Below, in pieces: positions 1 through 64,000 of a stretch of DNA of 64,000 nt (the first letter of the stretch is position 1; each line of letters opens with the position of its first letter). Under the pieces are notes generated by a model. The model saw nothing but the letters and a program-made list of their open reading frames with translations, was not told the origin of the DNA and ran no database searches. A program made the translations under genes and the position numbers. Source of the DNA: Bacillota bacterium (GTDB lineage Bacteria; Bacillota; Sulfobacillia; JAJZYS01; JAJYTV01); the NCBI GenBank assembly GCA_021793645.1, contig JAJYSJ010000010.1, positions 36,287-100,286 on the forward strand, given 5' to 3'.

Positions 1-92
1 CGAACTCAGGCGCGAGACAGTGGTGGCGCGGCGCTAGTCCATCGAACGCCCAGACAGAGGGTGGCTGGCCTTTTTCTTCTACGCCTTCCCCC

Positions 93-141
93 AAAGGGGG
101 TGGGGCGGCCTTCGTCCGAAGGACCGCCCCACCCCCTTTTT
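93..141. terminator. GC-rich hairpin between convergent genes, probable intrinsic terminator
   Basis: AAAGGGGGTGGGGCGG...CCGCCCCACCCCCTTTTT inverted repeat just beyond the stop of the 153..593 gene. Confidence 0.75.
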
Positions 142-152
142 CGTGCTCTGCG

Positions 153-593
153 CTAGTCCTTGATCAGGTAGCGATGGAACTCCGCCCAGTCGTCGAGCTG
201 GTTCAGCGCGGCGCCCGCGCGCACGTCCTCGTCGCCGGTATATCCGACGCTCTCGAGGATCTGCCGCCGGCGCTCCTCGGGGAACTCGCGGCCGAGGATG
301 TAGTCGTTGACGCTCTGGATCTTGTCCTGCGGCACACTCCCGCCGAGTTCCTTCGTCACCCATGCCTCGAACTGGGGGTAGGTCGGCAGGCCGTCGAGGA
401 AGGCGAGCACGCGCTCGCGGTCAAGGCCGAGGCCCTCCAGCACGACACGGTCAAAGCCCTGGCCGCAGGCGGAGTAGCCTTCGGGCAGAAGGCCCTTCTT
501 GTCGAGAAGCACCTTGGACCATAGACGCGGAAGCTGGACGACGCCGAGCGGTCCCTTCGCGGCGACCGGGGCAACGGGTGGAACCTTCTGCAT
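153..593 (-). CDS. DUF5069-like domain protein
   Basis: 146 aa; GPLGVVQLPRLWSK..LPEGY...GFD..VLE.LGL pattern resembles DUF5069; RBS GGGAGGG upstream. Confidence 0.65.
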   Translation of the reverse strand: MQKVPPVAPVAAKGPLGVVQLPRLWSKVLLDKKGLLPEGYSACGQGFDRVVLEGLGLDRERVLAFLDGLPTYPQFEAWVTKELGGSVPQDKIQSVNDYILGREFPEERRRQILESVGYTGDEDVRAGAALNQLDDWAEFHRYLIKD

Positions 594-623
594 ATGGAAT
601 CCCTCCCGGGTAGATTTCGCGGG

Positions 624-1232
624 TCACTCCGATGCGTTACGCAGGCGCTCAGGGCGCAGGCAGAAGCGCAGCGGACGGTGGGTCACGGCCTGAAGGATGC
701 CCTCGCGGGCCATCTCCTGCGTCTCGCGCAGAATCAGGTGCTCAGGGACGCCGGAGAGCGGCGCGAGCGACTGCAGTTCCTTCAGGGAGAAGGCGCCGCC
801 CTGCGCGAGAACGCCCTGAAGCGTACGGCGCAGTTCGGCTGCAGTCGCGGGCGTGCGCCCCGTCGGCGTGGCGCTGGCTGCGGCCAGTCCGCCTTGCACC
901 CGCAAGAGCGCGATGTGGTTGAGTCCCGCGTGGAGGAACTCGCGCTCCAAGGGGTTCAGCTCGCTGGTCGCGACGATATCGTACAGGTCGGCGAGCGACG
1001 CGTGCGCCGTAGAACCGAAGCCGAGCAGCGCCGCGGGGGGCACGTCCAGCACTTCGGCGAGTTGGAAGAGCGCGCGCAGGTTCATCCGGCGCCCGTCTTC
1101 GAAATCCTTGAGGCTCGCCATCGAGAGCTGATAGCCGCGCTGGCGCATCCGCTCGAAGACCTCGCGACGGCTCAAGGACGCATTCCGGCGCACAGCGCGC
1201 AGCCGCTCGCCGATCATTTGATAGTGGTCCAA
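624..1232 (-). CDS. XRE-family helix-turn-helix transcriptional regulator
   Basis: IGERLRAVRR..SLSRREV...SLKDFEDGRR..L..LAEVLDV HTH; TTG start with GGAGG RBS. Confidence 0.75.
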   Translation of the reverse strand: MDHYQMIGERLRAVRRNASLSRREVFERMRQRGYQLSMASLKDFEDGRRMNLRALFQLAEVLDVPPAALLGFGSTAHASLADLYDIVATSELNPLEREFLHAGLNHIALLRVQGGLAAASATPTGRTPATAAELRRTLQGVLAQGGAFSLKELQSLAPLSGVPEHLILRETQEMAREGILQAVTHRPLRFCLRPERLRNASE

Positions 1233-1292
1233 TGCCCCACCTCCGCCCCATTCATTGTCAATTCTAGCGCAGGGGCCGCCCGTCCTGCTGCC

Positions 1293-1321
1293 GCATCGGT
1301 CCGCCTGGGGGGGCATACCGT
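1293..1321 (+). promoter_or_regulatory. putative sigma-E sporulation promoter of yqfCD
   Basis: GCATCGG-N14-CATACCGT resembles the sigE consensus; yqfCD is sigE-dependent in B. subtilis. Confidence 0.5.
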
Positions 1322-1352
1322 TGAGGGCAGAGGCGAAAGGGGGGCGGCGTCG

Positions 1353-1622
1353 TTGGCGGACCTGCGAGATGCCTTGAGCCGCTGGCTGGACCTGCCGGAG
1401 GACGTGACGCTCGACCTGCCGCGGCTGCGCATGCTTGGCGACCTGCAGGTGCTGGTCGAGAACCACCAGGGGGTGCGCTCCTTCCACGAGGACGAGGCGG
1501 TCGTGGCGACGAAGATCGGGGACCTGCTGATCTGGGGAGCGGAACTGCGGGTCGGGGCGGTCTCGGAGGACGCCGTGATCGTCACGGGACGCATCGAAGG
1601 GCTGCGCTACCGCCGTGGCTGA
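1353..1622 (+). CDS. yqfC: YabP/YqfC family sporulation protein
   Basis: LDLPEDVTLDLPRL...VENHQGV...G.I motif; overlaps the yqfD start. Confidence 0.85.
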   Translation: MADLRDALSRWLDLPEDVTLDLPRLRMLGDLQVLVENHQGVRSFHEDEAVVATKIGDLLIWGAELRVGAVSEDAVIVTGRIEGLRYRRG

Positions 1623-2739
1623 AGGGATCTGGCTGCGTCTGCGCTTCTCCGGGCGCCAGAGCGCGTTCTTTCAGGCCGCGCAGGAGGCCTCTGTAAAGGC
1701 ACGTCGGCTGCGCGCCCGCGGTGACGCGCTCGATTTCGAACTGCCGGTGGGTGACGTGCTGCGGCTGCGCCGCACGCTGCGCGGTCAGGGCGGCCGGCTG
1801 GAGGTGCTGGGGCACGGGGGCTGGCCACTGGCGCTGCGGGCGCTGCGGCGCAGGCCCTGGCGGATTCTTCTGCCGGTACTATCGGTGTCGCTGTACTTCG
1901 CCGCGGCCAGCGTCGTCTGGCAGGTGCAGGTGGTCGGTCCGAAGGGCGTCCCGGTGCAGCGGCTGCTCAAGGCGGCGCAGGCGGACGGGCTCGCGCCCGG
2001 CCGGTACCGCTTTGCCATTCACCCGCGGGCACTGGGGCTCCAATTGCAGAACCAGGTCTCCGGCCTGATCTTCTGCACCGTACGCATCGACGGCGTGCGC
2101 GCCTTCATTTATGCGGCGCCGCAGCTGCAGCTCCCGAAGGCGCCGGAGCCGCCGTCCTACGGGCCGATCACGGCCGGCGAAGCGGGCTATGTGACGCGGG
2201 TCGTCGTGGAGCGCGGCGTGCCGGCGGTCAAGGCGGGGGAGACGGTGCTGCCCGGGCAGCCCCTCATCCTGACCAGGGAGGGCGAGGCGCGCGGCGAGGT
2301 GTTCGCCCGGGTCTGGCGCACCTACACCTATTCCCTCTCCCTCGAGGAGAAGCGCTTCTTCGCCACGGGCAAGTCGGCCCAGCGCTGGTATATCCGTCTG
2401 CCGTGGGGGCGAAAATGGGCGCCGCAGGGCCAATCGGCACCGTTCCCGCACACCCGCGTCATCAGCCGCTCGTGGAGGATTCCCTGGCTGTCCGTCGAAC
2501 TCACGCGTAGTACATATGTCGAATTGCGCACTGTAAACCTGACCGTGCGCCCGGCGTATGCTAAGGCGCGGGCAGAGCAGATGGCGCTGGTGGCGCTCTC
2601 TTCGGCGTTGCCGAAGGCGAAGGTCCTTCTCGTGCAGATGCAGGACACGCGACAGGGAACGATCCTTGTGGTGCGGGTGCGCGTCGAGGCGGAGACCGAT
2701 ATCGCGCGGGCCGCGACAGGGGGCAGAACCCAGGATTGA
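1615..2739 (+). CDS. yqfD: sporulation protein YqfD
   Basis: 374 aa, one TM then VWQVQVVG, G.P.VK.G..V..GQ.LI, ARGEVFARVW; lies between yqfC and phoH. Confidence 0.85.
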   Translation: MAEGIWLRLRFSGRQSAFFQAAQEASVKARRLRARGDALDFELPVGDVLRLRRTLRGQGGRLEVLGHGGWPLALRALRRRPWRILLPVLSVSLYFAAASVVWQVQVVGPKGVPVQRLLKAAQADGLAPGRYRFAIHPRALGLQLQNQVSGLIFCTVRIDGVRAFIYAAPQLQLPKAPEPPSYGPITAGEAGYVTRVVVERGVPAVKAGETVLPGQPLILTREGEARGEVFARVWRTYTYSLSLEEKRFFATGKSAQRWYIRLPWGRKWAPQGQSAPFPHTRVISRSWRIPWLSVELTRSTYVELRTVNLTVRPAYAKARAEQMALVALSSALPKAKVLLVQMQDTRQGTILVVRVRVEAETDIARAATGGRTQD

Positions 2740-3689
2740 CTGAACGCAAATTCGAAAGTCGCTTCGAGGTGCCCGACAACCGGACGGCCGAGCTTCTCTT
2801 CGGCCACCTGGATGAGAACCTGCGGGCGATCGAGGCGGCATTCCCCGTTGAAATCGTCAGTCGCGGCAATACGCTCCTGCTCTCCGGTGAGGAGAGCGAT
2901 CGCGAGGCCGTACTGCGTGTCCTTGGAGAACTGCTGGAGGAAGTGGGCCGGTCCGAACTGAGGCCTGGCGATGTGCGCCAGGCGATCCGCAGCGCGCGCC
3001 GCGACGGGGGATTTGAGCCCTCCGAGGCGATCGTCCTGACGACGCGCGGGCGGGGGATCCGGCCAAAGACGCCGGGGCAGAAGGCCTATGTCGAGGGCGT
3101 CCGCACGCATGACATCGCGTTCGGCATCGGGCCGGCGGGCACCGGCAAGACCTATCTTGCCATGGCGATGGCGGTCGCGGCGCTGAAGGCGCGGCAGGTG
3201 CAGCGCATCATCCTGACCCGTCCGGCCGTCGAAGCGGGCGAGAAGCTCGGCTTTCTGCCCGGGGATCTGAAGGACAAGGTCGACCCGTACCTGCGGCCGC
3301 TCTACGATGCGCTCTTCGACATCCTCGGCATGGAGCAGGTGGAGCGGCTGCGCGAGCGCTCCGTGCTGGAGGTCGCTCCGCTCGCGTACATGCGCGGGCG
3401 CACGCTGGACGACTCGTTCATCATCCTCGACGAGGCGCAGAACACGACCCCGGAGCAGATGAAGATGTTCCTGACGCGCATGGGCTTCGGCTCGAAGTGC
3501 GTCGTGACGGGAGACGTGACGCAGGTGGACCTGCCGCGCGGGCAGTTCTCCGGGCTGCAGGAGGCGTCCGATCTGCTATCCGGAATCGAGGGCATCGCGT
3601 TCGTCTATCTGGACGACCGCGACGTCGTGCGCCATGAACTGGTGCAGAAGATCATCCTGGCCTACGAACGGCAGTCCCGCGAGCCATAA
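2736..3689 (+). CDS. phoH: PhoH family ATPase
   Basis: GPAGTGKTYLA, LGFLPGDL, RGRTL, DEAQN motifs. Confidence 0.95.
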   Translation: MTERKFESRFEVPDNRTAELLFGHLDENLRAIEAAFPVEIVSRGNTLLLSGEESDREAVLRVLGELLEEVGRSELRPGDVRQAIRSARRDGGFEPSEAIVLTTRGRGIRPKTPGQKAYVEGVRTHDIAFGIGPAGTGKTYLAMAMAVAALKARQVQRIILTRPAVEAGEKLGFLPGDLKDKVDPYLRPLYDALFDILGMEQVERLRERSVLEVAPLAYMRGRTLDDSFIILDEAQNTTPEQMKMFLTRMGFGSKCVVTGDVTQVDLPRGQFSGLQEASDLLSGIEGIAFVYLDDRDVVRHELVQKIILAYERQSREP

Positions 3690-3706
3690 CGCGAGGGGGT
3701 GCCCCG

Positions 3707-5779
3707 ATGACGCGCAGGCTACAAGACCTTTACTACGCGGTCGGACCGCGGCGGCTCCTCGCGCTGGGACTCGCGTTCGTCGCCATCAGCCTCATCCTCT
3801 TCACCGGCCTCTTTACAAGCCAGGTATCCTTGCGGGCGGGACAGTCCTCGCCGCGCGACATCTACGCGCCCAGGCGGGAAGTGAACCAACCGCTCTACGA
3901 GGCCCTGCGCCAGCAGGCATCGCGTTCCGTGAAGCCCGTCTACGTGACCGACCAGACGGCAACGGCACAGATGCAGCAGAAGATCCAGCGGATCTTTACG
4001 TCCGTCACGCAGATGCAGTCGTCGCTCCCGGCCAACGCGTCGGCAAACGCGATGCAGGCCGCCTGGACGGAGCAGGTCGGTCTCAGCCTGCCGCAGGCGG
4101 ACGTCGTACAGATCCTGAAGCTCAAGGCGTCGGACCTCGGCAACCTCGATCGCCTGGCGACGGCGGTCGCGTCCCACGTCCTGGCGCAAGCGAACTATCA
4201 AGTGGGTCAGCTCACGTCGCAACGCGACGCCCTGGCGCTGGGAGTGGAGTCGCTCGGGCTGCCCCAGGCCGCGGAAACCTACTTCCTTACCGCCGTAGAG
4301 CGCGCATCCGCGACGCCCAACATGCGGGTGAGCAAGACAGAGACTGCGCGCGCCGTGCAGCAGGCGCTTGCGTCGGTGCCGCAGCCGATCGTCGACCAGG
4401 GCCAGCTGATCGTGGCCCGGGGCCAGAGGGTGACGCTGCCTGACCTGCAGCTGCTCCGTCAGTACGGCCTGCTGCACGGGCAGAGCAATTGGCCGGCGGC
4501 CGCGGGCGCCGTGCTGATGGCGCTCGGCGCGCTCGGTGCGCTGCTCGCCTACGTCTACCGCTTCTTCCGCCAGGGGGTCGCCGACGAGCGCCACCTTAAC
4601 CTCCTGCTCTCCGTCTTCGTCGGCGAGCTTCTCCTCGCGCGCCTCACGTTGCTCGTCTCGCCGGACCTCATCCCGCTCGCAGCGATGTCGGTGCTGCTGG
4701 CGATGCTCTATGACGCGCGGATAGGGCTCGGCGTGGCGATCATCACCGCGCTCCTTCTCGAGGCCGCATTCGGCATCGACCCGCAGGCGGGCGTCGTGCT
4801 GGCGGCCCAGGCGTTCGTGGGAGCGCTCGCCGTACAGCGGCTTTCGGACCGCAGCCAACTGCTGCAGGCAGCCCTCTACATCGCCGTGACGGGCCTGATC
4901 GTGAACGGGACATTGCTCTTGGCGAGCGCGCCCTACGCACCCGCGCCAGACTTCTGGGGCAACATGGGCTGGATCCTTGTGAATTCCGCGCTCTCCGTGG
5001 CATTCGCGCTCGCGGCAGCGCCGCTCTTCGAGAACTCGTTCGGGGTGCTCACAAGCCTTCGGCTGCTCGAACTCTCGGCTCCGAACCAGCCGCTCTTGCG
5101 GCGCCTGCTGCTCGAGGCGCCGGGCACCTACTACCACTCCCTGGTCGTCTCGAACCTCGCGGGAGCGGGCTGCGACGCGATCGGTGCGCAGAGCCTTCTC
5201 GCGCGCGTCGGCGCCTTCTACCACGACATCGGCAAGCTGCGCCGGCCCTACTTTTTCATCGACAACCAGACCGACATGGAGAACCCGCACGACAAGCTCT
5301 CTCCGATGCTCTCGACGCTGGTGATTACGGCGCACGTCAAGGACGGCCTCGAGATGGCGAAGGAGTACAGGCTGCCGAAGGAGCTGTGGCAGTTCATCGG
5401 GGAGCACCACGGCACCACGCTTGTGCAGTACTTCTACCAGAAGGCGGTCGAGCACCATCCGGAGACCCCGCCGCGGGAGGAGGACTTCCGCTACGAGGGG
5501 CCGAAGCCGCAGAGTCGGGAGACGGCCGTCCTGATGCTGGCGGACACCTGCGAAGCGGCGGTGCGGGCGATGCGCGGACGCACGACGCAAGGCGTCGAAG
5601 CGACCGTGCGCCGGCTTGTGCACGAACGGCTCGCGGACGGACAGTTGGACGAGTCGGACCTCACGCTGCGGGATCTCGACCTCATTTCGAAGGCGTTCGT
5701 GCGCGTGCTGGGTGCGGTGCACCACACGCGGGTCGAATACCCGGAGGGCCTCGAGGAACTCCTGCGGCGCCAACGCTAG
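3707..5779 (+). CDS. pgpH: 7TM-HD c-di-AMP phosphodiesterase PgpH-like
   Basis: extracellular domain, multiple TMs, APGTYYHS, YHDIGK, HHGT, LAD motifs. Confidence 0.88.
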   Translation: MTRRLQDLYYAVGPRRLLALGLAFVAISLILFTGLFTSQVSLRAGQSSPRDIYAPRREVNQPLYEALRQQASRSVKPVYVTDQTATAQMQQKIQRIFTSVTQMQSSLPANASANAMQAAWTEQVGLSLPQADVVQILKLKASDLGNLDRLATAVASHVLAQANYQVGQLTSQRDALALGVESLGLPQAAETYFLTAVERASATPNMRVSKTETARAVQQALASVPQPIVDQGQLIVARGQRVTLPDLQLLRQYGLLHGQSNWPAAAGAVLMALGALGALLAYVYRFFRQGVADERHLNLLLSVFVGELLLARLTLLVSPDLIPLAAMSVLLAMLYDARIGLGVAIITALLLEAAFGIDPQAGVVLAAQAFVGALAVQRLSDRSQLLQAALYIAVTGLIVNGTLLLASAPYAPAPDFWGNMGWILVNSALSVAFALAAAPLFENSFGVLTSLRLLELSAPNQPLLRRLLLEAPGTYYHSLVVSNLAGAGCDAIGAQSLLARVGAFYHDIGKLRRPYFFIDNQTDMENPHDKLSPMLSTLVITAHVKDGLEMAKEYRLPKELWQFIGEHHGTTLVQYFYQKAVEHHPETPPREEDFRYEGPKPQSRETAVLMLADTCEAAVRAMRGRTTQGVEATVRRLVHERLADGQLDESDLTLRDLDLISKAFVRVLGAVHHTRVEYPEGLEELLRRQR

Positions 5780-5828
5780 CCGATGAGCATCTGGCAGAGG
5801 AGGGAGCGCCCCTTGGGGGCGCGCTAGG

Positions 5829-6269
5829 GTGGTCGAGATCGCGGTGCGCCAGGACGAAGTAGTCCTCGACAGCGCACTCCTGCGGGGCGTCGAAATGGCG
5901 ATCGAGCGCTGCCTGGAGCAGCAGGAACTTGCGGGCTCCGAAGTGTCGCTCTCGATCGTCGGCGATCGTGAGCAGCATGCACTCAACCTGCAGTACCGGG
6001 GCGTCGATCGAACGACGGACGTCCTGAGCTTCCCGATGGAGGAAGAGCGGCCCAAGGAGCCTGGCCTTCTGGGCGACATCGTCATCTCCGCGCCGCAGGC
6101 CAAGCGTCAGGCCGGGGAATACGGCCATTCGCTGCAGCGCGAGATGGCCTTTCTTGCCGTCCACGGCACGCTGCACCTGCTCGGCTATGACCACGAGACC
6201 CCGGCGGACGACGAGGAGATGCAGCGCCTGCAGGAGGAAGTGCTCGGCTTTTTGGGCATCACGCGCTGA
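5829..6269 (+). CDS. ybeY: rRNA maturation RNase YbeY
   Basis: TDVLSF, LGDIVIS, HGTLHLLGYDH. Confidence 0.95.
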   Translation: MVEIAVRQDEVVLDSALLRGVEMAIERCLEQQELAGSEVSLSIVGDREQHALNLQYRGVDRTTDVLSFPMEEERPKEPGLLGDIVISAPQAKRQAGEYGHSLQREMAFLAVHGTLHLLGYDHETPADDEEMQRLQEEVLGFLGITR

Positions 6270-6712
6270 TGCGGCCGCGCGCCTTCCGCTTCGCCTGGCG
6301 CGGCGTCCTGCGGACGTTCCGCGAGGAGGCGAACTTCCGCGTCCACCTGATCGTCGCGGAAGCAATCCTCTACCTCGCGTTTGTCGAGCGGGCGAGCGCC
6401 ACTTCCTGGGCAATCCTGTCTCTTGCGGTGGGCCTCGTTGTGGCCCTCGAGCTGTTGAATACCGCTGTGGAGCGCGCGGTGGATCTCGGGACGCAGGGCA
6501 AGCACCTGCCGCTCGCGGCCGCGGCGAAGGATGCTTCGGCCGGCGCGGTGCTCGCGGGATCTCTTTCGGCGGCTGCCGTCGGCTTTGCGCTCCTTTGGGC
6601 GCACCTCGGGATGCTCGCGCAGATCTTCCGTGTTCCTGTAGACTACGTCGGCCTTGCGGCGCTGGCGGTGCTCGTCGTCCTGACGCTGCGCCCGCCGCTC
6701 AAGAAGGAGTAG
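6269..6712 (+). CDS. dgkA: diacylglycerol/undecaprenol kinase
   Basis: E.NFRVH, ELLNTAVERAVD, AKDASAGAV. Confidence 0.9.
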   Translation: MRPRAFRFAWRGVLRTFREEANFRVHLIVAEAILYLAFVERASATSWAILSLAVGLVVALELLNTAVERAVDLGTQGKHLPLAAAAKDASAGAVLAGSLSAAAVGFALLWAHLGMLAQIFRVPVDYVGLAALAVLVVLTLRPPLKKE

Positions 6713-6718
6713 CAGGGG

Positions 6719-7432
6719 ATGCCCGGCTATCATGAGGTCCAAGGCATTGTCCTTCGCGTACAGGAACACCGCGAGGCGGACCGCCGCGTCACGCTTCTCA
6801 CGCCCGAGGGGCGGGTTCAGGCGCGCGCTCCGGGGGCGCGCAAGGCGAAGAGCCGGCTGGGAAGCATCCTGCAGCCGGCTGCAGTCGTGCAGGTGACACT
6901 CTATGCGCTTGGGCGCATGCCGACGATCACCGGTGCGTCGTCGATCGAGGCGTTCAGGCCGCTGCAGGAGGACCTTCTGCGGCTGTCTGCCGCGCAGGTG
7001 CTGCTGGAGATCTGCGATGTGACAGTGGGCGAAGAGGACGCGGTACGCCCGTTTCTGGCGCTTGCGAAGGCGCTGCGGCGGCTGAGCGAGGCCGAGGACC
7101 CGGCGGCGGCGTGGCTTCTTGGGGAACTGGAGCTGCTGTCGGCGTACGGCTGGGGACTGCAGCTCGAGCGGTGTGCTTCGTGCGGAGGGGAACTGGCACC
7201 TCCGCTGCGGTATCCAGTCGATTTGGGCGGTTTCGTGTGCAAGCGGTGTGCCGCGGAGGGTGGCGTGAACGCCTCGGCGGAGGCGGTGTCTGCCTTAAGG
7301 TCGGTTGTGCGAGGAGAGAACCAGGAGACAGGTGCTTCCGACGCGAGGCAATTGCTGCATCTGACATGGCAGGCGCACCTCGAGGGACAATTGCGATCCG
7401 TGGCTTTTGCGGAGTCAGTATTTGGCCGTTGA
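6719..7432 (+). CDS. recO: DNA repair protein RecO
   Basis: GIVLR...EADR.V.LLT..G...ARAPGARK.KSRL; CxxC...CxxC zinc site. Confidence 0.9.
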   Translation: MPGYHEVQGIVLRVQEHREADRRVTLLTPEGRVQARAPGARKAKSRLGSILQPAAVVQVTLYALGRMPTITGASSIEAFRPLQEDLLRLSAAQVLLEICDVTVGEEDAVRPFLALAKALRRLSEAEDPAAAWLLGELELLSAYGWGLQLERCASCGGELAPPLRYPVDLGGFVCKRCAAEGGVNASAEAVSALRSVVRGENQETGASDARQLLHLTWQAHLEGQLRSVAFAESVFGR

Positions 7433-7436
7433 CTGC

Positions 7437-7864
7437 TCAGAGACCGACTGGATGATAGGTTTGTCGGGCTCGCTCAAAGGGTTCGCATCGCTCGACAAGC
7501 CATACGGTTAATGTCTCCTCCGTCAGTTCGTTTGCCGCAAGGCGCATCATCAGTGCGTACTTCTCTCCCTGTGACGCACGCAGCATGCGGCCGTTTAGGT
7601 CCAAGAACAGGAGGGTCGCAACCAGCGCAACCCGCTTGTTGCCGTCGCGAATAGGTGGTTCTGGACCAGCGCAGCCGCGTACGCCGTTGCCAGCATCTCA
7701 ATCGCCGGGCGCTCGTCGCTATCGGCCCACAATTGTCTTGGACTTGCCAACGCTGACGACAAAAGTCCGGGATCGCGAACGCCCGGGGCTCCGCCGTGCT
7801 CCGCCAACAAGCGACCGTGAATGGCTCTGATCACCGGCTCGGCCACCCACCTGGGCTCTGCCAA
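7437..7864 (-). pseudogene. Fic/Doc toxin, frameshifted
   Basis: HGG..GVRD.GLL.SAL..P; the Fic motif NH(L)F-DGNKR is split by a 1-nt deletion near 7647. Confidence 0.8.
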
Positions 7865-7865
7865 A

Positions 7866-8089
7866 CTACCGCGCCAGCTTTCTCAGCGCATCCCGGTTCT
7901 CTCGCATGATGATCTCGGCACGGTCCATCTGGTCCGCAAAGTCCGGACTGTAGGGGGTCAGGACGATGCCGTCCGAGTTTCCGTGGCGTACAGATTGTCG
8001 CCCTTCCCAACGCGCAGATTCGCAAGGACTTCGCGGGGCAGGACGACGCCCAGAGAATTGCCGATCGCCGTCACCTTCAGCACCGCCAT
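7866..8089 (-). pseudogene. AbrB/MazE-type antitoxin, frameshifted
   Basis: MAVLKVTAIGNSLGVVLPREVLANLRVGKGDNLY..., 1-nt shift, then DGIVLTPYSPDFADQM...ENRDALRKLAR; GTTATTAC direct repeat upstream (possible operator). Confidence 0.75.
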
Positions 8090-8204
8090 CGAATCGCCTC
8101 CCTCAGACCGTTATTACAACAAATGTTATTACGTTCGCATGCGACCCCTGGTACCATCCAGGTCCTTCGCTTGACTTCGCGCCCTCCGCTTGGCACTCTA
8201 AGGC

Positions 8205-8438
8205 TAGATCGGCGATGCGCGGAAGCCGATGCGAAAGTCGGCCGCAGCAAGCGAGCCCGGGATGGTGAAAGCCGGGCGGCGGCGAGAGCGTCGGGGCGTC
8301 CGCAAGCCAGGGGAGGAACGCGGCTTGGCCGTCAGTAAACCCCCAAATGACACACGAGAGCGGTCCGCTGCGGCGGGCAAGCAGGGTGGAACCGCGGGAG
8401 ACGCCTCCCGTCCCTGAGGGACGGGAGGCGTCTATTCG
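8205..8438 (+). promoter_or_regulatory. T-box riboswitch (Gly) leader of glyQS
   Basis: AAGCAGGGTGGAACCGCG T-box at ~8379, terminator GACGCCTCCCGTCCCTGAGGGACGGGAGGCGTC, GGTGAAA stem I motif, TTGACT -35 at 8171. Confidence 0.9.
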
Positions 8439-8457
8439 TGCTCAAGGAGGCGACTGT

Positions 8458-9342
8458 GTGACGCTGCAGGAGATGATCTTCGCACTGCACCGCTTCTGGG
8501 CGGACGAGGGCTGCTACATCGGCCAGCCCTACGACATCGAGAAGGGCGCCGGAACGATGAACCCCCTCACCTTCTTCCGAGCCCTCGGACCGGAGCCCTG
8601 GCGGGTCGGCTACGTCGAGCCGTCGCGCCGCCCGGCAGATGCCCGCTTCGGCGAGAACCCGAACCGCCTCTACCAGCACCACCAGTACCAGGTGATCCTG
8701 AAGCCTTGTCCGGCCAACGTACAGGACATCTACCTTCGCTCGCTTGCGGCGATCGGGCTCGACGCAACCGTCCACGACGTGCGCTTCGTGGAGGACAACT
8801 GGGAAAATCCATCGACGGGATCCTGGGGACTCGGGTGGGAGGTCTGGATCGACGGGATGGAAGTCACCCAGTTCACCTACTTCCAGCAGATGGGCGGCAT
8901 CGAACTGCTTGTGCTGCCGGCGGAGATCACCTACGGTCTCGAACGGATCGCCGCGTACGTCCAGGGCGTCTCGAACGTGTTCGATGTCGAAGTGATGCCG
9001 GGGCTCAAGTACGGGGATCTCTTCCGCCGCCAGGAGTACGAGCACTCCGCCTACTCCTTCAACCACGCCTCCGTGGAGTACCTGCAGACCACATTCCAGG
9101 GCAGCGAGGCGGAAGCGGAGCGCGCATCCGCGGAGGGCCTGTACTTCGCCGCCTACGACCACGTGCTGCGCATGTCGCACGCCTTCAATCTTCTGGAGGC
9201 GCGCGGCGCGATCGCTCCCGCGCAGCGCACCGCCTACATCGGCCGCATCCGCGACCGCGCGCGCGAGGTGGCGGAACTGTGCGTCGCAGACCGCGAACGC
9301 CAGGGCTTCCCGCTCGAGGGGAGGGTGCTGAGATGGAGCTGA
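8458..9342 (+). CDS. glyQ: glycine--tRNA ligase alpha subunit
   Basis: GAGTMNP.TF, PSRRP.D.R.GENPNRL, GME.TQFTYFQQ, EITYGLER. Confidence 0.97.
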   Translation: MTLQEMIFALHRFWADEGCYIGQPYDIEKGAGTMNPLTFFRALGPEPWRVGYVEPSRRPADARFGENPNRLYQHHQYQVILKPCPANVQDIYLRSLAAIGLDATVHDVRFVEDNWENPSTGSWGLGWEVWIDGMEVTQFTYFQQMGGIELLVLPAEITYGLERIAAYVQGVSNVFDVEVMPGLKYGDLFRRQEYEHSAYSFNHASVEYLQTTFQGSEAEAERASAEGLYFAAYDHVLRMSHAFNLLEARGAIAPAQRTAYIGRIRDRAREVAELCVADRERQGFPLEGRVLRWS

Positions 9343-11375
9343 TCGTCGAGTTCGGATTCCCGGAGCTCCCCTCGAGCGTGGTGGCGCAGGCGGAGCAGGA
9401 CCTGCGCGCGCTGACTCTTTCGGCCGTGCAGGATGCGCTCCTCGCGGAGGGCGACCTCGAGGCAGAGAGCTACAGCACTCCACGGCGCCTTGCGGTGCGC
9501 CTCTCGCCGCTGCGCCTAGCCCAGCCGGACCGCGAAGTCGAGGCGCGCGGGCCTTCGGTCGCGCAGGCCTTCAAGGACGGGCAGCCCACCAAGGCGGCCG
9601 AGGGCTTCGCGAGAAGCCAGGGGACGGACGTCGCGCACCTCGAGCGGCGCGAGACGCCGCAGGGGGAATACCTTTTCGCCAAGAGGAAGGTCGCCGGGCG
9701 GCCCGCCAAAGAAGTGCTGCTCGAGATCCTGCCGCAGGTGCTCACGCAGATGCGCTTTCCGCGTACGATGCGCTGGGCGGACGGCGCACCGCGCCTCCCG
9801 CGGCCGCTCATCTGGGCGATGGGCCTAATGGGCGGCGAGGTGCTGCCGTTCGCGATCGGACCGGTGACGGCCGGATCCGAGACCTACGGGCACCGCGTCA
9901 CTGCGCCGGGCCCGCACGCGGTGGAATCCGCGAAGGCGTATGCTTGCGTGCTGCGCGGGGCCGATGTCGAGCCGGACCGCGCAGTGCGGCGCGCACGGGT
10001 CGCGGACGGCGTACGGGCCGCGGCAGAGGAGCAAGGCCTGCGGGCGGAGATCCCGGAGGACCTGCTCGATGAGGTGACGGACCTCTGCGAGTGGCCAATG
10101 GCCTTCCTCGGGCGTTTCGAAACCGCGTACCTGGAACTGCCGGAGCCGGTCCTGACGGCAACCATGATTCACCACCAGCGCTTCTTCCCTGTGCGGGAAG
10201 CGGATGGGCGCCTTGCGGCACGCTTCGCCGCCGTGCGAAACGGCGGGCAGGAGGATGTCGTGCGGCGCGGCAACGAGACGGTGCTCGCTGCACGGCTGGC
10301 GGACGCGCTCTTCTTCTTCAAGGAAGACCGCCGCCAGACCCTGCGCGCGCGCCGCGATCAGCTGAGGGGCATCGCCTACGCACCGAAGCTCGGGACGCTC
10401 TACGACCGCAGCGTGCGCCTCGCACACCTCGCGGGGAAGCTCGCGGAACTGGCTGGCCACCCGGACCTCAAGTCGACGCTGGAGGAGGCGGGGGCGCTTG
10501 CGCTCTGCGACCGTGCGACGGCGCTGGTGCGCGAGCTCCCAGAGCTAGAGGGCACGATGGCGAAGGCCTATGCCCAGCTCGATGGCGAAGGGGACGCCGT
10601 GTGCCGTGCGGTTGGCGAGCGCGTACGCCCCCGCGGAGCAGAGGATGAACTGCCCGAGACGCCGGAGGGGACCCTCCTCGCGCTTGCGGACCGCCTCGAC
10701 CATTTGGTCGGGTTCCTCGCGAGCGGGCGCGCGCCCACGGGGTCGCAGGACCCCTTCGGGCTGCGCCGCGCGGCGATCGGGGCGCTGCGGCTATGGGAGC
10801 GCCTTCCCGGACTGTCGCTCCCGGATGCGCTCGATGCCGCGCTCGCCGGCTACTCAGGACTGCTCGGGGATGCGGCAGCCGGCGCGCGCGAGCAGCTGCC
10901 GGTCTTCCTCGCCGGCCGCCTTGCGTCGCGCGCGGAGGAACAGGGCCATGACGCACGGCTGATGCAGGCCGTACTCGCGGCCGGCATCGAGCATCCAGGC
11001 AATGTCTTCGCGCGCCTCGCGGCGCTCGAGGAAGTGGCGGAGGCCGATGAGTTCACGCCGCTCGTGCATGCCGCGCGGCGGGCCAAGAACCTCGCGAAGG
11101 AGGGCGATGACTTTGGCGCTGTCGGCGAAGAGGCGGCGCTGCTTTCGGCGGTCGAGTCCGTGGAGAGGGAAGGGGACGCCCTCTTCGCAGGCGGCGACTA
11201 CGCGGGCTACCTGCGGCGCGCATCGACGCTCTACGCTCCCCTCGACCGCTTCTTTACGGAGCTGATGATCATGTCGGAGGTTCCCGAGGAGCGCTCCCGC
11301 CGCCAGGCGATCCTCCACCGGGCGCACCTTGTGCTCTCGCGGGTCGCGGAGATCGCGGCCCTCAGCGCCGAGTGA
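9333..11375 (+). CDS. glyS: glycine--tRNA ligase beta subunit
   Basis: TPRRLA, RGP, GNE.VL.ARLADA.FF, PTGSQDPFGLRRAA. Confidence 0.95.
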   Translation: MELIVEFGFPELPSSVVAQAEQDLRALTLSAVQDALLAEGDLEAESYSTPRRLAVRLSPLRLAQPDREVEARGPSVAQAFKDGQPTKAAEGFARSQGTDVAHLERRETPQGEYLFAKRKVAGRPAKEVLLEILPQVLTQMRFPRTMRWADGAPRLPRPLIWAMGLMGGEVLPFAIGPVTAGSETYGHRVTAPGPHAVESAKAYACVLRGADVEPDRAVRRARVADGVRAAAEEQGLRAEIPEDLLDEVTDLCEWPMAFLGRFETAYLELPEPVLTATMIHHQRFFPVREADGRLAARFAAVRNGGQEDVVRRGNETVLAARLADALFFFKEDRRQTLRARRDQLRGIAYAPKLGTLYDRSVRLAHLAGKLAELAGHPDLKSTLEEAGALALCDRATALVRELPELEGTMAKAYAQLDGEGDAVCRAVGERVRPRGAEDELPETPEGTLLALADRLDHLVGFLASGRAPTGSQDPFGLRRAAIGALRLWERLPGLSLPDALDAALAGYSGLLGDAAAGAREQLPVFLAGRLASRAEEQGHDARLMQAVLAAGIEHPGNVFARLAALEEVAEADEFTPLVHAARRAKNLAKEGDDFGAVGEEAALLSAVESVEREGDALFAGGDYAGYLRRASTLYAPLDRFFTELMIMSEVPEERSRRQAILHRAHLVLSRVAEIAALSAE

Positions 11376-11384
11376 AGGCAGGAG

Positions 11385-12227
11385 GTGGGGCCTTTGGTAG
11401 GGAATAGCGGCGCGGACCTGCGCGTGCGGCCCGCGTTGATCGTGGTGATCTCGGACGCCTTGGGAGAGACGGCCGAGCTTGTGGCGCAGGCGGCCGCAAG
11501 CCAGTTTCCAGGGCATCCCGTCGAGGTTCGCAGGTTTCCGCACGTCACGACGGAACAGGACTTCCTGCAGGTCATGGCGGGCCTGAAGCAGATGCCAGCG
11601 GCGGTCGTCTACACAATCATCCTGCCGGAACTCAGGCAGGCGATCGCAGGGCACCTGCAGGCGTCCTCTGTGCCGTACGTCGACGTGATGGGTCCAGTGC
11701 TCGACGGGCTCGCGGGTGCGCTCGCCGCAGCGCCGAGCCGCCAGCCTGGCCTCGTGCACCGTTTGGATGCGCGGTATTTCCGTCGCGTCGAGGCGGTCGA
11801 GTTTGCGGTGCGGTACGATGATGGCAAGGATCCCGCCGGGATACTGCGCGCGGAGGTGGTGCTCCTCGGCGTCTCGCGGACGTCGAAGACCCCGACCTCG
11901 ATGTACCTTGCGCATCGCCAGATCAAGGTCGCGAACGTACCCCTCGTTCCGGAGGCCGACTTGCCCGACGAGATCTTCCAGGTCTCGCCGCGCAAGATCA
12001 TGGGTCTCACGATCAACCCGGAGATCCTTCTGCAGATTCGCACCGAGCGGCTGAAGAGTCTCGGGCTCGGCTCCGGGTCTCGCTACGCCGATCTCGGGAG
12101 GATCATCGAGGAGCTGGAGTACGCGGACCACGTGTACCGGCGCCTCGGCTGCACTGTCATAGATGTCTCCCAGAAGGCCGTGGAGGAGACGGCGAGCCGA
12201 ATCCTTGAACTTGTGGGGAGGACGTAG
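11385..12227 (+). CDS. pyruvate, phosphate dikinase regulatory protein (kinase/pyrophosphorylase)
   Basis: SDALGETAE, YDDGKD, GVSRTSKTP.SMYLA. Confidence 0.92.
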   Translation: MGPLVGNSGADLRVRPALIVVISDALGETAELVAQAAASQFPGHPVEVRRFPHVTTEQDFLQVMAGLKQMPAAVVYTIILPELRQAIAGHLQASSVPYVDVMGPVLDGLAGALAAAPSRQPGLVHRLDARYFRRVEAVEFAVRYDDGKDPAGILRAEVVLLGVSRTSKTPTSMYLAHRQIKVANVPLVPEADLPDEIFQVSPRKIMGLTINPEILLQIRTERLKSLGLGSGSRYADLGRIIEELEYADHVYRRLGCTVIDVSQKAVEETASRILELVGRT

Positions 12228-12230
12228 AAC

Positions 12231-14870
12231 GTGGCGGAAAAGTACGTATATCGCTTCGAGGAAGGCTCCAAGGACGACCGCGCGCGGCTTGGAGGCAAGG
12301 GAGCGAACCTCGCCGAGATGACGCGCGTCGGACTGCCCGTGCCCCCGGGCTTCACCGTCACCGCCCCGGCCTGCAACGCCTACAACAAACTTGGCCGCCA
12401 GTTTCCGGAGGGTCTCGAGGACGACGTCTGGCGCGAGGTGGCTGCACTCGAGGAGCGCGCGGGCAAGCAGTTCGGCGACCGCGAGAACCCGCTGCTCGTC
12501 TCGGTGCGCTCCGGTGCCGCCGTCTCGATGCCCGGCATGATGGACACCGTGCTGAACCTCGGTCTGAATCCACAGACGCGCGAGGGACTCGGCGCGCGTG
12601 CGGGCCGCCGCTTTGCGCTGGACTGCCACCGCCGATTCATCCAGATGTTCGGGAACGTCGTGCTGCACATGGAGCACAGCGACTTCGAGACGGTCCTCCA
12701 CGACGCGCGCGAGAAGGCGGGCGTGCACCAGGACCACGAGCTGACGGAGTCGGACCTCGAGGAGATCATCGTGCGCTACCTCCAACTCGTCGAACGCCAC
12801 ACGGGCCGACCCTTCCCGGAGGATCCGAGAGAGCAGCTGATCCTCGCGATCCGCGCCGTCTTCGACTCCTGGGAAAACCCGCGCGCGAAGGTCTACCGGC
12901 GGATCAACCAGATCCCCGACGATCTCGGCACCGCCGTGAATGTCCAGGCGATGGTCTTCGGCAACCTCTCGCCGCAGTCCGGCACGGGCGTCCTCTTCAC
13001 CCGCAACCCCAATACCGGGGAGAAGGTCCTCTACGGCGAATACCTGACGCAAGCGCAGGGTGAGGACGTCGTCGCGGGGATCCGCACGCCGAAGGAGATC
13101 GGGGTGCTGAAGGACGACATCCCGGCCGCTTACGACCAGGTGGAGAAGGTCGCGCAGCTACTGGAGCGGCACTACGCCGACATGCAGGACATCGAGTTTA
13201 CGATTGAGGACGGACGCCTCTATATGCTGCAGACGCGCAGCGGCAAGCGCTCAGCGCGGGCGTCTGTGAAGATCGCGGTGGACCTCGTGCGCGAGGGCAG
13301 GATCTCCAAGGCGGAAGCGCTCGGACGCGTCACGCCGGAACAGGTCGACCAGCTGCTGCACCGCGGCGTCGACCCCCATGCCCAGAACGAGGTGCTGGCG
13401 AAGGGCCTGCCTGCGTCGCCGGGCGCGGCGAGCGGGCAGATCGTCTTCGACGCCGACACGGCAGAGAAGCTCGGCCGTCTGGGCGAGAAGGTCCTTCTCG
13501 TACGGCCCGAGACGGCGCCCGACGACATTCACGGGATCGTGCTGGCGCAGGGCGTCCTCACCTCGCGCGGCGGCATGACCTGCCACGCCGCGATCGTGGC
13601 GCGCGGCATGGGCAAGCCCTGCATCGTCGGCTGCGAGGCGCTGAAGATCGACCTCGGCCGCAAGGAACTGCAGGTCGGGGACCGCACGTTCAAGGAGAAC
13701 GACACGATCTCGATCGACGGGGCGACAGGCCGCGTCTTCGCGGGTCAGGTCGCGATGGTCGAGCCGGAGCTGGGCAAGGAGGCGTCGGAGATCCTCGCCT
13801 GGGCCGACGAGACGCGCCGCCTCGGGGTGATGGCGAACGCGGACACGCCGGAAGACGCGGAGAAGGCGCGCGCCTTCGGCGCGCAGGGCGTCGGCCTGTG
13901 CCGCACGGAGCACATGTTCATGCAGCAGGACCGCCTGCCCGTGGTGCAGGAGATGATCCTCGCTGGCACCGAAGCGGAGCGCCGTGCAGCGCTCGATCGC
14001 CTGCTGCCATTCCAGGAGGGCGACTTCTACGGCATCCTGAAGGCGATGCGGGGCCTTCCGGTGACGATACGCCTTCTGGATCCTCCGCTCCACGAGTTCC
14101 TCCCTGACGTCGAGGAACTGGCCGTCGAGGTGGCGCTGCTCAAGGAGCGCGGCCAGCAGGGCAGCGAAGCATACCGGCGCAAGGCAGATCTCCTTCGCCA
14201 GGCGCGGGCGCTTTCCGAGTTCAACCCCATGCTCGGCTTCCGCGGCTGCCGTCTCGGCCTCATCTACCCGGAGATCTACGAGATGCAGGCGCGGGCGATT
14301 TTCCAGGCGACGGCGAGACTGCAGCGCGAGGGGATCGACGTGCACCCAGAGGTGATGATCCCGCTCGTAGGCGACCCCAAGGAGCTTCAGATCTCACGCA
14401 AGCTCGTCGCGGCGGTGCACCAGCAGGTGCAGAGCGAGACGGGCGCGAGCATCCCTCTGAAGGTCGGGACGATGCTCGAGGTGCCGCGCGCCTGCCTCCT
14501 TGCCGGGGAGATCGCGCAGCACGCCGACTTCTTCTCCTTCGGCACGAACGACCTGACGCAGACGACCTTTGGCTACAGCCGCGACGACGCGGAAGGCAAG
14601 TTCCTCACCCGCTACCTTGAGGAGAAGGTGCTCGAGGAGAACCCCTTCGCGGTGCTCGACCAGGCCGGAGTGGGCCAGCTCGTGACGTTCGGCGTCGCGC
14701 GCGGCCGCGCCGTGAAGCCGGAACTGAAGGTCGGGATCTGCGGAGAGCACGGCGGCGAACCGCGTTCGATCGCGTTCTGCCACCGCACGGGGCTCAACTA
14801 CGTGTCATGCTCGCCCTATCGCGTGCCGATCGCTCGGCTCGCTGCGGCGCGCGCGGCCCTGGAGGACTAA
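12231..14870 (+). CDS. ppdK: pyruvate, phosphate dikinase
   Basis: LGGKGANLAEM, SMPGMMDT, GGMTCHAAIVAR, GLCRTEHMF, GICGEHGG. Confidence 0.97.
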   Translation: MAEKYVYRFEEGSKDDRARLGGKGANLAEMTRVGLPVPPGFTVTAPACNAYNKLGRQFPEGLEDDVWREVAALEERAGKQFGDRENPLLVSVRSGAAVSMPGMMDTVLNLGLNPQTREGLGARAGRRFALDCHRRFIQMFGNVVLHMEHSDFETVLHDAREKAGVHQDHELTESDLEEIIVRYLQLVERHTGRPFPEDPREQLILAIRAVFDSWENPRAKVYRRINQIPDDLGTAVNVQAMVFGNLSPQSGTGVLFTRNPNTGEKVLYGEYLTQAQGEDVVAGIRTPKEIGVLKDDIPAAYDQVEKVAQLLERHYADMQDIEFTIEDGRLYMLQTRSGKRSARASVKIAVDLVREGRISKAEALGRVTPEQVDQLLHRGVDPHAQNEVLAKGLPASPGAASGQIVFDADTAEKLGRLGEKVLLVRPETAPDDIHGIVLAQGVLTSRGGMTCHAAIVARGMGKPCIVGCEALKIDLGRKELQVGDRTFKENDTISIDGATGRVFAGQVAMVEPELGKEASEILAWADETRRLGVMANADTPEDAEKARAFGAQGVGLCRTEHMFMQQDRLPVVQEMILAGTEAERRAALDRLLPFQEGDFYGILKAMRGLPVTIRLLDPPLHEFLPDVEELAVEVALLKERGQQGSEAYRRKADLLRQARALSEFNPMLGFRGCRLGLIYPEIYEMQARAIFQATARLQREGIDVHPEVMIPLVGDPKELQISRKLVAAVHQQVQSETGASIPLKVGTMLEVPRACLLAGEIAQHADFFSFGTNDLTQTTFGYSRDDAEGKFLTRYLEEKVLEENPFAVLDQAGVGQLVTFGVARGRAVKPELKVGICGEHGGEPRSIAFCHRTGLNYVSCSPYRVPIARLAAARAALED

Positions 14871-14872
14871 GG

Positions 14873-16321
14873 GTGGCAGAGATCGAGCAGGAGATCCTCC
14901 GCCTCTACCTGAGCGCATTCGGCGTCGAGCGGCAGGAGGCCGGGCAGGGATTCGAGGGGTTCGGCGAGGGGCCGATGCCCGAGGAGATCGAACGCCTCCA
15001 GCAGAGGCTGGGAGAGGCGCCTGCCGCGCGGCGGGCGCTCCTCTCCCGCCTGCTCTGGCGCGCCGAGCGCCGCGGGGCGCAGCGCGCGGTGGATCCTTCC
15101 GTCGCGGCCGGCGAGGCGCTCGGGGCAATGGTGCTTGCGGAACTGCATGGCGATGCCGAACGCGCCGCGGTGCTGCAAAGCGTGCCGGCGCATCTCGGCG
15201 CCGCGATTTCTGGTGCGCAGGGCAGGCCGCTGCGCGGGGTGGCACGTTCCTTCGCTGCGCAGGCGGCGTCGCTTGCCGCAGGCCTTCTCCTGGCGCGCGA
15301 CGCGAACCCGGAACGCGCCGAGGAGGGCGATCCGCTGGCGCTTGGCTTCATGGCCTGCGAGCATTTCGTGCGCGGCCTCGACGCGCTCGGGGAGGCGCCG
15401 TTGGAGCAGCCGATGGGCGCGCATCCCTACGCTGACTTCCTCTATGCCGAGTCTGGCGTGCCGCTGCTCCCAAAGGAGGTGGCGGAAGCCGCGATGACCG
15501 CGATGCAGGCGGAGCTGCGCGAGGCGCGGCGCATCGCGCGGCAGATCGCTCCAGGGGAAGACCTCTTCGAAGTCGTCGAGGGGATCGGGGAGGACGCGCC
15601 GGAGAACGAGGCGGAGCTGCTCGACGTGTACCGCGCGGCGCGCGATGGAGTCGCGGCGGCGGTGGCGGGCGACTTCCCGGCGGCGCAGGCTGCGCTGGAG
15701 ATCTCCCTGGCGCCGGCGCAACTGCACGGTCTGCTCCCCTTGACGGCGTATCTTCCCCCCTCGCAGAGCGACCCTGCGGGGACGGTGCTGCTGAGCCAGG
15801 CGCTTGGGCCGATGCAGAGCGCGCACGCACGAGCGCGCACCTACCTCGCGATGGCGCACGACGGCATTCCCGGCAGCCATCTCCTCTTCTCCGCGGCGAA
15901 GGGGGACACACTGCGCCGCCTCCTGCTCTCGCCGTTCGCGGCGCAGGGATGGGCGCTCTACGCGGCGCGCTACGCCGCTGAGCGCCTGGGTAGCGAAAAG
16001 ATCCTCCTGATCGCGGCGCTCGATGCGGCGCAGCGTGCGGCGCGCGCCTTCGCGGATGCGGCGCTGCACGCCGGGATCGCGCCGCGCGCACAGATCCTGG
16101 CGGCGCTTTCGGATGCCCTGTCGCTGCCAGAGGCGCTTGCGGAGGCGGAGCTGCATGCCCTGTCGCACCAGCCGGGTTCCGGAGCGCTGCCCTGGTGGCT
16201 TGCGGTCGACATCGGGGAGCGCGTGCGTCGGGACGTGGAGGGAGGCAGCACGGCGCGGGCAGCGCATGAGGCGATCCTTGCGGGCGGCGCACTGCCGCCG
16301 GTGCAGGAGGCGAGCGCATGA
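14873..16321 (+). CDS. DUF885-like protein with degenerate metal motif
   Basis: AHDGIPGSHL and QGWALYA resemble DUF885 HExxPGHH / EGWALYAE. Confidence 0.6.
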   Translation: MAEIEQEILRLYLSAFGVERQEAGQGFEGFGEGPMPEEIERLQQRLGEAPAARRALLSRLLWRAERRGAQRAVDPSVAAGEALGAMVLAELHGDAERAAVLQSVPAHLGAAISGAQGRPLRGVARSFAAQAASLAAGLLLARDANPERAEEGDPLALGFMACEHFVRGLDALGEAPLEQPMGAHPYADFLYAESGVPLLPKEVAEAAMTAMQAELREARRIARQIAPGEDLFEVVEGIGEDAPENEAELLDVYRAARDGVAAAVAGDFPAAQAALEISLAPAQLHGLLPLTAYLPPSQSDPAGTVLLSQALGPMQSAHARARTYLAMAHDGIPGSHLLFSAAKGDTLRRLLLSPFAAQGWALYAARYAAERLGSEKILLIAALDAAQRAARAFADAALHAGIAPRAQILAALSDALSLPEALAEAELHALSHQPGSGALPWWLAVDIGERVRRDVEGGSTARAAHEAILAGGALPPVQEASA

Positions 16322-17313
16322 ATCCGACGCCGAGGGCCTTTACGGAGGAGCGCGAACAGCGCGACCTCCAGCCGTGGGCGGCGCACAGCGCCCAGAGCGC
16401 TGGGCGCCAGCGCCCGGAGGCGGACACGGACTCCGTGCGCACCGCGTTTCAGCGAGACCGCGACCGGATCATCCACGCGAAGGCGTTTCGCCGGCTGAAG
16501 GATAAGACACAGGTCTTCATTGCGGCAGAGGGAGATCACTACCGCACACGGCTCACCCATACCTTGGAGGTGGCGCAGATCGCGCGCACGCTTGCGCGGG
16601 CGCTGCGCCTCAACGAGGACCTCACGGAAGCGATCGCGCTCGCGCACGACATCGGCCACACGCCCTTCGGCCACGCCGGGGAGCGGGTGCTGGATGAGCT
16701 TGTGCCGGGCGGCTTTCGCCACTACGAGCAGAGCCTGCGGGTCTGCGACATGCTGGAGCGGCCAGGCGGACTGAACCTCACCCAGGAGGTGCGCGACGGC
16801 ATCGTCTCGCACACCGCGAGCGGGCGCCCGGGCACGCTCGAGGCACGGGTCGTTCACCTTGCAGACCGGATCGCCTATGTGAACCACGACATCGACGACG
16901 CCTTGCGCGCGCAGATCATCCAGGCAGACGAACTGCCGAAGGGGCCGATTCGCCTGCTTGGCAACCGCCACTCCCAGCGCATTCACCACCTCGTCCTCGC
17001 CGTCATATCCGAGTCCGAGGGCCAGGACAAGGCCGCGATGCGCCCAGAGGAGGCGCAAGCGCTCGAGGAGCTGCGCCAGTTCCTCTTCCAGCGGGTCTAC
17101 TTCGGCTCGCCTCCGAAGGTGGAGGAGAAGAAGGCGGAGGGAATCCTGCGCCAGCTCTATCTGCACTACCGGGAGAATCCGGAGCTGCTGCCCGCGCAGA
17201 GCGCGCCGGGCGAGGAGGGCGTGCGCGACTACTGCGCTGGAATGACCGATCACTTCGCGATCTCGCAGTATGCGCGGTTCTTCCTGCCGAGGCCTTGGCC
17301 GCCGGAGGAATAG
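16318..17313 (+). CDS. dgt: deoxyguanosinetriphosphate triphosphohydrolase-like protein
   Basis: FQRDRDRI, AFRRLKDKTQV, RTRLTHTLEV, HDIGHTPFGHAGE. Confidence 0.95.
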   Translation: MNPTPRAFTEEREQRDLQPWAAHSAQSAGRQRPEADTDSVRTAFQRDRDRIIHAKAFRRLKDKTQVFIAAEGDHYRTRLTHTLEVAQIARTLARALRLNEDLTEAIALAHDIGHTPFGHAGERVLDELVPGGFRHYEQSLRVCDMLERPGGLNLTQEVRDGIVSHTASGRPGTLEARVVHLADRIAYVNHDIDDALRAQIIQADELPKGPIRLLGNRHSQRIHHLVLAVISESEGQDKAAMRPEEAQALEELRQFLFQRVYFGSPPKVEEKKAEGILRQLYLHYRENPELLPAQSAPGEEGVRDYCAGMTDHFAISQYARFFLPRPWPPEE

Positions 17314-17357
17314 TGTCGCACGGTGGCGAAACTGAGTAAGGCTCCGCTATCTGGGGG

Positions 17358-19106
17358 GTGTCATCCTTGCCCTTCCGCGCGGAGGGGCTGGACGAACTTC
17401 GGCGCAGGATCGACATCGCGGCGGTCGTCGGACAGACGGTCGCACTGCGACGCCAGGGCGCGCGCCTCGTCGGACTTTGCCCCTTCCATAGTGAAAAATC
17501 TCCGTCCTTCTCCGTTTCACCCGAACGGGGCCTTTTTTACTGCTTCGGCTGCCACGCAGGTGGCGACGCAATCGACTTTGTCATGCGCCGCGACAGCCTG
17601 TCGTTCCGCGAATCGGTAGAGATCCTTGCCCAGGAGTTCGGCGTGCAGCTGCCGGAGGAGAACGTCGAGAGCGGTGAGGCCGCGCAGCGCCAGGAGCGGC
17701 GCGCGAAGCTGCTGAAGCTGATGGAAGCGGCGCAGGCGCTGTTCGCATCCTTCCTGTTGGACGATGGCGGCGAGGGAGCGCGGAGCTACCTCGCAGGCAG
17801 AGGCCTGCACGCGCCGGACGCGAAGCGCTTCGATCTCGGCTACGCGCCGGGGGACGGGCAGCTCCTCCAGCGCCTCAAGGCGCCGCAGGACCTGCTGATG
17901 GAGGCGGGCCTTGCGGTGCGCCACGAGAGCGGCCGCGTCTACGAGCGCTTCCGCGACCGTGTCACCTTCGCCATCCGCGACCGCGCGGGCCGCATCGTTG
18001 GCTTTGGCGGGCGTACGATGGGCGACGGGCAGCCCAAATATCTCAACTCCCCTGAGACGCCGCTCTTCCATAAGGGAAGCATTCTCTACGCGTGGCCGTG
18101 GGGGCAGCGCACCATCCAGGAGGAACGCGCCGTGACGCTCTGCGAAGGCTACATGGACGCGATCGCGCTGCATCGCGGCGGCTTCGCCGCGACGGTCGCG
18201 ACGCTGGGGACCGCGCTCACCGAAGAGCATGCGCGTCAGATCGGTCGCGTGGCGCGGCGCGCCTATCTCGCATTCGATACGGACAACGCAGGCAAGATGG
18301 CCGTGCGACGCAGCGTGCAGCCGCTGCTGGCGCAGGGACTTGAGGTACTCGTTGTTTCGCCGCCCGAAGGGAAGGATCCAGATGAACTGTTGCGAGCCAA
18401 AGGGCCAGAGGCATGGCGTGAAGCCCTGGTCAAGGCGGAACCCGTGACCGCGTGGCTCTACTCCGAGGCGGTCGCGCAGTACGGCGTCGACTCGCCGGCC
18501 GCGAAGGCGCACGTCACGGAGGAGGTCTTCAGTGCGCTTCGCGCGCTGCAAAGCCCGCTAGTGCGCGATGAGGAACTCCGTCGCCTCGCGCTGCGGCTAG
18601 AGGTGCGAGAGGAGGCGCTCAGAGCGGAATTTCAGCACGGACGCGCGGGGGACAGAACGCATACGCTGCAAAATCCAAGGAATAGTACTAGAAATACGGC
18701 AGTCCCGCCCGCGCGCCCTGACTGGCTGCTCGTGGAGACGACGCTCCTCTCGCTTGTGGCGCTGTATCCGGATGCGACTTCAGAGATCCGCGGAGCGTGC
18801 CGCCCGCTGAAGGATCCGTCGTGTGAAGCAGCCCTCGCCCTTGCGGCGGCCGGGGACGACCCGGCACAGTCCGAAGACGAGGGCGTGCGACGTGCCTGGG
18901 CGGAAGCGTCTCTTGCGGAAACGCTTCCCAGGGAAGAAATTGCGAAAGCCATTGCTCGGTGGACACTAGCAGGTAAAAGGGAAAGACTGAACGAAGTCAA
19001 TCGCATCATTCTAGAGATGCAAGAGGCAGGTCAACCGATTGATTCGTCCCTCATGGTTGAATCCCATCAACTTTCGCTCGAGACTGAACGCCTTCGAAGG
19101 GGGTGA
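17358..19106 (+). CDS. dnaG: DNA primase
   Basis: CPFH.EKSPSF zinc finger, GFGGR, KYLNSPET, EGYMD, TOPRIM FDTD. Confidence 0.97.
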   Translation: MSSLPFRAEGLDELRRRIDIAAVVGQTVALRRQGARLVGLCPFHSEKSPSFSVSPERGLFYCFGCHAGGDAIDFVMRRDSLSFRESVEILAQEFGVQLPEENVESGEAAQRQERRAKLLKLMEAAQALFASFLLDDGGEGARSYLAGRGLHAPDAKRFDLGYAPGDGQLLQRLKAPQDLLMEAGLAVRHESGRVYERFRDRVTFAIRDRAGRIVGFGGRTMGDGQPKYLNSPETPLFHKGSILYAWPWGQRTIQEERAVTLCEGYMDAIALHRGGFAATVATLGTALTEEHARQIGRVARRAYLAFDTDNAGKMAVRRSVQPLLAQGLEVLVVSPPEGKDPDELLRAKGPEAWREALVKAEPVTAWLYSEAVAQYGVDSPAAKAHVTEEVFSALRALQSPLVRDEELRRLALRLEVREEALRAEFQHGRAGDRTHTLQNPRNSTRNTAVPPARPDWLLVETTLLSLVALYPDATSEIRGACRPLKDPSCEAALALAAAGDDPAQSEDEGVRRAWAEASLAETLPREEIAKAIARWTLAGKRERLNEVNRIILEMQEAGQPIDSSLMVESHQLSLETERLRRG

Positions 19107-19115
19107 GTAGCACAC

Positions 19116-20189
<1,074 letters not shown>

Positions 20190-20200
20190 TGGGAAGCAGC

Positions 20201-20238
20201 AGCGGGGGATCTGGCAGGCGCCGGATCCCCCGCTTCGT
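20201..20238 (+). terminator. hairpin after sigA
   Basis: AGCGGGGGATCTGGC-AGGC-GCCGGATCCCCCGCT; weak U tail. Confidence 0.6.
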
Positions 20239-20426
20239 CCGCCTGTGCTTTGGTGCCGCTTCGCAAGAGCCTCGTGCGCGGCTCCGTTCGGTCGTCTGAC
20301 GGGGACGAAGGGTGCGTAGCGCCCGTGCGCGCAGTGCGTCCCACGAGTCCTCACGATCGCGCGGCGAGCGGACGAATGTCTCTTGCGCCACCCTACTCTG
20401 GGCACCCTAGGGCGGGAGGGATGCCC

Positions 20427-21218
20427 ATGTTCCGTCATGAGGCCGCTATGCTGTTTCCCGTCGAAGTCACGAGGTGCGATCCGACGGCGGCAAGCATGCT
20501 GCAAGAGCAGTTTGCCGGTGCCAACAGCGAACTCAAAGCACTCGTCCAGTACCTCGTGCAGAGCTTCGGCGTAAAGGATCCCGCGACCCGCGCTCTGCTC
20601 CTCAACATCGCGACAGAGGAAGCGAGCCACCTCGAGATGGTCGGGACCGCGATCGTCCAGCTGATGACCTACGACGCCGAGAGCCGCGGCGGGCCGAACA
20701 TGCAGCCGAACTGGGCCGTGACCGGACGCGCGCTGCAGAACGCGCCGTCGCTCCTCAGCAAGATGGTCAACCTCGGCGGCGTCGGCCCGGTGGCTGTCGA
20801 CTCGGCCGGCGCTCCATTCAGCGGCAATTTCATCAACTCCACCGGCGACATCACGAGCGACCTCGCCTCGGACCTCGCGGCGGAACTGCGTGCGCGGCGC
20901 GTCTATCAGCAGCTCCTGAAGAACACCAGTGACCCGGGGCTGCGCCGCACGCTCGAGTTCCTGGCGGAGCGCGAGGCGACCCACTCCGTGCTGTTCGGAG
21001 AGGCGCTTGAACGCGTCAAGGACGAAGGCGTCGCGCAGAACATCGGACGAACGCTGATCTCGCGGAGGATGCCGGCCGTGTCCGATACCGCGGACGTCTA
21101 CCTGCGCACGTTCGGGGCCGGGAAGCTCCCGGAGCAGCCGCTCGGGGAGCCGATCCAGCCGCACGAGGTCGAGGTTCAGCTGGCGGAGCAATACGAAGCG
21201 CTTGCGCCAATCGGCTGA
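20427..21218 (+). CDS. manganese catalase family protein
   Basis: EQF.G...EL....QY, IATEEASHLEMVG, DLA.DLAAE.RAR..Y, FL..RE..H. Confidence 0.88.
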   Translation: MFRHEAAMLFPVEVTRCDPTAASMLQEQFAGANSELKALVQYLVQSFGVKDPATRALLLNIATEEASHLEMVGTAIVQLMTYDAESRGGPNMQPNWAVTGRALQNAPSLLSKMVNLGGVGPVAVDSAGAPFSGNFINSTGDITSDLASDLAAELRARRVYQQLLKNTSDPGLRRTLEFLAEREATHSVLFGEALERVKDEGVAQNIGRTLISRRMPAVSDTADVYLRTFGAGKLPEQPLGEPIQPHEVEVQLAEQYEALAPIG

Positions 21219-21377
21219 CCGCGGCTGCCTTGCACCGCCTAGGCCCAGGGCGTACCAAGCCCTGAGGCCCTCCCGCGCCGCGCGTCTACAGGGCCTGTTC
21301 GTGGCGTCGGACGATATCGGTGACGACCCGTTCCCAGACAGCGAAATCCGAGAGATCCTCGCAGAGCGGCGACAATG

Positions 21378-21806
21378 TTAGTGTGACGCGAACGGGTTGC
21401 GGATTGTCAGTCCATCGATGTGTCGGCCATGTGAGAGGTCCTCGGACCACACGACGGAGCAACCCAAACGTACGGCGCTCTGGATGACCATGGCATCCCA
21501 AAACGCAAGCTGTGAGGCAAGATGGAGTCGTATCGCTGACTCCTCGTCCTCCGCCGTCGGTGCGTGAACTGCCCAGGTGGAAAAGTCGCGTACCAGCCCG
21601 AGCGCAACTTGCCCGTCCACACGGGGTGTGACTTTGTGCGTGAGCGTCACGTAGAACTCCTGCAGCATGCTGAGGAAGCCGGTGCGTTCCAGCCACAGCC
21701 GACGGATCAGCTCGGCTGCATCGTGATGTTTGGCGCCTGCCGACCCATCGAAGGCATGGACGAGAATGTTCGTGTCTATGAACTCCCGTGTCCCGCTAGC
21801 GCTCAT
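21378..21806 (-). CDS. PIN-domain (VapC-like) toxin
   Basis: FIDTNILV, LQEFY, FWDAMV, VWSEDL; the usual STQV segment appears shortened. Confidence 0.85.
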   Translation of the reverse strand: MSASGTREFIDTNILVHAFDGSAGAKHHDAAELIRRLWLERTGFLSMLQEFYVTLTHKVTPRVDGQVALGLVRDFSTWAVHAPTAEDEESAIRLHLASQLAFWDAMVIQSAVRLGCSVVWSEDLSHGRHIDGLTIRNPFASH

Positions 21807-22032
21807 TCAGATCTTCATGGCTCGTGGGGATCTCTCCACGGGTACCAAGGTCCAGGCCGCGATCCAACCAGGCCAGAGACCGCCGACGTGCGGCTTCGTA
21901 CTGGTCTTCCTGGCGCACCAGATCGGTTAAAAGGAAAGTAAGAAGGCTCGAGATGGAGGTGCCGCGGCGGGCCGCGATGATCTTCACCTCCTGCAGGACC
22001 TCCTTGGGCAGCGACAGGGTGACGTTCTTCAT
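21796..22032 (-). CDS. CopG/RHH antitoxin
   Basis: MKNVTLSLPKEVLQEVKIIAARRGTSISSLL; overlaps the PIN gene. Confidence 0.8.
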   Translation of the reverse strand: MKNVTLSLPKEVLQEVKIIAARRGTSISSLLTFLLTDLVRQEDQYEAARRRSLAWLDRGLDLGTRGEIPTSHEDLNER

Positions 22033-22086
22033 CTCCAATAGACCCACTCCTCACGCGAAGGAGTGCATCACGCGTTTGCGTGAACC

Positions 22087-22260
22087 TCAATGCTCTCTGT
22101 CGCCCCCCGGGGACGAGTTGCCGAGGAGGTCGCCAAGGCGCCGCGCCGCGTGACGCTTCGTGTCCTCCAGCACATGTGCGTAGACCTTCGCCGTCAGTGC
22201 AGGACTCTCGTGGCCTAGGTGCGCTGCAATCTCCCTGATCCCGACGCCTGCCTGGAGCTG
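22087..22260 (-). pseudogene. tyrosine integrase C-terminal remnant
   Basis: hand translation LQAGVGIREIAAHLGHESPALTAKVYAHVLEDTKRHAARRLGDLL (LGH...Y catalytic box). Confidence 0.8.
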
Positions 22261-22425
22261 TTACAACGTGTAGCTGACCTATCGTAATCAAGCCCTAAGG
22301 GCGCCGCTCCTGAGCCTGCCCGACTTCCGGGTGTGATGTATAAATCCGGATGGAAGGGGGTCGGGGGGAAACCGAAGGTTGCCCCCCTGGTGGGTGCCCT
22401 GCAGACCGACGAGGGACGTCCAGGA

Positions 22426-22510
22426 ACCGAGAACAGGGCCACCCGACGAGCCAGAATTTCGGACCGAGGCGGTGCGGCTGGTGCGAGCGTGATTTCGCGC
22501 GACTTGGGTC
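22426..22510 (+). mobile_element. IS3-family OrfA N-terminal remnant
   Basis: hand translation PRTGPPDEPEFRTEAVRLVRA / ISRDLG resembles the IS3 transposase HTH start. Confidence 0.6.
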
Positions 22511-22512
22511 GC

Positions 22513-22581
22513 ACTCCCTTCGAGTACCTTTCGGTTCGGGGGCAACGACTCCGTTTCGAGTACCTTCATTTTCGAGGCAAC
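22513..22581. repeat. imperfect 34-bp tandem direct repeat
   Basis: ACTCCCTTCGAGTACCTTTCGGTTCGGGGGCAAC and ACTCCGTTTCGAGTACCTTCATTTTCGAGGCAAC. Confidence 0.7.
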
Positions 22582-22622
22582 TCAAGGGCTTGATTATAGT
22601 AACGTGCCAGAATTATACTATT

Positions 22623-22928
22623 ATGGCTGAAGATCATAAAGGGGTGCGTGACCTGACCGTAGACCTGTTGCCGCATCTCGAACCGACTTACTCCATCACG
22701 ATCCATAAGGCGCAGGGCAGCCAGTTCCGCCGCGTCATCCCAATACGGAAGACCCGGTTGCTCGACCGCGCGCCGTTCTACACGGTAGTCACGCGGGCGG
22801 AGCAGCAGGTAATTCTAGGCGGCGACGTAGCAGCCGCACGCGCAGCGGTCGGGGCACGGCCCCACGCTACCCGCCGACGGGACGCACTAGGATCGCTGCT
22901 CAATAAGATCGTCGCGGGGATGGCCTGA
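22623..22928 (+). pseudogene. RecD-like SF1 helicase C-terminal fragment
   Basis: YSITIHKAQGSQF (motif V) and YTVVTRA (motif VI); stop overlaps the gmtY start. Confidence 0.8.
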
Positions 22929-24403
22929 TGGCTCACGTCACGGTGATCGCCAAAGTGGTTGGCGACAACACCGGCATTGTCGCCGAGATCCCCGTCATCC
23001 TTACCGACTACGGCCCACTGATGCCTTTGGTCAGGTACATCATGGCAATCAAGTATGTGCGCTCCGCCAGCACCATCACAAAAATCGCGCAGTCCGTAGG
23101 TCTACTGCTCGACTACATGGATGCGAACCACGACTGCTACGACGACCCCAGGGAACTCTTTGCCGGCTTCGTCCAGCGGCTCTACACCGGCACCGTGTCC
23201 GATGATGGACAGGACCCGAGCGGCCTGTACTGGAATGGGCGCACGCCAAGCGTGGTGCGGCAGATGGTGATGCAGCTCTCGGCCTTCTCCGACTGGATGG
23301 CCAAGGAGCAGGACACCCAGCCGTTCAACCCATGGCGGCAGGCCACCCACGCGGAAGAAATGCTGGCGTGGGCGGCATGGCACCACAAGCGGGATCGCGC
23401 GTTTCTGGCCCATACCTAGGATCGCAACACCGCCTCACTCAGGATGACCCGCGCCCGCAACGTCCTTCTCAAGAAAACTCCGATCATCGACCACGACAAG
23501 GCAAAGCACTTTCCCGATGAGCGTTTCCACGACCTGATCTTCCGCGGCTTCATCATCCCCGGTAAGCAGAAGAGTGCTAGGATCGAGGAACGGCTTAACT
23601 TGCGCGACATCCTTATCACCCTGCTCATGCACTACGGCGGACTGCGCATGTCCGAGCCCTTCCACCTGTATGTGCATGACGTGATGCTCGATCCATTGAG
23701 GGACGGCACGGCGTGGGTGCGGGTGTATCACCCGAGTCTAGGACAGGCTCCCAACGATTGGCTTGATGCCAAAGGCAAGCCGATCAAGTGTAACCGCGAC
23801 GAATACCTGCGTGGTAAATGGGGTCTGCAGCCGCGAACGGATTATCCAGAGTCACATCAATGGCACGCCGGCTGGAAGAACACCGTCGTCGATGGAAGCC
23901 TTCACTTCATCGACGTGAATTGGTTCCCGACCTGGGCCGGAGAGTTGTTTTGGAAGCTCTGGGTCTTCTATATGGCGCAGCGCGCCCAACTGCAATGCGA
24001 GCATCCCTTTGCCTTCGTCACGCTAAAAGGTAAGCCTTACGGCATCGACAGTTTCCAGCGCGCCCACAAGACGGCGGTGCAGCGTATCGGGCTCCAGGCC
24101 GCCAAGGTGCTCGGCACGTCGCCTCACGGGCATCGCCATGCCTACGGGCAGCGCTGCCGTGAGGCCAACCTGGACCCCATCGTCATCAAGAAGGCCATGC
24201 ATCATGCCTCGCTGGAATCGCAGGTGGTCTATACCGAGCCGCCGCGCGCAGCCGTGATGCGGGCACTGGAGAGCGCCATGCAGCGGCACCGGGACGAAGA
24301 AAACGCCTTGCCGCCGCCGGACTTCCTGTCATACGGCTTCCAGGACGTCGACCCGCTGGGCCTTTTGAGCGGCTCGAACCCGAAGTTGTTAAGGAGGAGT
24401 TGA
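22928..24403 (+). pseudogene. gmtY: gamma-mobile-trio recombinase GmtY-like (in-frame TAG at 23417)
   Basis: FVQRLYTGT....DPSGLYW, LLMHYGGLRMSEPFHLYV.DV, HGHRHAYG, H.S.ESQ.VYT tyrosine recombinase motifs; both halves in the same frame. Confidence 0.75.
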
Positions 24404-24404
24404 T

Positions 24405-27337
24405 GTGCCGAAGAGTATACCTCTCGATCCCGAGTTCCGATTTCTTATCGAACTCGAACCGGCCTTCGAGCCCTGGCGCCAACTTGCTGCCGAGTGGTGG
24501 GCGCAGCAGACATCCGACCGCGAAAGCAAGCACGCCGCCTTATCGACCTTCTTCGTGCGCTACCTGCATGAGCTGGGACTCGATACGTCGCCCAAGGCGC
24601 TGTTCCGGCGGGACGCGAGATTACCAGACCTGTTGGCGGTGCTGGAATCCGGCCATACCAGCGAACGCCAAATCGCGAAGCAGCACGACATCATCAGCAA
24701 CTTCGTCGACTGGGTGCTGCGCACGCATCTGGCCGATTTGGACGAGGAAGGTCATCGCGTCGTGCCGGCGCATTTGCGCCATCCCTTCCCGCGCCTTCGA
24801 TCAAGGGTAGTCAATAAGAAGTCCGACCTGACCTTCTCGCATGTGCGGACGCTCGATCCGAAGATGGGCGATTGGTGCGACCTCGCCGCCGAGTGGATGC
24901 AGGCTCAAAAAGTAGGCGTCTCTATGCGACGGCAGGCCATCGACAAACTACTCGACCTGTATATCCGTCAGCGTAATCTGCCGCGCAATCCGACTCAGTT
25001 CTTGAAGCGCGATGTGGACCTGCCAGACTACGTCTCTGTTTACCTGGAGGGCAAAGGAAAGGGGAGTACCACGCTAGCTAGACTAGACACGACATTAGTC
25101 AACTACGCCTCTGCATTCATCGATTGGGTACTCACGCAAAAGCTCGGCATCGAAGATAACCGCGGCCATCGTCGCGTTCCACCAGAGTTGCACAATCCGA
25201 TCCCGCGATTGAACTATAAGGGGATGACGACGGAAAACGAGACGGTGCGGTCGCCCCTGTCCATCCGCTATATCGAGGAACTGCGCAGGCTGCTGTGCGA
25301 GGGGCCAACTTTCCGCGACTGGACCTGGGCCCAGCAGGCAATAGATGGTGGGCATAGGGGTGGCGATTGGTTCGTAGTTGATTCCTCGGTCGTGAATCCC
25401 GATGACCCGGATTGCGTGTGGCGGAAGCGGGAGGCCACCACAAGAGAGCGGGAAGAAAAGGGGCTGCCGGAAGTCATCACCGAACTGTGGTCCCCCGTGC
25501 GCGCCGTGGCGCTCTACCTGAAACTCGAACTGCCACTGCGCACCTTCCAGGTCCGCATGCTGGACTCGGGCGAGGCGGACACCTGGCGCTACGAGCATGG
25601 GCCGCAGGGCGGCATCCTCGTGCGCAACGTCTCGCCGCTGGCGCAGGGTAGCGACGTGCGCCCCTATCAGCGCGGGGTGTTCCATCGCACGCAGGGCGAG
25701 GCCGGCGCGGGGCTTTACATCAACACCAACAAGACCGCCGACATCAACAGGGACGAGAACGACAAGGGCTACGTCATCCCCTGGGCGCATGAGGCCGCGC
25801 TGTACTGGTTGGAAAAACTCCGTAACTGGCAGGAGCGCTACAACCCGATCACCGAACCCACGCCATGGGTCAGTCTTGATCTAAAACACTTCGGGAGGAC
25901 CCGCCCCATCCCGAGGTCTTGGAGGCACGCGGGACGGCCTGTTTCTTATTCCGCGATCCAACGCGCGAAGGGGATGACCGGCAAAAGCCTGTTGCGAACA
26001 ACTTGGAACGAATGTGGTACAAGTTGCTCGCCCGCCTCGGACAGCGCTGCCTGGATCGAGGCGAAACGCTGGACGACGGCACGCCGATCCGGTTCGTCCA
26101 TCCGGAATCGGACCACCATACCTTCTACCCCCTTCACGCCCTGCGCGTATCGCTGATCAGCTACCTGGTGCTGGATCTCCGGCTGCCGCTGCCAGTCGTG
26201 TCGAAGCTGATCGCGGGCCACGCCCGCATCATCATGACGCTCTACTACACCAAGTTCGGCAAGCGGTACATGAGCGAGGTGATGGCAGAGGCCGAGCGCA
26301 ATGCGGTGGAGGCGATCCAGACAAACCACCGGCGCTTCTTGATGGATGCGACCTACGAGCAGGTCGGCCGTCGTTTCGCCTCGCTTTCCGAGGACGCGAT
26401 ACGCGCCGCCACAGCCAACCAGTCCGCCGCCGCCTTCGTCTTCGAGGACAAGGGCATCTGCCCGGTGGGCGGGGGCATGTGCGATGTGGGCGGGGAAAAG
26501 CTTGGCCTACTTGCACCGGGGAGTCCCGTCCACGCCCCCGTTCCGGGCTACCCGACCGAGCGCAACTGCGTGCGATGCCGCTTCTTCCTTTCCGGTCCCG
26601 CCTTCCTGCCTGGCCTCGTGGCGCACTACAACACCCTCAGCGAAGAGTCCCATCGCCAGAGTGGGCGCTTCAACGAGATGGAAGCGAAGGTGAGGGCGCT
26701 CGAAGATCGCCGTTACGACTGCGAACGCGAGGAGCGCCCCTTCACGGAGACGAACGAACTGGAACGCCTGGCACAGCGCCGTGACGACGCGGCCCAGGCG
26801 TTCGGAAAGCTGATCAATGACATGCAGGCGACGTACTACCTGATCGAGCGTTCGCTGGAAATCGCCCGGAACGCCGAGAAGGACGAAGTACAACTGGTCG
26901 CTTCAGGCAACATCACCGACCTCAAGACCGCATTCATCGAAACCCAATCGGAACTGCACCAACTAGAAGTCGTCTGCGAAAACGCCGTAATCTACCCCGA
27001 GACGGACGCAAGCTACGCCGCCATCCGGCGCTCACAGATCCTTGACGTCATGCTGCGCTACAACCACATGGAGCCGGTATTCATGCGTCTCTCCTCCGAG
27101 CATCAACTGCTGGCGGGCAATGCCGTGATGCAGCTCATCCAGGCGCGCACCGGCTCGCTGCGCGGGGCGCTGGAGTACGCTGAATGCCGGACGAAATTGG
27201 AGGATCTCGGACTCATTGAGGAAACCTGGGACACCATCGACGGTGTCGTGGCGGGCACACCGGCCCCCGCCATCATCGACTCGGCTCGTTCAGCCCGAGC
27301 GCTGCCATCGACTATCGGAGACGGCCATGCATCCTGA
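24405..27337 (+). pseudogene. gmtZ: gamma-mobile-trio integrase GmtZ/VPA1269-like (frameshift near 25900)
   Basis: WSPVR..ALY.KLELPLRTFQVRMLDSGEAD, YINTNKTADI, YPLHALRVSLIS, IAGHARIIMTLYYTK, CPVGG, NCVRCRFF. Confidence 0.75.
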
Positions 27338-27974
27338 CCAAATACTGGAACAACTCAAGGCCACGGCGAACACTCGCAAGCAGAAAAACCTCGATCTGAT
27401 CCACGCCGTTTGCCGGGAGCAGTACGAGCGCGGTAGCCGGGACTTCTCGGTGGCGACCATCGCCCGGATCGCGCACGAACGCGGCGGCCCGACCAAGGGC
27501 TCGATCCACAACAAGACAGGTGACGACTTCAAAGCCATCATCAAAGCTTGGGCCGAGCACACGGGCGGCGTGACCCGCAAGGAGCGTAGGGTCAGCGAAA
27601 ACCCGTATATGGCGCTAATCGAGAGGATCGATAACCCCGCCGTGCGCTCCGTCATGGCGAGCCTTCTAGCCGAGAACCAGAAGATGCGGCGGCAGATCAA
27701 TCTGCTCAAGGCCAATGCGGGTGTGGTAATCGACATGCGCCAGCAGGAAATCACAAGCCAACAAGAGTCGATTCAGATCCTGCCGGCATTACCCGGGCTG
27801 ACCGACAGCGAGAAAGAGGCGCTGCGCCTTGCCATCAGCGAGAAGTTCCTGAAGGACGAAGGTTGGTCGTGCGATGAGCGCGGGCGGATCATCAACGACA
27901 AGGGGCGTGAGATCTTCAAGGTCGGCTTTGCCACGGCGATCCGCAAGATCCTCGGAACTATGAGCATTGGGTAG
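27327..27974 (+). CDS. gmtX: gamma-mobile-trio protein GmtX-like
   Basis: RKQKNLDLIHAVC.EQ.E.GS.DFSVATIAR....GGP...SI.NK.G; last gene of the trio. Confidence 0.75.
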   Translation: MHPDQILEQLKATANTRKQKNLDLIHAVCREQYERGSRDFSVATIARIAHERGGPTKGSIHNKTGDDFKAIIKAWAEHTGGVTRKERRVSENPYMALIERIDNPAVRSVMASLLAENQKMRRQINLLKANAGVVIDMRQQEITSQQESIQILPALPGLTDSEKEALRLAISEKFLKDEGWSCDERGRIINDKGREIFKVGFATAIRKILGTMSIG

Positions 27975-28131
27975 GAGGAGCACGGGCGGCCCGTGCGGAT
28001 GGGCGGCGACGCCGAGCAGCCGGCCGCGTCTGACCAACAGCCGAGGACGTTCGCCGATCGGCGCCCGGCCCCTGCCAATTCGCAGGAAACCGAACCCATC
28101 TGGCGAACGTCGCCCGAAAGAAGGGTTGCAC

Positions 28132-28524
28132 ATGTCTGGTGAGTATTCGGCGGCGAAAGGGTTCATCCAGGTAGTCTCGCGCTTAGGTGGCCGGCCCAGG
28201 GTGACAGTCGAGATCTTCCCCTTGGATGACCATGCACCAATGCCTTTGAGGGCGGCTGTGCTCATTCTTGACCCGGATTCGCGTGAGCGCAGTACGACCG
28301 ATATAGCATTGCAGGACCTCGACACTCTCGCCACATCGGACTCAGCCCGCTATAGATTGATCGACGCTCTTTGGCGTACGACGCTTTTTGGGCATCGTTA
28401 TCATTCGAATCCCCACCGAATAGAGTGTCCGGAATGCCATGTTGCGTTGCCATACCACCTGCAGCACACGCCTGGCTTCCGCCTGAACTGCCTGGTGTGT
28501 GGGCACGACATTCCAACCCCCTGA
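28132..28524 (+). CDS. hypothetical protein with C-terminal zinc ribbon
   Basis: CPEC...CLVC; RBS AAGGG upstream. Confidence 0.5.
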   Translation: MSGEYSAAKGFIQVVSRLGGRPRVTVEIFPLDDHAPMPLRAAVLILDPDSRERSTTDIALQDLDTLATSDSARYRLIDALWRTTLFGHRYHSNPHRIECPECHVALPYHLQHTPGFRLNCLVCGHDIPTP

Positions 28525-28607
28525 CGTCCACGGCTTCGGCTGTCGCCAAGAGGGAGTGCATTTGCCCCAAGGCATTATGGAGACTCGCGTCAGGAGTTGA
28601 ACTCGGG

Positions 28608-30137
28608 ATGCGATTGCCGTGGTTCAGGACGCACTTGGAAGCCGGTAGTGAACCAGAGATCACTCAACTCGCAGGAACCGACGAAGCGCTGCTTTACCTG
28701 CAAGAGGTGACGTCTAGCGCCATCGATCGAGCTGTGTCCTCAGTCCTCCTTGACCGTGGCATCGTTACGTTCGACGCTAAGCTAATCCTCGACCGTTACT
28801 ATGCTGTACTTCTCAAGGGTGATACGCGCCAACTCGGGATGCTCAGACAAGTGCGCACCGCGCTGACACCTCCACTGGCAGAAATCAAGCAATCGGACGT
28901 CCTGAAACAGTTCTGTTGTGACGCAGTGACTGCGCTAGTTTCGGTGCCTTTGATGTCCATCTACTGGAATGTATCCTTGGAGATGCTTGGCTTTCCTCCC
29001 GACTTTGAAGGCTACGCCAGAAGCGCACATGACCTCGTTGGTCTAAAAGTCGAGAGTCTAGACGCTTTGCGTCAAGCCATCAGAAGTGAACTTGGCAGCT
29101 TTCTCGAAGTGGCTAGACTGCAGCCTCCCGTGCTCCCTGCATTCCTGCATCAAGTCGGACTGTACCGCTTTCCGTTTCAGTATCAGGAGTTGAGCGAGGT
29201 CTTCTCTCCATGGTCGGATGATCGCTTTTTGGAATTGAAAGGCCCCGCAGGAATGGTTGTGATAGAAGAGTTCTATCAACCCGCCTATGAGCGGCCCGAT
29301 GGGAGTGTGACGTTGCCTCCCATCACGGTTCGGTTGCTGCCCGCCATGGTGTGGAGGACCGTCTGCGATGGGAGCGACAGTTTCGACTTCTTGGACCTCT
29401 ACGGGACGTTACGCCGCAACTACATTGGCGCATTTCCGTGGCTGCCGGACGCAGGTATGGCCCACGAATCGCCTGCTCTCCTCACGGCGTTGTCCGCCTT
29501 GATCATTGAGCACATTCGTGATGATCTGCTGGCCAAGTTGGGGACTGACATGGGCGACGGTGCCACGAACTCTAGCCTTGCGCAGTTGTACGCTCGATCA
29601 ATCCGGCCTGAGGGTGCTTGCGCCCACCTTTCCGATGAGGTCTTCGCAGGAACCATTCTCACTGGTGGAACAATGGCGCTGAGACTCGTAGAACTCCACG
29701 ACGCTCAGGCTGCTCAGGAGAAAGACGACAAGATGCAGTCGATGTTGAGAAGGTATCACTACGCAAGCAGTTCTGAGATGCCTTCCACAGGCTTGGGCAT
29801 TGCATTGGAGGAGTATTGTGCCAGCCTGTTCTTGCGCGCGGGTTTTGACGTAAAACGGACGCCCGCTACAGGTGATCAGGGAGCGGATCTCATCGTAACT
29901 CGGGCCGGGGAGTGCACCGCCATTCAAGTAAAGAACTACACGCAACCGGTAGGAAACAATGCTGTTCAAGAGGCCCTTGGTGGAGCCGCCTTTTACGGCT
30001 GCGCGAGGGGGATAGTCATCGCTCCCTCCGGCTTCACGCGGAGCGCCAGGGATCTTGCGGCGTCCACCGGTGTCATGCTGGCGGACGAGACTGTAGTCCG
30101 GCGATGGGCAGATACCGGGCTCATTGATCTGCACTAG
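28608..30137 (+). CDS. Mrr-like (Mrr_cat) restriction endonuclease with large unknown N-terminus
   Basis: LEEYCA.LF...GF.V..T..TGDQGADLI......AIQVK.Y..PVGN.AVQE...FT.SA..LA. Confidence 0.8.
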   Translation: MRLPWFRTHLEAGSEPEITQLAGTDEALLYLQEVTSSAIDRAVSSVLLDRGIVTFDAKLILDRYYAVLLKGDTRQLGMLRQVRTALTPPLAEIKQSDVLKQFCCDAVTALVSVPLMSIYWNVSLEMLGFPPDFEGYARSAHDLVGLKVESLDALRQAIRSELGSFLEVARLQPPVLPAFLHQVGLYRFPFQYQELSEVFSPWSDDRFLELKGPAGMVVIEEFYQPAYERPDGSVTLPPITVRLLPAMVWRTVCDGSDSFDFLDLYGTLRRNYIGAFPWLPDAGMAHESPALLTALSALIIEHIRDDLLAKLGTDMGDGATNSSLAQLYARSIRPEGACAHLSDEVFAGTILTGGTMALRLVELHDAQAAQEKDDKMQSMLRRYHYASSSEMPSTGLGIALEEYCASLFLRAGFDVKRTPATGDQGADLIVTRAGECTAIQVKNYTQPVGNNAVQEALGGAAFYGCARGIVIAPSGFTRSARDLAASTGVMLADETVVRRWADTGLIDLH

Positions 30138-30166
30138 GGCTCGCGCCAGAGCCGGTCCTTGCCAAG

Positions 30167-30240
30167 GCACAGTGAGCCCCGCCTTCCTGCCTGACCGACG
30201 ACCCGCGCATCGTCGTGGCAAGGGGCGGGGCTCACTGTGC
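30167..30240. repeat. 74-nt long inverted repeat/hairpin
   Basis: GCACAGTGAGCCCCGCC...GGCGGGGCTCACTGTGC perfect 17-bp arms plus inner CGACGA/TCGTCG stem. Confidence 0.8.
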
Positions 30241-30329
30241 GCACACCGCCATGCGAGCGGTACTTGGGCACATGGTACGTCCTCATGGCCAAAAAGACAA
30301 TGTACTTTGGTATAGGGTCTATGGCGTGC

Positions 30330-30466
30330 CGTCGTCGCCGTCCAGCCACCGCTGCCAGCCGGCCGTAGGTGTCGGCGGTGGTCGGGCGGAGATCGACCGC
30401 CACGTGCGTGCGAAGCCAGGCCTGGAGGTAACTCGAGAGAAGGTCCGACGCGTCGGAGTCAGCCAT
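30330..30466 (-). pseudogene. tyrosine integrase N-terminal SAM-like domain remnant
   Basis: LSSYLQAWLRTHVAVDLRPTTADTY; GAGGAG RBS upstream. Confidence 0.6.
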
Positions 30467-30612
30467 CCAGCCCACTCCTCACGCAGCAATATGCCAGAAA
30501 ATGGAGCGAAGCGGTAGAGAACGTCGGGTTGGCGAACAACGCGTGGCGCGGTTGCAGAGTCCGTGCACCGGATCCACGTAGGGAACGGAACGAACGGCAT
30601 GGGGATGAACAG

Positions 30613-30641
30613 TTAACTGTCGTAAAAATGTATATTATAAT
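30613..30641 (+). promoter_or_regulatory. sigA-type promoter of TA operon
   Basis: TTAACT-N17-TATAAT. Confidence 0.6.
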
Positions 30642-30683
30642 GACAGGGGGAACGCCGAGGGATACAGTCGGAGGTGAGAGGCG

Positions 30684-31025
30684 GTGAAGCGAGTGTCAAC
30701 GTTGGACGCCCTGCTGGAAGTGCAGAGAGGCTTCGCATTGAGGGAAGACGACGTTTCGCTGACGGAACTGCGGTCTTCGGCGTGGATCGAGAAGCTTGCC
30801 AGGAGCAAGAAGCTTCGGCTCCTGGCAAGGAACCAGACGGTTGGCGTGGTCGTGGATCCGGCAGTGTGGGAAGTGTTGGAGACGGTCGCGGAAGACGTTC
30901 TCGAAGACCTTCTCATCGATGAGGCATGGGGCGACCGTGTCGGCCACGAGCGCCTGCCGGCGGGGGTGGCGGCGCGCAGACTGCTCGAACTCCTACAAGA
31001 AGATGAACGAGCCCGCGGCGAATGA
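30684..31025 (+). CDS. putative Phd-like antitoxin
   Basis: VSLTELR....RNQTVGVVVDP..WE.L; acidic C-terminus; overlaps the downstream toxin-like gene. Confidence 0.55.
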   Translation: MKRVSTLDALLEVQRGFALREDDVSLTELRSSAWIEKLARSKKLRLLARNQTVGVVVDPAVWEVLETVAEDVLEDLLIDEAWGDRVGHERLPAGVAARRLLELLQEDERARGE

Positions 31026-31404
31026 GGCCACCAAGCGGTGGTTTGCCGAGCAGCTGGAACGCTTCGGAGCAGCGCTGCGTTTCAACCCTGCGGACGTCTT
31101 GGACGACCTCGCATCGTTGGAGGCGGCCTTTCCATCGCCCGAGAGCTACAAGGTGGCGCTGGAGGAGGCCATTCACCAACTCCATGTGGTCGTGAGGCAG
31201 CAACCAGGCAAGGGCATGCGCGGGAGACTGAACGTATGGCGGCGGCACGCGTTTCAGAGCATGCCTGCCCGCGGCGGGAAGGCGGACCTGCGGATCGTCT
31301 ACAAGGCGAGCGACGGCTCCGAAGTCGAGTTGCTTGGGTTCGGACATCGCCACGTTCCTCGTGACATTTACCAGCGCTTGCGCTCCCGACACTCACCGTC
31401 GTGA
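31003..31404 (+). CDS. RelE/ParE-superfamily toxin
   Basis: GKGMRGRLNVWRR...DLRIVYK.....VELLGFGHR....DIY. Confidence 0.7.
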   Translation: MNEPAANEATKRWFAEQLERFGAALRFNPADVLDDLASLEAAFPSPESYKVALEEAIHQLHVVVRQQPGKGMRGRLNVWRRHAFQSMPARGGKADLRIVYKASDGSEVELLGFGHRHVPRDIYQRLRSRHSPS

Positions 31405-31442
31405 GGGATGAGTCATCCGACCCGCCTCGAACGACGCTGCGC

Positions 31443-31471
31443 TTGACTGCCACCGGGCGTTTCGCTAGAAT
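31443..31471 (+). promoter_or_regulatory. sigA promoter of tRNA operon
   Basis: TTGACT-N17-TAGAAT. Confidence 0.75.
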
Positions 31472-31489
31472 CTTCGTTGCAGGGTTTGT

Positions 31490-31565
31490 TCCTCGATAGC
31501 TCAATTGGTAGAGCACCCGGCTGTTAACCGGGTGGTTGCAGGTTCGAGTCCTGCTCGAGGAGCCA
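31490..31565 (+). tRNA. tRNA-Asn(GTT)
   Basis: cloverleaf TCCTCGA...CTGTTAA loop...GTTCGAGTC...TCGAGGAGCCA. Confidence 0.96.
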
Positions 31566-31585
31566 AATTTTTCGAGACCAATCAG

Positions 31586-31660
31586 GGGCCCATAGCTCAG
31601 CGGTAGAGCTGCCGGCTCATAACCGGTTGGTCGCATGTTCGAATCATGCTGGGCCCACCA
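31586..31660 (+). tRNA. tRNA with CAT anticodon, likely tRNA-Ile2 (lysidine)
   Basis: GGGCCCA acceptor, CTCATAA loop, encoded CCA; resembles Bacillota Ile2 rather than initiator Met. Confidence 0.9.
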
Positions 31661-31668
31661 AAAGTTTC

Positions 31669-31743
31669 GGGCGCGTAGCTCAGTGGTAGAGCGCTTGACT
31701 CACATTCAAGAGGTCGCAGGTTCGATACCTGCCGTGCCCACCA
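31669..31743 (+). tRNA. tRNA-Val(CAC)
   Basis: CTTGA-CTCACAT-TCAAG anticodon arm, GTTCGATAC T-loop, CCA end. Confidence 0.95.
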
Positions 31744-31749
31744 TCTTGT

Positions 31750-31784
31750 AACCCGCTTCCCGCAAGGGGTGCGGGTCTTTTGTT
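31750..31784 (+). terminator. intrinsic terminator after tRNA operon
   Basis: ACCCGC..CCC GCAA GGG..GCGGGT followed by CTTTTGTT. Confidence 0.7.
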
Positions 31785-32064
31785 ATGCCCTAGAGTTGCT
31801 CCGGAGCGGCAAAGGGTCCCCGAAGTGTGTCCCCCGAAGTCCGACAGATGTGCTGTGGCGACAGGCTGGTTAGGGGAGGATTCAAAGATGGCCATCGAGA
31901 GAATGAGATCAGCCGGTGGGAGGTAGAGCGACGGAGATTTTGGAACGCAACCAGAGCCCGTGCGCCGAAATGGGATCGATTCACGACCGCCCTCGAACAC
32001 GCTCAGGAAGCGGCGTCTTGTCGTTTGCTCAGCGTGCGCCCAAAGGATTTCTTTGTGGCTGACC

Positions 32065-32724
32065 TTACCGTAACAACTCGTCGAAGACCCCCGTCAGGTT
32101 GGGCGCCATGGCGTCAGGCTGAATGCCATTGGAGTTTTCTCCGCGACGGTTGATCCAGCAGGCCCGAAACCCGAGGCGCTGTGCCGTAGGGATGTCGTAG
32201 TGCAGTCCTGCTGCGACGTGGAGAACCTCCTTAGGCTCCGCGGCCGTCATCAGCAGAAATCTCTCCCAATGAGCGGGAGCAGGTTTGTAACTCCCCACGT
32301 CTTCGGCCGTAACGACGAGATCGAACTCCACCGGAAGCTGGGCGAGAGATCCCTGGATCAGATCGCGGTCCACGTTGGAGAGGATGGCAAGACTATGGCC
32401 GGCATCCTTAAGGGCGGTCAGCACAGCGGACACCTCCTGAAACGGCTTCCATGTGGGGAGGGCCTGAACTAAGATGTCCGCTGGCTGAGGCGACACGAGA
32501 CCATGGTTGCGAAACAGGGTGATGAGTGCTGTTTGCAGGATGGTGCGATACGGCTGCCAGGTCTCGGCTTCCAGTGCGTGCTCCACACGCTCGTAGTCCC
32601 GTGCTAGGCTCTCTATCTGTTCCGGTCGGAGACTTGGCGTAACGCGTGCGAGTGCCTCACGGATGCCTGTGTGCCAGTCGATCAAAGTTCCATAACAATC
32701 GAAGGTGATCCAGCGGTACGTCAT
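32065..32724 (-). CDS. HAD-family hydrolase (haloacid dehalogenase type II-like)
   Basis: TFDCYGTLIDW, LSNVD, YKP, HVA..L.YD. Confidence 0.88.
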   Translation of the reverse strand: MTYRWITFDCYGTLIDWHTGIREALARVTPSLRPEQIESLARDYERVEHALEAETWQPYRTILQTALITLFRNHGLVSPQPADILVQALPTWKPFQEVSAVLTALKDAGHSLAILSNVDRDLIQGSLAQLPVEFDLVVTAEDVGSYKPAPAHWERFLLMTAAEPKEVLHVAAGLHYDIPTAQRLGFRACWINRRGENSNGIQPDAMAPNLTGVFDELLR

Positions 32725-32947
32725 GCCGCCACAGCCTCCCTCCGACAAATGTCGGACTTCCTAGGGGTTCTACCGGCAACCGGTGAGTCCTTCCCAAGGT
32801 TGTGGAGGAATGGGGCTCTGCAAGCGCGGGTGTAAATCTTCCCCGAGCACGTACCGCCGGAGGGCCATCCAGAGGATGGACATCCCGAGTGGTAGGACTT
32901 CTCCATGCCCCCGCCGAACCTCCCGGCAGGTGAAGGGAGCGTCGCCG

Positions 32948-33262
32948 ATGGATCAAGAGTTGAAGGCGTACCTGGATGCGATGCGCCAGGACCTCACGGG
33001 TCAGATCACCGAGTCCCGCCAGCACGCGGAGCGGCTCAACACCGAGACCCGCAGGGCACTCACCGACCGCATGCTCGCGATGAGCACCGAAACGCGAGAG
33101 CATGCGGAGCACCTGCACACGGAAGCCCGCGTCTTGATCGAGGACGTGGGCACGAAGGTAGGACTCGTCTGGGAAGGCGTCCAAGCGATAAAAGAGACGC
33201 TTGATAGTAAGCTGGACGATCACGAGCATCGTATCCAGAGCCTTGAACGAAAGGCACTGTAG
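32948..33262 (+). CDS. small coiled-coil hypothetical protein
   Basis: MDQELKAYLDAMRQ...; internal ExR.HAE.L.TE.R repeat; RBS AAGGGAG. Confidence 0.6.
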   Translation: MDQELKAYLDAMRQDLTGQITESRQHAERLNTETRRALTDRMLAMSTETREHAEHLHTEARVLIEDVGTKVGLVWEGVQAIKETLDSKLDDHEHRIQSLERKAL

Positions 33263-33503
33263 CCATGCCCCGCCGCCCCCGCAATCCATCCGGCATCGTC
33301 CAGCCGCGACAAGCGAAAGCCGGCCGCCGCTGGCAGGATCGTGCAGTACCCTGATCCGGACAAGCCAGGTGTCCCGGCCCTCTGCCAGAGTGCTTAGGCT
33401 AGGATGTGCCGGTAACGGTGCGCAGGCGCAAGCTCTGGCTGAACCAACGTGCTTGCCAGCACGCCCTCAACGACCGACGATTGACTGACTAGATATTCAA
33501 AGG

Positions 33504-34136
33504 ATGAGGCCTGTGCCACGTTCCGAAGAGGCCAACCGGCAGATCCGCGACGTCCGCCGGGAGACGCTGCTCCAGGCAGCGGTCGAGATCTTTGGACGCA
33601 ATGGCTATGTCGGGACCAGGATCGACGACATCGCAGCCTTGGCCGGCATCAGCAAGGGCTTGGTCTACCATTACTTCCGCAGCAAGGAAGCACTTTTCAC
33701 GGCACTCGTCGAAGGAGCTGCAAACGGCACGGCGCGCCTCTTCCAAGGAGTCCGGGAGCTACCCGGCGACGTGGCCCACCGCCTTCGATGGCTGATTGAC
33801 CAGGAGGTCTCGGGGATGATGGGGGCCCCCTACAGATTTCTTGTGATCCTGCAGGCGCTGATCACAGAAGCTGCTCCGTACGAAGCGCGCAATGCCATCG
33901 TGGGCATGTTGGCCCAGGAGGAGGCCGCGATCGTGCCGTTGCTCGCTGAAGGGCAGCGAGATGATCAAATCGTTCGCGGCGATCCCTACCAGCTCTTCTT
34001 GTTGCTTCGATCGTGCGTGCAAGGGATGGCGGCTTCGATGGCGACGCAAGGCTTGCACTCCGGCTTCCCATCCGCCGAGAGCCTCTGGAAACTGTTCGTT
34101 ACGCCAGAGATGGCGGCGCGGGGCACCACTCGCTGA
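33504..34136 (+). CDS. TetR/AcrR family regulator
   Basis: LLQAAVEIF...GY.GT.IDDIA..AGISKGLVYHYF.SKE.LF. Confidence 0.92.
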   Translation: MRPVPRSEEANRQIRDVRRETLLQAAVEIFGRNGYVGTRIDDIAALAGISKGLVYHYFRSKEALFTALVEGAANGTARLFQGVRELPGDVAHRLRWLIDQEVSGMMGAPYRFLVILQALITEAAPYEARNAIVGMLAQEEAAIVPLLAEGQRDDQIVRGDPYQLFLLLRSCVQGMAASMATQGLHSGFPSAESLWKLFVTPEMAARGTTR

Positions 34137-34171
34137 TCAAGGATTCCGAGAGCTTTTTAGGGGATGGCCAA

Positions 34172-34756
34172 GTGTCCGGAGAGAAGCGGTTTGAGCGCTG
34201 GTCCTCATCGTACGAGCGGTCGCTGCTGCAAAGGCTTCTGTTTGATCGAGTTCATTGGGCGATCTTTCGAGCTACTGACGGAGTTACCGTGCCGCACACC
34301 ATCCTCGACGTCGGGTGTGGTACGGGTCGCCTGCTCAGGGAAGCGCACCGCAGATGGCCGGAAACCACGGTGATCGGGGTCGACCTCTCGGCAGGCATGA
34401 TCGAGCAAGCAAGGCAACTGGCGGCGTACGCAACGTTCTTCCTTGCGCCCGCCGAAGGTTTGCCCTTGCCGGCGGAGTCCGTCGACCTGGCCGTGAGCAC
34501 GATGTCTTTCCACCACTGGACGGATAAGGAGCAGGGCATCCGGGAGATCGTTCGGGTGCTCCGGCCAGGAGGCAGGTTCCTCCTCGCCGACCACGCAGCA
34601 CCACGCTGGCTGCGGCTGATCGGAGTTACGTCTGCTTTGAGTGCAGCCGAACGGTGTAGTGCTCTTGCGTCCTCGGGCTTGACAGTGATCGAGCAGAAAC
34701 CGATTCTCTCACCCTATCTCGTTTTGACGATTGGCCAGAAAGAGTCGAGAAGCTAG
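34172..34756 (+). CDS. class I SAM-dependent methyltransferase
   Basis: ILDVGCGTG, GVDLS..M, RVLRPGG. Confidence 0.88.
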   Translation: MSGEKRFERWSSSYERSLLQRLLFDRVHWAIFRATDGVTVPHTILDVGCGTGRLLREAHRRWPETTVIGVDLSAGMIEQARQLAAYATFFLAPAEGLPLPAESVDLAVSTMSFHHWTDKEQGIREIVRVLRPGGRFLLADHAAPRWLRLIGVTSALSAAERCSALASSGLTVIEQKPILSPYLVLTIGQKESRS

Positions 34757-34895
34757 CTCGCGGCAGACAACGCTGGGACCCGGTTGCGAACGGGATGCAA
34801 ACTGGCGCGAGGGCGGAAGGGCGCTGGGTGGAGCCAGCGGTGAGGGTTTTGTGCTCCACCGTGATATCAGAATGCGAGAATGATATCATCCAACC

Positions 34896-35192
34896 ATGAA
34901 GCAGATACTTCTTCGCGTTCCCGAAAAGACTCACAGGAAACTTGCCGCTCGGGCGGTCCGGGCCGGTCGGAGCATCAACTCCGTGGCCAATGAGATTTTG
35001 GACGCAGCAGTCGATGCGGACTTAGGGGATCGCCGGGCACGGCTCCGCGCGCGTGCCGCAAGCTTGGGTATCCTCCGCACCTTGTCCGCACCCGCAGTGA
35101 CGCCCAATCGTCGCCGCCAGATCCTCGCGTCGACGTCGGGTATCGGTCCCATCATCGATGAGTATCTGGCAGCGGAGCGAGATCGGTTGTGA
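34896..35192 (+). CDS. RHH (Arc/HicB-like) antitoxin
   Basis: MKQILLRVPEKTHRKLAARA...GRSINS; overlaps the PIN gene. Confidence 0.8.
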   Translation: MKQILLRVPEKTHRKLAARAVRAGRSINSVANEILDAAVDADLGDRRARLRARAASLGILRTLSAPAVTPNRRRQILASTSGIGPIIDEYLAAERDRL

Positions 35193-35629
35193 TCGTCTAC
35201 GTCGATTCGTCCGTGCTGGCACGGGCGTACCTCACCGACGAACAAGGCCACCGAGAGGTCGCCCTGCTTCTCGACAACAGTGAGATCGGCCTCGTGACCG
35301 GTACCTGGACCAGAATCGAGGTGTCGGGCGCGATCGTCAGGGCTTCGGCCACAGGTCGCGTTGACCGAGCAGGTCTGCTCGAACTGCTTGACGGCGATCT
35401 GGGCGACGAGGGGCGCGTGGCGGTCGTGGCAGCTGATCAGGTAGAGATCGAAGCCAGAGCCCTGACGCTGGTCCGCGAACATGGGCTGAGAGCGATGGAT
35501 GCAAGGCATCTCGCGGTTGCTGTCCTTACTCTGCCGGATCTCGCCGAGCCCGAAGAGGAGACAGGGTTCGCCACGCGGGATCAGAAACAGGGAGAAGTCG
35601 CGCAAGCTCTCGGTTTCGTCCTAGTGTGA
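35189..35629 (+). CDS. VapC PIN toxin
   Basis: YVDSSVLARAY, IEV, LRAMDA.HLA, FATRD. Confidence 0.88.
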   Translation: MIVYVDSSVLARAYLTDEQGHREVALLLDNSEIGLVTGTWTRIEVSGAIVRASATGRVDRAGLLELLDGDLGDEGRVAVVAADQVEIEARALTLVREHGLRAMDARHLAVAVLTLPDLAEPEEETGFATRDQKQGEVAQALGFVLV

Positions 35630-35728
35630 GGGAGTGCAAGCAACAAACTCAGATTCAGAGAGGTCCCATGAGCCGCGGTAGCCTGATAGTGCTTCAGGTT
35701 GGTGCTGGGTTGACCACCTGATAAGCAG

Positions 35729-35756
35729 TCAAGAGGTCGCAGGTTCGATACCTGCC
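35729..35756 (+). repeat. att-like duplication from the tRNA-Val 3' half
   Basis: TCAAGAGGTCGCAGGTTCGATACCTGCC identical to 31706..31733. Confidence 0.9.
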
Positions 35757-35936
35757 ACGTCGAGCCCAGGAAGTGCGCGGGCGTGCCGTGCGCACCGAAA
35801 CGCTCCTTGGAGGTCGGGGCGAGGAGTGCGCTCTAGGCGATGGAGGGTAGCCATCAGCCATATAGTGCATTTCCCGACGGACTGGAGTTTCGGTTAACCG
35901 TTCAGGATCTGGAGTGGAGCGCCGGTATGCGGTCCA

Positions 35937-36896
35937 TTAGAACAGTCCGCGGAGTTGCTGGAGTGTTGCATTCCCGCCACTTATCGGGCAGATGACCCGC
36001 TTGCCCGCAAGTTCGTGCCGTTGACTCATCGCTGCAGCGACGGCCGCGGCGCCAGCCATCTCGGCAACCACATGTGCCGTCTCGAGGATCTGTCGCATCG
36101 CCTCTTCCATCTCGGCGTCCTGAACGAGCACCATCTCGTCGACGTAGCGCTTCGCCATTGAAAGCGGCAGATCGAATGCCTGCCGGGTCGCCAGTCCTTC
36201 TGCACGTGTATCCGCGCGCTGCGTCGACTCAGTGCGCCCCGACCGGAAGGAGCGGTAGAAGGCAGGGGCACCCTCGGCCTGCACGCCGACCACTCGGATC
36301 TGCGGATCGAGCGACTTCGCCACGAGTCCGGCGCCTGAGAGACCCGACCCGCCACCGACCGGGACGATCAGGACATCGGCATCGGGAACGGCCTCGAGCG
36401 CTTCGAGGTACAGCGTGGCGACCCCAGCGACGAGCAGCGGTTCGTTCATCGAATGGATATAGCGCCCGCCATCACGGCGAGCGGCTGCTTCGCACGCCTC
36501 GCGAGCCGCGTCGAAGTCCCGGCCGATCAACACGACCTCCGCTCCAAGCGCTTCCATCGAAGCCACCTTGAGAGGGTTCGCGCCCTCTGGCGCGTAGATT
36601 GAGGCAGGGAGCCCGAAAGTGCGGGCTGCGTAGGCCACCGACAGGCCGTGGTTCCCCGTCGAAGCGGCGAAGAGCCTTCGTCCCCGGAGATCGTCGAGTT
36701 CCGCTGCAACGAGGTTCAGGCCGCCGCGCACCTTGAAGGCACCGATCGGCTGAAGATTCTCAAGCTTCAAGTACAAGTCCATGCCGAGCGCCCGCGATAA
36801 CGCGGCGGGGCGGATGAGTGGCGTCGGCGTCAGGTATGGCGCGACGCGCCGACGTGCGAGCAGCACATCTCTAAATGTGGGAAGAAGCAGTTCCAA
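35937..36896 (-). CDS. PLP-dependent threonine/serine dehydratase family
   Basis: KLENLQPIGAFKVRG, STGNHG, VPVGGGSG, ISGGN. Confidence 0.9.
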   Translation of the reverse strand: MELLLPTFRDVLLARRRVAPYLTPTPLIRPAALSRALGMDLYLKLENLQPIGAFKVRGGLNLVAAELDDLRGRRLFAASTGNHGLSVAYAARTFGLPASIYAPEGANPLKVASMEALGAEVVLIGRDFDAAREACEAAARRDGGRYIHSMNEPLLVAGVATLYLEALEAVPDADVLIVPVGGGSGLSGAGLVAKSLDPQIRVVGVQAEGAPAFYRSFRSGRTESTQRADTRAEGLATRQAFDLPLSMAKRYVDEMVLVQDAEMEEAMRQILETAHVVAEMAGAAAVAAAMSQRHELAGKRVICPISGGNATLQQLRGLF

Positions 36897-37531
36897 CGTT
36901 AAGGCCCCCCGGCGTCGCAGCATTCGACTTGCAGACAGTTTCCTGGCTGAGCGCAGAATCCCTGTGTACGCCCTCGGTTTCAGCGGGCAAATCGCAGTGA
37001 GGCTGCGGGGGGATGCGACGTGTCGGTCGATGAGGCGGACGCCTCGACTCGCAATTGCCGAGAAGGCGGCACGCTGCGCCGCGAGGCGTCCCGTCCGCAG
37101 GCTTTCACCGCGCACACGCAGACCGTCACCCGCGCCCTTGGGCCCATCCGACTCAAGGCACCTGCACCTTGAGCGAGTCCTCGGCCGCGTGGTCAAACGG
37201 ACACGAGCGCATCCCGGCATGCCAGAGCGTGACATCTCGGCATGGCGAAGCGGTGCCGGCCTCGCGCTAGCGACCATCAAGAACCGCCCGGCGTTCCTGT
37301 CAGCTTTCACGAGATGGGTAACGGAGCGCCGGCCCCCGCTGATCACACATGGAGGTCCCATCGGCGCAAACGCGGGCATCGCGTGAGGTCGCGACGCCCG
37401 CGCTCTTCGTCCGGCTCGGCATGCACCGCCAGCCGACCGGCGTCCCTACAGCCCTCACGGACGCGCAGATGGGTCGTCTACCGTGGGTGGAGATTGGCGG
37501 CTTGCGGAACCATCGTTTGTTTCAGTGGTAC

Positions 37532-38937
37532 TCAGTGCCGGCTTCGGAGGTCCCGAACGGTTGCCGCAATTCGGCGGCCGCCTTCACGAATTTGCCGCTC
37601 CGAAAGGCGCGCGAATCCCAAGATGAGACCTGGGGCCGCATGGCCCGCCTCCCAGCGGAGACCGACCCCGCGCGCCATGGCATTTGCCACGAGCGCGTCC
37701 GGATCGATGTCTTGCGCGATGGGGCAGAAGAGGTGCAGCCCCTGCCGGGCTTCGGGCAGGGCGAGCGCAGGCGATGCCGGAGCCAGCGCCTCGAGAAGCA
37801 GCGCCGCCTTCGCCGCATACCGTCGGCGCATGCGGTAGATGTGGCGGTCGAAGTGGCCCTCTGTGAGAAATCGCGCCAAAACGAGCTGCGGCTCCACGGC
37901 GACGTGGCGGTCGGTGAGCCACTTGGCGCGCAGGAGGGCTCTACGAGTGCCTTCGGCGCGACGACGAAGCCCAGGCGCAGCGCCGGGAACAGCGACTTGG
38001 AGAACGTGCCGACATAGACGACGCGGCCCTGGCGGTCCAGGCTCTGCAGCGCTGGGACAGGACGGCACTGATAACGGAACTCGGCGTTGTAGTCGTCCTC
38101 CACGATCAACCCGCCCGCCTTCGCCGCGCGCTCGATCAAGGCAAGGCGACGCTGCAGCGAGAGGATGGCTCCGGTCGGGTACTGGTGTGATGGTGTGACG
38201 CAGGCGATGCGCCACTGTGCCGGCAGGAGATCCACGCGCAGTCCCTCGTTGTCGACCGGGATGGGTACGATCCGCCCGCCCGCCGCCGCGAAGGCGATTC
38301 GTGCGCCGGGGTAGGAGGGCTGCTCCAGGGCCACGGGATCACCTTGGCGCACGAGCAGCCGGGCGAGGAGATCGAGCGCCTGCTGCGCGCCGCTGACGAT
38401 GACGATCTGGTCCGGGTCGCAGGAGATGCCGCGGTGCACCGCGAGGTGTGCCGCGAGCGCCGCGCGGAGCTCCGCGCGACCACCGGGCTCCTGGTAGTCG
38501 AGGTCATCGGGCCCGATGCGCTGCCATAGCGCTGCCTGCAACCGGCGCCACTGCTGGAACGGGAACTCGTCGACAGCAGGCTGCGTCGAACGGAAGTCAT
38601 AGGGAAGGACGGGTCGAAACACGGGAGGGGGGAGGTTGCGCAGATGCTCCGCCCAGGGAGTGAGGGAGAGGGAGACATCGGAGTCCTGGCCATCAGCCGA
38701 GTGCGTCGCAAGGTCCGGGCGGACACGGGTCGCGGAGCCCGGGCTGGAGACGAGATAACCTTCGGCCGCCAGTCGCTCCCACGCCGCGAGGACGGTGTTG
38801 CGGCTGATCCCTTTCTCGTGGGCGAGCATGCGTGACGAGGGAAGTCGCTCTCCAGGCCTCAGCCGCCCCTCGAGGATGGCCTCCTTCAACTGACGGTAGA
38901 GGGTGTCCGAGAGAGACGTCTCAGGGATGTGCGTCAT
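37532..38937 (-). pseudogene. MocR/GabR (GntR-PLP) regulator, frameshifted near 37940
   Basis: LPSSR.LA..GISRNTV wHTH, EDDY, GTFSKSLFPALRLG; C-terminus continues in another frame. Confidence 0.85.
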
Positions 38938-38956
38938 GTGTCAATCTCCTTGGCGA

Positions 38957-39005
38957 AACTGGTACCACCAGCCTCGCACGAAGTGGCACTAGCGCGGTAC
39001 CACCT
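38957..39005. promoter_or_regulatory. putative MocR operator between divergent genes
   Basis: repeated GGTACCACC and AACTGG/AAGTGG motifs. Confidence 0.45.
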
Positions 39006-39084
39006 ATCCCCTTAACGTAAAGGGCAGGCGGGTAGCGGCGCTAGGATATCCGCGTCGCAACGCCCGGACGAAGGAGGGGCCTGC

Positions 39085-39702
39085 GTGTACATTCCGGAAT
39101 TCGCGCGCATGGAAGACGTCGAAGAGCAACGCGACTTCCTCAGGCGGCAGAGCTTTGGCATTCTCTTCTCCTGGGCGTCGGACACCCAGCCGTGGGTGTC
39201 CCATCTGCCGATGCTGCTGCGCGAGGACGTCGGCACTATGGGCGTGCTCACCGGGCACATGGCCGTAGTGAACCAGCAGTGGCGAGATCTCGACAATCAT
39301 CCGGTGCTGGCCGTATTCCCGGGTCCCCATGCCTACATCTCGCCGAACTGGTACGAAGTGATGACCGTTCCCACCTGGAACTATGTCGCCGTGCACGTCT
39401 ATGGAACATTCCGCTTGACCGAAGGCGACGTTGCGCTGGCAGACATGGAAGACATGGTGCGTCTCTATGAACCAGACTCGCCCCTGCTCGATCTCCTGCA
39501 GGAGCCGGTGTACCAGGCCCACAGGAAAGGCGTCGCAGGGTTTCGGATCGAAGTGGAACGAATCGAGGGAAAGAAGAAGCTGAGCCAGAACAAGACACCT
39601 GCGACACGCACGCGCGTCATCGAGGCGCTGCGTTCCGATCGACGGGATGCAGCGCAGGAGGTTGCGGACTGGATGGAGCGCACGCTTCGGGAGGAGCGAT
39701 AA
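39085..39702 (+). CDS. FMN-binding PaiB-family negative regulator
   Basis: MYIP.F, SHLP, GPHAYISP.WY, VPTWNY.AVH, KLSQN. Confidence 0.9.
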   Translation: MYIPEFARMEDVEEQRDFLRRQSFGILFSWASDTQPWVSHLPMLLREDVGTMGVLTGHMAVVNQQWRDLDNHPVLAVFPGPHAYISPNWYEVMTVPTWNYVAVHVYGTFRLTEGDVALADMEDMVRLYEPDSPLLDLLQEPVYQAHRKGVAGFRIEVERIEGKKKLSQNKTPATRTRVIEALRSDRRDAAQEVADWMERTLREER

Positions 39703-40577
39703 TGGCGGAGCTTGCGGACAAAGTGGCCGTCGTCGGGCTGGGTGCGATGGGCGCGCGAATCGCGCGCCGGCTCCTCGACCGCGGCTACCGGGTCATCGTC
39801 TGGAACCGGTCTGTCGAGAAGGCGCAGGCGCTCGAGGGGGCAGGCGCGATCCGAGCGGAGGACCCGGCCCACGCGGCCCGTCTCGCGCAGGTGCTGATCA
39901 CGATGGTCTCCGATCCTGCCGCCCTGCGGGATGTGACCGCGGGTCCGCAGGGCATCGCTGCCGGCGCCGGGGAGGCGCTTACGGTCGTCGAGATGTCGAC
40001 CGTTGGGCCGGATGCCGTGTCGTGGCTGCGATCGGCCCTGCCGGCGTCCGCAGCCCTCCTGGACGCCCCGGTACTCGGCAGCGTTGCCGAGGTAGAGGCG
40101 GGGACGCTCCAGCTCTTTGTTGGTGGGGATGCTGCGTGCGCCGAGCGGCTCTGGCCGCTATTCATGTCCATCGGCAACCCAATGCGCGTAGGGGGACTCG
40201 GGAGCGGCGCCCGTGCCAAGCTTGTCGCGAATGCCGCGCTCTTCGGCGTGCTCGGCGCGCTGGGAGAATCGCTTGCCCTGGCGCAGGCGCTCGGGCTCCC
40301 GACCGACACCGCGTTTGACGTCCTCGCCAAGACGCCGCTTGGCGCGCAAGCAGAGCGCCGGCGTGCCGCGATCGAAAGCGGAGAATATCCGCAACGCTTT
40401 GCGCTGTCCTTGGCCCGCAAGGATACGGACCTGATTGCCGAGGCGGTCGGTCGGGGGACCCATCTGCCTGTGCTTGGGGCCGCGCGCAGCTGGTTGCACG
40501 CGGCCGAGAGTGCAGGCCTTGGAGAAAGCGACTACTCCGCGGTCCTCTCGCTGATCCTCTCAGGCGGGCGCGGGTAG
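39702..40577 (+). CDS. NAD(P)-dependent 3-hydroxyisobutyrate dehydrogenase-like oxidoreductase
   Basis: GLGAMG, WNRS, MSTV.P, DAPVLGS, AKLVAN. Confidence 0.9.
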   Translation: MAELADKVAVVGLGAMGARIARRLLDRGYRVIVWNRSVEKAQALEGAGAIRAEDPAHAARLAQVLITMVSDPAALRDVTAGPQGIAAGAGEALTVVEMSTVGPDAVSWLRSALPASAALLDAPVLGSVAEVEAGTLQLFVGGDAACAERLWPLFMSIGNPMRVGGLGSGARAKLVANAALFGVLGALGESLALAQALGLPTDTAFDVLAKTPLGAQAERRRAAIESGEYPQRFALSLARKDTDLIAEAVGRGTHLPVLGAARSWLHAAESAGLGESDYSAVLSLILSGGRG

Positions 40578-40724
40578 CGATGCTTGCACCAGCAACGGAG
40601 TCAAGTGCATAGCCAGATGCAGGTTATTTGGGCACGGGGGGAGAGCAGTGGCCGGGAACACACTGGTTGGCCACAGCGTGTAATCGGTCGATAGACATAT
40701 CGTGAGAAGGAGGGAAGGCTGGCC

Positions 40725-41669
40725 GTGCCTTTGCGCGCACACGTGCGATCCCGATTGGAATCAATCGAGCAAGCGGCTGCCGATCCCATTCTTGATGTCC
40801 AGGTGCTTCGGGAAGGTCAAAGGCAGCGATTGGCCCGCAAGCCCCCAGGACGTCAACTGTACGACATCAAGGATGTAACCGTTCCGGGGCAAGTCAACGA
40901 TGTGTCGGTGCGCCTTTATTCCCCTTTCCAGGGTCGGTCCCTGCCCCTCCTGATGTATTTTCATGGTGGGGGGTTCAGCATCGGTAACATTGCGGGCCAC
41001 GATGCACTTTGCCGTGAACTGGCTTATGTCCTCGGCTGGACGGTGGCGTCCGTCGAATACCGGTTGGCGCCCGAGCACCCGTTTCCCGCAGGCGTGGAAG
41101 ATTGTTACCTTGCGACCGCCTGGCTTGCCGAGCGGCATTCTGTGTTCGGGGTCGACCCCGACCGCATCGCGGTGGGGGGAGATAGTTCCGGAGGCACGTT
41201 CGCAACGGTCGTTGCCATGATGTGCCGCGACAACCTTGGGCCCAAGATCTCCAAGCAACTGCTTATCTGTCCCAATACCGAGGACCACCGCGCCGGCCAG
41301 CGTGAGTTGCTTCGGGGAGACGACTCTTTCGTGCAGTTCGCACGGGGATATCTCATGGATAGCTCGGCTCTCGAACAGTTCTTGAACTGGTACCTGCCTA
41401 ACCAAGACGACCGCACCCAGGCCTACGCCATTCCAATGCGGTCTGCAGATCTAAGCAATCTCCCTTCGGCACTCGTGCTTACGGCAGAGTGCGATCCCCT
41501 ACGCGACGAAGGAGAGCGCTATGCGGCGCGCCTGAGCGCAGCCGGCGTACCCGTCATGGCGTATCGCGTCGCGGGAACGATCCATGGGTTCATGACCCTC
41601 TTTGGCGACGACACGGATGGAACCGAGGGGATGTCGGTCATCAACAAGTTCCTGAATGGCGAACACTAA
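40725..41669 (+). CDS. alpha/beta hydrolase (HSL-like esterase)
   Basis: HGGGF, YRLAPEHPFP, GDSSGG, DPLRDEG, HGF. Confidence 0.92.
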   Translation: MPLRAHVRSRLESIEQAAADPILDVQVLREGQRQRLARKPPGRQLYDIKDVTVPGQVNDVSVRLYSPFQGRSLPLLMYFHGGGFSIGNIAGHDALCRELAYVLGWTVASVEYRLAPEHPFPAGVEDCYLATAWLAERHSVFGVDPDRIAVGGDSSGGTFATVVAMMCRDNLGPKISKQLLICPNTEDHRAGQRELLRGDDSFVQFARGYLMDSSALEQFLNWYLPNQDDRTQAYAIPMRSADLSNLPSALVLTAECDPLRDEGERYAARLSAAGVPVMAYRVAGTIHGFMTLFGDDTDGTEGMSVINKFLNGEH

Positions 41670-41699
41670 CTTCCGGCGCCCGTGGGTCGACGCCTTTTC

Positions 41700-41942
41700 T
41701 TGTCCTTTCGGAGTACGTTGTTACCAAGCTTCAGCAGGACTTCAATAAAGACGCTCAACAGCGCAATTCGAGATGGCAGTCCGCGTCGGCGGCAGAGGAC
41801 CCTTCCCGAACGAAAGAACGCGCGCAGACGGCTCAGCCTAGTCGACTGCGTAAGCTTCGCCCTCATGATGAGATTGGAAGTCAAAAGCGCGTTCGCATTT
41901 GACGATCACTTCAACGAACAGGGATTTGACGCGAGCCTCTGA
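41700..41942 (+). pseudogene. PIN toxin C-terminal remnant
   Basis: LSLVDCVSFALM......AFAFDDHF...GF; no N-terminal D motif. Confidence 0.65.
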
Positions 41943-42044
41943 CGTTTCTACCTCTTGATAACCTTTCAAGTGGTCGCGACATTGTACGCCCTCGCAGCGT
42001 AGCGAGTCCATTCGCAACGGACTACGCAGGAGACCTTGCACCTC

Positions 42045-42296
42045 TCAGCGGTCATGGAGTTTCGCCCGCGACGCAGGACGAACGCCATTGGTGCCCAAGT
42101 CATATCCCCGCTCTAGCTTTATCAGGGCCACTCGCTGGGCCGCCCCGTAGGGGTTCTCAGGCTCCACGGCATCCGAGAGCAGCGCCGTCAGGAGGCCGGA
42201 TATCGAAGTTCCGCGACGCGCCGCAAGCTCCTTGACATGTTGCAGCAACTCCTTAGGTAACGCCACAGTGACGTTTCGGGTCTCCACTGCGCACAC
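42045..42296 (-). CDS. orphan CopG/RHH antitoxin, paralogue of 21796..22032
   Basis: RNVTVALPKELLQHVKELAARRGTSISGLL...GYDLGT. Confidence 0.7.
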   Translation of the reverse strand: MCAVETRNVTVALPKELLQHVKELAARRGTSISGLLTALLSDAVEPENPYGAAQRVALIKLERGYDLGTNGVRPASRAKLHDR

Positions 42297-42578
42297 CTCA
42301 CTGAGATGTGTAAACCACGCAACTCGGTCGACGGCAGCGCCACCTCGAGATTTGCGATAAGACTTTGACAGGGCTCAAAGCAGATCGATTGTGGACGGAT
42401 CCACCGCACATGATCACCGAGGAAATTCCTGGTTGTGGGGGCCAACGTGTCTCGAAGGCTTGCGCACACTGGTCGGTCTGCTTTCCGGCGGCGCAGCCGC
42501 ATCTCGGTACTGGGCCTTGCGGCCCTTCCACGAAATGACCATAATGACCATAGAGACTACTGGACTGGAGTGAGGCTG

Positions 42579-42830
42579 GTGGCGGGGACGTGGACGGTTG
42601 CTGAGGCCAAGGCGAAGCTTAGCCAAGTGATAGAAAGTGCCAGATCGGACGGCCCGCAGACCATCACGAAGAACGGCCGCACGACCGCGGTGGTGGTCAG
42701 CGTCGAGGAATGGGAACGCAAGGCGCACCGCGTAGGGAACCTCGCTGAGTTCTTTGCCGCGTCGCCGCTGCGCGAGTCAGGAGTGTTTATCGAGCGGCAT
42801 CGGGAACCCTCGAGAGACGCCGGGCTATGA
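42579..42830 (+). CDS. Phd/YefM antitoxin
   Basis: WTVAEAKAKLSQVIE.A...GPQ.ITKNG...AVVVS.EEW; ATGACCATA tandem repeat upstream. Confidence 0.88.
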   Translation: MAGTWTVAEAKAKLSQVIESARSDGPQTITKNGRTTAVVVSVEEWERKAHRVGNLAEFFAASPLRESGVFIERHREPSRDAGL

Positions 42831-43249
42831 ACTTTCTGCTCGACACCAATGTTGTTTCGGAATGGACTAAGCCGACCCCTGATCTTGGCGTCGTCCAATG
42901 GCTTGCGCAGGTCGATGAGGATCGCGTGTTCATAAGCGTGGTAACTCTGGCTGAAATCAGGTACGGAGTGGACCGGATGCCAGTGGGAGCCCGTCGTGAT
43001 CGTCTCAACAAGTGGATTACGGACGAACTACCAATAAGATTTGAGCATCGGATCGCTGCGGTTACACCAGAACTGGCGGATGTTTGGGGCCGACTCTTGG
43101 CCCGAGGACATGCAGTCGGCAGACCGGTCTCTGCAATGGATGCCCTCGTTGCGGCCACCGCAGTTCACCATGAACTTTTGTTGGTCACGCGAAACGTGTC
43201 CGACTTCAAGGCACTCGACGTTCCCCTAGTAAACCCCTGGAGTCTTTGA
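42827..43249 (+). CDS. VapC PIN toxin
   Basis: FLLDTNVVSE, SVVTLAEI, DALVAATA, LVTRN..DF, NPW. Confidence 0.92.
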   Translation: MNFLLDTNVVSEWTKPTPDLGVVQWLAQVDEDRVFISVVTLAEIRYGVDRMPVGARRDRLNKWITDELPIRFEHRIAAVTPELADVWGRLLARGHAVGRPVSAMDALVAATAVHHELLLVTRNVSDFKALDVPLVNPWSL

Positions 43250-43442
43250 ACGCATCAAACTCAACTGGTCGTCCACTACGACCAGCTTCGGCAGAGAAGG
43301 GAGTCCGGACCTGTCGGCAGCATCCGGTCGTAGGCGGCTGCCGGTTGGCGAGTCCTTCCAATCAAGGGCTCATTGCTTGCAAAAGCTGGGTTCGGTACGA
43401 CAGAATGTATTCAACACTAGTGCACGGTGGGAGGGAGATTGT

Positions 43443-44141
43443 GTGAGGCGACATCTGTCCCTTGCGAGACGGCTGATAAGGAGGCCCATATTCTGGATTT
43501 TCATGGCGGTGGATGTTTTTGTCGTGATCCCTATCCTGTCTTGGCTGGACGGGATCGCTTCTCATGCAGGCCCTACTCATGTGTCGGCGATGATTCTAGC
43601 GGATCTCGGACAGTTCATTTTATACCTGCTGTGTGCGGCGCTGCCGGCGGTAGCGGTGCTCGCTCTGAGTGATCAGCGAACAACCTTTGTAGGGCTGTCG
43701 TACGGGATATTGTCCTCAATGGGAATGGGAGTCATTCAATGCGTAATCGTTCTCGCCACCGGGTCTGCTGCGGCTGCGGCCGCGTGGGCAGTTGTTGGAG
43801 AAACGCTAAACAATCTAATCGGTCCGGTGCCGGTGACAGTCGCGGCTGTCGTAACGGTGCTTATCGGAGTTTGGTCCGCCTACAACGTGGTTGAGGCAGC
43901 TCGCAGCGGTATAGCCGCTTCCTTTAGAATCGTCACAACACACCTGAGAGGGAACGTCCTTGGGTGGTTTGTTCCCGGGCTCGTCGTTTTCCTGTTGGCG
44001 GTTGGTTGGATGCAGATGATGCCCATTCGCCCCGGTTGGCCGTCGCAACTCTCGTTAGTATGGGGCTTCCTGCTGTTTGCATGGATTGCAGCCGGTCACG
44101 CTGAGTTTCCTGACGGCCAGGCTTTGTCCGAGTCGCTATGA
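43443..44141 (+). CDS. multi-pass membrane protein
   Basis: about 6 hydrophobic segments; RBS GGGAGG. Confidence 0.55.
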   Translation: MRRHLSLARRLIRRPIFWIFMAVDVFVVIPILSWLDGIASHAGPTHVSAMILADLGQFILYLLCAALPAVAVLALSDQRTTFVGLSYGILSSMGMGVIQCVIVLATGSAAAAAAWAVVGETLNNLIGPVPVTVAAVVTVLIGVWSAYNVVEAARSGIAASFRIVTTHLRGNVLGWFVPGLVVFLLAVGWMQMMPIRPGWPSQLSLVWGFLLFAWIAAGHAEFPDGQALSESL

Positions 44142-44256
44142 ACGCGCGTCCCGAGTCTCCTGACCCTGGATGGGTCAGGAGACTCCGATTTCGCGCAGGC
44201 GGCATAGCAAAGCCTTAGGCACTACCTCCGCCTAATTGGCCATATGCTGCACGAGA

Positions 44257-45540
44257 CTAGGCGGCCACTTGAAGACGATGGTCGCAAAGGGCGGCTGGCC
44301 GCTTCCCGAGAGGGCGTTTCGATAGAGGCCGACCTGGAACGGGTGGCTCCCGCTGAGGTTGTCGGCGAAGAGTGCGAACGTCCAGGTACTTGCCATCCGG
44401 CTGCGGGTAGGAAGCATCCCTGCCGCCCATGACCATCTCCGCGTTGACGTCGGGATGGTTCGGCCAACGCCCTCCGGGGAAGGTCCCGCCGGTCGCCACC
44501 ATCAGGTTCGCGATTGCGCCACCGGCGAAGAAGCCCCGCTCGAATGACTGGCGCATGTTGCGCGCGGCGTAGAGTTCGCGCCCGATCACCGACGCCTTGA
44601 CGCGCTCTTCGTAGGCGGAGAAATCCGCGCTTTCGTTCTTGAGCTGCTCGAAGATGGTCTCCGCGGCGTAGGTGCCGGAGTGGATGGCGTAGTGGATCCC
44701 CTTGTGGTTCGGCACGTTGACCATGCCGACGGTGTCCCCGCAGAGCACCATTCCTGGCGCGGTGAGCTTCGGCATCGACCAGAAGCCGCCCTCGGGGATC
44801 ACCTTGGCACCCCAGGCGATGCGCTCGCCGCCCTCAAGGATGCCGCGCACGAGCTCAGAGGTCTTGCGTCGGTGTAGCCAAGTCCCACGACGAAGCCCAG
44901 AGAGACCTTGTCCTTACCCATTGGGTACATCCAGGAGCCGCCAAATTCCCGCCACTTCGCCGCGTAGCGCAAGGGCCAGCCGAGCGTATGGATCACACGT
45001 CGAGGGGCCGTTGGACGGACCAGACCTCCTTGACGCCCAGTGCCCACGTCTGCGGCTCGCGTCCCGCCGCGAGGTGGAATTCGTCGATCGCGGCGCGGCT
45101 GAGATGTCGCCTGCGCCACGATGTCGACTCCCGGCTCGAAGTTCCCGGAAGACTTTCCGTCCCTGCCGCGGCCCTTGTCACCGGAATGGACGCCCCGCAC
45201 CGCGCCGTCCGCGGCGAGCAGCTGCTGGCCCGCGGTCTCGGTCAGGATGTAGGCGCCAAGCTCCTCCGCCTTCTCGGAGAGCCAGCGCGAGAGTTCCGAC
45301 ACGCTCACTACGTAGTTGCCGTGGTTGCGGACCGTCGGTGGCGTGGGACGCAGCTGCAACTGGGAGCTTTCGCCGATCATCCAGTAGACGCTGTCTTGCT
45401 CGACCTTGCCGTAGGTCGGTCATGGGTCCGTGACGGCGTCACCTGGCCGGGCGAGGACGCGGCCGAAGCACTGCCGCGCGTGGACCTCCCGCCGTCTGGA
45501 CTGCTACGCCGCAGAGCGCGCGCTGGAACCGGGGTCGCCG
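44257..45540 (-). pseudogene. ETF-ubiquinone oxidoreductase/FixC-like, multiply frameshifted and deleted
   Basis: NHGNYVVSVSEL..WL...AEELG, GVKEVW, HTLGWPL, GGSWMY, GAKVIPEGG, KGIHYAI.SG in different frames. Confidence 0.8.
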
Positions 45541-45612
45541 GAGGCCGAGCCGACGCGCACTTATGTCATTTCGAGAATAGGCTGTAGGAGCACGCCCGCT
45601 AGGAGGAACATT

Positions 45613-46815
45613 ATGGCGCGTTTCGAGGACACGTTTCCCCCGTACGAGGCCTTCGGCAGCCGCACGCTGTCCCTGCAGTCGCCGAACCTGCGCGGCACCG
45701 ATGTGGCGGTCGCGCAGGCGGTCTACAACCTCATGTTGAGATCGATGAACCCGCCCGAGGGCCCGATGGGGAGTCCCATCACGGTGGACGGCATCTTCGG
45801 TCCGCAGACCCAGGGGGCAGTGCGCAACATCCAGTCCTACTTCGGCCTCTCCACCGACGGTATCATCGGGCCCAACACATACTTCGTCTACGGCCAGGGC
45901 GTCGGCCCGAACACCACCTACGGCGGACCGGTGTACGGCAGCCGCAGCCTCAGCCAGGGGATGAGCGGCGGTGACGTGACGATCCTGCAGAACCGGCTGA
46001 ACTGCTTTCGCTACGCGTTCCTGATCGGTCATCCCGCCGACGGCAGCTTCGACGCGGCGACTTCCCAGGCCGTGCTCGCGTTCAAGAGGGATGCTGCCAA
46101 CAACGGCGACACAGGCTTCCCGTCCAATGCAACCGTGGGCGACGGGACGTACGACGCGAGCTGGCTCTACACGTTCGCGGGCGGACGCGCGATCCAGACT
46201 GGACGCAACGGCTTCGACGTCGTGTTCCTGCAGACCATCCTGCAGCGGCTCGGGTACTACGGCGGGCGAGTGCACGGATACTACGACGCAGCCACGCGCG
46301 CGGCCGTGGTCTCGTTCCAGGGTGCGAACGGGATCGCGACGGACGGCGTCGTGGGGCCGATGACGTTCTTCAAGATCGGCCAGCACAACCCGCTGGCGGC
46401 ACCTGGGCCGCTTGGGATCGCGTGGCCCGCGGTGCAGGAGGAGCCCGCACCGGCGCCCGCCTATAGCGACTGCGCGACGGCGCTCACGCCGGAGTTCGTG
46501 CCCGGCGGATCGCTCTGGCTTCGCCAGGGACCCGACCATGAGGCGACGGTCATCGTCACGGGCATCAACCTGCCGAGCCCGGCGACCTTCGGCCCCGCCT
46601 ACGACCGCTATTGGTACACGATCGAGGGCGAACTCGTGCGCCAGATGGTCGAGGTGGAGGAAGCCTTTGCGATGTGGCAGGGCGTGCATACCGGGACGGA
46701 CGTGGTCCTGCCCTTCCCACCCAGCGCGAGGATCTTTGTGCAGGTCGGGGACCACGCGGCGCCGACGGGACCGGTGGTACTCAGTGGCACGGTGGCGGAC
46801 TGCACCGGATCGTAG
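45613..46815 (+). CDS. multi peptidoglycan-binding-domain protein
   Basis: three PG_binding_1-like repeats (DGIFGPQT..AV..IQ, G.DV..LQ..L, DGVVGP.T); RBS AGGAGG. Confidence 0.85.
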   Translation: MARFEDTFPPYEAFGSRTLSLQSPNLRGTDVAVAQAVYNLMLRSMNPPEGPMGSPITVDGIFGPQTQGAVRNIQSYFGLSTDGIIGPNTYFVYGQGVGPNTTYGGPVYGSRSLSQGMSGGDVTILQNRLNCFRYAFLIGHPADGSFDAATSQAVLAFKRDAANNGDTGFPSNATVGDGTYDASWLYTFAGGRAIQTGRNGFDVVFLQTILQRLGYYGGRVHGYYDAATRAAVVSFQGANGIATDGVVGPMTFFKIGQHNPLAAPGPLGIAWPAVQEEPAPAPAYSDCATALTPEFVPGGSLWLRQGPDHEATVIVTGINLPSPATFGPAYDRYWYTIEGELVRQMVEVEEAFAMWQGVHTGTDVVLPFPPSARIFVQVGDHAAPTGPVVLSGTVADCTGS

Positions 46816-46978
46816 CGGCTTCGTCTTCCGTGACCTTCGGGCGATCTCCCCGAGGCGGCGCCGATGCCGACCAGCTAAACCTATCCTCGGCGCCCAACGG
46901 GAGCGGACGCCTCAGCCGTTAAAGGACAGCAGGAGCGCCGCCGTGTGGTGGCGCTCCTGCTTGATCTGCAAAGTGACT

Positions 46979-47891
46979 TTAGTCTGCCGCAGAGATCTGT
47001 AGCCGACGGACCGGCAGGAGGCTCCAGATTGTCCTGGTAGCCACCAGTGCCCAGAATGTGGCCAATAGAAGGAAGAAGGCGATCGCGAAGCCCCCGAGGA
47101 GGGGGACCTTCAGCGCGGCGTAGAGGAAGTTGGTTCTTGCGGTGAAGACGCCGAGGGGGAACGTGAGTCCCCACCACCAGAGGTTGAAGGGGAGCCCGTG
47201 ACGTACATAGTGCCCTGTGAACAGCAGGCTCATGACGAGCCACCAGATTCCAAAGCCCCAGAGCGCCAAGAGCCAAGAGGACTGCGCCCCCGTACATGCC
47301 GTGGCCGACGGCGCCGAAGAGGAGCGGCATCTGCCGAAGCCCCATGACGCCCGTGCCCAGCGTACCAAGAGAGATCCAGGTGGAGATGGCCATCTCGTTT
47401 GTTGGCAGTTTGTGCAGCACGAGGCGCCAGAACAGCACACCGAGGATCAGGAAGGCGATGGGAACGCTGAGGGCCCACTGCACCATGCTCAGGATGGTCA
47501 GGGTCCGCTCCAATCCAAGCGCGTGCAACTTTACCTGCACCGTGGGGAACCGGCGGCGGAATGCCCCCAGCAGGCGCGGAAGGAAGACCTCCATCACGGT
47601 GTGGGAGGCCGCGATGTGCACTGCGTGCTCGCCCGCAGCGACACGGTGTACGTCTCGGAAGGCAAGTCTCCAATCTGCCTCGATGCTTTCCGCGTACTTG
47701 CGAAGGACCTCGCCAGCGGGGGAGAGCTTGGCCCCCCGATTCGTGCGGGTAAAAAGCTGCGTGCCAAAGTCGGCATCGAGCGAGGAGATCTGCTGGCTCA
47801 CGTTTGACACCGACATATTGATCTGGCGAGCGGCCTCGGTCAGTTGCCCTTCGCGTGCGACCGCTAGAAACACCATGAGACGGGGGTCCAG
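46979..47891 (-). pseudogene. LysR regulator N-terminus joined to a TDT (SLAC1-family) transporter C-terminal remnant
   Basis: LMVFLAVAREG..TEAA...S.QI..L..LF.RTNR then WISLG.LG and FNLWWWGLTFPLG. Confidence 0.7.
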
Positions 47892-48184
47892 TAGGGTTCC
47901 TTCCTCGAGATGTTCCGCCCGGCGGTATCTCACCTGCCCGAGCAGACGCGCTCCAAGCCGTGTCTCGGCGGTGGAGACATTATACGCAATGTGAATGGTC
48001 CACCTCGGGTGGAGAGTGCACAGAGGGCCCGCAGACTTCCAACGCCGAAGGTAGAAGCCGTTCGCAGGGCCGGTACCCAACATGGCGCCTACACGATAGG
48101 AAAAGCGGCAAGCCGGAAAGAACTGTGTCCCCTCGCAGCCAAGCGGAGAGGTGCAGCTGTCAGCGACATGGCAGCCGCTGCAGA

Positions 48185-49471
48185 ATGGCGGGGGGAATTT
48201 GGTTGGACATCCTACTCCCGTTCCGACTGCTGAGAAGCAATCGCAATTTGCGGAACCTTTGGCTAGGAGAGACGATCTCCTACTTTGGGGACAACTTCTA
48301 CAGCATTGCGATCATGTGGTATGTGTTTCAGCTGACGGGCTCGGGTCTGCAGATGGGACTGGTGCTCGTCTCGTCGTTCGTGCCACAGGTCGTCGCAGGT
48401 CCTCTGCTTGGAACCCTGTCAGACCGCTGGAACCGCAAGGCAATGATGCGGTCGGCAAGTGTGATTCAAGCCCTTCTCACAGGACTTCTTGCGAGCCTCA
48501 TCTACGCTCGCGCCGCAGATATGCCGCTCATCTATGTGATCACGATTGCCTTGTCGGTCGTCGAACTGGCCTACAGGCCGGCGCGTGCGGGGATGTTTCC
48601 TGATCTTGTAGACGCTGCCGATCTGATGGCCGGCAATGCCCTCTTTAGCACGTCGCAGCAGGTTGCGAGGATCGTCGGGTCGAGTCTAGGCGGGCTCTTT
48701 GTGGCATTCGCCGGCGTTTCCACCGCCGTCGGCTTCGACGCCATCACGTTTCTCGCATCCGCCGCGTTCCTCCAGTGGGTTGTGCACACGCCCGTGCGTG
48801 CAGTCGAGTCGGAACCGCAGGGCCAGCGATCTTCGTTCGTCGCGGAGTTGCACGGCGGGTAGGCCTGGCTCGGGCGACAAAAGGCGCTTTTGGTACTCCT
48901 CGGTATCGCAACCGTCAGTAATATCGCCCTTGGGCCGACGAACGTGCTGGCGCCGATGCTGATCCGTCGCGTGATGCACGCCGGCGCAGGGGCGCTTGGT
49001 GTTTTCGATTCCAGTATTGGAGCCGGCCTGCTCCTTGGCGGCCTCGTGATGGGCGCTGTGCCGCCGCGGAAGGTCGGCCTCCTGTTCGCGTTCGGGATCG
49101 GGCTCGAGGGACTGGCGATGGGCGTTGTGGCCGTGAGTCACAGCCTGCTTTTGGCCTACGCCGGGAACTTTGTTCTAGGGCTGGGCGTCATCGTAGCGAA
49201 CCTGCCGACGTCAACCATGTTCCAGGCGCTCGTGCCGAGCGAGTTGCGCGGACGGGTCGGTTCGATCGCCGGCATGCTCTCTAGTGTCGCCATCCCGATC
49301 ACCTACGGCGGCGTCGGCATCCTGGGGGACGCAGTGGGCGCGCGATGGAGCTACGGACTCGGTGCCATCCTGCTTGCGGCAGGGATGGCCGCAGGGATGC
49401 TCAACGGCCCCCTGCGCCGGCTGTCGCTTGCGGGAGCGCAACCCGCGGGAAGTGCGATGGAGCCTGGGTAG
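48185..49471 (+). pseudogene. MFS transporter (H+ antiporter-like) with in-frame TAG at 48860
   Basis: LWLGETISYFGD, GTLSDRWNRK, LRGRV; both halves in the same frame. Confidence 0.8.
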
Positions 49472-49532
49472 GCGAAGATCCCAGAACGCTAGTCGGGCCG
49501 GACAACAAGGTGATGTGGCGGAGGTGGAATAG

Positions 49533-50114
49533 GTGGGTTCGTACGAGGGTGGGGTGACGCCCGAGCGCATGTTCGGGAGGCAAGAGCAGAAGGGCCACGT
49601 GGTGCGGGAAGTCCTCGGAGAGCTTGGACTCTTTGCCGGCGACGAGGTCCTGGACGTAGGGTCCGGGCCGGGTTTCGCGAGCCTCTTGGCATCAGAGCGC
49701 GTGGGTCCGACGGGGAAGGTGTGGGCGCTGGACGTCGAGCCTGCACCGCTTGCGTTCTTGCAAGACCGCGCGAAGGAGATCGACTGGCTGCACGTCGTGG
49801 AGGGCGACGCAGCAGACTTTGCGCTTCCCTCCGATGGTGTGCGGCGGTTTCTTCTCACAGATGTCCTGCACGATGTCGCCGACGCGAGGGCGGTGCTGCA
49901 CCACCTTGCCAAGGTGCTGCCGCAGGGTGCGCGTGGCGTCGTCAGCGACTACCTGCCGGTCGAGCAGAAGTGGTTCGGACCGGATCCCCGCAGGCGCATT
50001 CCCGAGGAACGCGTGCAGGAGTGGCTCGGTGAGGTGGGCTTCACGATCCTCAAGACATGGCACCCGCCGGACGAGCACTACGCATTCCTTGTGGAGGTAC
50101 AGGGCAAGGGCTAG
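49533..50114 (+). CDS. SAM-dependent methyltransferase
   Basis: VLDVGSGPG, VGPTGKVWALD, GP..RRI. Confidence 0.85.
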   Translation: MGSYEGGVTPERMFGRQEQKGHVVREVLGELGLFAGDEVLDVGSGPGFASLLASERVGPTGKVWALDVEPAPLAFLQDRAKEIDWLHVVEGDAADFALPSDGVRRFLLTDVLHDVADARAVLHHLAKVLPQGARGVVSDYLPVEQKWFGPDPRRRIPEERVQEWLGEVGFTILKTWHPPDEHYAFLVEVQGKG

Positions 50115-50146
50115 AGCGTAGAGCTCGCGGGGAAGGACGTGACCTA

Positions 50147-50506
50147 GTGGATCACAAGATGTTCATCGAGGTCGGGACGGGGATCGACCTTCACGGCCAG
50201 GATGTCACGAGGGCGTGCCTCAGGGCGTGCCGGGACGCGATCGGGCGCAATTCGATGCCCGGCATGCGAGAGGTGCTTCCCGGAGGCGACTTCTCTCGGC
50301 AGAAGGTCGAGGTGACGTTGGGCGTCCCCTACCACCAGGAGGAAGTGAACCTGGAAGCCGTGCGCGAGTCGTTCCCCTACGGAGAAGTCAGCGTACAGGT
50401 CGTGCAGGGAGGACTGCTGGCGAGCAGCGGCGTCCTCCTTCCCGACCAGGGCGACGACAGCGAAAAGATGGTCATCGTCAACGCCGTTGTCGTCGTTGGC
50501 TACTGA
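50147..50506 (+). CDS. Lin0512 family protein
   Basis: IEVGTGIDLHGQDVT.A..RA..DAI..NS, FPYG, GGL, VNAVV.VG. Confidence 0.85.
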   Translation: MDHKMFIEVGTGIDLHGQDVTRACLRACRDAIGRNSMPGMREVLPGGDFSRQKVEVTLGVPYHQEEVNLEAVRESFPYGEVSVQVVQGGLLASSGVLLPDQGDDSEKMVIVNAVVVVGY

Positions 50507-50740
50507 AGAGGAGGGAGACGGCCAGCTCTCTGGAGGGTTCAAACTAGCCAAGCCCAATGTAGACCCGCTCCTCCCATCGAGGACGGAACATCTCGTCATG
50601 CAGATCGCATCGAGAAAGAGGGAAATGTTGACAAAATCGTCGTTGTCCGCGCCGTTGCCCCAAAGCAGCAGACCGCTGCCAGCGCCGCGGCGACGTCGCT
50701 CGTCTACAGCAGCGCGACCGCACACTATGGCAATCTCTCG

Positions 50741-51810
50741 GTGAACGTTAGCGGCAGCGGCGTCGTCCAAGCCGCGAGCGCCATCGGCGTGGCGGCGTCC
50801 GAGACCGGCACCGTCAGACCGGTTGCAGTCGCGGTAGGAAGTTCGGTGAAGGCTGGGCAGGTGCTCGCCAACGTTACGGACCAAGGCGCCCTCGAGGGGA
50901 ACCTCCTGACGGCGGAGGCCCAGCTTGCAGCGGACGAGGCATCGCTCAGCGCCTTGACCCCTTCCCCCGCGCAGATCAAGGCGCAGGAGCAGAGCGTGCA
51001 GGCGGACGGCTCCAGCCGCGTAGCGCTCTTCCCGGTGACGCTGCGGATCGAGAATCCGCCGACTGGCCTGCGCCAGGGACGTCGCTTGCGAGGCCGATGT
51101 TCGTGATGACCCCCTGCATGGTGCCCTGGTCCAGCGTTCAGACCTGGGCTCCTACCCCGATGCTGAGGTTCGGCAGGTCGATCGAGGGAACGGAGACGGT
51201 CACCTCCGCACTGCCGGTCTTCACCACCTGAAAGAGCGGCGTCCCCGCACCGACCACCTGACCTGGGGTGACATCGACGGTCGAAATGGTGCCGGAGATC
51301 GGCGCGCTGACCGTCATGTCCGCGATGCTCTGCTGGTCCGCCTGTGCCCGAGATCTCGATCGCCCAGGTGCAGGTCGGGCAGCATGCCACCATCACGGCG
51401 GATGCGCTGCCCTGCCAGACGTTCGCGGGCAACGTGTCCGAGATCGCGCCGGCAGGAGCCGTCAGCCAGGGCGTCGCCACCTTCAACGTCACGATCGATG
51501 TCACGAACACAGGAGCCCTGCGCGCCGGATGTCCGCGAACGCCGTCATCGACATCGCGCGGCTCCACCACGTCCTGCTCATCCCCGTCGAGTCGCTGGCC
51601 GGGTATGGCCGCAAGACAACCGTGCAGGTACTCTCACACGGCCTGCCGGTGGTCCGCCACGTGACCGTCGGCCTCTCCAACGACCTCGAGGCCCAGATCA
51701 CCAGCGGGCTCAAACCGGGAACCCGGGTGATCACGGCGAAGGCCTCGCAGGGGGTCCTGCCATTCGTCTCGAGTTCGGGCAGCGGAGGCAGGAGCGGAGG
51801 AGGGTCCTGA
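50741..51810 (+). pseudogene. efflux RND/MFP adaptor subunit(s), scrambled
   Basis: GTV..V.V..G..VKAGQVLA; VQVGQ.ATIT.DA; V.VGLSND...QITSGL..G; internal inverted segment. Confidence 0.75.
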
Positions 51811-51811
51811 G

Positions 51812-52115
51812 GTGACGGACGTCATCCAGGTCATCGACCTTCAGCGGTCCTATCGGATGGGCAGCGTCGAGGTGGCGGCGCTGCGGGCCGTCAACTTCCG
51901 CATTGGCGTTGGCGAGATGGTCGCGATCATGGGACCTCGGGCTCCGGCAAGTCGACGCTCCTGAACCTCCTCGGCTGTCTCGACCGCCCGACGGGCGGCC
52001 ACTACCTCCTCGCCGGTGAGGACGTCGGACGGAAGACGAGCGACGAGCTCGCGGAGATCCGCAATACGCCATCGGGTTCGTGTTCCAGAACTACAACCTG
52101 CTGCCGGGCTGGCGA
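51812..52115 (+). pseudogene. MacB/LolD-type ABC ATPase N-terminal remnant
   Basis: Y.MG.VEV.ALR...GEMVAIMG / [19 protein letters not shown] / [11 protein letters not shown] across frameshifts. Confidence 0.8.
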
Positions 52116-52885
52116 GCGCAGAAGCCGGATTCGGCGTGGCTGGCTGTTAGTGGTTCGCCCTTCATGGAGTTCAGCCTGAGAGAAGTGGGTGTTTTTTGGG
52201 GGGGCGCTTTAGGAAGTGCGGTCCGAGGCGCGGTAAGCTGGGCGGTTGCCTTCAGCGCAAACACCCCTGCGAGGATGAGCGAGATAAGTTCTCAGACATT
52301 GACAACCAACGAACTACAGCAATACATTCTGGCGAAGTACGAGTTACTAAGTGGGCATGCGCGTAGAGATGGAATATTCGTGACCTTCGAAGTGTTCCTT
52401 CAAAGTGGAACCCAAAGAAATATAGAAAGGTGTTACGCATGTTCTGATGGAGACAACTATAATTACGAGTAAACTGAACGAGGTGTAGTTACATCGCAAA
52501 AGAGAATCGAATAAAGTAGTTGACGTTGAATATTGGAAATTAGCTGATCACGCGTTCAAGACAAATTTGTAATATGAATCAGCCGCCATAAAGACGGAGA
52601 GGACATTAGAAGGATCCTATTCGCTAAACAGTTCGAAGTCTTGGCGCTAGTCGGAGAGGCTTACCGCCAGCGAGGAGAAGAGGAGATTGACGAAACGTTG
52701 AGAGACTTTCCGTACCACGGCGACACGCCGTAGGCCACCCTTTGCAACGACGCGCCACTCGTCGATGCCGTCTAGAAGCTCCGAGAAGTGGTCCGTTGGC
52801 CGAGTGCGGTTTACAGGATGTCTTGATAGCCATTCAAGAGGTCTGGTGGTCGGTATACGTTGCGAACCGATTACAGGAGGTCAAG

Positions 52886-52915
52886 AGGCTGCGAGCGGAA
52901 GTCCGCTCGCAGCCT
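52886..52915. terminator. perfect GC hairpin
   Basis: AGGCTGCGAGCGGA-AG-TCCGCTCGCAGCCT. Confidence 0.55.
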
Positions 52916-53508
52916 GCGTTTGAAGGTGCTTCACTGGCGCAACAAGAGGTGACCAACTGGCAGAAAATAGGTGGGGCTGGCGTCGCGTCACCACGGCGCG
53001 TCACCACGAGAGGTCGGGGCGTGCTGCACGCAACTCGGGGCATGACATCGGCTAGGTCTGCGTACGGTGGCGCTGCTGCCCCCGGATATGGCTCGTGGTT
53101 CAGCTCCGTTTCGCGCGATCCTCCGTGGGGGCGTACGCGGGAAACAGCTTATCGAAGATTACTCGCCGTACGGGTGCAGGTAAGCGTCTTTCGGCGTCGC
53201 AGACCGGCAACGGTGGCCGCGCGTCGTTGCGATTCGACCAGATCCAGGTTGGAAGGTCCGGCTGGCCGCCACTATCAGCCGCGGTTGAAGGGCTGGCGTT
53301 TGTTGCGCGCGACGTAGGGGCCCCACCCGATCAGGGGCTCCTTGACACGCCCCTTTTGGATTGGAAGTCTTAGCACTGCCTTGAGCTACTCGAAGATGGC
53401 TCGACCCGATTCCTGGGAGACCAGATGGAGGCCACAGGCGCGATAGCGGCTCAACAGATAGAACGCTGAAGGGGATATGAAGAACGCGAAGAAACGTGCA
53501 AAGTATGC

Positions 53509-53537
53509 TTGACAGCATTCGGAAAACGCGATATAAG
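53509..53537 (+). promoter_or_regulatory. sigA-like promoter for the DGQHR gene
   Basis: TTGACA-N17-TATAAG; RBS GAGGAG at ~53571. Confidence 0.55.
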
Positions 53538-53585
53538 TGAAACCAGATTCCGGTCACGATTCCAGTTCGAGAGGAGAGGGTTGCG

Positions 53586-54806
53586 ATGACCGATGGGCTC
53601 AATGCGTTCGAAACGATCGACCCCACCCGTAAGGCGCTGCTGCAGCAGAGGATTGAGGGCTGCAGCATCGGGAAGACGCCGTCGAAGTTCTTCAAGGTAA
53701 GAGCGGATCTCACGCCCGGAGATCTCATCAAGCTGGTGGGCTACGATCCCAGAACCGTCAACCCTAAGGCAAAGACGCCGGCCAACATCTCTCACGCGCT
53801 AGAAGACCTGATCACGGAAGTGCAGCGTAACATCGACCCGCGGCGAGTGGAGGAGATGGTTGCGTACCTCCACCAGGCTGTGGAGAACGACGGCTACGCC
53901 GACTGGTCAGAGATCGACTTGGTGACCGCTGCCCAGCCGGATACGTCTACGTACGAGACTGACCACGGAGTCGGGTTTCCCCAGGCCACTGAGTACTTCA
54001 TCACAGATGGACAGCATCGCTACTGCGCAATCCTCGACTTCGTAAGGCAATATCCCCCGTACGCAAACCGCTTCACCGTGGCGGTTGCCATTGGGGTGCT
54101 GCCGGAAGGCCGGTTGAGCGCCTGGGCTGGGCAAGCCTTCCACGACAAGAACTACCTGCAGAAGGCAGTGAACGCTACGAAGGCGTTGGCGGTCGACACG
54201 CGTGACTTGCACAACCGCCTGACCAAGGAGCTTACCGATCACCCCGTGATCAAGGCTGCTGGGGGGATCAACCTTTACAAGCAGTCGGTTTCGGCAGGCG
54301 CCCCTGAGTTCGCGACTCATGCCGTCCTCTACAAGTTCGTTCGAGGGTTCGCTGAGGGCCATCGAGGGGTCTACAAGGGGGCGCTGAATAATCCCTCTCT
54401 GACCGACGAGACCTATGAAGCAATCCGCGCGAGCCTTTGGGAGTACCTGGGTTACCTAGGGCAGGCGTTCCCTAGCTGGCGGCTCGTACCTGACAGGGAG
54501 GAGTACCTGTTCCGCGCGAGCGCATCGTTGCAGGCCCTGGGCGTTCTAGGGCACCTGATCTACAGCAGTGTCGACGAGCCTGACCAGCGTAAGCGCCTCA
54601 CGATCAACGTTGGAGAGCGTAACGTAGACTGGCGACGCGCCAACTGGCAGACGTGGGGGATCATGGGGCGGGTCAACGAGGAGACCCATGAAGTCTCCCC
54701 GACGAGCACGCGACAGGTAATAGAGGCGACCATTCAGCTAGTCCGCAATCGCAGCGGCATCGAGAAGTACCTAGAGAGCGGTCGCGCCAGCGATTCCAAC
54801 GCTTAA
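53586..54806 (+). CDS. DGQHR-domain (DndB/ParB-like) protein
   Basis: VQRNIDPRRV..M..YL, ITDGQHRYCAI, Q.FHDKN. Confidence 0.85.
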   Translation: MTDGLNAFETIDPTRKALLQQRIEGCSIGKTPSKFFKVRADLTPGDLIKLVGYDPRTVNPKAKTPANISHALEDLITEVQRNIDPRRVEEMVAYLHQAVENDGYADWSEIDLVTAAQPDTSTYETDHGVGFPQATEYFITDGQHRYCAILDFVRQYPPYANRFTVAVAIGVLPEGRLSAWAGQAFHDKNYLQKAVNATKALAVDTRDLHNRLTKELTDHPVIKAAGGINLYKQSVSAGAPEFATHAVLYKFVRGFAEGHRGVYKGALNNPSLTDETYEAIRASLWEYLGYLGQAFPSWRLVPDREEYLFRASASLQALGVLGHLIYSSVDEPDQRKRLTINVGERNVDWRRANWQTWGIMGRVNEETHEVSPTSTRQVIEATIQLVRNRSGIEKYLESGRASDSNA

Positions 54807-54814
54807 GGGAGTCG

Positions 54815-54858
54815 CACGCCGCGCCAGCAGGTCTGCTAAGAGCTGCTGGCGCGGCGTG
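54815..54858. terminator. 16-bp perfect hairpin after the DGQHR gene
   Basis: CACGCCGCGCCAGCAG-N12-CTGCTGGCGCGGCGTG; no U tract. Confidence 0.55.
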
Positions 54859-54859
54859 G

Positions 54860-54979
54860 CACAATGGCCGGGACTACTACGCCCGACAGGGGAACCGCAT
54901 CGTCTTGCCGAATTCGCCGGCCGAACGACCGTCTCAGGAATACCTCGAATGGCACCGAACCAATGTTTTCATTGTTTAG
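54860..54979 (+). pseudogene. C-terminal remnant of an HNH restriction endonuclease
   Basis: hand translation HNGRDYYARQGNRIVLPNSPAERPSQEYLEWHRTNVFIV*. Confidence 0.7.
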
Positions 54980-55044
54980 GCAGCGAGCAGATCAACACGT
55001 CCAAACCAGCACGGCTGCTGTTGGCCGTACAGGGGGCTTGTCCC

Positions 55045-56019
55045 TTGACCTTTGAAGAGCTCAAGAACTTTGTCGAGTCCGAGATGCGCATGAGCCATAT
55101 TTATCAACCTCTGATGATCCGCGCCTTGGTCGAGGCAGGCGGCGTCGCAACCGTCAGGCAATTGGCGCTTGCGTTCGTCGGTAGAGACGAAAGCCAAATC
55201 CTGCATTACGAGAGGCGAATTCGTGAGATGCCGCTCCGCGTTCTCAAAAACCACGGAGTCGTGCAAGAGGACGGCAAGCTGGTATCTCTATCAACCGAGC
55301 GGCTGACGTTCGAGCAGCGATCGGTCGTCCTCATGGCGTGTGAGCAGAGGATGCAAGAGTTTGTCGCCAAGCGCGGACTGGCTTTGTGGGACTATCGGAT
55401 GCTGGACACTGAGCCCATTCCCGACAGCCTGCGGCTGCGTGTACTTATGGCTTCCGGGCGGCGTTGCGCCCTCTGCGGCGCGACGAGTAGAGAGCGCCCA
55501 CTCGACGTGGATCACATCATCCCGCGATCGCGTGGGGGGAAGACTGTCCTCTCCAACCTGCAGGTCCTGTGCAGCAAGTGCAACCGCAGCAAGGGGAATA
55601 AGGACACGACAGACTTCCGAGTAGATCCTCTCACGCCGTCGGACCCTGACTGCACGTTCTGTGATGGCGAATTGAGGGACCGTGCCGTGTACCATAACGG
55701 CCGCGTCTTCGCCGTAAGGGACAATTACCCTGTCAGCGACGGTCACACCATCATCATCACCCACAGGCATGTACCTGACTTGTTGCAGATGACGGGAACC
55801 GAGACCGCAGAGGCTTACGATCTGATTCGCGTGATCTCCAACGAACTCAGGGGAGAGGACTCGTCGATCACCGGATTCAACGTTGGCGCCAACTGTGGCG
55901 TCGACGCGGGTCAGACGGTAATGCATGCCCACATCCATCTCGTGCCCCGTAGAAGCGGCGACACGCCATCCCCGCGTGGAGGGGTGCGGGGCGTCATTCC
56001 TGACCGCATGGCGTACTGA
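55045..56019 (+). CDS. HNH endonuclease-HIT hydrolase fusion
   Basis: CALCG..DVDHIIPRSRGG....NLQVLCSKCN (HNH) plus CTFC, YPVS.GH, FNVG.N.G..AGQTVMHAHIHLVPRR (HIT). Confidence 0.9.
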   Translation: MTFEELKNFVESEMRMSHIYQPLMIRALVEAGGVATVRQLALAFVGRDESQILHYERRIREMPLRVLKNHGVVQEDGKLVSLSTERLTFEQRSVVLMACEQRMQEFVAKRGLALWDYRMLDTEPIPDSLRLRVLMASGRRCALCGATSRERPLDVDHIIPRSRGGKTVLSNLQVLCSKCNRSKGNKDTTDFRVDPLTPSDPDCTFCDGELRDRAVYHNGRVFAVRDNYPVSDGHTIIITHRHVPDLLQMTGTETAEAYDLIRVISNELRGEDSSITGFNVGANCGVDAGQTVMHAHIHLVPRRSGDTPSPRGGVRGVIPDRMAY

Positions 56020-56065
56020 GGTCACAGATTTCCTCTTAGAGAATTCACAGGGAGGCAACCGGCTC

Positions 56066-56972
56066 ATGATCGACCTGGAGTTCGAACGGCGCGTACGCGA
56101 TGCAGCGATGGCGTGGCTGGACGCCCAAAATCCATCCCGTTCACGCCTCTTCCGGTATGACGACGTTTCGGACTTCACGTTTGAAGGTGAGAGGATCCCC
56201 CTGTTGCCCACGCAGCAGGGCATTCGGAAGCCTGCCGTTCTGTCTGCTGCTCTGTCGATCCGGACAACTTACACTCCCCCCGGTGAAGCCCCACCCTACA
56301 ACGACACTGTTGGTCTCGACGGATTGCACCGCTATAAGTACAGGGGGACCGACCCAGAGCATCACGAGAATGTTGCGTTGCGAATGGCTTTCAGATACCA
56401 TCTGCCGCTGATCTGGTTCGTAGGTGCGTACCGACCTGGCTTCTACTTCGCGCTGTATTTCGGTCATCGATGACGAGATGGACCAACTGCAATTTGTCAT
56501 CGCACTTGACAAGGCAGAGGCGCTCCCAACGGAGGGGAGCGTGCTCAGTCCAGACCAAAGAATTTATGCGGAGCGCATGACAAAGGAGCGCTTGCACCAA
56601 CCGCTATTCCGAGCTTAGGTGCTTCAGGCGTACCAGCAGCAGTGCGCAATCTGTCGGCTGCGGCATGTCTCCTTACTCGACGCGGCGCACATCCTGCCTG
56701 ACGGACATCCGAGGGGTCTCCCCGTCGTGCCTAACGGACTTTCTCTCTGCAAGATCCACCACGCTGCCTATGACGAGAACATCCTCGGTATCCGACCGGA
56801 CCTCGTGGTTGTTGTCCGTGGCGACATCCGCGATGAACGGGACGGCCCGATGCTCTTGCACGGGTTGCAGGAGATGGACGGAACACGCCTCTTGGTTCCG
56901 TCTGTCCGATCCGTTCAACCGGACCATAGCCGTCTTGAAGAGAGGTACGAAGAGTTCCTCAGTGCTGGTTGA
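56066..56972 (+). pseudogene. SRA-like-HNH restriction endonuclease, frameshift ~56460 and TAG at 56616
   Basis: close paralogue of 58509..59408. Confidence 0.85.
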
Positions 56973-57096
56973 TGAGTAGCGCCAGCTTGCCTTATTCAAG
57001 AAGGAGAACGACGTAGCGCCTTTAAGGGTATAAAAGGAGCCTCTTGGTGATGTGCCGAAAGGATACAGATGTCGAGACATTGAGTGAGGGATACGT

Positions 57097-58035
57097 GTGC
57101 CGAAGTGTTTTGTAATTATGCCTTTCTCGGCGACTGCCAACCACTCTGCTGAAGAGTGGACTGAGATCTTTGACGAGATTATCAAGCCGTCGGTGAGGGG
57201 AGCACGCCTCCGCCTAGAGTGCTACCGACTGTCAATAAGACCGGGTTCGTTTATGAAGGACATTGTACGAGAACTTAGAGATGCTGACGTAGTTGTTGCG
57301 GACCTGACCGATAGAAACGCTAATGTATTCTATGAGTTAGGAATTCGTCATTCACTTAAAAATAGAACGGTACTGATAGCGCAGAACATTGAGGACGTTC
57401 CATCGGACCTCCGACAATATGGCATCATTGTTTATGGACGGGGCCCTGGTGAAATTACAAGGTTCAAGGCCGAGATGAGAAACCAGCTGCGCGCTACACT
57501 TGGAACTGCAGAGCGTTCGGATAATCCAGTGTCCGACTTTCTAAGAGATACGGAGGCGGGCCTATTCCACTTCGAGAGAATTCAAACCGTAAGAAAGCTT
57601 GATGCGTTGACTTCTGAACTGTCTCATAATATTTCGTATTGTGAAGCCTTGACAAGACTGATTTCTAAAGCGAGAGACGGACGCAGATCGGTTCCGTCAG
57701 TTCGCCTGCGGGCTGACGCGTTATCGCAATTGCTTGCGACTAATTATGCACTGTTTGATGATTCGCGCCAGCTTAGGCTACTGCATCTGCTGTATGCCGA
57801 TACCGTGCAGGTGAATGTACGCTTGGAGTTTTGGATGTTGTTGCGCCAAGACACTAAGGATGCAGCTCTGAGGGATTTGGAGGCCCGTTTGCAACGCTGT
57901 AGAAACAAGGCTGTGACGGCGTTGAGTTATGTGGGTCAGGCTAAGCGATACTACCAAACTCTATCATCGCCCGACACACGACCGTCGATCGTGGTGCTAG
58001 CCGATGAGAGTCATGAGAGCTTTCTCGGAGAATGA
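57097..58035 (+). CDS. nucleoside 2-deoxyribosyltransferase-like domain protein with helical C-terminus
   Basis: CFVIMPF...ADVVVADLT..NANVFYELGIRH....TVLI.....VP.DL; lower GC. Confidence 0.75.
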   Translation: MPKCFVIMPFSATANHSAEEWTEIFDEIIKPSVRGARLRLECYRLSIRPGSFMKDIVRELRDADVVVADLTDRNANVFYELGIRHSLKNRTVLIAQNIEDVPSDLRQYGIIVYGRGPGEITRFKAEMRNQLRATLGTAERSDNPVSDFLRDTEAGLFHFERIQTVRKLDALTSELSHNISYCEALTRLISKARDGRRSVPSVRLRADALSQLLATNYALFDDSRQLRLLHLLYADTVQVNVRLEFWMLLRQDTKDAALRDLEARLQRCRNKAVTALSYVGQAKRYYQTLSSPDTRPSIVVLADESHESFLGE

Positions 58036-58508
58036 TATCGTGGTCCTGCTCTGAGGGAAGTACCCTGAGCGAGAGTACATCAATTCACCTCACAGAATGT
58101 CCCTTTTGTGAGGTGAACGTACCCGAAGAGGATCCGGAGCCTCCTCAAGCTCGGCTTCATCTCGTCAAAACTGCTTCACGAAAGGTGCGAATGCTGAGAC
58201 CTCTTGATGTGCGATCAAGAGGTAGATCGAGGGGCGACGTCAAGGCACCGCGCTGGCTGATGCGAAGAATCCCTTTGAGCGATACTCTTCGAAATCCGCA
58301 TGGTAGGCGCCCTATAAACTGCACGCTCGGCAGAGTATAGTGGGCGCGCGGCGCGGTTAGGAGGAGTGCCAAACGGTTTTCACGAAGACAGTAAAGTAGA
58401 CGACGTGTCCTGGCTTCTCGCCAACTCGGGCCGATGCCGCCCCTGTTCCGCCGAGTCTTGCAACGGTGTTGGTTTCACTGAGATGCCGGCACGGCAAGGG
58501 GTGATGGT

Positions 58509-59408
58509 ATGGTCGACGAACAATACGAATATTCCGTGCGTAAGGCTGCCATGGACTGGCTACACATGCAAAATCCCAGTGGTTCGCGTCTGCTCCGCTA
58601 TGAAGACGTTGCGTCGTTTACGTTTGAAGGACGAAGGATTCCGCTCATGCCTACTCAACAGGGAATCCGCAAGCCTGCCCACATGTCCGCCGCGTTGTCG
58701 ATTCGCACGACCTTCACCCCACCTGGCGAGGCCCCGCCATACGAAGATGCCATGGGCAAGGACGGTCTACCACGCTACAAGTATCGCGGAACAGACCCAC
58801 AGCACCATGAGAACGTGGCGCTGCGAACCGCTCTCGAGTACCGGCTACCCCTAATTTGGTTCGTTGGCGCGCAGAGTGGCTTGTATGTGCCGGTGTATCC
58901 CGTCTGGATTGTCGGCGAAGAGAAGTCCGAGCTCCAGTTTGTTCTCGCTTTTGACAGGTCGGATGTACTTCTGGCATCCGATGATACCGACCGTCGCCAC
59001 TACGTAGAGCGCGTGACGAAAGAACGCCTGCACCAGACTGTGTTTCGGGCGCAAGTGCTCCAAGCTTACGAGCAAAGCTGCGCGATCTGCCGCCTGCGGC
59101 ACGTATCCCTTCTCGAAGCTGCCCACATCCTGCCCGACGGACATCCGAGGGGGCTTCCGGTGGTGCCGAATGGGTTGTCCCTGTGCAAGATGCATCACGC
59201 AGCCTATGATCAGAATCTCCTTGGCATCCGCCCAGACTTCGTCGTGGAAGTGCGCGCGGACGTCCTTCGCGAGCACGACGGACCGATGCTCTTGCATGGC
59301 TTACAGGAAATGGATGGTGTACCTCTTCTTGTCCCGGCATCGCGTAGCGCACGACCAGACCCGAGCCGCCTCGAGGAACGGTATAAGGAGTTCCTACAGG
59401 CCGGGTGA
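58509..59408 (+). CDS. putative modification-dependent HNH restriction endonuclease (SRA/PUA-like N-domain)
   Basis: GIRKP, PYED..G.DG..RYKYRG.D...N.ALR.A; RLHQ..FR..VL.AY...CAIC, AAHI, NGLSLC..HH.AYD. Confidence 0.85.
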   Translation: MVDEQYEYSVRKAAMDWLHMQNPSGSRLLRYEDVASFTFEGRRIPLMPTQQGIRKPAHMSAALSIRTTFTPPGEAPPYEDAMGKDGLPRYKYRGTDPQHHENVALRTALEYRLPLIWFVGAQSGLYVPVYPVWIVGEEKSELQFVLAFDRSDVLLASDDTDRRHYVERVTKERLHQTVFRAQVLQAYEQSCAICRLRHVSLLEAAHILPDGHPRGLPVVPNGLSLCKMHHAAYDQNLLGIRPDFVVEVRADVLREHDGPMLLHGLQEMDGVPLLVPASRSARPDPSRLEERYKEFLQAG

Positions 59409-59589
59409 GTGATCGCCTGCCTGATATCGCTTGGGAAGTCTTATGATTCGCATGTGTCGCGTAGCAACGCGTCGTCTCCCGACTTTGCAGACCGGGCGCG
59501 TGAGGCGTCGAAGCGTATGCGGCCCAAGCCCACCACCTACAGCTGAGCCAAGAGGAAGTCCCGCAGGTTGGCGCCCTGCGGGACTTGAG

Positions 59590-59897
59590 AGAACGAGGAT
59601 CTATGGAACTACCGCCAGAGCTTCAAATGGCTAGGGAACCTTGGCGCCCCCTCCGTGATCTTCCTCGGAGGGGGCGTCGTCGTATCACTGAAGACGCTGA
59701 CCGGCACGGCGCCGTATATGGTGAAGGTACCGGAGATCGCTGCGGCCATGGGGGTTGCCGCGGTATTTGGGCTTTTCCGGTACCCCCTCGACATGCAGGG
59801 CGATCGAGTGACGACCTGGCTGCGACGCGGAGCACGCTACCTACGCAGGGGACGTCGCGGCTCGATGTTTGCGGGCAGGGACTCCAGATCCGCTTGA
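59590..59897 (+). pseudogene. PrgI-like conjugation membrane protein, frameshifted
   Basis: ELPPEL..., two TMs, RYP...G.....WL....RY..R; lies upstream of virB4 fragments. Confidence 0.45.
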
Positions 59898-59903
59898 GGC
59901 GTC

Positions 59904-60491
59904 TCACGAGTTCTGTGGCCGCGGGTCCTGCTGCTTGCGGACCGTGGTCAGTGCATTGATCAGCTCCGTGCGCTCCCACAACTCCACCTGGTTGGACCTC
60001 GCAAGTGTTTTGGCCGGTGCCGTGAAGTACGTGTTGGTGATCACTATGGCGTGCTGCGCATGGTACATGCTCATGGCGCTCACCACCTCTTGGACAGCAC
60101 TCACACCAACCTTGCGATCAAGACTGTACCGCTTTGCTTGGACGACGGTGGTTGTTCCGTTCTTGTGCAGCACCAGATCTGCTCCGTAATCGCCCGAGAC
60201 TTTTGTGTGTCTTACCGAGTAACCGAGATCCCGAAAGAGAAGACCGAGCTTCCGCTCAAAGGTGCGGCCATCCATCTGGTCGATTTCAGCAATTCCCGAC
60301 TTCCTGATCCGTTCACGCTGTTGCCAAGCCGAATAGACGAAGGCACCGACACCGGCGATGAAGAGCACAACGCCGATCAGGAGCACGATAGGATGCCTCT
60401 GCAGCCAGCCAAGTCCCACAATGGCGAGCAGCAGGGGGAATGCTGCTGCGCCACCGGGGAGAGTACCTGCCCTACGGCGAGAACGCCTCAT
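59904..60491 (-). CDS. membrane-anchored Mrr-like restriction endonuclease
   Basis: two N-terminal TMs; M.G..FE..L..LF..LGY.V..T..SGDYGADL, VQAKRY, AVQE, TN.YFT.PA..LA. Confidence 0.85.
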   Translation of the reverse strand: MRRSRRRAGTLPGGAAAFPLLLAIVGLGWLQRHPIVLLIGVVLFIAGVGAFVYSAWQQRERIRKSGIAEIDQMDGRTFERKLGLLFRDLGYSVRHTKVSGDYGADLVLHKNGTTTVVQAKRYSLDRKVGVSAVQEVVSAMSMYHAQHAIVITNTYFTAPAKTLARSNQVELWERTELINALTTVRKQQDPRPQNS

Positions 60492-60559
60492 CTTGGACCT
60501 CCCATTGCACATTACGCCGACCGCCGAGGCGAGCCGATGCGGGATGCCTCGCACGCGCT

Positions 60560-60645
60560 AGTGGACGTACAGGCCGTCTATGGCCCCATCAATCACCGTA
60601 AGGACGGTATGCATGGTGTCCTCGTCGAAGTCGGGCGCGCAATCT
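60560..60645 (+). pseudogene. duplicated 5' fragment of the virB4-like gene
   Basis: VDVQAVYGPINHRKDGMHGVLVEV vs VDIEVIEGSTVHRKDGLYSALVEV at ~61640. Confidence 0.6.
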
Positions 60646-60702
60646 CCTGATGCAAGACGCCCAGACTGCCCAGCCGGGATGTCCGAACGCTGGGATGGCT
60701 TG

Positions 60703-61488
60703 TTAGCTAATGGTCCCCGCTACGAATCGCTCTGTTTCATCTGCAGTTTGCCGGGCTGTGGTGTACTCCCTCACGACGCCAGCGAATCGCCAAAGGCCGA
60801 CAAAGAAGCCAATTATCCAGCCAAAAGAGATGCCGAACATCAGCACCAGGAAGAAGGGGATGGCGCCACCGAGTAATCCAGCGTAGGCGGCAGCGCCAAA
60901 CGATTTGACGATAAAGTTCCAGCCCCAGTACAGGCCAAGGGCATAGAATGGTCCGGCGATGATACCTGAACCGCCCATTGCACCGATTCCGATAATCGCA
61001 CCAATCACCGCGACAGCGATGCTTATCCATATGGTGTTCTGCAGGCGTTTAAGGTAGAGGCGGTTGTTGGCCAACAGACATTCTGGACATGCCGTCATAG
61101 TGAACAGTCCGGCGCATTCGGTGCACAGGCCTTTGCCGCAGAACTGGCATGCCGCCACTGCAGTTCGGTCGGAGTGCCTGCGGCAGCCGATGGTGGAAGA
61201 AGCGTGGCCCTGTGATGCATCAGGCCCGTAGGCGTTCCCCGTGTTCCCCGTACTGCCAGCTTGGTGAGCACCGAAATGGCTTCGGTCATAGGCGGAACGT
61301 TTCTGCGGGTTGCCAAGTACCGAGTAGGCTTCGTTTACTTCCCTAAGCCTCTCTGCAGCCAGATGAGCCAGGGGGTTGCCAACGTGACGGTCTGGGTGCA
61401 GTTCCATAGCCAACTTGCGGTAGGTCTGTTTGATTTCTTCATTTGTCGCTGTAGTGGAGACGCCCAACACTGAGTACAGATCAGCCGT
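60703..61488 (-). CDS. DnaJ-domain/B-box-like zinc finger membrane protein
   Basis: DLYSVLGV...A...EIK..YRKLA..LHPD, NEAY.VL; C..H.......C..C...LC..C; C-terminal TMs; ACG at the expected start after GGGGAGG. Confidence 0.8.
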   Translation of the reverse strand, partial: TADLYSVLGVSTTATNEEIKQTYRKLAMELHPDRHVGNPLAHLAAERLREVNEAYSVLGNPQKRSAYDRSHFGAHQAGSTGNTGNAYGPDASQGHASSTIGCRRHSDRTAVAACQFCGKGLCTECAGLFTMTACPECLLANNRLYLKRLQNTIWISIAVAVIGAIIGIGAMGGSGIIAGPFYALGLYWGWNFIVKSFGAAAYAGLLGGAIPFFLVLMFGISFGWIIGFFVGLWRFAGVVREYTTARQTADETERFVAGTIS

Positions 61489-61586
61489 TGTAGGTTCCTC
61501 CCCATTACGAAAGGCTGTGCCATATACCGCACCAGTTCATTCCAGCAGTGCCCACTAAAGTCCTCCTAAGGAAGAAAGGTGAAATA

Positions 61587-63669
61587 ATGCCGACCTATCT
61601 TCGTCGAAAGATGCAGACGGAAACGGTTGCCGTACTTGTGGATATCGAGGTTATTGAAGGATCAACCGTGCACCGGAAGGACGGCTTGTACTCCGCACTC
61701 GTCGAAGTCGAGGGCGAGGTCTTCAACATGCTGTCGCTCTCAGAGCAGGACGCTCGGCTGGAGGCTTACGCCCGAGTCCTGAATGGCCTGCCAGAAAAGT
61801 GAGTTCTTCAGGCGACGCTGTTTGTGGAGCCCATCGACATCTCGGGGTATATCAGGCAGATGAAAGACGCCCGAACCGTCGAGGGTGACACAGCGATCGG
61901 CCGTCTTGCGGAGGCGCAGGCGGCGATGGCTGAGGAGATGGCAAGCCACGTCTTGGCCAAGAGCACCGTCCTGACCCTGACCGGCAACAGCGCGCAGGAG
62001 GCGGAGGCGAACGGGAAGCGGCTCCTGCAGCTTCTCGCCGCCAACGGCTCCAAAGCACATCGCTGCGACCCAGAGCGGATCGGCCACATCCTCCAGGTCT
62101 GCTACGGGCACGCACCGGTGCCTCTCTCCGAGGTCGTGGGCGGCGTGAACGCCCTGCTGCAGCGAGGGAAGGCCGGCAGTGAACGTGCCGCACGCAGCCC
62201 GAAGAGGGGGGAGATACGGCTCGCACCGGAGGAGGGCGATGTACTCTCCAAAGACGCCGTGCGCCTCTCGGATATACTGACGCCTTCCGCCGTGGTGGAG
62301 CGACCAGGTCAGCTTGATCTGGGCGGCAGCTATGCGGCGAGTCTCGTTGTCGTCGCCTACCCGGAGCGGGCGACGAACGCCTGGCTCGAGCGTCTCCTGC
62401 ACTTCACGCACAAGAACGTGTGCCGGCGGGTCAGCATGTTCATCGAGCCGATCTCCTCCGCGAAGGCCGTGCAGGAACTCCAGCGCAAGCTCCTCGATCT
62501 CGACGTGAACTCGCGCTGGTCGATGCGGCGCGGCATGGGGCCGGATATCGCCACGGAGATCGGACTCGAGGATGCAGAGCAGCTTCCGCTACGAGATTGG
62601 CCGCAGCACCCAGCGCATGTTTGACGTCACGATGCTCGTGACGCTCATGGCTGATACGCCAGAGGATCTGCGGGAAGCCGTAGACCTGCTGAAGCAGGAC
62701 GCGGCAGGATACTCTCTCGTCCTGTGCGAGACATGGCTTGAGGAGGCGCCGGCGTTCCGCTTGACGATGCCGGTCGGAAACGCGGTGATCCGGCGGGTGC
62801 GGCCGATTCCGACGCTCCCGGTCGCGACGACCTTCCCCTTCACGTCTTGCGAGATCTTGCACGAGCAGGGCGAGATGTGGGGGCGAAATCTTTCGACGGG
62901 CAACGCAGTGATCGTCGACCCTGCACGCTACAGCCCGGCACATATCCTGATCGTCGCGAAGACACGGTCGGGTAAGTCCTTCGTAATGAAGGTATTGGCG
63001 ACCCAGGCACTCTTCTCACCGGACCAGGACGTGATAGTGCTGGACCCCTCGGCCTCGATCGACTACGAGCGGTGGACAAGGCTGCTCGGCGGCGCCTACT
63101 TCCGCTTCGGCGCGGGCTCCGAGGACCGCCTGAATCCTTGCGAGATTCTATTGCCCTTCCACATGCAGCGGCTCGACGAGGACATGCGGCGACCGGTGAA
63201 GGCCAAGATCGCTTCCCTGCAGAGCCTCTTCGAGCTGATGGCCTACCCACGCGGGCACATGCCCCAGGAGGAGCGGGTGCTGCTCGAGGAGCCGCTCCGG
63301 TCCATGTACGAGGAGTTCGGCATGACCGACGACTGGCAGAGCATTGTGGACCGGACGGCGATCTCTGCGGTGCCGCGCGCGAAGAAGTCTCCGACGCTAA
63401 GAGACGCCATGCGGCACATCGAAGCTGTGGAGGGGCTCCGGCCGCTCGCTCTGAAGCTGAGGCCATTCGTGGACGGGACGCTCGACATGTTCTCCGGGGA
63501 GACGAACCTTGACCTTGGCGGGCGGCTCGTCGTCTTCAACGTCCATGGGCTCGTGCAAGGGCAGCAGGGGCGACATCTCCAGGCGGTCGCCTACGCGATG
63601 ATCGCGGAGTACGTGCGCTGGCGCATGGCGATGGCGAGGCGACGCCTGCTCGTCGTGGTGGACGAGGCG
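61587..63669 (+). pseudogene. VirB4/TraE-like conjugal transfer ATPase (TGA at 61800, frameshift ~62590, truncated)
   Basis: HILIVAKTRSGKSF Walker A, VLDP, LVVFN, LLVVVDEA Walker B. Confidence 0.8.
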
Positions 63670-63691
63670 GTATCACGCGGGACCGTCACGG

Positions 63692-63742
63692 TGTCAATAT
63701 CTTCGGTGAAATGTCAATATCCGCGGCTCCGTGAAATCCGCC
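63692..63742. mobile_element. IS21-family-like terminal inverted repeat
   Basis: TGTCAATATC repeated at 63692 and 63712 with GTGAAAT sub-repeats; 5'-TG end; follows the virB4 truncation. Confidence 0.55.
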
Positions 63743-64000
63743 TTCTGTGGCTTTGTCATAGTGTTTTCCCAGGGCGATGCGAGATCCCCGTCCAACCGCT
63801 TTACTCGTAGCCGCCGAGCGCCCACGTCACACCCTGTCGCGCGCGTTCCCCTGCGAGTCGCTAAGTAGCCGGCGTCATCTTTCTGTTGCTCCTTCACGTC
63901 TTGGCGCACTCGCAGACCGCTCTACTTCCTGATGTCTTACGTGCGGTCGGGCAGAGCCACAGCGAGGTTAGCACGCCTCTGTGCTTGAGCCACGTCGGAT

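Follow-up and report, generated by a model that had tools for sequence, protein, structure and literature searches.

Within the window (the whole 64,000-nt stretch of DNA that was analysed), an array of genes that look like anti-phage genes lies at 53.5-59.4 kb. The original prediction listed a DGQHR gene, the remnant of an HNH nuclease gene, an HNH-HIT fusion, a decayed SRA-HNH gene, an NDT-like gene and an intact SRA-HNH gene, in this order. All of these were present, every one on the + strand, and the gaps between the five co-oriented genes were 46-473 nt. Table 1 lists these genes and the features that flank them.

Table 1. Genes and other features in and around the array, in window coordinates.
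Feature	Coordinates	Strand	Evidence
MacB/LolD-type ABC ATPase gene, wrecked 5' part	51812..52106	+	Three-frame translation, homology break, GC step
Promoter-like TTGACA-17 nt-TATAAG upstream of DGQHR gene	53509..53537	+	Direct reading; candidate only
Stand-alone DGQHR/DndB-like ParB-fold protein, 406 aa	53586..54806	+	PF14072, TIGR03187
GC-rich hairpin directly 3' of DGQHR stop codon	54815..54858	+	Folding, -45.4 kcal/mol
HNH_2-family nuclease gene stump, last 39 codons	54857..54973	+	tblastn
N-terminal domain + HNH + HIT fusion, 324 aa, TTG start	55045..56019	+	PF01844, PF01230
Diverged SRA-HNH paralogue, pseudogene	56066..56972	+	DNA alignment with intact copy
NDT/DNPH1/MilB-like (TIR-related) N-domain + long helical C-terminal domain, 312 aa	57097..58035	+	AF2, VIA-align, Foldseek
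Intact SRA-HNH, 299 aa, predicted modification-dependent (type IV) restriction endonuclease	58509..59408	+	PF13391, AF2/Foldseek/VIA
Mrr-type restriction endonuclease domain + predicted membrane segment, 216 aa	59904..60554	-	PF04471 Mrr_cat E 2.2e-31
VirB4/CD1110-type conjugative transfer ATPase, two overlapping reading frames, decayed	61824..63810	+	NF045971

The DGQHR protein scored 76.7 bits against PF14072 (cut-off 29.1; E 2.2e-21) and 64.6 bits against TIGR03187 (cut-off 58.85), which bears out its assignment to the DGQHR/DndB family, and the Pfam DndB model covered residues 77-389. The equivalog model for true DndB, TIGR03233, gave 45.5 bits versus a cut-off of 328. There were 155 relatives at 39-67% identity, and the DGQHR motif (D141-R145) was unchanged across 34 aligned relatives. 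This was the sole DndB-family gene found in the 96.3%-complete genome. Genome-wide, no DndC or DndD match reached the family cut-off and no C5 DNA methyltransferase (PF00145) was found, in agreement with the predicted absence of dnd and methyltransferase genes. The subfamily occurred on 0 of 72,556 plasmids; apart from four distant DndB-like sequences at 23-26% identity, of which three coincided with annotated dndB genes, that search gave no match. The protein would be a ParB-fold, NTP-binding and DNA-associated protein acting alone or as a local regulator.

A sigA-like promoter had been proposed ahead of this gene. The TTGACA-17-TATAAG site can indeed be read there, but its final G kept it off the consensus-scan list, and the region was not enriched in promoter-like sites (3 found vs 3.4 expected by chance). 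The hairpin behind the gene had a z-score of -4.85, and 0 of 200 shuffled sequences folded equally well; it is terminator-like yet has no U-tract. A different contig of the genome (G000 C37:81213-82205) encodes a 330-aa HNH_2-type protein, and the stump that follows the hairpin was 72% identical to its residues 291-329 (tblastn, E 3e-14). Judged by this match, the stump is the apparent relic of a deleted neighbour, a third HNH_2-family gene different from the HNH-HIT gene.

The HNH-HIT reading frame spans 54856-56019, and the gene start was placed to match relatives. Its HNH domain matched PF01844 (E 1.9e-14) and its HIT domain PF01230 (E 1e-16), with 3imi as the top PDB sequence match of the HIT part (E 2.4e-14). 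The family holds more than 1,766 proteins, typically of 324 aa and 58-63% identical, in which CxxC, DH, N, CxxC and H294/H296/H298 are among the invariant residues. A phylum sample of 401 genomes contained the full-length fusion in just 3. Of 8 viral loci, 5 had serine recombinases next to it and one had a DNA methylase; HsdM was its neighbour in one of two genomic loci. No paper with the term "HNH-HIT" or "HIT-HNH" was found in the literature library searched. The protein may be an autonomous nuclease, the HIT half of which would act on a nucleotide-phosphoramidate or adenylate bond.

Two SRA-HNH genes are present, one broken and one intact. Compared to the intact copy, the pseudogene has a 5-nt deletion after 56461 that shifts the frame and a TAG at 56616-56618, and it matches as two segments containing 1 TAG. 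Intact orthologues of the pseudogene elsewhere were 85-92% identical. The pseudogene stretch showed 0 differences to short-read contigs from two public DNA runs, which may share a sample with the genome assembly and are not independent of it; within the present data set, the stretch is no assembly error. The intact protein matched PF13391 (HNH_2, E 4e-10) and had no sequence-level PDB match at E 0.1. Its AF2 model (pLDDT 78) placed an SRA fold at residues 9-176 (SUVH5 Z 10.6, ScoMcrA SRA Z 8.4). TagI (6ghs) was the top Foldseek match (E 5.4e-6 over 284 columns; VIA Z 8.7), and the C-terminal part aligned with VcaM4I (Z 7.2). The family comprises 3,843 proteins. By analogy with TagI/ScoA3IV, the SRA pocket would flip a modified cytosine and the HNH domain would cut nearby; we propose that the host tolerates the enzyme because its genome has no detected C5-methyltransferase.

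The NDT-like protein has a low GC3 of 0.50 and was modelled with a pLDDT of 92.5. Its N-domain (residues 1 to ~140) superposed on MilB (Z 13.9, rmsd 3.1, 136 aligned), DNPH1 (Z 13.7), NDT (Z 13.1) and TIR (Z 13.1), and these scores alone cannot part the NDT from the TIR branch since they lie within 1 Z unit. MilB and DNPH1 are hydroxymethyl-pyrimidine nucleotide N-glycosidases. Foldseek matched the protein to NDT 9emx (E 5.1e-4), and the Pfam NDT model reached E 0.21 only. D69, E80 and H85 were invariant among relatives, and the N-domain had 16,476 representatives with many and varied C-termini. The protein would be an N-glycosidase acting on the nucleotide pool or NAD, and its helical C-domain may be a sensor or oligomeriser. 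Structure prediction thus upheld the earlier assignments of both this protein and the SRA-HNH.

The array lies in DNA of foreign composition. The ABC ATPase remnant carries two frameshifts and is truncated after its ...FQNYNLLP motif. Similarity to a paralogous operon on contig C30 stops at 52106, the sequence beyond differs in the contigs of other ABC genes, and GC is 0.645 before 52000 versus 0.584 after 52107. On the left, the lower-GC foreign DNA is bounded at position 52107, within the broken gene. On the other side of the array, the Mrr-type protein had PADLOC matches to the ZorD nuclease part and mREase_IV. It is a further stand-alone member of the island and would be an additional type IV nuclease. 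Of the two VirB4 frames, the second matched NF045971 at E 2.3e-48 and the first weakly; a further copy, with 71% DNA identity, lies on contig C79. The decayed VirB4 gene indicates that the surrounding DNA is a conjugative-element remnant. These genes might serve a conjugative element rather than host defence, through ParB-like partition or fertility inhibition (cf. Osa) and nucleases for element competition. VirB4 remnants lie 2.4 kb downstream of the array, a relaxase or integrase adjoins DGQHR relatives in three loci (L005, L009, L010), and Osa and other ParB/Srx proteins take part in plasmid conflict, as cited in PMC10853773. However, the DGQHR subfamily was not found on the plasmids searched, most of its relatives adjoin defence cassettes rather than transfer genes, and the conjugative element is itself decayed, leaving this explanation the slimmest of chances.

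The array had been predicted to form one system headed by DGQHR, in which modified phage DNA is recognised by the DGQHR and SRA proteins and cleaved by the HNH domains, and the HIT and NDT proteins deplete or signal through nucleotides. Its genes share an orientation, and modified DNA or nucleotides are plausible targets of several of its parts. The HIT half also matched the PADLOC ThsC model (2.4e-10), and PMC8565338 gives HIT proteins (ThsC) in 2.4% of TIR-based Thoeris systems. However, ThsA and ThsB were not matched among the eight proteins scanned with PADLOC. The original prediction had itself named absence of co-occurrence as evidence against such a system, and no family pairing was found in the sampled loci. 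The HNH-HIT, both pseudogene pieces, NDT-like, SRA-HNH, Mrr and DnaJ-TM queries (tblastn, threshold E 1e-3, which very remote analogues would escape) gave 0 matches in 27 fetched DGQHR-family loci, 24 of them true relatives. DGQHR, SRA-HNH and NDT-like genes were likewise found in 0 of 10 full-length HNH-HIT loci (8 viral, 2 genomic), and two families occurred together in 0 of 100 viral loci (79 fetched by HNH-HIT, 19 by NDT-like and 2 by SRA-HNH). These samples are small: 10 HNH-HIT loci, and 14 independent DGQHR loci in which the DNA beyond the gene could be read. The hairpin and the HNH_2 stump, which set DGQHR apart from HNH-HIT, also count against a single system, as do the heterogeneous composition and the pseudogene within the array. 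Lack of co-occurrence largely refutes the integrated system, which we consider very improbable, and indicates independent accretion in a defence hotspot. The domain calls of the original prediction stand, and several of the genes could plausibly serve in defence against modified DNA.

A smaller unit was suggested by close relatives. HNH-HIT relatives (84-87% identical) and intact orthologues of the broken SRA-HNH occurred on equal-sized contigs from the same sources (8617 nt in Logan, 3505 and 1526 in JGI, 3410 in ENA). If equal size means one and the same contig, the 1526-nt contig would hold both an 82-aa HNH-HIT fragment and a 313-aa SRA-HNH, which implies that they are adjacent as in the window. 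The two genes thus appear to share small contigs in at least 4 metagenome assemblies, and the pair may travel or work together. They could form a cassette of two nucleases, or a nuclease and a helper, acting jointly, which was lost here by SRA-HNH decay with the second paralogue compensating. However, contig identity is judged by equal sizes only, the best 120 matches per family have only the 8617-nt contig size in common, and SRA-HNH was found in none of the 10 full-length HNH-HIT loci at 39-62% identity. TagI-like SRA-HNH enzymes are active singly, according to PMC6212794, and synteny at 84-92% identity may be plain descent of one element. We consider a joint cassette doubtful; the adjacency, seen in close relatives only, is a remaining lead.

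The neighbours of DGQHR relatives were assessed in the 14 independent loci where the sequence continued for 900 nt or more beyond the gene. In 4 of these loci a recognised defence cassette lay directly downstream on the same strand: CBASS (L001, gap 20 nt), DarT-Macro (L006), an LmuA-like STAND protein (L007/L013) and Pycsar cyclases (L012, gap 89 nt). Two cases were weaker, with DUF4062 after a 26-nt gap in L002 and NYN/HEPN/AAA_16 in L009. The remaining 8 had small ORFs of no recognised kind, or opposite-strand genes, downstream. The DGQHR gene could be a portable front gene encoding a DndB-like ParB-fold nucleotide switch that represses or licenses the defence cassette behind it, and the array would then be a unit of regulation, not of mechanism. 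The six loci with a clear or weaker cassette favour this idea, as does PMC10853773, in which DndB is described as repressing transcription of the dnd operon in an ATP-modulated manner. Against it, the window has a strong hairpin and a gene stump behind DGQHR, 8 of 14 loci lack a same-strand recognised cassette, no conserved inverted repeat or common operator-like motif was found in 14 upstream regions, and no conserved small partner gene was found beside the relatives. Enrichment beside defence genes would arise just as readily if DGQHR were itself a defence gene resident in islands. We regard a leader function as unlikely, though not as doubtful as a joint cassette, and the position of DGQHR relatives directly ahead of CBASS, DarTG, Pycsar and STAND cassettes is a second remaining lead.

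Taken together, these data indicate that 53.5-59.4 kb is probably a defence-island stretch in a degraded integrative/conjugative element, a mosaic whose single-gene modules were acquired and act independently of one another and have decayed to differing degrees. The four intact genes differ in GC3 (0.76, 0.72, 0.50 and 0.64). The families are large and each has its own contexts, and similar DGQHR genes have differing neighbours: those of L001 and L012 are 81% identical, yet CBASS and Pycsar follow, respectively, and those of L002 and L007 are also 81% identical, yet DUF4062 and a STAND protein follow. In contrast, the short gaps and shared orientation mean that the five genes could still be co-transcribed, and DGQHR relatives 20-90 nt upstream of known cassettes could be functionally coupled to them. 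An island of stand-alone modules in turnover is our best reading of the array, which would then be a pile of independently mobile single-gene modules in a decaying mobile element and not a new multi-gene system.

Each module resembles a known family and departs from it. Like the DndB proteins of DndABCDE phosphorothioation systems, the DGQHR protein has a ParB-like DGQHR domain and a match to the Pfam model, but its identity to annotated DndB proteins is just 23-26%, its genome has no detected dndC or dndD, and its relatives are neighbours of CBASS, DarTG, Pycsar and STAND genes instead of dnd genes. Over its full length, the HIT half can be aligned with solved proteins of the HIT superfamily (HinT, Ap4A phosphorylase, Thoeris type II ThsC), such as 3imi, and its HxHxH motif is intact; the HNH half has matches to PF01844 and to PtuB models, as expected of PtuB/McrA-type HNH proteins. 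However, the window protein joins both halves in one polypeptide and adds a conserved N-terminal domain of ~130 aa, and no ThsA/ThsB or PtuA partner was found among the eight proteins scanned with PADLOC. The intact SRA-HNH shares its two-domain architecture over the whole length with the TagI/ScoA3IV (Sco5333)/TbiR51I family and is similar in size to TagI (299 vs 285 aa), although identity to TagI is only 19% and one of the window's two copies is broken. The NDT-like N-domain superposes on MilB, DNPH1 (Rcl), NDT and TIR and has the acidic pair D69 and E80 in ...VVVAD..N.NV.YELG..., a segment that we take to resemble the catalytic segment of DNPH1/NDT; unlike MilB, DNPH1 and NDT, it is followed by a 170-residue helical C-terminal domain.

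Regulator-headed defence cassettes are exemplified by the BrxR/CapW type. The array differs from these in having no identified WYL or HTH regulator, and the regulatory role of its DGQHR gene is only putative. Its likeness is to ICE-borne defence islands, where turnover, pseudogenes and remnants of transfer genes accompany unrelated defence genes clustered in foreign DNA.

The original prediction read the array, the co-oriented genes at 53.5-59.4 kb, as one integrated reader/nuclease and nucleotide-depletion or signalling system. Its gene list was confirmed on the + strand by the ORF map and family scans, and what it called the remnant of one HNH nuclease proved to be the 39-residue HNH_2 stump listed in the table. 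It had seen no dndCDE or methyltransferase gene in the window; neither DndC nor DndD was found over cut-off in the 96.3%-complete genome, and no match to C5-methyltransferase (PF00145) was present. Integration into one new system, however, was not supported. None of the other window proteins was detected by tblastn in the 24 loci with true DGQHR relatives. Likewise, DGQHR, SRA-HNH, NDT-like, or Mrr genes stood beside full-length HNH-HIT in 0 of the 10 full-length loci fetched (8 viral contigs and 2 genomic), and none of the 100 viral loci retrieved using three of the families contained two of them. Within the window, a hairpin directly 3' of the DGQHR stop codon (-45 kcal/mol, z -4.85), the gene stump, and a wide spread of GC3 between the intact genes (0.76, 0.72, 0.50, and 0.64) point to separate origin and turnover. 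DGQHR and HNH-HIT are neighbors only via a deletion, since the stump of the deleted gene stands between them; its intact paralogue, on another contig of the same genome (C37:81213-82205, - strand), encodes an HNH_2-type nuclease of 330 aa whose N-terminal domain is different. We prefer to read the array as a mosaic defence island whose stand-alone modules would be undergoing turnover, and we consider this probable.

Features of the window and defence cassettes beside DGQHR relatives (L numbers, loci fetched with the DGQHR family)
Feature	Position	Strand	Description
DGQHR/DndB-like protein, 406 aa	53586-54806	+	Pfam DndB and TIGR03187 models passed
HNH_2 stump, last 39 residues of another nuclease	54857-54973	+	72% identity, E 3e-14, to C-terminus of C37 protein
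HNH-HIT ORF	54856-56019	+	HNH and HIT domains; 5' extension lies outside the real gene
Broken SRA-HNH paralogue	56066-56972	+	One 5-nt deletion after 56461; TAG at 56616-56618
NDT-like protein, 312 aa	57097-58035	+	
Intact SRA-HNH, 299 aa	58509-59408	+	SRA and HNH
Mrr-type nuclease, 216 aa	59904-60554	-	N-terminal hydrophobic segment and Mrr_cat, E 2.2e-31
DnaJ-domain membrane protein, 255 aa	60703-61470	-	J-domain, Cys-rich stretch, C-terminal multi-pass hydrophobic region; between Mrr and VirB4 remnant
VirB4/CD1110-like conjugation ATPase	61824-63810		Two overlapping frames (split)
CBASS (patatin, CD-NTase, E1, JAB), with the DGQHR relative	L001:7932-13720	same as DGQHR	Directly 3' of DGQHR relative, gap 20 nt
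DarT-Macro, with the DGQHR relative	L006:2-2948	same as DGQHR	Directly downstream of DGQHR relative
Two Pycsar cyclases, with the DGQHR relative	L012:1-2768	same as DGQHR	Directly downstream of DGQHR relative
LmuA-like STAND NTPase, with the DGQHR relative	L007:6999-12541	same as DGQHR	Directly downstream of DGQHR relative

The left edge of the island is marked by a drop in GC from 0.645 to 0.584 at 52107. This composition break sits within a MacB-type ABC ATPase gene that carries two frameshifts and ends prematurely at 52106; its likeness to an operon of paralogues on C30, a contig of the same genome, stops at that position too. A decayed MacA/MacB-like efflux operon, its adaptor gene split over several frames, occupies 50741-52106, and an 82%-identical paralogue of the ABC ATPase segment lies on C30 near 182.3 kb. 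No tRNA was found at the island edge; because the tRNA cluster (Asn-GTT, Met-CAT, Val-CAC; 31490-31743) is far from it, the island was not inserted at a tRNA on this side. No Rfam family was found in 48-64 kb, and one RNA run matched over no more than 33-35 nt, in the conserved segment of the ABC ATPase gene (52072-52106). Of the promoter proposed for the array, the sequence TTGACA-17-TATAAG is readable at 53509-53537, but it was missed by the consensus scan, and promoter-like sites in the region were no commoner than in shuffled sequence. To the right of the array come the Mrr-type nuclease, the DnaJ-domain membrane protein, and the split VirB4/CD1110-like ATPase; a second copy of this ATPase elsewhere in the genome (contig C79:12087-13488, 71% DNA identity) indicates that at least two related conjugative-element remnants are present. 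With respect to an integrative/conjugative element, VirB4-like fragments and the left break at 52107 were seen; neither an integrase nor a relaxase was recognised in the stretch examined, and the contig ends 8 kb past the window. Taken together, the setting looks like a defence island within what is probably a conjugative element in decay. Membrane anchoring, as predicted for the Mrr-type nuclease, would be unusual. Past the window end (C26:103844-105360), translations of small ORFs read by eye suggest an MNT-like nucleotidyltransferase and a VapB/VapC (PIN) toxin-antitoxin pair.

The DGQHR protein scored 76.7 bits against PF14072 (cut-off 29.1) and 64.6 bits against TIGR03187 (cut-off 58.85), and its D141-G-Q-H-R145 motif was invariant in the alignment of relatives. 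A scan of the genome contigs with this protein alone yielded 60 pattern matches and 0 relatives and was redone with an alignment (A1) as the query. True relatives were found in 3 genomic and 21 metagenomic loci (39-68% identity); L025-L027, weak matches at 20-21% identity and E ~1e-4, were classed as non-relatives and excluded from the counts. With A1, no relatives were found among the viral contigs, and the plasmid collection gave no match at 1e-20 and, at 1e-5, just four, all remote and DndB-like. A PDB sequence search with the protein returned no match.

What follows DGQHR was surveyed in the 16 loci with at least 900 nt beyond the gene, reduced to 14 independent loci by merging L007 with L013 and L018 with L019. 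A recognised defence cassette stood directly downstream on the same strand in 4 of the 14, and weaker defence-type neighbors (DUF4062; NYN/HEPN/AAA_16) were present in 2 more. Different cassettes sit 3' of DGQHR genes that are 81% identical, and integrases, a relaxase, a transposase, or phage genes occur near the relatives in several loci. DGQHR is strikingly often the gene before a known defence cassette, which fits either an island-dwelling defence gene or a portable regulator or sensor. That it acts as a leader gene ahead of defence cassettes is unlikely in our estimate. Put in full, the ~410-aa stand-alone subfamily (155 known relatives) would be a portable immunity front gene: a nucleotide switch with a ParB fold, sensing either nucleotide status or invading DNA, that gates or assists the cassette inserted behind it (CBASS, DarTG, Pycsar, STAND NTPases, or, in this window, type IV nucleases that change over time), with the trailing hairpin as an attenuator; we give this version a low probability. 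No partner gene conserved across the subfamily was found, and nothing conserved, whether operator or inverted repeat, was shared upstream of the 14 DGQHR genes. Small ORFs 3' of the relatives matched neither PC4 nor any other Pfam family and resembled each other only within near-identical loci. If the placement reflects regulation or sensing, DGQHR genes would make up a new class of leader for defence cassettes.

HNH-HIT relatives are nearly all 324 aa, and the real start is, therefore, the TTG at 55045. The family has more than 1,766 relatives, ~60% identical across phyla. Its HIT half matched PF01230 (E 1e-16), with H294, H296, and H298 (HxHxH) invariant in 26 sequences, and the alignment of this half to 3imi spans the motif. 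The N-terminal 135 residues (conserved part ~130) matched only unnamed clusters and no structure in the Protein Atlas. Full-length HNH-HIT was present in only 3 of 401 genomes in the sample of the window's phylum; the other 38 matches were mostly to the HIT part only, and one was to the N-terminal part only. Large serine recombinases lay near the full-length gene in 5 of the 8 viral loci; one viral locus had a DNA methylase there, and one of the genomic loci had type I HsdM. Accessory genes of prophages and R-M islands typically occupy such positions. No match was found in the plasmid collection at 1e-40, and the sole match in the phage collection was partial (HNH and HIT, query residues 168-324), from phage phiSASD1 under two accessions. 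In four cases, contigs of identical length and source are on record both for a close HNH-HIT relative and for an intact orthologue of the broken SRA-HNH, suggesting that the two genes are adjacent in close relatives and could function as a pair. However, the pairing is missing at greater distance, in the 10 full-length HNH-HIT loci, and we regard such a two-gene unit as quite improbable.

Decay of the broken SRA-HNH copy was recent, because intact orthologues, 85-92% identical, were found in metagenomes. The AF2 model of the intact protein (36 sequences, pLDDT 78) predicts an SRA fold for residues 9-176, with matches to SUVH5 (Z 10.6, rmsd 3.0, 125 aligned), the ScoMcrA SRA (Z 8.4), and UHRF1 (~Z 8). 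The best match of the whole modeled chain was the SRA-HNH enzyme TagI (Foldseek E 5.4e-6), and its C-terminal part resembled the VcaM4I HNH (Z 7.2). That HNH also matched PF13391 (E 4e-10), with H206, N221, H229, H230, C194, and C226 invariant in 36 sequences. A PDB sequence search gave no match. Against NF045808, the model for phosphorothioate-dependent SBD-HNH enzymes, the protein scored 56.5 bits (cut-off 180) over the HNH half only (model positions 157-271). Since the fold matches are to SRA and TagI and the NF045808 match is confined to the HNH half and below cut-off, the protein is of the TagI/ScoA3IV type and not an SBD enzyme. The absence of PF00145 from the genome is compatible with predicted cleavage of only 5mC/5hmC DNA.

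The NDT-like model (pLDDT 92.5) comprises a flavodoxin-like N-domain (residues 1 to ~140) followed by a helical domain of ~170 residues. The modeled N-domain can be superposed on MilB, a CMP/hmCMP N-glycosidase (Z 13.9), on DNPH1 (Z 13.7), and on nucleoside 2'-deoxyribosyltransferases (Z 13.1), and has the NDT/DNPH1 superfamily fold (Foldseek probability 1.00); TIR domains fit the model within 1 Z unit of these matches. PF05014 gave E 0.21 and 12.2 bits (cut-off 28.8), no Pfam model covered the N-domain, and the PDB sequence search found no match. E80, invariant in the family, is a candidate catalytic Glu. The N-domain family (window 57097-57520) has 16,476 representatives at E 1e-3 and is joined to many C-termini, including radical SAM, FGE-sulfatase, TPR, HTH, and SEC-C. 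No similarity was detectable between the NDT-like protein and the DUF4062 protein 3' of the DGQHR relative in L002. The PHROGs search yielded no functional name other than HNH and restriction endonuclease.

On present evidence the region, though well stocked, is a defence island of the ordinary kind, not to be counted as a new multi-gene system. What makes the array valuable is that it points to three widespread families: the 324-aa HNH-HIT, the NDT/DNPH1-like N-domain, and the DGQHR subfamily that recurs before known defence systems. No experimental study of any of the three was found in the literature searched. No paper contained 'HNH-HIT' or 'HIT-HNH', and of the papers found with 'DGQHR' (PMC3632139 among them) none dealt with this subfamily.

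Three known systems can be compared. The HIT half of HNH-HIT matches the PADLOC model of ThsC at 2.4e-10; in the PADLOC paper (PMC8565338), the only literature match linking HNH, histidine triad, and anti-phage, ThsC is a HIT protein that occurs in 2.4% of Thoeris systems. Type II Thoeris also comprises ThsA and a TIR ThsB, and a PADLOC scan of 8 window proteins matched neither, the ThsC-like HIT half being its one Thoeris match. DndB itself is, according to PMC10853773, an ATP-modulated repressor. The window protein shares the PF14072/TIGR03187 domain with DndB but differs in scoring only 45.5 bits against the TIGR03233 DndB equivalog, far under the cut-off of 328, and in having no DndC or DndD match over cut-off in its genome; nor was linkage to dndC, dndD, or dndE found by Pfam and PADLOC scans of neighbors in the 24 loci of its relatives. 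The TagI family, described in PMC6212794, combines an N-terminal SRA fold with a C-terminal HNH bearing catalytic His/Asn and Cys ligands, and the 299-aa SRA-HNH protein is predicted to have both.
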